From assembly GCA_016935435.1 (NCBI GenBank), contig JAFGQZ010000054.1, forward strand, positions 8,578 through 72,577: a stretch of DNA of 64,000 bases, given 5' to 3'. The DNA is from Bacteroidales bacterium (GTDB lineage: Bacteria; Bacteroidota; Bacteroidia; Bacteroidales; UBA10428). A program made the translations under genes and the position numbers. How positions within the stretch are numbered: position 1 is the stretch's first letter; each line of letters starts with the position of its first letter. The notes under the pieces were generated by a model. That model was not told where the DNA came from. It was given only the letters and a program-made list of their open reading frames with translations, and ran no database searches. Positions 1 to 64,000 of this stretch are shown in pieces.

Positions 1-21655: not shown

Positions 21656-22594
21656 ATGAAAAGAAAATATGCCATTGGAACCGACATAGGCGGCAGCCAT
21701 ATTTGCGCCGTAGCAATTGATCTGGAAAGCGGCTTGATGTTAACCGACAGCTTTACATCGAGCAACCTTAGTAATAAAGCCCCTGCCGATGAAATACTTG
21801 GCTGTTGGGGCAAAGTGCTTGGTAAAACTATTGCTTTTGTTGAAAAAAAGCAGCTTGCCGGAATTGGCTTTGCCATGCCCGGGCCATTCGAATACGACAA
21901 AGGCATCGCACGTTTTACGCACGAGGTCGATAAGTACGAAAGCCTTAATGGGCTCGATATTGCCCTTGAACTTCAAAATATTCTTGGCCTTGACAACGAA
22001 ACTCATTTCCGGTTTATGAACGATGCAACTTCTTTTGCTGTAGGCGAAGCCTGGAAAGGAAGTGCAGCATCGTGCAAAAAATCGGTTTGCCTTACCCTGG
22101 GAACAGGTTTTGGTTCAGCCTTTATCGATTCGGGCATTCCGGTTTTGGAAGGCGACAATGTGCCCCACATGGGTTGTGTTTGGCACTTGCCATTTATGAG
22201 TGGTATTGCCGACGATTATTTCTCGACAAGGTGGTTTATTAAACGCTATGCAGAGATTTCGGGGCAACGCATGCCCGGGGTAAAAGAAATAGCCATGAAA
22301 GCTGCAACAGATGCCCAGGCCAGGAAGCTTTTTGAAGAATATGGCGCCAATATTGGCGGGTTTATTGCCCCGTGGGTGAAAAAGTTTGGGGCACAATGTA
22401 TTGTTATCGGGGGCAACATTACAAAATCGTTCCATTTGTTCGAGAACATGTTTAAAAGTGCCCTTACGGCTGCCGGCGCAACTCCCGAAATACACCTTTC
22501 GGAGCTGGGCGAAACTGCAGCCATGATGGGAAGCGCCCGGCTTATGGAAGAAAATTTCTGGGTTCGGGTAAAACCCTTACTTTCGAAGATGTAA
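21656..22594 (+). CDS. ROK family sugar kinase
   Basis: IGTDIGGSH, GFAMPGPF, FMNDATSFAVGE, LTLGTGFGSAF. Confidence 0.9.
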   Translation: MKRKYAIGTDIGGSHICAVAIDLESGLMLTDSFTSSNLSNKAPADEILGCWGKVLGKTIAFVEKKQLAGIGFAMPGPFEYDKGIARFTHEVDKYESLNGLDIALELQNILGLDNETHFRFMNDATSFAVGEAWKGSAASCKKSVCLTLGTGFGSAFIDSGIPVLEGDNVPHMGCVWHLPFMSGIADDYFSTRWFIKRYAEISGQRMPGVKEIAMKAATDAQARKLFEEYGANIGGFIAPWVKKFGAQCIVIGGNITKSFHLFENMFKSALTAAGATPEIHLSELGETAAMMGSARLMEENFWVRVKPLLSKM

Positions 22595-22611
22595 AATTTA
22601 ACACCAATAAA

Positions 22612-23769
22612 ATGCAAAACAAAAACTTTAACCCCAAACTTTATCCGGTACTGTTCGGGTTTTTTATTATGGGCTTTGTGGATGTAGTTGGTATTTCAAC
22701 CAGCTACGTTAAGTCCGATTTTGGCCTGAGCGATACACTGGCAAACCTTTTGCCTATGATGGTATTTTTATGGTTTGCCGTATTTTCGGTGCCAACCGGC
22801 CTGTTAATGAACAAGCTGGGGCGCAGGAACACGGTTTTAATCAGCATGGCCTTTACGTTTATTGCCATGCTCATACCATTTTTTTCCTACACTTTTGTAT
22901 TAGTGCTTATTGCATTTGCTTTTTTAGGTATAGGCAATACCATATTGCAGGTGTCGTTAAACCCGCTGCTTACAAATGTGGTGCGTGGCGACAGGCTCAC
23001 CAGCAGCCTTACCCTCGGGCAGTTTATTAAGGCTATAGCCTCCTTTCTTGGGCCAATTATTGCCGGTGTTGCTGCCAGCAAATTTGGCAACTGGAAACTC
23101 ATTTTTCCGGTATTTGCGGTGGTTACCCTTTTATCGTCGTTATGGCTGCTGGCCACCCCTATAAAAGAGTCGGAAGCCAGCCAGGCAAAATCGTCGTTTG
23201 GCGCCTGCTTTGGTTTGCTTGGCGATAAAGTAATTTTAATGCTCTTTTTGGGAATTCTTGCCGTAGTGGGGCTCGATGTAGGGCTCAATACCATAGTTCC
23301 TAAATTTTTAATGGAAAAGTGCCAGATACCCCTGGAAGAAGCAGGGCTGGGCACCAGCCTTTATTTTGCCGCCCGCACCCTTGGTACTTTCATTGGGGCA
23401 ATACTGCTGGTAAAAATTTCGGCTGCAAAGTTTTTCAGGATAAATATTTTGGTTGCTATTGCTGCTATGGCAATAATTTTATTTGTCGGCAACCTGTGGG
23501 GCATTGCAGCAATGGTATTCGTACTGGGCTTTTCCCTGGCAAATGTGTTCTCAATAATTTTTTCGGCTGCTATACAGCGCCTGCCTGACCGTGCCAACGA
23601 AATTTCGGGCTTAATGATTATGGGCGTCGCTGGTGGCGCTGTGTTCCCGTTTCTAATGGGACTTGCTACTGATTATTCAGGTACCCAGTCGGGTGGTATG
23701 CTGGTGTTGTTTGCCGCCCTTGTTTACCTGTTGTTTGCGGCATTCAGGGTAAAAGACGCAAAAAAGTAA
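22612..23769 (+). CDS. MFS sugar transporter (FucP/NagP-like)
   Basis: About 12 hydrophobic helices; GFVDVVG, GNTILQVSLNP, GVAGGAV. Confidence 0.88.
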   Translation: MQNKNFNPKLYPVLFGFFIMGFVDVVGISTSYVKSDFGLSDTLANLLPMMVFLWFAVFSVPTGLLMNKLGRRNTVLISMAFTFIAMLIPFFSYTFVLVLIAFAFLGIGNTILQVSLNPLLTNVVRGDRLTSSLTLGQFIKAIASFLGPIIAGVAASKFGNWKLIFPVFAVVTLLSSLWLLATPIKESEASQAKSSFGACFGLLGDKVILMLFLGILAVVGLDVGLNTIVPKFLMEKCQIPLEEAGLGTSLYFAARTLGTFIGAILLVKISAAKFFRINILVAIAAMAIILFVGNLWGIAAMVFVLGFSLANVFSIIFSAAIQRLPDRANEISGLMIMGVAGGAVFPFLMGLATDYSGTQSGGMLVLFAALVYLLFAAFRVKDAKK

Positions 23770-23802
23770 TCTTCACATAAAAGTTAGTTAAATAAATGAA
23801 GC

Positions 23803-23836
23803 AAAAAAAAACGGAGGGCACATTGCCCTCCGTTTT
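23803..23836. terminator. Bidirectional terminator between MFS and the SusCD locus
   Basis: AAAACGGAGGGCA-CAT-TGCCCTCCGTTTT, with an A-run upstream and a T-run downstream. Confidence 0.8.
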
Positions 23837-23907
23837 CGATTTATGAAAAAACCTTACCAGCATAATCCCATCAAGCAACAAAATATTGCCCGGTTTCAAG
23901 AGATTAA

Positions 23908-24933
23908 TCAGTTAATGCCTATATACTTGTTATGGGTATAGCTTAATGAGAAATTTCCGAGGTTCGAAAAATAAAAGTTAATTAACCTGGCAGGGTTGGT
24001 GGCAATTTCACCCGCACCGGGGGTGTCATCTTTATCGTCCCAGTTCCAGGGGGTATTGGCGCCACCATAGCCCACACTTTTAACAAACGATTTCTGATCG
24101 GCATTAAACATGTTGTTGTTGGTGCGTTGTTGCCACATTTGCCCCGGGGCAAAAATATCGATCAGTTTATAAGGAACAAACTGGTCATAAGCATCCGAAG
24201 GTGCCTCAGCTACATCGTTAAAAGAAGGATAATATTTTACGCCATCGCCATTTATTTTATAGTATGGCCATGCCTTTAATCCATGACCTTTAGCCTCCTG
24301 GGCAGTTACAGGGTGGTTTTCGCCGTTATAATGCTCAAACGACAAAGTGCCATCAATCGATTCCTGGTTAGCGCCAACAGAGCTGCCAGCAGGCACATAC
24401 GAATAGAAATCGGAATGGGCAACAGTTACGGCAGCCTGCAAAGAGCCATAATCCGTGCCATCTTTTTTTATTGATAACAGCATACCCTCTAAATCGTTTT
24501 CGTGCTCTCCCCAATAATATTCTATTGGGTTATCTGTCCAGTCGCGTGGGTGGAAAAAGGCATACAGGATAAACCAGTTTGTAGAAGTTTCAACAACAGA
24601 ATAATACACCACTGCATTTGCCGGGAACCTGCTTAAATTGTTCCAGTTGTTGGTGCCGTTCCAATCGCCATCGTAATCTATGGCTGTAATGTAGTCGGCT
24701 TTCCCGTTCAGGCCATGCGAACCGGTTACATCCACGTCCTGTTGGTGAACAGGTGCCCAGCGTTTAGCCAGTTGGTTATGAGTTACGGCGGCCTTAAGGG
24801 TACCTTCGGCAACCTGGCTTTCTATTATGGATTTTTCTTCCAGAATATCATTGTTATCGCAAGATATGGCAGTTAAAGCAATTATGAGCACTGCCAATGC
24901 TAAAAGAAACGAGAAATTATTTTTGTGTTTCAT
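23908..24933 (-). CDS. Uncharacterised lipoprotein with NPP1/Vps62-like motifs
   Basis: ATG 24933 gives a lipoprotein signal (ALTAISC). Motifs WAPVHQQD, DYDGDW, ILYAFFHPRDW, EHENDLEG, QEAKGHG. Last gene of the susCD operon. Confidence 0.7.
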   Translation of the reverse strand: MKHKNNFSFLLALAVLIIALTAISCDNNDILEEKSIIESQVAEGTLKAAVTHNQLAKRWAPVHQQDVDVTGSHGLNGKADYITAIDYDGDWNGTNNWNNLSRFPANAVVYYSVVETSTNWFILYAFFHPRDWTDNPIEYYWGEHENDLEGMLLSIKKDGTDYGSLQAAVTVAHSDFYSYVPAGSSVGANQESIDGTLSFEHYNGENHPVTAQEAKGHGLKAWPYYKINGDGVKYYPSFNDVAEAPSDAYDQFVPYKLIDIFAPGQMWQQRTNNNMFNADQKSFVKSVGYGGANTPWNWDDKDDTPGAGEIATNPARLINFYFSNLGNFSLSYTHNKYIGIN

Positions 24934-25024
24934 GATATTACATTTTTTTAATTTGTTATAAGTATTTTTGTGCCAATAGTTTGTAATTGGTCTTTTGTGC
25001 CTGAGGGTAAAAGCAGGGGTAACA

Positions 25025-26770
25025 TTAATTGTACCCTGCATTTTGTTTAATGTCTTTGTTTACATCCAGTTCAGACTGTGGTATAGGAAAAACCCTTCGG
25101 TAAGGTTCTGAAACAGGTTTTGCCGTGTATGCATTTTTAAAAGTGCCAAACCGGATCATTTGTTGTCTGCGTTCCCCTTCCCAGTATAACTCATAACTTA
25201 TTTCGTTGTATAATACTTGATTGTCGAGTGAGGTTATTGGGGTACCATAATATTTGTTCCCATCAATATCAATACTCCACCTTTTAGTCCTGAGTTCGTT
25301 TATCAGGGCAAGGGCACCTGCTGCATCGCCTTTTCTGAACAATGCCTCGGCACGCATGGTATAAATGCCCCCCAGCCTGAATATAGGCAGGTCGGCACTA
25401 CCTTTCTGCCTTCCGTTTTCGGCATCGTACTCCTGTTTAAAAACCCTTACCCCCCGGTTTATCTGGTTTTGCGTAAAGGAGGCATCGTTCGGGTTATCGA
25501 AGTTCAGTTCGCGGGTAAAGTTCATTTCAAGGTTTGGCGTTTTTTCGGTATATAATTTCTGTACCAGCACCCTGGAATTATCAATTGAATCCATAACAAA
25601 CTTTCCGCTAACAATTATCGGGCCCCATTGTTGGCCTTCCTGAAAACCCCTGTTAAAATGAAAAACACCGCTATAAGGAAGGCTCCCGTCGGTGCCATCG
25701 TTACGAAAAGGCACGCCGCCATTCTTAAGTGTATAGCGGTGGAAGCGTGGATCGGTGCGGTTATTGTCCCAGGTGGCATAGTATTCGGGGGTAATACAGG
25801 TGGCATTTGAACCCCTGTTGTTATCGGGGTTTGCCTTCTGGTTTCGCGCCATTGAAAGGTACGTGATATGGTTTGCCCCCGGGTTGGGGCCAGTGGCCAA
25901 TTGCGAAATAGCAAATATTATTTCAGGGCTTTGGTCGTTGTTGACTCCAAAAATTTCGAAATAATCGCCCTGAAGTTCAAATTTGCCCGATTGGATTATC
26001 TTATCGGTATATTCAATCACTTTATCCATATACCCGCCAGCTATAAAATTAAAGTTAGACGCTTCTTTAAAACGATCGTCATAAACAGCCTTATTCAGGT
26101 ATATCTTTGCCAATAATGCATAAGCAGCTTCTTTGGTAAACCTGCCTGTATGGGTTCCGTTTTCTCCTTTGCTGGCGAGGTTTGGTATTGCATCAAGGAG
26201 CATATCTATACATAACTGTATAGCTTCGTTGCCTTGTTTAATAACCGGGGCATCAACAAAACTCAGGTTAAAAGGGTTCCGGTATGGTACTTTATCGAAT
26301 AAATCAATCAGGTTGTATGTGTATAAAGCCCATAGCCCACAAGCTTCGGCCAGGTACATTTCCTTATTGGCAATATCGCTGTCTTTCAACAAATCGATGG
26401 CGCTTGCAGCTTGCGCTATAGCAGAATTAAGAGATACCCAATTGTCTTCAATTTTCGTATTTGCCGCATTCCAGGTAAACTCATGAAGGGCTTTCCACAT
26501 GCCGCCATCGCGCCAGTCTTCGCCCCTAACAGGCAGCACGGTTTCGTCGGTGGTTAATTGTTGAAGGGCCCAGGTGGTGCCATATTCAGCAAATACTTTC
26601 TCGCCTTTGTCGTAAGCTGCGGCCAAAAGCGATATGCCGGCACCTTCTAATGTATGAATGTCTTGCGACATGATCTCGTCAATTACCTGTTCTTCCAAAT
26701 CGGTACAGGCATTTAAAATTATGCATGCGCTGAAAAAGGCGCAGATCGATCGTATGTTAAAAAAATTCAT
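25025..26770 (-). CDS. SusD/RagB family lipoprotein
   Basis: LNACTDLEE lipobox; GRFTKEAAYALLAKIYLN; ELYWEGERRQQMIRFG; FPIPQSE..QNAGY. Confidence 0.93.
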   Translation of the reverse strand: MNFFNIRSICAFFSACIILNACTDLEEQVIDEIMSQDIHTLEGAGISLLAAAYDKGEKVFAEYGTTWALQQLTTDETVLPVRGEDWRDGGMWKALHEFTWNAANTKIEDNWVSLNSAIAQAASAIDLLKDSDIANKEMYLAEACGLWALYTYNLIDLFDKVPYRNPFNLSFVDAPVIKQGNEAIQLCIDMLLDAIPNLASKGENGTHTGRFTKEAAYALLAKIYLNKAVYDDRFKEASNFNFIAGGYMDKVIEYTDKIIQSGKFELQGDYFEIFGVNNDQSPEIIFAISQLATGPNPGANHITYLSMARNQKANPDNNRGSNATCITPEYYATWDNNRTDPRFHRYTLKNGGVPFRNDGTDGSLPYSGVFHFNRGFQEGQQWGPIIVSGKFVMDSIDNSRVLVQKLYTEKTPNLEMNFTRELNFDNPNDASFTQNQINRGVRVFKQEYDAENGRQKGSADLPIFRLGGIYTMRAEALFRKGDAAGALALINELRTKRWSIDIDGNKYYGTPITSLDNQVLYNEISYELYWEGERRQQMIRFGTFKNAYTAKPVSEPYRRVFPIPQSELDVNKDIKQNAGYN

Positions 26771-26781
26771 ATTCTGGTTTA

Positions 26782-29700
26782 TTAAAATTTAATTGTTGTT
26801 CCGAACATAAATGTCTTGGCAGAGGGGTAGCTTGCATAATCCATACCAAGGGATGAATTGCCGTTTACGTCGCGCGAGGTGTTAACTACTGGGTCGAAAC
26901 CGCTGTATTGGGTCAGGGTGAACAGATTTTGTGCACTGGCATAAACAGTGAGCTGGTTTATAGCCTTTATTTTACTTTCGTTAAAGGTATATGCGAACCT
27001 GATATTGTTAAGGCGCAGGTAGTCAGATTTTTCCAAATAATAATCGGAAACAACTAAGCCGTCGTTTGCCGATTGTCCGGAATTCAGGACATCTTGCGAA
27101 ATGTTTTTGCTGCTAAACAGGTTCGACATGGTATTGGTGGCCAGTTTCGTGTTGTTAAACAGGTAAGCCCCTTTCTGTCCGTTTATTGAGAACGACAGGC
27201 TGAAATTTTTGTAGTCGATTATGCTATGTAAGCCAAAAGTGAACGTGGGAAGGGCACTTTCAATTAAAATTTTTTCAGGCCCGTAAATTGAAAGCCCATT
27301 TTCATCAAACCCCTGGTGATCCCATAAATAGAAAGAACCTGCTGCATACCCGTTTTTATAAATATTGACCGTTTCGCCCGAAACACCCGAACCCGAAACA
27401 CTTCCCGAGAGTATTTCGCTTACTGGCAGGTTCTTTACCTCGTTATCGAGGGTAGCACAATTGACATCGACATACCATTTAAAATCGCTCGATTTTACAA
27501 TGTCGCTGCCAAGGGTAACTTCAATACCTGTGTTTACAATTTCCCCATTCATATTTGTCCATATATCAGAAAAGTTTGGCTGTATTGCAGGAATTAGTAA
27601 TATGGCATCGGTTGTGCTTTTTCTAAAGTAATCAAGTGTTCCTCGTAGTTTTCCGCTAAAGAAATTGAAATCGGCCCCCAGGTTTGTTTGCGTTACAACC
27701 TCCCATTTTAAGTCGGGGTTACTGGTACGGGTATAAATAATCCCGTTAATCAGTTCCTTGTCTTTGCCGTTCATGTAATATCCGTTGGAAGAAGTAATAG
27801 AGTATGTTTCCTGGGTTACCTTATTAGGCACTTCCTGGTTGCCGGTTTGCCCCCAGCTGGCGCGAAGTTTTAAGTCGGAAATTGCACCCTGTTGATTAAG
27901 GAAATTTTCCCGTCCGATGTTCCATGCAACGGCCAGCGATGGAAAATAACCGTATTTATTGTTCTCGCCAAAACGGGTTGAACCATCGGCACGCAGCGAG
28001 GCAGTAAGGTAATATTTTCCACTGTTCGAATAATTAATACGCCCAAAAAACGATTGCAGCTCATTGATTTCGGCATACCCCCTTGCCTCAATTTCTTCCT
28101 GGTTGCCTGAAATTCCCGGGTTATTTGAAGGATCGATGCCATTGTCTTCGAATTCGGTAACACCGAATATGGTTCCCGAACGATTGAATTTTTGGTACGA
28201 AAACCCCGATAAGGCAATAATCCTATTGTTTTTAAACTGTAAATCATAGGTTAGGAAGTGTTCAATTAGCGAGTTATGCATTTCGTTTTTTTGTTCAAAA
28301 TACGAACCCGTGTTCTCTATTTCGGTTGTGTTGGGGAAATAGGTAGTGTTCCGTTCCGATACAGAGCGATCGACTCCCAGGTTTAACTGATATTCCAGCC
28401 CTTTCACCAACCGGTATTTAGCCTCTATATTGCTTAGTACACGCAGGGTGTTGGCATGGTCGTCATAAAAGTGGAGCATGTAAACAGGGTTGTAGCTCCC
28501 TTCGGTGTCGAAATCGTATATTTCACCATTTTGGTCATAAACCGGCCGGGTAGGGTTGGCTTTAAGCATGTGGGTGATAAGTTCTCCTGTTGCCCCTCCG
28601 TTGTCGCTTGTTGGGGCGCCGTTATCTTTCAGTTGCGAGGCGGTTAGATTGATATTAACCCTTAAACGTTGATCGTTAAAGAACGACTCTGTTACATTAA
28701 ACCTTCCGGCTAACCGCTCAAAAGCACTTTCTTTTATTATACCTTCCTGCCCCATGTGGCTAAGCGACATGTAGTAACTTCCGGTTTTAGAGCTGTTGGA
28801 GAATGAAAAATTGTTGTTGGTAGTATAGGCAGTTCGCATAATGGCATCTTGCCAATCGGTTGAAGCATTCGGCACGTGGGTGTGCTCGGGGTTTACTTTT
28901 GCATATTCTGCACCTGTAAGCAGATCGATTTTATTCGCAATTTTCGAAACCCCTAGGTATGAGTCGAAAGTGAAATCGGCTTCGTTGCCCTTTCCCTTTT
29001 TTGTTGTAATAATTATTACACCATTAGAACCACGTGCGCCATATATTGCAGAAGCCGAAGCATCTTTTAAAACGCTAATCGACTCAATATCGGCTGGGTT
29101 GAGAAAATTCAGAGGGTTTCTGGCCCTGGAAGTCCCTATCCCATCGTTTACCCCGGCAGGGCTAACATTGTCGTTGCTTAAAGGAACACCATCGACTACA
29201 AATAGCGGATCGTTGCCTGAGCGGATTGAGCCAGCCCCACGGATTAGCACATCGATGCCTGCCCCTGGTTCGCCGCTGGAGTTTATTATATGCACACCTG
29301 CAAGCTTTCCCTGGAACAATTGTTCGGGCGACGATACTACACCGTTATTGAAGGAACCAGCATTTAAGCCGTCAACCGATCCGGTTACATCCGCTTTGTT
29401 TTGGTTTGCATAGCCCACTACAACTACTTCGTCGAAATCGAACGATTCCGGCTCAAGCGAAACGTTGAGCACTAAATGGCTTCCAGCTTCCAAAGCGAGG
29501 GGCTTATAACCAATATACGAAAATTTTATAACAGCCCCGGGGAAGGCCGCAATAGAATATTTGCCGTTTATATCTGCAATGGTGCCTTCTTGTGTGCCTT
29601 TTACTGAAACGGTTACCCCAACAAGCGGTTCGCCGGTTTCGCTGTCGGTTACCGTACCACTTATGGTTTGTTTTTGTAGTTTCTTTACAGAAACCTTGTA

Positions 29701-30027
29701 GTCGCCAATGCGGTACTCGAAACCTGCCTGCGACGACAGGTTGTTTAAAACAGAACGCAGGCCTGTATTTTCATATTCTATCGAAAAGGTTTCGTTGGCG
29801 TTTCGAATTTCTCCCCCATAGGCAAATTCATAGCCTGATTTTTTTTCAAGTTCATTAAAGATTTTTTCCAGGCTGGCATCTTTGATATTTATTGATATTG
29901 CCGTATCGGTATTTGCCTGAGGGAAAGCAAAACCGGTAAATACGAACAGGAATAGATAAAGTATTACGAAAATCCTGTTATTTTTGTATTTCACAAGTTT
30001 TTTTGCCGACTTGTTTAAATAATTCAT
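26782..30027 (-). CDS. SusC/RagA TonB-dependent transporter with N-terminal signalling (STN) extension
   Basis: STN domain, CarboxypepD_reg-like domain, LKDASASAIYGARGSNGVIIITTKKG, NPDLKWE, terminal F. Confidence 0.96.
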   Translation of the reverse strand: MNYLNKSAKKLVKYKNNRIFVILYLFLFVFTGFAFPQANTDTAISINIKDASLEKIFNELEKKSGYEFAYGGEIRNANETFSIEYENTGLRSVLNNLSSQAGFEYRIGDYKVSVKKLQKQTISGTVTDSETGEPLVGVTVSVKGTQEGTIADINGKYSIAAFPGAVIKFSYIGYKPLALEAGSHLVLNVSLEPESFDFDEVVVVGYANQNKADVTGSVDGLNAGSFNNGVVSSPEQLFQGKLAGVHIINSSGEPGAGIDVLIRGAGSIRSGNDPLFVVDGVPLSNDNVSPAGVNDGIGTSRARNPLNFLNPADIESISVLKDASASAIYGARGSNGVIIITTKKGKGNEADFTFDSYLGVSKIANKIDLLTGAEYAKVNPEHTHVPNASTDWQDAIMRTAYTTNNNFSFSNSSKTGSYYMSLSHMGQEGIIKESAFERLAGRFNVTESFFNDQRLRVNINLTASQLKDNGAPTSDNGGATGELITHMLKANPTRPVYDQNGEIYDFDTEGSYNPVYMLHFYDDHANTLRVLSNIEAKYRLVKGLEYQLNLGVDRSVSERNTTYFPNTTEIENTGSYFEQKNEMHNSLIEHFLTYDLQFKNNRIIALSGFSYQKFNRSGTIFGVTEFEDNGIDPSNNPGISGNQEEIEARGYAEINELQSFFGRINYSNSGKYYLTASLRADGSTRFGENNKYGYFPSLAVAWNIGRENFLNQQGAISDLKLRASWGQTGNQEVPNKVTQETYSITSSNGYYMNGKDKELINGIIYTRTSNPDLKWEVVTQTNLGADFNFFSGKLRGTLDYFRKSTTDAILLIPAIQPNFSDIWTNMNGEIVNTGIEVTLGSDIVKSSDFKWYVDVNCATLDNEVKNLPVSEILSGSVSGSGVSGETVNIYKNGYAAGSFYLWDHQGFDENGLSIYGPEKILIESALPTFTFGLHSIIDYKNFSLSFSINGQKGAYLFNNTKLATNTMSNLFSSKNISQDVLNSGQSANDGLVVSDYYLEKSDYLRLNNIRFAYTFNESKIKAINQLTVYASAQNLFTLTQYSGFDPVVNTSRDVNGNSSLGMDYASYPSAKTFMFGTTIKF

Positions 30028-30110
30028 AAATTAATGTTTTAATTGTTTTTATAATAAAATGATTAATTCTCCCAACCGGAACTGTTGCCGCAGTTCCGGT
30101 TTATTTTTTG
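29979..30110 (+). ncRNA. Candidate cis-antisense sRNA spanning the susC start codon
   Basis: Plus-strand TATTTTTG (-7 consensus) at 29979-29986 and a plus-oriented terminator AACCGGAACTG-TTGCCG-CAGTTCCGGTT-TATTTTTT at 30074-30109. Confidence 0.45.
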
Positions 30111-30124
30111 TTTCTGCCTTTTTA

Positions 30125-31141
30125 TTATATTTTCCTCCTTTCTTTGTAGGGGTTAAACACTAGTATTGTACCATCCGGCTGGAAATGATATTCAAAACCG
30201 GCAATAAATTTAAGATCGTCCATAACAGTTATAAAACTGGCATTCTGGTACGATGCCTTAACTGTTTCTTTTAATAAACCAGTATCGGTGCAGTTTATCT
30301 TTAGTGCGTATGAACGTTCGAGAGTGGCAAAAGCTTCTTGAAGGGTTTCGTGACTGAAAGTTATTTTGCCCTGAAGCCAGCCAATACGCTCGTCCACATT
30401 GGCAGTAGTTTTACTTATGCTTTTCTCGGAAAGACGAAAAACAGATTGTTCGCCTTCTTTGAGAATAATATTTTCGGCACCCGATGCGCCATTTTGTGCC
30501 GCACTCACCTGAACACGGCCATCTGTAACAGTAACCCGACTATTGCTATTGGTGTATGCCTCTATGTTAAAAGAGGTTCCCAGAACAGTTACACAAACAC
30601 TGCCGGTTGAAACAACAAATGGCCTTGCAGAATCTTTCGCTACCTGAAAAAAGGCTTCGCCGGTTAATCTTACTTCGCGTACCGGGCCATTAAAATGCTT
30701 GGGGAAAGAAAGTTCTGAACCTGAGTTTAAAACAATAAGTGTGCCATCGGAAAGGCTTATCTTTTGTTTCACTCCATTTGGAACAAATACAGTGCAAAGC
30801 TTATCGGTGTAGCATAAAACCGGAGTGCTTGATGTTAGTTGCCTGGCCAGAAATCCTATAGATGCGAGTACTAGCAACGAGGCGGCAATTTTATAGAATA
30901 ATGCTTTCTGTTTTCGTTTCTCGAGGTGGGGCAGGGGTGTTCTATCAACAATAAGGCTGGTTTTTTTTTCAATGCCGGCTTTTATTTTATCCCCCAGGCT
31001 TTTGGGAATTGAAATATTTCTACTGTCGGCCAACAGCGATTCGGTCCATTGTTCAAATATTTCTTTACCTTTTTCGTTGGGTATTCCCCTGAAGTAATCA
31101 CAGAGTTGATGTTCCTTATTTTTTTTATCTGTTTTGCCCAT
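30125..31141 (-). CDS. FecR family anti-sigma factor
   Basis: TM helix (KIAASLLVL), LSDGTLIVLNSGSEL, REVRLTGEAFFQV, VLGTSFNI. Confidence 0.93.
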   Translation of the reverse strand: MGKTDKKNKEHQLCDYFRGIPNEKGKEIFEQWTESLLADSRNISIPKSLGDKIKAGIEKKTSLIVDRTPLPHLEKRKQKALFYKIAASLLVLASIGFLARQLTSSTPVLCYTDKLCTVFVPNGVKQKISLSDGTLIVLNSGSELSFPKHFNGPVREVRLTGEAFFQVAKDSARPFVVSTGSVCVTVLGTSFNIEAYTNSNSRVTVTDGRVQVSAAQNGASGAENIILKEGEQSVFRLSEKSISKTTANVDERIGWLQGKITFSHETLQEAFATLERSYALKINCTDTGLLKETVKASYQNASFITVMDDLKFIAGFEYHFQPDGTILVFNPYKERRKI

Positions 31142-31276
31142 AATTAAGGTTAACTGTATAATAGTCGGTCAAAACCTAAAAAAGTACTATGCCGGGCTTT
31201 ACTTTTTTTTATAAGAAAATAATGTTGCATTATAACGAACAGGTATTTAGAAATATAAATACAAAACAACAGAGAA

Positions 31277-31837
31277 TCAGCAAGCAAGTAATTTTTGCCA
31301 ATGTGGCTTAATTAAGTTAACAGCGTTTGTTAATTGGTTTTTTACTGTTTGTTTCGATAATTTAAGTTTTTCTGCAATTTCATTTATTGACAGGTCTTCG
31401 AACTTATTCAGGATAAAGATTTCACGGCAGCGTTCGGGCAGTAGGTCGATTTTTTTATTTAGGATTTGCTGGTTTTCAATCAATACATATTTCTGTTCCG
31501 GAGTTGCCCAGCTTATTTTTTGCAGGTCGTGAATAATTCTTTGTGCATATTGCACAAACAATCTTTCGCGTCTGATTTTATCGTAAAGCTTATTTTTAAT
31601 AATGCCAAAAATATATTGCTTAACAGAGGTGCAAATTGCAATTTGTTCACGCTTTATCCATAAATCAATAAAGGAATCTTGCACCAGATCTTCAGCTTCG
31701 GAAGGAGAGTTTGTAGCTTTAAGGGCAAATAAATAAAATTCCTTCCAATATGCAGCAAAAATATCGTTAAAAGCATTCTTGTCTCCATTTTTGAGCTTTT
31801 CTGTAAGATTTAGCTGGTTTTCTTTATCCATTTTCAT
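31277..31837 (-). CDS. ECF RNA polymerase sigma-70 factor
   Basis: AEDLVQDSFIDLW (region 2); LPERCREIF..LSINEIAEKLKLSKQTVKNQL (region 4). Confidence 0.95.
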   Translation of the reverse strand: MKMDKENQLNLTEKLKNGDKNAFNDIFAAYWKEFYLFALKATNSPSEAEDLVQDSFIDLWIKREQIAICTSVKQYIFGIIKNKLYDKIRRERLFVQYAQRIIHDLQKISWATPEQKYVLIENQQILNKKIDLLPERCREIFILNKFEDLSINEIAEKLKLSKQTVKNQLTNAVNLIKPHWQKLLAC

Positions 31838-41390: not shown

Positions 41391-44300
41391 ATGAGAAGAT
41401 TTTTATCACTGTTTTTCCTGGTTTGCCTTTTTGTTCTGATAAATGGCAGGCAGGTGAATGCACAAACCCCGGTTGCCATTGGCAACGGTAGTTATGCATC
41501 GTTCCCTCCGGCAAACGAACTGGAATTTGTTTGGGACGGGGTAACCTATTACGACGATTATAATTTCGTCTATAACAACCCTATTTATGTGGCCGATGGC
41601 GAAACCCGGCCAATTCCTACAAACGATTGGTGGACACGGGTATTAATCGACCAATATGGCGGGTTGCTTTTTGCCTACCCGCTGGTTATGGAGCCTACTG
41701 CTCAAGGTCTGAAAGTGCAATATCCAATTGGGTTTAATGCTTCCGGCAGCGATTTGGATCGCGGCACCGGGCTTTTGGTAAAAGCCGATAATTACACCCC
41801 TGCAAAGGCAATAGCTTCTAATTGGTCCGACTGGGCAGTTGAAATGAAAATGCCTGGCACTGCTGCCGGCACAAACATGACTGTAACCATGGCCCATGGC
41901 ATTCCTTTTACTTATATCGAATCGAGCGGTATTAACCCTGTAATTACTGCAAGTGCTGGCGCATCGTATTTTACTGCAAGCGGTGCTGCTGCTTCATTCC
42001 CGGTTGCATCGGGTGGTTCGTTTATTGTATCCTCCGAAGGAAGGTTGTTTGGTATCCACCTGGGTTCGGGGGTTACAGCCGACATTACTGGCCGCCAGCA
42101 TATAACCGTTGATTTGGGCGCAAGCTATTCGCTAAATGCCCTTAACCTGTTTTGGGAAACTGCCTATGCCAAAGGGTATGTTGTGCAAACCTCTACAAAC
42201 AACTCAACCTGGACAACCCACCATACTATAACTAACGGCGATGGCGGCACCGACAATCTTTCGCTTTCAGGCAGTGCCCGCTATGTGAGGATCCTGCTCA
42301 ACGAAAGGGGCACTATTTTTGCTTACTCGCTTTTCGAAATTCAGGTTATGAGCGGCAGTACAAACGTTGCCCTCAATAAAAGTGTAACAGCCTCATCGAA
42401 CGAACAGGGCTTTACACCAAACCTTGCCGTCGATGGCAATATGGGCACGCGCTGGGCATCGTTGGCCGGCGCCGAAGAAAAGCTTGTTATTAATATGAAC
42501 AATGGCTCAAACCATTTTACCATTTCGGCACTGAAACAATACAGCGATTTAACCGAGTACAACAACTATGCACACAATAAGCCAATCGACACAAAAGTCG
42601 ATTACAGCTATGATGTTGCCGGCGGAAAAGTAAACACTACCTGGACAATTACAACAACAAACCTTAATGGTGGTACCGCAGGTAATACCATTCAGGGTTT
42701 TATTCCACACCATTATAAAAACACGGTATCGTCTAATGTAACATATACTTCCAGAAATTATGTTACTGCACGTGGATCGATGCGCACTGCTATTGGCCGT
42801 TCGTTCTCGTTTTCTTATAAGTTTGGCGGAATTTTGCCCAGCTTCACTTCGCCCTATAAAAATTCTGCCGATGCCAATTCGTATAACTCAAATGTAATGT
42901 ATGCCCTGGTTACCGAGTTTGCCAATGCTAAAAACAGCTATGGGGCCGATACATATTGGGGCGGCAAAGATTTGGTGAACCTGGCCAAATATACCCTTAT
43001 GGCGAAGGAACTTAACCACCAGTCGTATGAAAAGCTGAAGGCTAAAACACGCGAGGCCCTGGTTGACTGGCTCACCTACACTCCTGGCGAACCGGAACAC
43101 TATTTTGCCCGCTACGACAGGTGGAAAGCCATTGTTGGGTTCGACCAGTCGTACGGTTCGGCACAATTTACCGATAACCATTTCCATTATGGATACCTTA
43201 CCCTTGCAGCAGCACTTTACGGTATGGTTGACAGCGAATTTCTTTCAAGCTACAGTGGAATGCTCGAATTGGTAACAAAACAATATGCAAACTGGGTTCG
43301 CAACGATAATTTCCTGCCCTATTTCCGTACTTTCGACCCCTGGATAGGACATTCATACGCCGGAGGCACAAGCTCGGGCGGCGGAAATAACCAGGAATCG
43401 ACTTCGGAGGCCATGCAGTCGTGGATTGGGATGTTCCTTTTGGGCGAGGCTATGGGCAATACTGCCATGCGCGATGCAGGGGCTTTTGGGTATGTCAGCG
43501 AAGCTGCAGCTACCCTTGAGTACTGGTTCGATTGGGACGAACAAAACCTCCCTGCCCAATATCCGCATAATATTGTTGGTATTTTATGGAATGGCGGATA
43601 TGCCTATGGAACTTATTTCAGCGCCAGTCCCGTGCATATACATGGTATTCAGTACCTGCCGGTTTGTCCTGGGTTTAAATACCTTGCCCAAAACAAAACA
43701 TGGGCTGCCCGCGAATATGCCGATATGATGAACGAATCAAGGGCTGTTGACGGCCATACCAACGAACTCGATTTTGGCGACGATTGGGCACATGTTGCCC
43801 TGGGTTTCAGGCTGCTTTACGATCCGGCTTATGTGTCGAATTTTATTAACACCAACCTCGCCCTGGGCAAAGGCCATGAAAAATATATTATGGATTATGA
43901 AGTGTCGGGGATGACTTATTTTTATACCCATGCCATTCAAAACCTCGGTAACTTCTCCTTTAATTTTTACACCAATTTCCCTTCTTCCAGTGTGTTCGAA
44001 AAGAACGGGGCTTTCAGTCATGCAGTAGTCTATAATTCATCGGCAAGTGCCCGCACATGCAATGTTTATAATGCTGCTGGTGGGGTTGTTGCATCGTTTA
44101 GCGTTCCTGCTAAAACTTTGTTTACTTATCCAGAATTGCCAAAAACCGGACAGGCCCCCGATGGTTGCTATGCCTTAACAAGTGTAGCTTCGGCTACTTC
44201 GGGAAATTCTTCGGCCCCTGCCGCAGTTGATGGCAGCATGGGAACTCGCTGGATTGCCGATAATACAAATCCTTGTGTGTTTAACCTCGATTTGGGCGTG

Positions 44301-46040
44301 AAATGCGATGTGAGTGAACTTTCAATAGCCTGGGAAGCTGCAAACGCCAGTGCATATACTGTACAAGGTTCAAATGACGGCTCAACATGGACAACCGTAA
44401 GAAGTTTTACCGGTATGCCGGCAACTATTCGTACCGATGTAATCAATAACTTCACTTCGGGCTACAGGTACATCAGGCTGAATATAACATCGGCTTCTAC
44501 ATCGTGGCCTTATTCAATTTATGAAATAAATACCTGCGGCGTAGTTTCCGATGGCGGTTCTACTCCTGTTACAGGAAAGCCCATACCCGGAAAAATTGAA
44601 GCTGAAAGCTACGATCGTATGTCAGGCATTCAAACCGAAGCTACAACCGATATCGGTGGCGGACAGAATGTAGGCTGGATAGATGCCGGCGATTGGCTCG
44701 AATTTGATGTTGCTGTGGCCGAAGCAGGAACTTACACAGTTAACCTGCGGGCTGCTTCTCCTTCTGGCGGTGCCTCGGCTGCTATTTTGTCGGGTGGCGT
44801 ACAGAAAGGCACTCTTGCCATAACCTCAACCGGCGGATGGCAGGTTTGGACAACCGTTTCAACTACAGTGCAACTCAGTGCCGGTAACCAGGTGTTACGT
44901 GTTTTAGCCAATACCGGCGGGTTTAATATAAACTGGATTGAATTTGTTGCTGGTGGCGACGATGGAGATGATGACGGGGATGACGAAATTGACCCAACAC
45001 TAAACCTGGCCTTAAACAAACCTGTTTATGTGTCGTCGGTTGAAAATGCCGACATGGCTGGCACAAATGCGGTTGACGGTTCGGGTACTACCCGCTGGTC
45101 GAGTGCATTCAGCGATCCGCAATGGATTTATGTCGATTTGGGATCGGTTTACACCATTGGAAGGGTAAAAGTTACCTGGGAAACAGCTATGGCTAGCAAT
45201 TACCAGGTACAGGTTTCAGAAAATGCCAGTGCCTGGACAACTGTGAAAACCATTACCGGTAATTCTTCGGCGGTTAACGACCATACAGGCCTGACTGCTA
45301 CAGGCAGGTATGTAAGAATATATGGAACAACCCGAAGTACTGTATATGGGTATTCAATTTTTGAACTGGAAGTTTATGGAGCATCGGCCCCTGTTACAAA
45401 TATTCATGTTGAAGCAGAAAGCTATTCGGCCATGAACGGCATTGCCCTTGAAACAACCAGCGATGCCGGAGGTGGCCAAAATGTCGGTTGGATTGATGCG
45501 GGCGACTGGATGGAGTATTCTGTGAATATACCTTCTGCCGGAACTTATACCATAAGCTACAGGGTGGCCAGTTCTCCAGGCGGCGGACAACTTATACTCC
45601 GCTCGGGAAGTAACAACCTGGCTACAACAAATATTGCAGCCACTGGTGGCTGGCAGGTATGGACAACGCTTACTGCAACTGCCAATCTGGGTGCCGGACA
45701 ACAAACCTTGCGTTTGTATGCACAAGCAGGCGGGTTTAATATTAACTGGTTTGAAATATCAGCCGGGCTGAAAGAGGCCGGGGAAAGCTTGAATACTGAA
45801 AGCACAATTTCCTTTAATGTGTTCCCTAACCCGGTGGTTGATGAACTCAACCTTCTGGGAAATATGCCTGTTCGGAACGTGTCAATATTCAATGTTGCTG
45901 GCAAACTTGTTTATAACGAAACATACAACGAATACCTTACAGAGGTTACTGTTGCAACAGGCAATCTTGAAAGCGGCATTTATTTTATCAGGGCTGAAGG
46001 CGAAACATCGGCCGTAACACGCAAATTCATTAAACAATAA
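41391..46040 (+). CDS. GH81 endo-beta-1,3-glucanase with three CBM32/F5-8C, two CBM6 and T9SS CTD
   Basis: PIPTNDWW, FTDNHFHYGY, catalytic NNQESTSEAM; CBM6 (IEAESY..NVGWIDAGDW) twice; CTD VFPNPV..GIYFI..RKFIKQ. Track start is TTG 41379. Confidence 0.93.
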   Translation: MRRFLSLFFLVCLFVLINGRQVNAQTPVAIGNGSYASFPPANELEFVWDGVTYYDDYNFVYNNPIYVADGETRPIPTNDWWTRVLIDQYGGLLFAYPLVMEPTAQGLKVQYPIGFNASGSDLDRGTGLLVKADNYTPAKAIASNWSDWAVEMKMPGTAAGTNMTVTMAHGIPFTYIESSGINPVITASAGASYFTASGAAASFPVASGGSFIVSSEGRLFGIHLGSGVTADITGRQHITVDLGASYSLNALNLFWETAYAKGYVVQTSTNNSTWTTHHTITNGDGGTDNLSLSGSARYVRILLNERGTIFAYSLFEIQVMSGSTNVALNKSVTASSNEQGFTPNLAVDGNMGTRWASLAGAEEKLVINMNNGSNHFTISALKQYSDLTEYNNYAHNKPIDTKVDYSYDVAGGKVNTTWTITTTNLNGGTAGNTIQGFIPHHYKNTVSSNVTYTSRNYVTARGSMRTAIGRSFSFSYKFGGILPSFTSPYKNSADANSYNSNVMYALVTEFANAKNSYGADTYWGGKDLVNLAKYTLMAKELNHQSYEKLKAKTREALVDWLTYTPGEPEHYFARYDRWKAIVGFDQSYGSAQFTDNHFHYGYLTLAAALYGMVDSEFLSSYSGMLELVTKQYANWVRNDNFLPYFRTFDPWIGHSYAGGTSSGGGNNQESTSEAMQSWIGMFLLGEAMGNTAMRDAGAFGYVSEAAATLEYWFDWDEQNLPAQYPHNIVGILWNGGYAYGTYFSASPVHIHGIQYLPVCPGFKYLAQNKTWAAREYADMMNESRAVDGHTNELDFGDDWAHVALGFRLLYDPAYVSNFINTNLALGKGHEKYIMDYEVSGMTYFYTHAIQNLGNFSFNFYTNFPSSSVFEKNGAFSHAVVYNSSASARTCNVYNAAGGVVASFSVPAKTLFTYPELPKTGQAPDGCYALTSVASATSGNSSAPAAVDGSMGTRWIADNTNPCVFNLDLGVKCDVSELSIAWEAANASAYTVQGSNDGSTWTTVRSFTGMPATIRTDVINNFTSGYRYIRLNITSASTSWPYSIYEINTCGVVSDGGSTPVTGKPIPGKIEAESYDRMSGIQTEATTDIGGGQNVGWIDAGDWLEFDVAVAEAGTYTVNLRAASPSGGASAAILSGGVQKGTLAITSTGGWQVWTTVSTTVQLSAGNQVLRVLANTGGFNINWIEFVAGGDDGDDDGDDEIDPTLNLALNKPVYVSSVENADMAGTNAVDGSGTTRWSSAFSDPQWIYVDLGSVYTIGRVKVTWETAMASNYQVQVSENASAWTTVKTITGNSSAVNDHTGLTATGRYVRIYGTTRSTVYGYSIFELEVYGASAPVTNIHVEAESYSAMNGIALETTSDAGGGQNVGWIDAGDWMEYSVNIPSAGTYTISYRVASSPGGGQLILRSGSNNLATTNIAATGGWQVWTTLTATANLGAGQQTLRLYAQAGGFNINWFEISAGLKEAGESLNTESTISFNVFPNPVVDELNLLGNMPVRNVSIFNVAGKLVYNETYNEYLTEVTVATGNLESGIYFIRAEGETSAVTRKFIKQ

Positions 46041-46139
46041 AATTAATTTTTACCGGCCGGGATGAAATATTCCCGGCCCCTTTATAAACACCCATACAGG
46101 ACTAACTCAATTATCAAACGTTAAATACTTTTCACAATT

Positions 46140-49100
46140 ATGAAAAAACTCTTTACAACTCTAATCTTTTCTGCTTTGTCTTTTGGGCTTTTTGCACAAC
46201 TCGAAGGCATAAACCTTGCGCTGGGAAAACCTGCCTCAGCATCTTCAAACCAGCAACCTGCATCCAATGCTGTCGATGGTAATTATGGCACGCGCTGGGA
46301 AAGTGCATCGACAGATAACGAGTGGATAACCATCGATTTGCAAAGCCGATATGTTATCGATACTGTACTTATTTTTTGGGAAGCTGTTGTTACATCGGCA
46401 AACCCCGGTGTTATACAGGGATCTTTCGATGGCAACTATTGGTGGGATATGATCCAGTTTGGGGCTACCGATGAAGATAAAACCGATACTTTGCTCGTAA
46501 ATGACACAACACGCTTTGTGAAAATGAAAGGGATACACCGTAACGGCCCCTATGGGTATTCGCCATGGGAAATTGAAGTTTACGGAACCGAAGAAATTAC
46601 TTCGATTTATGTCGATTCCTTATCGGTATCGCCCGATGATTCGGATGTTGAATTCGGACAAGCCCTACAGCTTACTGTTGCCGGGTTCGATCAAAATGGC
46701 GATCCGTTTGATTTGGCTGGTGCAACATGGACTGTAAGCAACGGTGGTATGATTAGCCAGTCGGGCTTGTTTACTGCCAATAAAATTGGCGATTTTAAGG
46801 TTACAGTTGTTTCCGGCCGTGTGAGCGATACTGCTTTAATACGTGTTACTTCTTCTTCTCCAGTTCCTACTTCGATTGTTCTTACTCCCGAACGCGATAC
46901 ATTAACAGAAAACGAAACCCTTCAGTTTTCGGCTACTGTACTTGATCAGGATGGTAACCCAATGGATGCCATGGTGGAGTGGGAAACAAAATTCAATACC
47001 GTTGACGAAACCGGTATGTTTACAGCAAGCTTTACCGGCGATCACCTGGTGGTTGCTGCTGTTAACTATTCATTCGATGCGGTTTCCGGTTCAATCTCCG
47101 ATTCGGCTGTAGTTTCGGTTTATCCGATATCTACCGAAAATATTGCCCTAAGCTACGAAAGTGTGGGTGCTGCATCTCAGGCACAGCCTGCCGCAAACGG
47201 GGTTGATAACAATACCGGTTCGCGTTGGGAGGTGTCTGCCGATAACCCCGATATGAGCTGGGTTGTTAAACTCGACACTGTTTACGATTTAGGGGCAGTG
47301 GTAATCGACTGGGAAACTGCCGGTGCACGGTCTTATGAGATACAGGTATCGAACGATTCTGTTTTGTGGGAACGTATTTATATCTGCAACCCAAACGATA
47401 CTGTTCGTCCAACACCTAACCATTCGATCGATAGCCTTCCTGTTTACGGAAACGCAAGATTTGTAAGGTTTAACGGCCTTTCACGTTCTTTTGCCCCTTA
47501 TGGGCCATCGTTCTATGAGCTAAAAATTTATCCTGCTGCCAATTCAACTGTTGCAGCAACAAGTATTGTTGTCTCTCCTAAAACAGCTACAATCGACGAG
47601 GGAGAAGAACTAACCCTCAGTTATGCTGCTTTTTCAGCTTCGGGCGATCAGGTGGATGTTGAAGCAGAATGGTCTGTTCTTAGCACCGATGGGGCTATTA
47701 CCGCTGGCGGGGTTTTCTCTAGTGTTCGCTCTGGCGAATATCAGGTTGTTGTTTCCTTTGGCAATTTAGCCGATACAGCAATTATTACGGTAGAAGATGT
47801 GTCGGTTGTAACTTCAATTGTTGTTTCACCCGATGATGCAAGCATTACCGAGGGGGAAACCCAACAGTTTGCCGCAGTTGCCTACGATCAGTTCGGGTTG
47901 GAAATAGACTTTACCCCTGCATGGTCTGTTACTGGTGGCGGCACAATTGATGTAAACGGGTTGTTTTCAGCTACCGATTTCGGTAACTATTACGTAATTG
48001 CTGCCAGCAGCCTTGTTGCCGACTCGGTTACTATTGCTATTGCCGATTTGCCTGAACTGGATTCAATTGCGGTTTCGCCTATTGATACAAGTGTTGTGGA
48101 AGGCCAAACCATTCAGTTCATTGCTACCGGGTTCGACCAGTTTGGCAACCTGTTCCCTATTACAGCTTCATGGTTGGTAACTGGTGGCGGTTCTATCGAT
48201 GCCAATGGATTGTTAACAACTTCAACTGTGGGAACTTTCTATGTGAAAGCTGAAAATAATGGTATTGTCGATTCTGTAATGTTTACTGTTACCGAAACCC
48301 CTGTTTTGGATTCAATTTCTGTTACACCAAAAGTTAATAATTTGGGTTTGAACCAATCGCGCCAGTTTACTGCCAATGGGTTCGATCAATTTGGAAATTC
48401 ATTCGCTTTTGATGCTGCATGGTCGGTTACTGGGGGCGGAACAATTTCAGAAAACGGACTCTTTACTGCCACTGATACTGGAAGCTATTATGTAATAGCG
48501 TTGAATGGCAACATAAAAGACTCCGTATTGGTTGATATAGAAGCCATTTTAGTACTCGATTCAATTGCTGTTAGCCCTGAAAGCGCTTCAATTACTGAAG
48601 GCGAAACCCAGCAGTTTGCTGCAACTGGTTACGATCAGTATGGCGATGAATTTGAGTTAGTTCCTGAATGGTCTGTTAGCGGGGGCGGTTCTGTTAATAC
48701 TTCCGGACTGTTTACTGCAACTAGTGCCGGTTCTTACTATGTAAAAGCCTTTAGCGGCGAAATTGCCGATTCGGTAGTAATTGAAGTTTTGCCTTTGCTT
48801 GTGCTCGATTCAATTGCTGTTGCCCCCGAAACTGCAAGTATTATGGTAGGTTTAACACAACAATATTCAGCTGCAGGTTTCGATCAATTTGGCGATGCTT
48901 TTGCTTTTAGCCCTGCATGGTCGGTTAGCGGCGGTGGGTCAATCAACAACGATGGATTGTTTACCGCTTCTGCAGCCGGAACATTTTATGTTAAGGCTTC
49001 TGCCGGAACTATTTCCGATTCTGTTGCAATTACAATAACAGAAGTGCCTGTTCTGGAAACCCTGGTTGTAACACCGGAAACTGCTACTATTAATGTTGGT

Positions 49101-49556
49101 GAGACTCAACAGTTTTCGGTAACCGGTACCGACCAGTTTGCAAGCCCGATTGAAGTATCGGTAACATGGAGCGTCTCTGGTGGTGGCACAATCAGCGAAA
49201 CGGGTTTGTTTACCGCAAATGCCAAAGGTACATTTACAATAACTGCAGCGCAGGGCGATGTTTCAGCAACTGCATCAGTAACTGTTGTGGGCGAAAGCTC
49301 TGTCGATAAAAATACCGCCGAACTTATTAATATTTATCCGAACCCGGCAACCGATTTTATTACCATTGATCTGGGCGGTTTGAGTTTTTCAGAACTCGAA
49401 ATAATAAGCATTAACGGAACAAGGGTTTATTATTCTGGTATTTCTTCAGTTGCAGATAATATTAAAGTTGATTTTACAACTTTTAAACCTGGTTTATACT
49501 TCATTAGGCTAATTAATAGTGCCGATGTATTTAACTTTACTGTTACCAAGCAGTAA
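46140..49556 (+). CDS. Non-catalytic T9SS protein: two CBM32/F5-8C and nine Ig-like repeats
   Basis: NLALGKPASASS..AVDGNYGTRW; about 82-aa repeats (SIAVSP..QQFxAxGxDQFG..WSVSGGG.I...GLFTA); CTD IYPNPATD..GLYFI. Confidence 0.85.
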   Translation: MKKLFTTLIFSALSFGLFAQLEGINLALGKPASASSNQQPASNAVDGNYGTRWESASTDNEWITIDLQSRYVIDTVLIFWEAVVTSANPGVIQGSFDGNYWWDMIQFGATDEDKTDTLLVNDTTRFVKMKGIHRNGPYGYSPWEIEVYGTEEITSIYVDSLSVSPDDSDVEFGQALQLTVAGFDQNGDPFDLAGATWTVSNGGMISQSGLFTANKIGDFKVTVVSGRVSDTALIRVTSSSPVPTSIVLTPERDTLTENETLQFSATVLDQDGNPMDAMVEWETKFNTVDETGMFTASFTGDHLVVAAVNYSFDAVSGSISDSAVVSVYPISTENIALSYESVGAASQAQPAANGVDNNTGSRWEVSADNPDMSWVVKLDTVYDLGAVVIDWETAGARSYEIQVSNDSVLWERIYICNPNDTVRPTPNHSIDSLPVYGNARFVRFNGLSRSFAPYGPSFYELKIYPAANSTVAATSIVVSPKTATIDEGEELTLSYAAFSASGDQVDVEAEWSVLSTDGAITAGGVFSSVRSGEYQVVVSFGNLADTAIITVEDVSVVTSIVVSPDDASITEGETQQFAAVAYDQFGLEIDFTPAWSVTGGGTIDVNGLFSATDFGNYYVIAASSLVADSVTIAIADLPELDSIAVSPIDTSVVEGQTIQFIATGFDQFGNLFPITASWLVTGGGSIDANGLLTTSTVGTFYVKAENNGIVDSVMFTVTETPVLDSISVTPKVNNLGLNQSRQFTANGFDQFGNSFAFDAAWSVTGGGTISENGLFTATDTGSYYVIALNGNIKDSVLVDIEAILVLDSIAVSPESASITEGETQQFAATGYDQYGDEFELVPEWSVSGGGSVNTSGLFTATSAGSYYVKAFSGEIADSVVIEVLPLLVLDSIAVAPETASIMVGLTQQYSAAGFDQFGDAFAFSPAWSVSGGGSINNDGLFTASAAGTFYVKASAGTISDSVAITITEVPVLETLVVTPETATINVGETQQFSVTGTDQFASPIEVSVTWSVSGGGTISETGLFTANAKGTFTITAAQGDVSATASVTVVGESSVDKNTAELINIYPNPATDFITIDLGGLSFSELEIISINGTRVYYSGISSVADNIKVDFTTFKPGLYFIRLINSADVFNFTVTKQ

Positions 49557-49570
49557 TTGATAAGTTATAT

Positions 49571-49604
49571 AAAAGTCCGGTGCGTTCTTATGCACCGGAC
49601 TTTT
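49571..49604 (+). terminator. Intrinsic terminator
   Basis: AAAAGTCCGGTGCG...TGCACCGGACTTTT. Confidence 0.75.
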
Positions 49605-49820
49605 CTCCTGCTCCCTCAAACAGAAACATGACATTCAGTAATACCAACAGTTCAGTTTCTGGTTTTATAAATTTGTCTTTCACCCACCAAATCAAGCCCA
49701 CCCTACTTTTACTAATTGAATAAACAAACTGGTGGTGTTACAATTTCTTCTTTGAACAAAAGCTGGTTCCGGGGAGATTCTGCAAGCCACAGTTCATTAA
49801 CCTAACTAAAAATTGCTACT

Positions 49821-52800
49821 ATGAGAAAAAATGAATTTCTTTCAAAGTTCCTGTTTTTACTGTCTCTGATAGTAATTCCGGCGATACTTGCAGCACAAAC
49901 TCCCATTTGGGAGGAAAACTTTAATGGCCCTGCCATCGACAAAAATGTTTGGACTTACGATGTTGGCGGAAGCGGCATGGGCAACGGTGAGTTGCAAAAC
50001 TATACCGACAGGCCTGTAAACTCTTATGTTGAAAACGGAAACCTGGTAATTCAGGCATTGCGCGAAAATTTTGGCGGTAACCAGTTTACCTCTGCACGGC
50101 TCAAAACTCACGGAAGGTTCTCCTTCAAATATGGAACTATTGAAGCCCGAATAAAATTGCCAAACCTGAAAGACGGGTTATGGCCAGCCTTTTGGGCAAT
50201 GGGGAACAATATTGGCCAGGTTGGATGGCCCAAATGTGGCGAGCTGGATATCCTGGAAGCCGGATTTGAAGCAGCAAGGTTGCAGGATTCGGTGAACAAA
50301 AAAATGTCGGGGGCCGTGCACTGGTGGCACGATAGCGGAACTTGGGGCTCGTGGCTGCAAGCCGATGCTTCGGCAGAAACACGCCTTCCTTCTGGAAATT
50401 TTTACGACGATTACCATATTTTTAAAATGGTTTGGGACAATTCCCATATCGAACTATGGCTCGATAATACACGCTATTTCAATATGCCTATTACCGATCC
50501 GAATATGTCAGAATTTCATCAGCCAAACTTCTTGCTATTAAACCTTGCAGTGGGCGGCAGCAATTATGTGGGTATTACAAACCCTGCACAAATAACAGCC
50601 CCCTTTCCGGCAAAAATGTATGTCGATTATATCAGGATATACCCCATAGCCGGGCAAACTGAAATTTTCACCAACAGCTTAACACAGAAGTCGGGCAATT
50701 ATGGGGTGTTTAGCGAAAACACGGGCTTAACCGATAAGGTTAATTACACCAACGATGGACATATTTACATCTGGAACAATATGCCAACCGGTTCTGGCGC
50801 AGCATACGAAGGCAGCGAAGTAATGAATTACAATATTGCTGCCGGCGCATGGTGGGGCATGGGCGTGTTTGTCGATAATATTAAAAACATGTCGAAATAC
50901 TCCGATGGTTACCTTCGTTTGATGATGAAGACCACCACAACCGACAAAATAAGTGTGGGGGTTGCCAGTGCCTCGGGCGAAGGCTGGCTCGACCTTATAA
51001 ATGGCGGTGAACAGTTTGGCCTAGTGCGCGATGGTACCTGGCGCGAAGTAAGAATTCCCTTAAACAGGTTTGGTGTCGATTTTTACACCATACACCAAAT
51101 GTTTATGATGAAGGGTGATGCTCCGGCAACTGCATTTAACCTGGCGGTGGACGATATTTACTGGATTGAAAGTGTTGCCAGGCCAACCCCGGAAAACGGA
51201 AACTTTGGTGTATTTACCGATAATACCCCCTGTGTGATGAAATTCAACACACCGGCCGATGGAAATTTCTTTATCTGGTCGAATACATTGAACACTACCA
51301 CAACAACACCCAGGGAAGGTGCAAATGTAATTTCGCTTGCATCGGCGTCCGGACAGACTTGGTTTGGTGCTGCATTTACGCCTAATGTTAAGTATAACCT
51401 TACCGCTTTCCGTTATCCCGAAAGCAGGCTCCATTTCGATATTAAAACAAGCTCCACAGCTACTTTCCAGATTGGCATGAAAAGCGGTAATATTAACGAT
51501 ATCGGCCAAAAATGGATAACCTTCCAAAACGGCAGCGACCCCTATGGTTTAGTTCGAAACGGACAGTGGCAAAGCATTGAAATACCAATGTCGGCATTCG
51601 ATAACATCGATTTGTCACAGGTAAGCCAATTGTTTGAATTACTGGGTACCTCGGGGCCTATAAGCGATATTGCCATCGATAACATTTATTTTACCGGTGG
51701 CGGTTCGGCTATTCACGAAGGTGTATCGGTTCCTGTTACAGGGGTATCGGTAGCGCCAACATCCCTTACACTGGCAACGGGGGCTGCCAGTCAGTTAACT
51801 GCCACGGTTGCCCCGGCCAATGCAAGCAATAAAACTGTTAGCTGGTCGAGCAGCAATACGGCGGTGGCAACTGTCAGTGCCACAGGACTGGTTACCGCTA
51901 TCGGCCCAGGGTCAGCAACTATAAATGTTACTACCCAGGATGGAAATAAAACCGCTGCATGTGCTGTAACTGTTACGATACCGGTAAGCAGCGTTTCTGT
52001 ATCCCCAACTTCCCTCACACTGGCTGTTGGTGCAACAGGCCAACTTACGGCAACAGTTTCGCCTTCGAATGCCACAAACAAAAACGTAAGCTGGAGTTCA
52101 GGAAACACATCTGTTGCAACTGTAAGCGCTTCGGGTTTGGTTACCGGAGTTTCTGCCGGTACTGCAACCATCACCGTTACAACCCAGGATGGTTCGAAAA
52201 CCGCATCATGTGCAGTTACCGTTTCATCGGGCACAAACATTGCCCTGAACAAACCGGTAACCGTTTCATCGACCGAGAATGCAGGTACCCCGGGGGCAGC
52301 AGCTGTCGATGGCAGTGCCGGAACCCGCTGGAGCAGCGCATTCTCCGACCCGCAATGGATTATGGTTGACCTACAGGGCACCTATTCGATAAACAGGGTG
52401 GTATTGAACTGGGAAACTGCGGCCGGAAGAAATTACCAGGTGCAGGTTTCGCCCGATGGTTCGACCAATTGGACAACCATTTATTCCACAACTACCGGGG
52501 CTGCCGGGGTTGTTAACCTGAATGTAAGCGGCAGCGGCAGGTATATACGTATGTACGGCACAGCCCGCGCAACTGCCTGGGGCTATTCGTTGTGGGAGTT
52601 TGAAGTGTATGGTACCCCTGCAGCCCAGATTCCGGTAACAGGTGTAAGCCTAAGCCCTGCAACCCTTGCATTGGCCCCTGGCGCAACCAGCCAGTTAACT
52701 GCCACGGTTGCCCCTGCAAATGCAACCAACAAAACTGTAAGCTGGTCGTCTGGCAATCCTGCTGTTGCTACAGTTAGCGCATCAGGTTTGGTTACAGCCC

Positions 52801-59610: not shown

Positions 59611-62112
59611 TTATAGTTCGGGTTCAAGCATTTTAATAAAATAGCCACCAACGACAGAGCGTGCCTGGAAACCAACCTGGCGTGCATCGGTTGTTTCGTA
59701 CCAGTCGGTCATGGGTACCCTGCTTGGGGTTTCTGTTACAAACAGGTGCAAGGGCGCAATAAATTGCTCAAATGTTTGTTGGTCGTCGGCCAGGGTAGCT
59801 GTCCATACAATCCAGTCCGATTTTGTATAGGTACGGCGGTTATCTAGCGGCAACCCGTATTTGTTTTGTTTTCCCAGGTAATACTGAATTTCTTTAGTAA
59901 GCACTTCTTTGGGGAAAATGTCGAGTTCCAGCAATTTGTCCCATACCAGGTTGTATTTCTGGCTCCAGGTACCGGGCTGATCGAAAGTAAGCCGGTAATG
60001 GCTGCCATCGTCGGCCATTTTCATCCATTCGCCAGCCATTCGCCTGGCTTCGTTAGTGTATTTTTCGGCTATTTCGTTTTTGCCTAGTGCCGAAGCCAGG
60101 TATCCGTATCCGGCAATGCCAACAATGGCTTTGGCCGAAAGGTTAACGTTGCGGGCAAAGTGTCCGGCAAAATCGTCGGTACATAGCTGGTTTACAGGGT
60201 CAAGGCCATTTTCCCACAGGTAATCGGCCCAGGTGGTGAGCACCTCCCAGTGTTTTTGGGCAAAATCGGCATTTCCTTCCATTTTGGCAATGGCTGCTGT
60301 TAAAATTAACATGTTCCCACATTCTTCTACCGGCATATCGCCGCCATAAGTCTGGCCGTTAGCCAACGGGTAAGTGCCTACATCGTGTGCGGCGAAAGGT
60401 TTTGTCCATTTTCCACTTTCGGAATAATAGAATATCGGTATCAACATGCCCTTAAGCAATTCGGGGTTGTATTTTAAATACAGGGGCGCCGAAGGGTAGG
60501 TAACATCAACAGTTCCTATAGAGCCGTTACTGAAGTTTTCTTTTGAAAGGAACAAGAGGTTGCCCTGAGTATCAACAACCAGTTTGTGTGCTGCAACCGA
60601 CTGGCGGTAGGCTAATATACAAAGGTCGGCGTATTTTTCGCCACCAGCCTTTAAAGCATCGTCCATCAGGTTCTGGTCGAACTGGTTACAGCGCATCATT
60701 ATCGATTCGTACTCATCGACAGCTAATTGCAGGGCATTGTCGATGGTAACTTTTCCACCATCTCTCCATAGTGCTTTGAGGTTATCGCCAAAATACTGAA
60801 TCGATTCGATATCGTCGTAAGCAACCATAATATAACCACTTTTTGGTTTTTTGCCCACTGAGCCAAGTGTTTCGGTAAAAGCTAAAGAGGGCATAGCCTG
60901 GGTAAGTTTTACATTTATTTTTTCGCCTGGCTTTGGAATGCCCCCATTTTCGGCAAACGATTTTTTAAGGTCGAGGTAACCGCCAGCCGACAGGCTTGAA
61001 CCTTCAGTTTTCTCTGCCCCCAAATAGAAGTAGCCCCAGTCGATACGGATATCGTCGCCTTTTTTTTGTAATACAGGCTGTTCGATGGTTCCGGTTTTAA
61101 GGAAATGTACAGATCCGGTTTCGCCATTCTCTACCGATACCTCCTGTACAATTTCGTTAACAGCCCATTGCGGGGTTGCTTCGAAATATATTTGTACGTC
61201 GTGTTTTTTTCCATCGTTCGAAACCACTTCGTAATTGATGTAGTTCACCGGCCGCGAAAGCAAAGGCAAGTCGTCGGGGAGAAGTGGCGATACAAAGTTG
61301 AGGGTAAGATTAACCGGGCCGCATGTAAAGCTGTAAAAGGTTTGTGTGGCTGATAGTTCTGCTTTGGTTTGTGTAGCTGTGTTAACAAACACATCTTTTT
61401 CGCCACTGTCCTGGAAAATACCGAAATCGACAATTGCCGCCCCTCCGGTATTGACACAATGCGCTGCAATTACATTCTTTCCACCAATGTTCAGCATGTT
61501 TCTGTCGATTTTTAAAGAAATATTGCTTCCGCAGCAGTTTCTGTCAACCAGTTTTTCCCCGTTAAGATACAGGACAAAGTCGTCATCCCATGAAAACATC
61601 AGGTAGGAGTCTTCATTACTATAGTTTTCGGGGATAACAAATTCACGGCGCACCCATATTTCGCGGGTTTCCCAAAGCGTTGCAATTGCAGGCATGCCGT
61701 TTGTGCCGAAAGCAGCTGGGGCAGTTTTCCAGTTTTTATCGTTATAATCGGGCTTTTGCCACCCGTCGGTTGGTTTTGTAAACATGTATTTGCCAGTCCA
61801 TACTTCGTAGTTGGCACTGGGCAATATGCATTTTTGGGGTATTTTTTCTTTACCCAGGAAACGGTAAACCTGCCCATCGACACGTATAGCCCCAATAAGC
61901 GGGTGGTCGCGGCCTGTCCAGTGCTGTGTGGGTTTTTCATAGAGCAGGTCGGCCATCGACCAAACACTTGTGTAAGGATCGATGGTTACCAACGGGTAGG
62001 CTGGTGCCCTTAGTTGGGTTTTGGCCAGAAAATCGCCTTCACGGGTTGAGCAGGAAACAACCAGAGCTAAGGTAAAGCTCCATAATACCAAATTTTTCAA
62101 GTTTTTAATCAT
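59611..62112 (-). CDS. GtaA-like (glutaminase A; DUF4964/DUF5127/DUF4965) lipoprotein with inserted jelly-roll domain
   Basis: Lipobox VVSC; LRAPAYPLVTIDPY; SKENFSNGSIGTVDVTYP; MPVEECGNM; QLCTDDFAG; WSQKYNLVWD; FQARSVVGG. Confidence 0.88.
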   Translation of the reverse strand: MIKNLKNLVLWSFTLALVVSCSTREGDFLAKTQLRAPAYPLVTIDPYTSVWSMADLLYEKPTQHWTGRDHPLIGAIRVDGQVYRFLGKEKIPQKCILPSANYEVWTGKYMFTKPTDGWQKPDYNDKNWKTAPAAFGTNGMPAIATLWETREIWVRREFVIPENYSNEDSYLMFSWDDDFVLYLNGEKLVDRNCCGSNISLKIDRNMLNIGGKNVIAAHCVNTGGAAIVDFGIFQDSGEKDVFVNTATQTKAELSATQTFYSFTCGPVNLTLNFVSPLLPDDLPLLSRPVNYINYEVVSNDGKKHDVQIYFEATPQWAVNEIVQEVSVENGETGSVHFLKTGTIEQPVLQKKGDDIRIDWGYFYLGAEKTEGSSLSAGGYLDLKKSFAENGGIPKPGEKINVKLTQAMPSLAFTETLGSVGKKPKSGYIMVAYDDIESIQYFGDNLKALWRDGGKVTIDNALQLAVDEYESIMMRCNQFDQNLMDDALKAGGEKYADLCILAYRQSVAAHKLVVDTQGNLLFLSKENFSNGSIGTVDVTYPSAPLYLKYNPELLKGMLIPIFYYSESGKWTKPFAAHDVGTYPLANGQTYGGDMPVEECGNMLILTAAIAKMEGNADFAQKHWEVLTTWADYLWENGLDPVNQLCTDDFAGHFARNVNLSAKAIVGIAGYGYLASALGKNEIAEKYTNEARRMAGEWMKMADDGSHYRLTFDQPGTWSQKYNLVWDKLLELDIFPKEVLTKEIQYYLGKQNKYGLPLDNRRTYTKSDWIVWTATLADDQQTFEQFIAPLHLFVTETPSRVPMTDWYETTDARQVGFQARSVVGGYFIKMLEPEL

Positions 62113-62335
62113 ATTTTATCAAGTTTAGTGTTCTTCTTATTTTTTTGGTAAAGCCGGATTAAGTTTCTACTTCCCGTTATTAAGCTATTAGTTCTTTCGG
62201 ACTATTAATATTATCTATTGTTGTACATTTTTTAGTTGTTATGCCTAAATAAATTCACAATGGAACTTCCGGTATTTAATAAACCTCATTCAAAATTGTC
62301 ATTCATTGTAATTTACAAAAGCAAAACACGTATAA

Positions 62336-62343
62336 CAAAGGTA
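62336..62343 (-). promoter_or_regulatory. -7 promoter element for the GtaA-GH38 unit
   Basis: Minus strand reads TACCTTTG, downstream of the hairpin at 62411-62438 that follows the LamG gene. Confidence 0.5.
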
Positions 62344-62460
62344 AAAAATACTTTTATATATTTATGGCCTTTTTATAGAAGTTTGCAGTGGGTGCATTAT
62401 ATCCGGAAGAAGTTGCCCCGGCTCAAGCCAGGGCAACTATTATAAATATAATCCACGGAT

Positions 62461-64000
62461 TTATTTACCGGCCTTCATGATTTTTTTCGAAAAATTACCA
62501 TTTGCCGAACGTACAGATATAATATAAATACCTTGTTCAAACCGGCTTAGATCGATCTGTATGATTGCGCCCTCATTTAGGCTGTTTTCTTCCATACGGA
62601 ATACTTCTTTTCCGGTTACATCGGTAATAAAGATGTTTGCATATAAACAATCTGCTGCAAAGCTTATATGAGCAAAATCGGCAACAATGCTTGGGTAAAC
62701 AAGCACACTGTTTATGGTAACCTGCTTGTCGATAGCAACGCTGTGTTCGTGGGTTACATTAAATACCAGTGTGTCGTTCGCGGCTACCTCGTCGTTTTCG
62801 AGGGTAGTAAATACTTCAATGGTATATTCTTTTTCGGCCGACAAGTCGAGCTTTTGTTCAAAGCTGTAGTTTGTTGTCAGGGCCGGGGCCAGCGATGCAA
62901 TATGTTCGGTTATAACTGTACCGCCGTCGAGCATAAACGAAATGGGTATGTTTGTTTGTTCCGAATTTGAATTGTTGATAACGGTTACCGTTAGTGTTTC
63001 GGCTGCTGTGAGCGATGTGCCCGATACCGGCGAAACGGCAGCTGTTACAGCAACATCGGTAAACCCGGTTATATAGTAATCTTTATCCCATGTGCAATTC
63101 ACAACTGTACCATCGTTTGAAGTGGCCGATTTATCGGTGGCCACTGTGCCGGAGCCTTCGTTAAAGTCCCAGTAGCCAATTAAGCCGGTTTCGTTGCCAG
63201 TAAGGCTTTCATAGAGGTTATCCGATATTTCGGCGGCAGAACGGCTAACCGACCAGAACCTTACTTCGTCTATTTGTCCTTTAAAAATACGAGGGTTCCA
63301 GGTGGGGTTGTCTCCAATTCGTATATTGCCCCCGGCTGTATGTTTGTAATTGTTAACGTCCCCCGAAGCTTTAGCCAGTCCGTTTATATAAAGGATAAGT
63401 GTTTCTCCGTTGTAAACAGCGGCAAGGTGTGTCCAAACGCCAAACGGAATATCTACGGTGTCGGCTACCAGGTTAAACCAGTCGCCATTTCCAAGGGTTA
63501 CCTTAAAATGTTGTCCGTCGATTACATAATCGATGCCCGAGCCTCCATTTTCGCCCCATGCCTGTGTTGAAAACACATTTTTGCCTTCTACAAGTTTCAC
63601 CCATGTTTCAACGGTAAAGGCCGAATCGATATTGTAGGCATCGTTTGCAGCGATTTCGACATAGGTGTCGGTGCCGTTGAAAACCAGTGAGCTTTTATAC
63701 AGTTGGACACTTTCATTATAATCTTCTCCCCATTCGCAATTCACAATTGTGCCATTGTTTGCGGTTGCCGATTTATCGGTGGCCACAGTGCCAGAAGCTT
63801 CGTTAAAGTCCCAGTAGCCGATTAATCCGGTTTCGGTGCCTGCCAGGGAATTGTTGAGGTTATCGGCAATTTCCGATGCCTGGCGTGCAATGCTCCAGAA
63901 GCGTACTTCATCAATCTGCCCGGTCATAATACGAGGGTTCCAGGTGGGGTTATCGCCAATACGAATATTGCCGCCTGCTGTATGCCGGTAGTTGTTTATT
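62461..64000 (-). CDS. LamG-repeat protein with CARDB-like domain and T9SS CTD; 5' part lies beyond the window
   Basis: The frame stays open to the right edge (INNYRHTAGGNIRIGDNPTW...). LamG motifs WTHLAAVYNG, GQIDEVRFWS, GLIGYWDFNE; CTD VYPS..GIYII..SKKIMK. Confidence 0.88.
   Translation of the reverse strand, partial: INNYRHTAGGNIRIGDNPTWNPRIMTGQIDEVRFWSIARQASEIADNLNNSLAGTETGLIGYWDFNEASGTVATDKSATANNGTIVNCEWGEDYNESVQLYKSSLVFNGTDTYVEIAANDAYNIDSAFTVETWVKLVEGKNVFSTQAWGENGGSGIDYVIDGQHFKVTLGNGDWFNLVADTVDIPFGVWTHLAAVYNGETLILYINGLAKASGDVNNYKHTAGGNIRIGDNPTWNPRIFKGQIDEVRFWSVSRSAAEISDNLYESLTGNETGLIGYWDFNEGSGTVATDKSATSNDGTVVNCTWDKDYYITGFTDVAVTAAVSPVSGTSLTAAETLTVTVINNSNSEQTNIPISFMLDGGTVITEHIASLAPALTTNYSFEQKLDLSAEKEYTIEVFTTLENDEVAANDTLVFNVTHEHSVAIDKQVTINSVLVYPSIVADFAHISFAADCLYANIFITDVTGKEVFRMEENSLNEGAIIQIDLSRFEQGIYIISVRSANGNFSKKIMKAGK

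Follow-up and report, generated by a model that had tools for sequence, protein, structure and literature searches.

A predicted NLP-fold lipoprotein encoded in a PusC1/PusD1-type TonB-dependent uptake operon of a Bacteroidales bacterium

Organisation of the operon and its surroundings

The window considered here is the whole stretch of DNA that was analysed, 64,000 nucleotides from a Bacteroidales genome available as a metagenome-type assembly of 107 contigs with a completeness of 93.5%. It carries an operon of five genes on the minus strand, encoding in order an ECF sigma factor, a FecR-type anti-sigma factor, a SusC, a SusD and a lipoprotein, hereafter referred to as NLPL. The genes and the features relevant to the present analysis are as follows.

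31277..31837, minus strand: sigma-70 factor of the ECF type, with which the operon begins (Pfam Sigma70_r2, Sigma70_r4_2, Sigma70_ECF)
30125..31141, minus strand: FecR-type anti-sigma factor (Pfam FecR, FecR_C)
26782..30027, minus strand: SusC-type TonB-dependent transporter, PusC1-type as judged from its relatives (Pfam Plug, TonB_dep_Rec_b-barrel, CarbopepD_reg_2)
25025..26770, minus strand: SusD-type surface lipoprotein, a putative PusD1-type inositol-phosphate binder (Pfam SusD_RagB)
23908..24933, minus strand: NLPL, a 341-residue lipoprotein with a predicted NLP fold (translation, AF2 model, Foldseek and VIA searches, Pfam NPP1)
24859..24933, minus strand: signal peptide and lipobox of NLPL, residues 1-25, with Cys25 (read from the sequence)
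24661..24678, minus strand: DYDGDW loop of NLPL, residues 86-91, possibly a calcium-type loop, with D88 and D90 invariant
24484..24570, minus strand: ILYAFFHPRDW...GEHENDLEG block of NLPL, residues 122-150, with D131, H144, D147 and E149 (invariant in 30 of 30 relatives)
24409..24423, minus strand: VAHSD of NLPL, residues 171-175, in which H173 and D175 do not vary (alignment of the relatives)
23807..23837, minus strand: intrinsic-terminator-like hairpin closing the operon (14-pair stem with 7 G-C pairs, T run)

The open frame of NLPL spans 25041-23908 on the minus strand, and the Met at 24933, which gives the protein of 341 amino acids, is the start common to 30 aligned relatives. The terminator hairpin begins 71 bases past the stop codon of NLPL and an MFS transporter gene, ending at 23769, converges on it; therefore, NLPL is the only gene after susD, as a first-pass annotation of the window had held. 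The motifs quoted in that annotation are all present in the translation (ILYAFFHPRDW at residues 122-132, GEHENDLEG at 142-150 and QEAKGHG at 212-218, besides those given above), and its observation on the gene is confirmed.

Cys25 is the sole Cys of NLPL and is conserved in at least 90% of the 30 relatives. The export signal of surface lipoproteins in Bacteroidota consists of acidic residues directly past the lipobox Cys; Cys25 is followed by DNNDILEE, which may be such a signal.

The MFS gene belongs to a convergent HTCS-GH76-GH125-GH97-ROK-MFS cluster that ends 139 bases from NLPL. No second SusCD pair is present within the window, so far as the cluster is concerned or elsewhere in it, and enzymes that act on fungal walls are numerous in the window. 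Phosphodiesterases or phosphatases of the PI-PLC and calcineurin-like types were not found in the operon. A DNA synteny search against four genomes of the same family returned only a purF-like gene and short conserved pieces and was uninformative for the operon.

Fold and family of NLPL

The AF2 model of NLPL has a pLDDT of 86 and a pTM of 0.82. VIA-align placed the model closest to 3st1_A (Z 13.7, rmsd 3.3 over 177 residues) and 9wsc_A (Z 12.7), with the next of the 48,161 chains at a Z of 3.4, while Foldseek gave 15 matches at E<=0.001, all the 12 listed being NLP structures and the next listed match having an E-value of 0.18. GH, PL, esterase or other hydrolase folds were absent among the matches of the model. 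The predicted structure thus has the NLP beta-sandwich fold, and the first-pass annotation had guessed rightly in this respect, since the model matches solely NLP structures. The known NLPs (PF05630; NLPPya, 3GNZ/5NNW; MpNEP2, 3ST1; PcNLP485, 9WSC) share this fold and are the sole clear matches in the PDB. Actinoporins and fungal lectins, named in the literature as relatives of the NLP fold, score in the noise range (7pud Z 2.7, 9eym Z 2.6, 2ofc Z 2.4), and membership of NLPL in either group is not claimed. The nearest named neighbours in a structure search of the ESM Atlas were NPP1 and Vps62 clusters. The bacterial Vps62/DUF946 (PF06101) clusters, at TM 0.52-0.54, are some of them fused to ricin-B as in the NLPL family and are taken as a lead only; none of the 30 family members matched Pfam Vps62 at E<=0.1, and no solved Vps62 structure appeared in the fold searches.

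At the sequence level, the relationship to NLPs is weak. NLPL matches no CAZyme family, in agreement with the lack of CAZyme motifs recorded in the first-pass annotation, and its only Pfam match is NPP1, at 19.1 bits (E 0.0015), which is below the gathering cut-off of 21 bits and covers residues 82-222 and profile positions 20-161 of 197. A genome-wide search with the NPP1 profile gave 20.2 bits for NLPL. The profile was matched at E<=0.1 by 7 of the 30 relatives, and one distant multidomain member of the family reaches 32 bits. Searches of PDB sequences with NLPL and with the 30-sequence profile returned nothing relevant (best matches pseudoazurin, E 0.18, and aldolase, E 1.4), and NCBIfam yielded only noise. 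An hhalign comparison with three actinomycete NLPs produced a meaningless 26-column match. The 120 NLP homologues collected to enlarge the NLP profile each shared 71-93% identity with the query and brought in little diversity. The three actinomycete NLPs have a DYDGDG or DYDTDG stretch that resembles, by eye, the DYDGDW of NLPL.

The deeper hhalign run, itself weak (E 0.011, probability 3.8%), puts D131, H144, D147 and E149 of NLPL on the Asp of the NLP YFEKD stretch and on the His, Asp and Glu of GHRHDWE, and H173 on the His that is conserved within the 'QHS/SAHG' stretch of NLPs, read as His159 of NLPPya. If this alignment is correct, D131, D147, E149, H173 and H144 would correspond to Asp93, Asp104, Glu106, His159 and His101 of NLPPya, of which Asp93, Asp104, Glu106 and His159 are named as Mg2+ ligands in PMC6743777. 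The Asp...His-x-x-Asp-x-Glu...His residues of this putative pocket (D131, H144, D147, E149 and H173) do not vary among the relatives of NLPL, 30 of 30 from three phyla having them. The alignment of these 30 sequences, about 50% identical, has 60 invariant columns, among them H128, R130, D131, H144, E145, D147, E149, H173, D175, H217 and K220.

Several differences from the known NLPs accompany the common fold. NLPL has EHENDLE (residues 143-149) where NLPs have GHRHDWE, is about 100 residues longer and does not come from a plant pathogen. Type 1 NLPs have a conserved disulfide, whereas NLPL has none and its single Cys is the putative lipid anchor; and in contrast to the NLP toxins, which are secreted free, it is lipid-anchored and encoded inside a TonB-dependent uptake operon. 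According to PMC6743777, the heptapeptide GHRHDWE defines the NLPs and is crucial for toxicity, the membrane-inserting loops include W155, and the crevice of HaNLP3 holds a phosphate ion near the sugar site. GIPC, an inositol-phosphate-linked glycolipid, is what known NLPs recognise.

NLPL is a member of a large bacterial family without a name, which comprises at least 1593 clusters at 50% identity and has no Pfam model. In another clustering, done on a smaller set, most clusters were shadow frames of high-GC genomes. The family is widespread in Myxococcota and Micromonosporaceae as stand-alone secreted proteins or lipoproteins. Fusions to beta/gamma-crystallin (13) and ricin-B lectin (9) domains were found among the 120 family proteins listed, the crystallin-fused relatives including some from Flavobacterium, and T9SS tails, RTX repeats and fusions with GH18 chitinase, GH30 and GDSL lipase occur among the 46 long proteins scanned. 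Fusions with C2 domains were seen as a lead in the Atlas. A scan of metagenome contigs found one distant relative, on a contig of 1956 bases. Literature searches combining NLP-like proteins with Bacteroidota lipoproteins, phosphorus and DUF946 returned nothing on the family.

The NLP fold with its cation pocket, the wide spread in predatory or antagonistic soil bacteria (Myxococcota and Micromonosporaceae), the lectin fusions (and, as a lead, those with C2 domains) and the abundance of fungal-wall enzymes in the window would all suit an effector that damages the membranes of fungi, oomycetes, algae, amoebae or plants, its place behind SusD being incidental or a matter of co-regulation. Such a role is nevertheless improbable for NLPL. 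A lipid anchor is ill-suited to pore formation in another cell, the transducer-type SusC and the terminator directly past NLPL point to a function shared with the transporter, NLPL recurs beside phosphodiesterases in several lineages (see below), and only three of the seven residues of the toxicity heptapeptide (H, D and E) are kept.

The transporter pair and the related loci

PusC1/PusD1 of Flavobacterium johnsoniae provide the cell with phosphorus by importing the inositol-phosphate head groups that phospho(inositol)lipids carry (PMC8115612; bioRxiv 10.64898/2026.09.03.749221). The SusD of the window is 47-51% identical to the SusDs of loci with the Pus1 architecture. In four of five Flavobacterium genomes its best matches show 47-49% identity, with E-values of about 1e-155 to 1e-165, and lie in loci ordered Metallophos, PI-PLC, ECF, FecR, SusC, SusD, the same gene order as that given for Pus1 (PMC8115612, Table 1; bioRxiv 10.64898/2026.09.03.749221). 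The Flavobacterium SusDs have D84, W85, D87, Y307, R312, R321 and T323 at exactly the published PusD1 numbers, and the equivalents in the window SusD are D85, W86, D88, Y304, R309, R319 and S321, identical at six of the seven positions with a Thr to Ser change at the last. The window SusC is 51% identical to the Flavobacterium Pus1-type SusC. The Pus literature names S482, G884 and S886 as the loop residues of PusC1 that touch IP1; assuming an offset of one residue, these are S481, G883 and S885 in Flavobacterium and A479, G881 and S883 in the window SusC, in which the Ser of EL3 is thus an Ala. An N-terminal signalling extension resembling FecR_C/STN occupies residues 36-110 of the window SusC, and both the ECF sigma/anti-sigma pair and a transducer-type SusC are present in the window locus, as in the Pus loci. 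Judged from these sequence comparisons, the pair is the counterpart of PusC1/PusD1 and not a glycan SusCD. The order ECF sigma, FecR, SusC, SusD is common to the window operon and Pus1 of F. johnsoniae; Pus1 lacks an NLP-fold gene and includes genes for a PI-PLC and for a calcineurin-like (GIPC-PLC-like) esterase, whereas the reverse holds for the window operon.

The locus had been put forward in the first-pass annotation as a candidate for an undescribed system, which does not hold for the transporter, since Pus loci have already been published (in 2020 and 2026); it is a rare variant of the described Pus system. The words 'NLP' and 'necrosis' do not occur in the main text of bioRxiv 10.64898/2026.09.03.749221.

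Relatives of NLPL adjoin PI-PLC, GDPD-like, calcineurin-like and NPP phosphodiesterases in several loci. The locus of Marinoscillum (L030) is ordered ECF, FecR, SusC, SusD, NLPL, purple-acid-type Metallophos, GDPD_2 and that of Pseudochryseolinea (L005) SusC, SusD, Metallophos, NLPL, GDPD_2-like; five Hymenobacter loci have ECF, an NPP phosphodiesterase, FecR, SusC, SusD and NLPL, and in Spirosoma (L010) a PI-PLC, a PF04185 phosphoesterase and NLPL lie on one strand. Phosphodiesterase or phosphatase genes of the PI-PLC or calcineurin-like type occur in L030, L005, L101, L095-L097 and L112-L115, all of which are orthologous loci. A genome of the same order, G335, has an orthologous locus, with a SusD 63% and a SusC 56% identical to those of the window, in which a Metallophos gene is followed by a lipoprotein of 444 amino acids that differs from NLPL, passes the Pfam NPP1 cut-off (23.3 versus 21 bits) and has a GHxxDWE motif. 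As this lipoprotein is of the canonical NPP1 type, two separate branches of the NLP fold occur in one type of locus. It has 13 relatives in a large protein collection and is absent from all the other genomes among the 400 of the order.

An unbiased sample of the class was examined for comparison. Six of the eight loci with a SusD homologue contain PI-PLC, PF04185 or GDPD-like genes, and in one of them iolJ/iolB/iolC-like genes follow; an NLP-fold gene was found in none of the eight and is rare in PusD-like loci. In a class sample, NPP1-family matches of 21-24 bits were obtained in 4 of 400 other genomes, and no SusC/D or phosphoesterase-query neighbour was detected within the 8-20 kb flanks of these four.

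The idea of nutrient foraging, advanced in the first-pass annotation, is really supported by the PusC1/PusD1-type pair and by the phosphodiesterase neighbours. A link to SusCD was found in 7 of 37 Bacteroidota loci; it is missing from the other 30 and from all the 43 actinomycete or myxobacterial loci. Since the family mostly occurs without SusCD, its general function must be independent of TonB-driven import.

The position of the operon next to the GH76/GH125/GH97 cluster, for which the window holds no other SusCD, also brings fungal (phospho)mannan into consideration, with NLPL as a binding or cutting partner working together with the cluster, and a ricin-fused relative (L009) does adjoin GH92 and a SusC. 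We consider this improbable as well. The two units are convergent and differ in their regulators (HTCS versus ECF/FecR), the window SusD retains the inositol-phosphate residues of PusD1, mannan CAZymes are missing from the surroundings of the orthologous loci L030, L005 and L101, and CAZyme neighbours are reported to be less frequent for PusD genes (bioRxiv 10.64898/2026.09.03.749221).

Probable role of NLPL and its significance

NLPL is tentatively regarded as a protein that captures (glycosyl)inositol-phosphate lipids at the cell surface and thereby feeds PusCD, a reading to which we give somewhat less than an even chance. It builds on what the computations provide directly, namely the fold, the operon structure, the transporter orthology, the conserved residues and the recurrent neighbourhood. 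NLPL would be displayed on the cell surface beside PusCD, where its cation pocket would grip a (glycosyl)inositol-phosphate head group in the manner of NLPs on plant GIPC, with PI, plant GIPC and fungal MIPC as its targets in eukaryotic membranes. By tethering membrane debris and loosening the lipid, it may allow the head group to reach PusD and PusC, and the ligand at PusC would then signal via FecR to the ECF sigma factor and induce the operon. NLPL would in this respect resemble the surface glycan-binding proteins and enzymes encoded after susD in PULs, with which it shares operon position, lipoprotein nature and a presumed role as 'front end' of SusCD; its fold is unrelated to theirs, and it would presumably bind the phosphorylated head group of a lipid and not a polysaccharide.

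We infer surface exposure, this ligand and a non-enzymatic mode of action, and binding is preferred over catalysis for two reasons. The NLP-fold gene lies beside phosphodiesterases in five lineages and does not replace them, and no characterised NLP or NLP-fold protein is known to be an enzyme. Against capture, the 60 invariant columns, with their many His, Asp, Glu and Arg, resemble an enzyme more than a lectin. Further points against it are the weak sequence similarity to NLPs, the heptapeptide with three of seven residues kept, the small share of family loci with a SusCD link, the lack of NLP-fold genes in the eight sampled PusD-like loci, the Ala in EL3 of the window SusC and the failure to detect, in the host genome, the phosphodiesterase types of the related loci.

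As the main alternative, the same system may employ NLPL as a new metal-dependent hydrolase, a phospholipase C/D or head-group glycosidase acting on PI, GIPC or MIPC, that frees the head group at the cell surface for PusCD and, in this genome, takes the place that a PI-PLC and a calcineurin-like esterase have in Flavobacterium Pus1. The wealth of His, Asp, Glu, Arg and Lys among the columns invariant across the three phyla agrees with this, as do the fusions of the family to modules that are common companions of catalytic or toxic domains (ricin-B, crystallin, GH18 and others). NLPL is, moreover, the sole cargo of its operon, and the PI-PLC, GDPD_2, PF04185 and Metallophos types of the related loci were not detected in the 93.5%-complete host genome, so that something else must free the head group there; an extracellular PLC step is raised as a possibility in the Pus preprint (bioRxiv 10.64898/2026.09.03.749221). 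Catalysis is, however, rather unlikely, though its chance is appreciable. Phosphodiesterases coexist with the NLP-fold gene in L005, L030, L010 and G335, which suggests that the two are complementary and not redundant, and the model has no match to a hydrolase fold.

Extended to the whole family, the proposal would be that NLPL and its relatives are metal-dependent enzymes or receptors of a new class, directed at (glycosyl)inositol-phosphate lipids. They would supply the extracellular step that is missing from phosphorus scavenging by PusCD, with plant GIPC, fungal MIPC and PI as the sources, and the cytolytic NLP toxins would be weaponised relatives of a nutrient-harvesting module. This wider proposal is speculative and on balance doubtful; if true, it would also give the many NLPs that are not toxic a possible function.

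The roles known for NLPs are those of toxins that kill plant cells and of triggers of immunity, with the sphingolipid GIPC as the docking site. The wiring of an NLP-fold protein into a TonB-dependent uptake operon with an inositol-phosphate-type transporter, and the presence of a second, canonical-type NLP at the same place of the locus in a related genome, suggest that the NLP fold is also used for the harvest of phosphorus from eukaryotic inositol lipids. NLPL is a candidate for the extracellular step of PusCD-mediated uptake, which bears on phosphorus cycling, and provides a first functional handle on a large family.

Organisation of the operon and identity of its SusC/SusD pair

The NLP-fold lipoprotein (NLPL) is encoded on the minus strand by an open frame running from 25041 to 23908, in which the Met at 24933, a start position shared by 30 aligned relatives, gives a protein of 341 amino acids with an N-terminal signal peptide and a lipobox Cys25, its sole Cys residue. 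The acidic stretch after Cys25 is a putative match to the Bacteroidota export signal, and surface display is predicted. All the motifs quoted in the first-pass annotation are found in the protein (residues 86-91, 122-132, 142-150, 171-175 and 212-218), as is the ECF-sigma/FecR/SusC/SusD setting that it described, in the form of four upstream genes on the same strand.

The NLPL operon
23908-24933, minus strand: NLPL
25025-26770, minus strand: SusD
26782-30027, minus strand: SusC with an N-terminal FecR_C/STN-like extension
30125-31141, minus strand: FecR
31277-31837, minus strand: ECF sigma factor

The NLPL stop codon is followed, 71 bases on, by a hairpin of 14 pairs and a T run, the next gene encodes an MFS transporter convergent with the operon, and G+C content is flat across the operon (0.43-0.45); NLPL is therefore truly the sole cargo, as had been proposed.

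The phosphate utilisation system (Pus) has been described in Flavobacterium johnsoniae, where Pus1, besides PusC1 and PusD1, encodes a sigma/anti-sigma pair of the ECF type, PI-PLC and a calcineurin-like esterase that has been compared with a fungal GIPC-PLC; growth on phosphatidylinositol and glycerophosphoinositol requires PusCD1, and inositol 1-phosphate is bound by D84, W85, D87, Y307, R312, R321 and T323 of PusD1 (PMC8115612; bioRxiv 10.64898/2026.09.03.749221). The window SusD has full-length matches in four of five Flavobacterium genomes (47-49% identical, E ~1e-155 to 1e-165), at loci with the gene order Metallophos, PI-PLC, ECF, FecR, SusC, SusD, and in these matches all seven ligand residues are present with exactly the numbering published. 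The counterparts in the window protein are D85, W86, D88, Y304, R309, R319 and S321, that is, six identical residues and one conservative change, and, assuming a one-residue offset, the window SusC retains two of the three residues by which PusC1 makes contact. Among 400 other genomes sampled without bias from the class, eight had a SusD match at E<=1e-80; these loci are flanked by PI-PLC in four cases (three of them also with a long Metallophos, ECF and FecR), by a PF04185 phosphoesterase in one and, in another, by a GDPD-like gene with iolJ/iolB/iolC-like genes after it, with no recognised gene in the flanks of the other two. The SusD matches, the kept ligand residues and the flanks in the class sample lead us to read the window pair, with high confidence, as of the PusC1/PusD1 type.

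Locus L119 (5843-14325) carries SusC/SusD, the SusD being 37% identical to that of the window, then a GDPD_2-like gene and genes for a class-II aldolase, a KduI/IolB-family protein and a PfkB kinase, which resemble iolJ/iolB/iolC; this set looks like a tie between the SusD clade of the window and inositol catabolism.

Fold of NLPL and its relation to true NLPs

An AlphaFold2 model of NLPL was built on 30 relatives (mean pLDDT 86, pTM 0.82). Among 48,161 PDB representatives only two chains reached Z >=5, both of them NLPs, namely MpNEP2 (3st1; Z 13.7, rmsd 3.3, 177 residues) and PcNLP485 (9wsc; Z 12.7), the next chain having Z 3.4. Foldseek gave 15 matches at E<=0.001; among the matches listed, 12 of 12 are NLP entries, beyond which there is a gap up to E 0.18. 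The NLP fold guessed at first pass is thus borne out, and neither structure search returned a glycoside hydrolase, lyase or esterase fold, the outcome that had been named as speaking against it. In the ESM Atlas the nearest named neighbours are NPP1- and Vps62-labelled clusters, which are leads only.

At the sequence level the relation to true NLPs is faint but coherent. Pfam NPP1 was the one match, below threshold (19.1 bits, cut-off 21, E 0.0015), and NCBIfam and PDB sequence searches gave none. A profile-profile alignment with three true NLPs from actinomycete genomes that also carry the NLPL family (E 0.011, probability only 3.8%) pairs D131 with the Asp of YFEKD, H144, D147 and E149 with the His, Asp and Glu of GHRHDWE, and H173 with a later conserved His; all five are invariant in the 30 relatives, which share 60 invariant columns in total. 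In NLPPya the Mg2+ ligands are Asp93, Asp104, Glu106 and His159, in HaNLP3 a phosphate ion occupies the same crevice, and the NLP heptapeptide is crucial for toxicity (PMC6743777). NLPL keeps three of the seven heptapeptide letters and lacks the disulfide of type 1 NLPs; that it acts as a free-standing cytolysin is considered improbable. The fold and the aligned invariant residues thus make NLPL a distant member of the NLP superfamily, outside the Pfam-defined NPP1 family.

Close to their N-termini, the three actinomycete NLPs (L082-L084) have a DYDGDG / DYDTDG stretch similar to the DYDGDW loop of NLPL (residues 86-91; 24661-24678). The correspondence is only putative, as Pfam and hhalign both align the loop about 12 residues beyond that stretch.

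Distribution and genomic neighbourhood of the NLPL family

Of 2768 candidates from a word-indexed search, 1130 were relatives at E<=0.001; an exhaustive profile search with the same threshold gave 1593 clusters (50% identity), and 1170 with a threshold of E<=1e-10. Among the 120 relatives listed, nine are fused to a ricin-B lectin and 13 to a beta/gamma-crystallin domain, and none has a precomputed Pfam domain on the NLPL core. Partner domains in a scan of 46 long members include RTX repeats, FG-GAP, fn3, T9SS tails, dockerin, H-lectin, LRR, GH18 chitinase with ChiC, GH30 and GDSL lipase, while 15 of the 46 carry no family at E<=1e-6; on account of these partners, the family is an extracellular module. 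One representative-library protein (P0144, 2522 aa) has three NLPL-family stretches with cadherin-like, Big_9 and H-type lectin domains, and one of the stretches passes Pfam NPP1 (32 bits), a sequence bridge between the two families.

The distribution of the family is patchy, with no member in 300 other genomes of a class-wide sample and one in 400 other genomes of the window's order. Both NLPL and a PusD1-type SusD are absent from four further genomes of the family to which the window belongs, among them a 99%-complete one of the same genus, which makes the operon an accessory feature of this lineage. In a FastTree phylogeny of 80 sequences (NLPL and 79 loci, one split-gene locus being left out) three phyla each form one group, and NLPL falls inside a Bacteroidota clade of 14 rows that includes, among others, Hymenobacter, Spirosoma and Pseudochryseolinea, paired with L009 by an unsure long-branch join. 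L009 (7681-17417, a Bacteroidales MAG) has a ricin-B-fused member, with a xylose-isomerase-like TIM-barrel and a Gfo/Idh/MocA oxidoreductase (inositol-catabolism-like) upstream and a GH92 alpha-mannosidase and a SusC downstream.

Neighbourhoods were compared for the best 80 of 503 confirmed genome matches. The proposed susCD link of the homologues holds for seven of the 37 Bacteroidota loci (in 32 of which the sequence extends upstream by at least 8.6 kb), where SusC and SusD lie directly upstream; it does not extend to the other 30, nor to any of the 43 actinomycete or myxobacterial loci.

Loci joining an NLP-fold gene to Pus-type or phosphoesterase genes
Marinoscillum pacificum: ECF, FecR, SusC, SusD, crystallin-fused family gene, purple-acid-type Metallophos, GDPD_2
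Pseudochryseolinea flava: SusC, SusD, Metallophos, family gene, GDPD_2-like protein
Five Hymenobacter species: ECF, type I phosphodiesterase (NPP), FecR, SusC, SusD, family gene
Spirosoma soli (L010, 3174-10987): PAS sensor kinase, PI-PLC (PF16670), 898-aa PF04185 phosphoesterase, NLP-fold lipoprotein
Genome G335 of the window's order (L101): ECF, FecR, SusC, SusD, Metallophos, 444-aa lipoprotein (5905-7239, minus strand)

The Marinoscillum pacificum SusD has all seven PusD1 ligand residues; that of Hymenobacter is divergent, with only the D87 position kept and a Ser at the T323 position. The four Spirosoma soli genes run head to tail on one strand without SusCD, and in Fulvivirga sediminis and a Marinoscillum MAG a purple-acid-type esterase adjoins the family gene outside SusCD loci. 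A phosphoesterase adjoins the family gene in at least 10 of the 37 Bacteroidota loci, a lower bound since the Pfam scan covered 11 loci and specific queries the others. In 11 Flavobacterium loci the divergent neighbour is a full-length polyphosphate kinase (Ppk), a candidate counterpart of the Ppk-like Fjoh_3851, which is induced by phosphate starvation (PMC8115612). Crystallin-fused members occur in Flavobacterium loci L015-L029, L043, L046 and L074 (~7500-11300).

The most telling case is G335, whose orthologous locus has a SusD 63% identical to that of the window. Its 444-aa lipoprotein combines an unassigned N-terminal half with an NPP1 domain at the C-terminus, which scores 23.3 bits (cut-off 21) and bears a GHxxDWE motif, and by BLASTP it is no relative of NLPL; thus two separate NLP-fold branches hold the same slot. 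It is a near-singleton, with 13 relatives only in a large protein collection (one, from Flammeovirga, named 'NPP1 family protein') and no other example among 400 genomes of the order. Just beyond this locus (L101, 3231-5700) lie an AAA_21 ATPase and an RloB-like protein, which together form a defence pair of the Abi/OLD-like kind. Three results speak against a general link: most members of the family lie outside such loci, none of the eight PusD-like loci of the class sample has an NLP-fold gene, and none of its four weak NPP1 matches has SusCD within the 8-20 kb of flank compared.

Likely lipid source and proposed role of NLPL

The window is rich in fungal-wall enzymes (GH76 twice, GH125, GH97, GH81, GH16 and GH38). 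As context and not as evidence of substrate, these put fungal inositol-phosphoceramides on a par with plant GIPC in plausibility; the lipid source is likely eukaryotic. A mannan-related role for NLPL itself is considered very improbable.

An alpha-mannan-type cluster at 12367-23769, for which the window has no dedicated SusC/SusD, consists of a hybrid two-component regulator (minus strand) and GH76, GH125, GH97, a ROK kinase and the MFS transporter (plus strand); it converges on the NLPL gene and ends 139 bases from it. Very large secreted enzymes bearing T9SS sorting tails succeed one another at 38093-63927, apparently an arsenal for degrading fungal cell walls.

Proteins encoded within 38093-63927
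GH81 with CBM6/CBM35/F5-8 domains, 1553 aa
GH16/SKN1-like protein, 1245 aa
Second GH76 and a LamG protein
Alongside these, GH38 and a GtaA-like six-hairpin protein

The operon had been put forward as an undescribed system. Since both the Pus system and the NLP fold were already known, that claim falls to this extent; what stands is the NLP-fold protein within a Pus or SusCD locus, which is not described in the literature searched, nor is a function for the NLPL family. 'NLP' and 'necrosis' do not occur in the main text of bioRxiv 10.64898/2026.09.03.749221, which leaves open a possible extracellular PLC step before import.

Two readings of NLPL fit. The less probable is that it is a new hydrolase freeing the lipid head group. 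The dense invariant His, Asp, Glu, Arg and Lys residues of the family and its escort domains, typical of enzymes and toxins, speak for it, as does the window's genome (93.5% complete), in which PI-PLC, GDPD_2, PF04185 or a related Metallophos were not found, an NPP homologue and a Ppk being the only finds. However, NLP-fold genes coexist with phosphodiesterases in five lineages, which favours a complementary, non-catalytic role. The NPP homologue of the window's genome (G000, contig C52, 64148-65815) matches the NPP inside the Hymenobacter ECF/FecR/SusCD/NLP-fold operons at E 5.5e-108.

By its domain content and the preprint's account of such pairs (bioRxiv 10.64898/2026.09.03.749221), the operon follows the logic of a trans-envelope-signalling SusCD system, in which ligand reaching the transducer-type SusC would signal through FecR to the ECF sigma factor and induce the operon. 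NLPL is most simply the surface front end of this system. We tentatively suggest, at somewhat below an even chance, that it grips (glycosyl)inositol-phosphate head groups and feeds PusD/PusC: its putative cation pocket would hold the head group as NLPs do on GIPC, and NLPL may thereby tether membrane debris and loosen lipid for PusD and PusC or, in loci that have them, for esterases.
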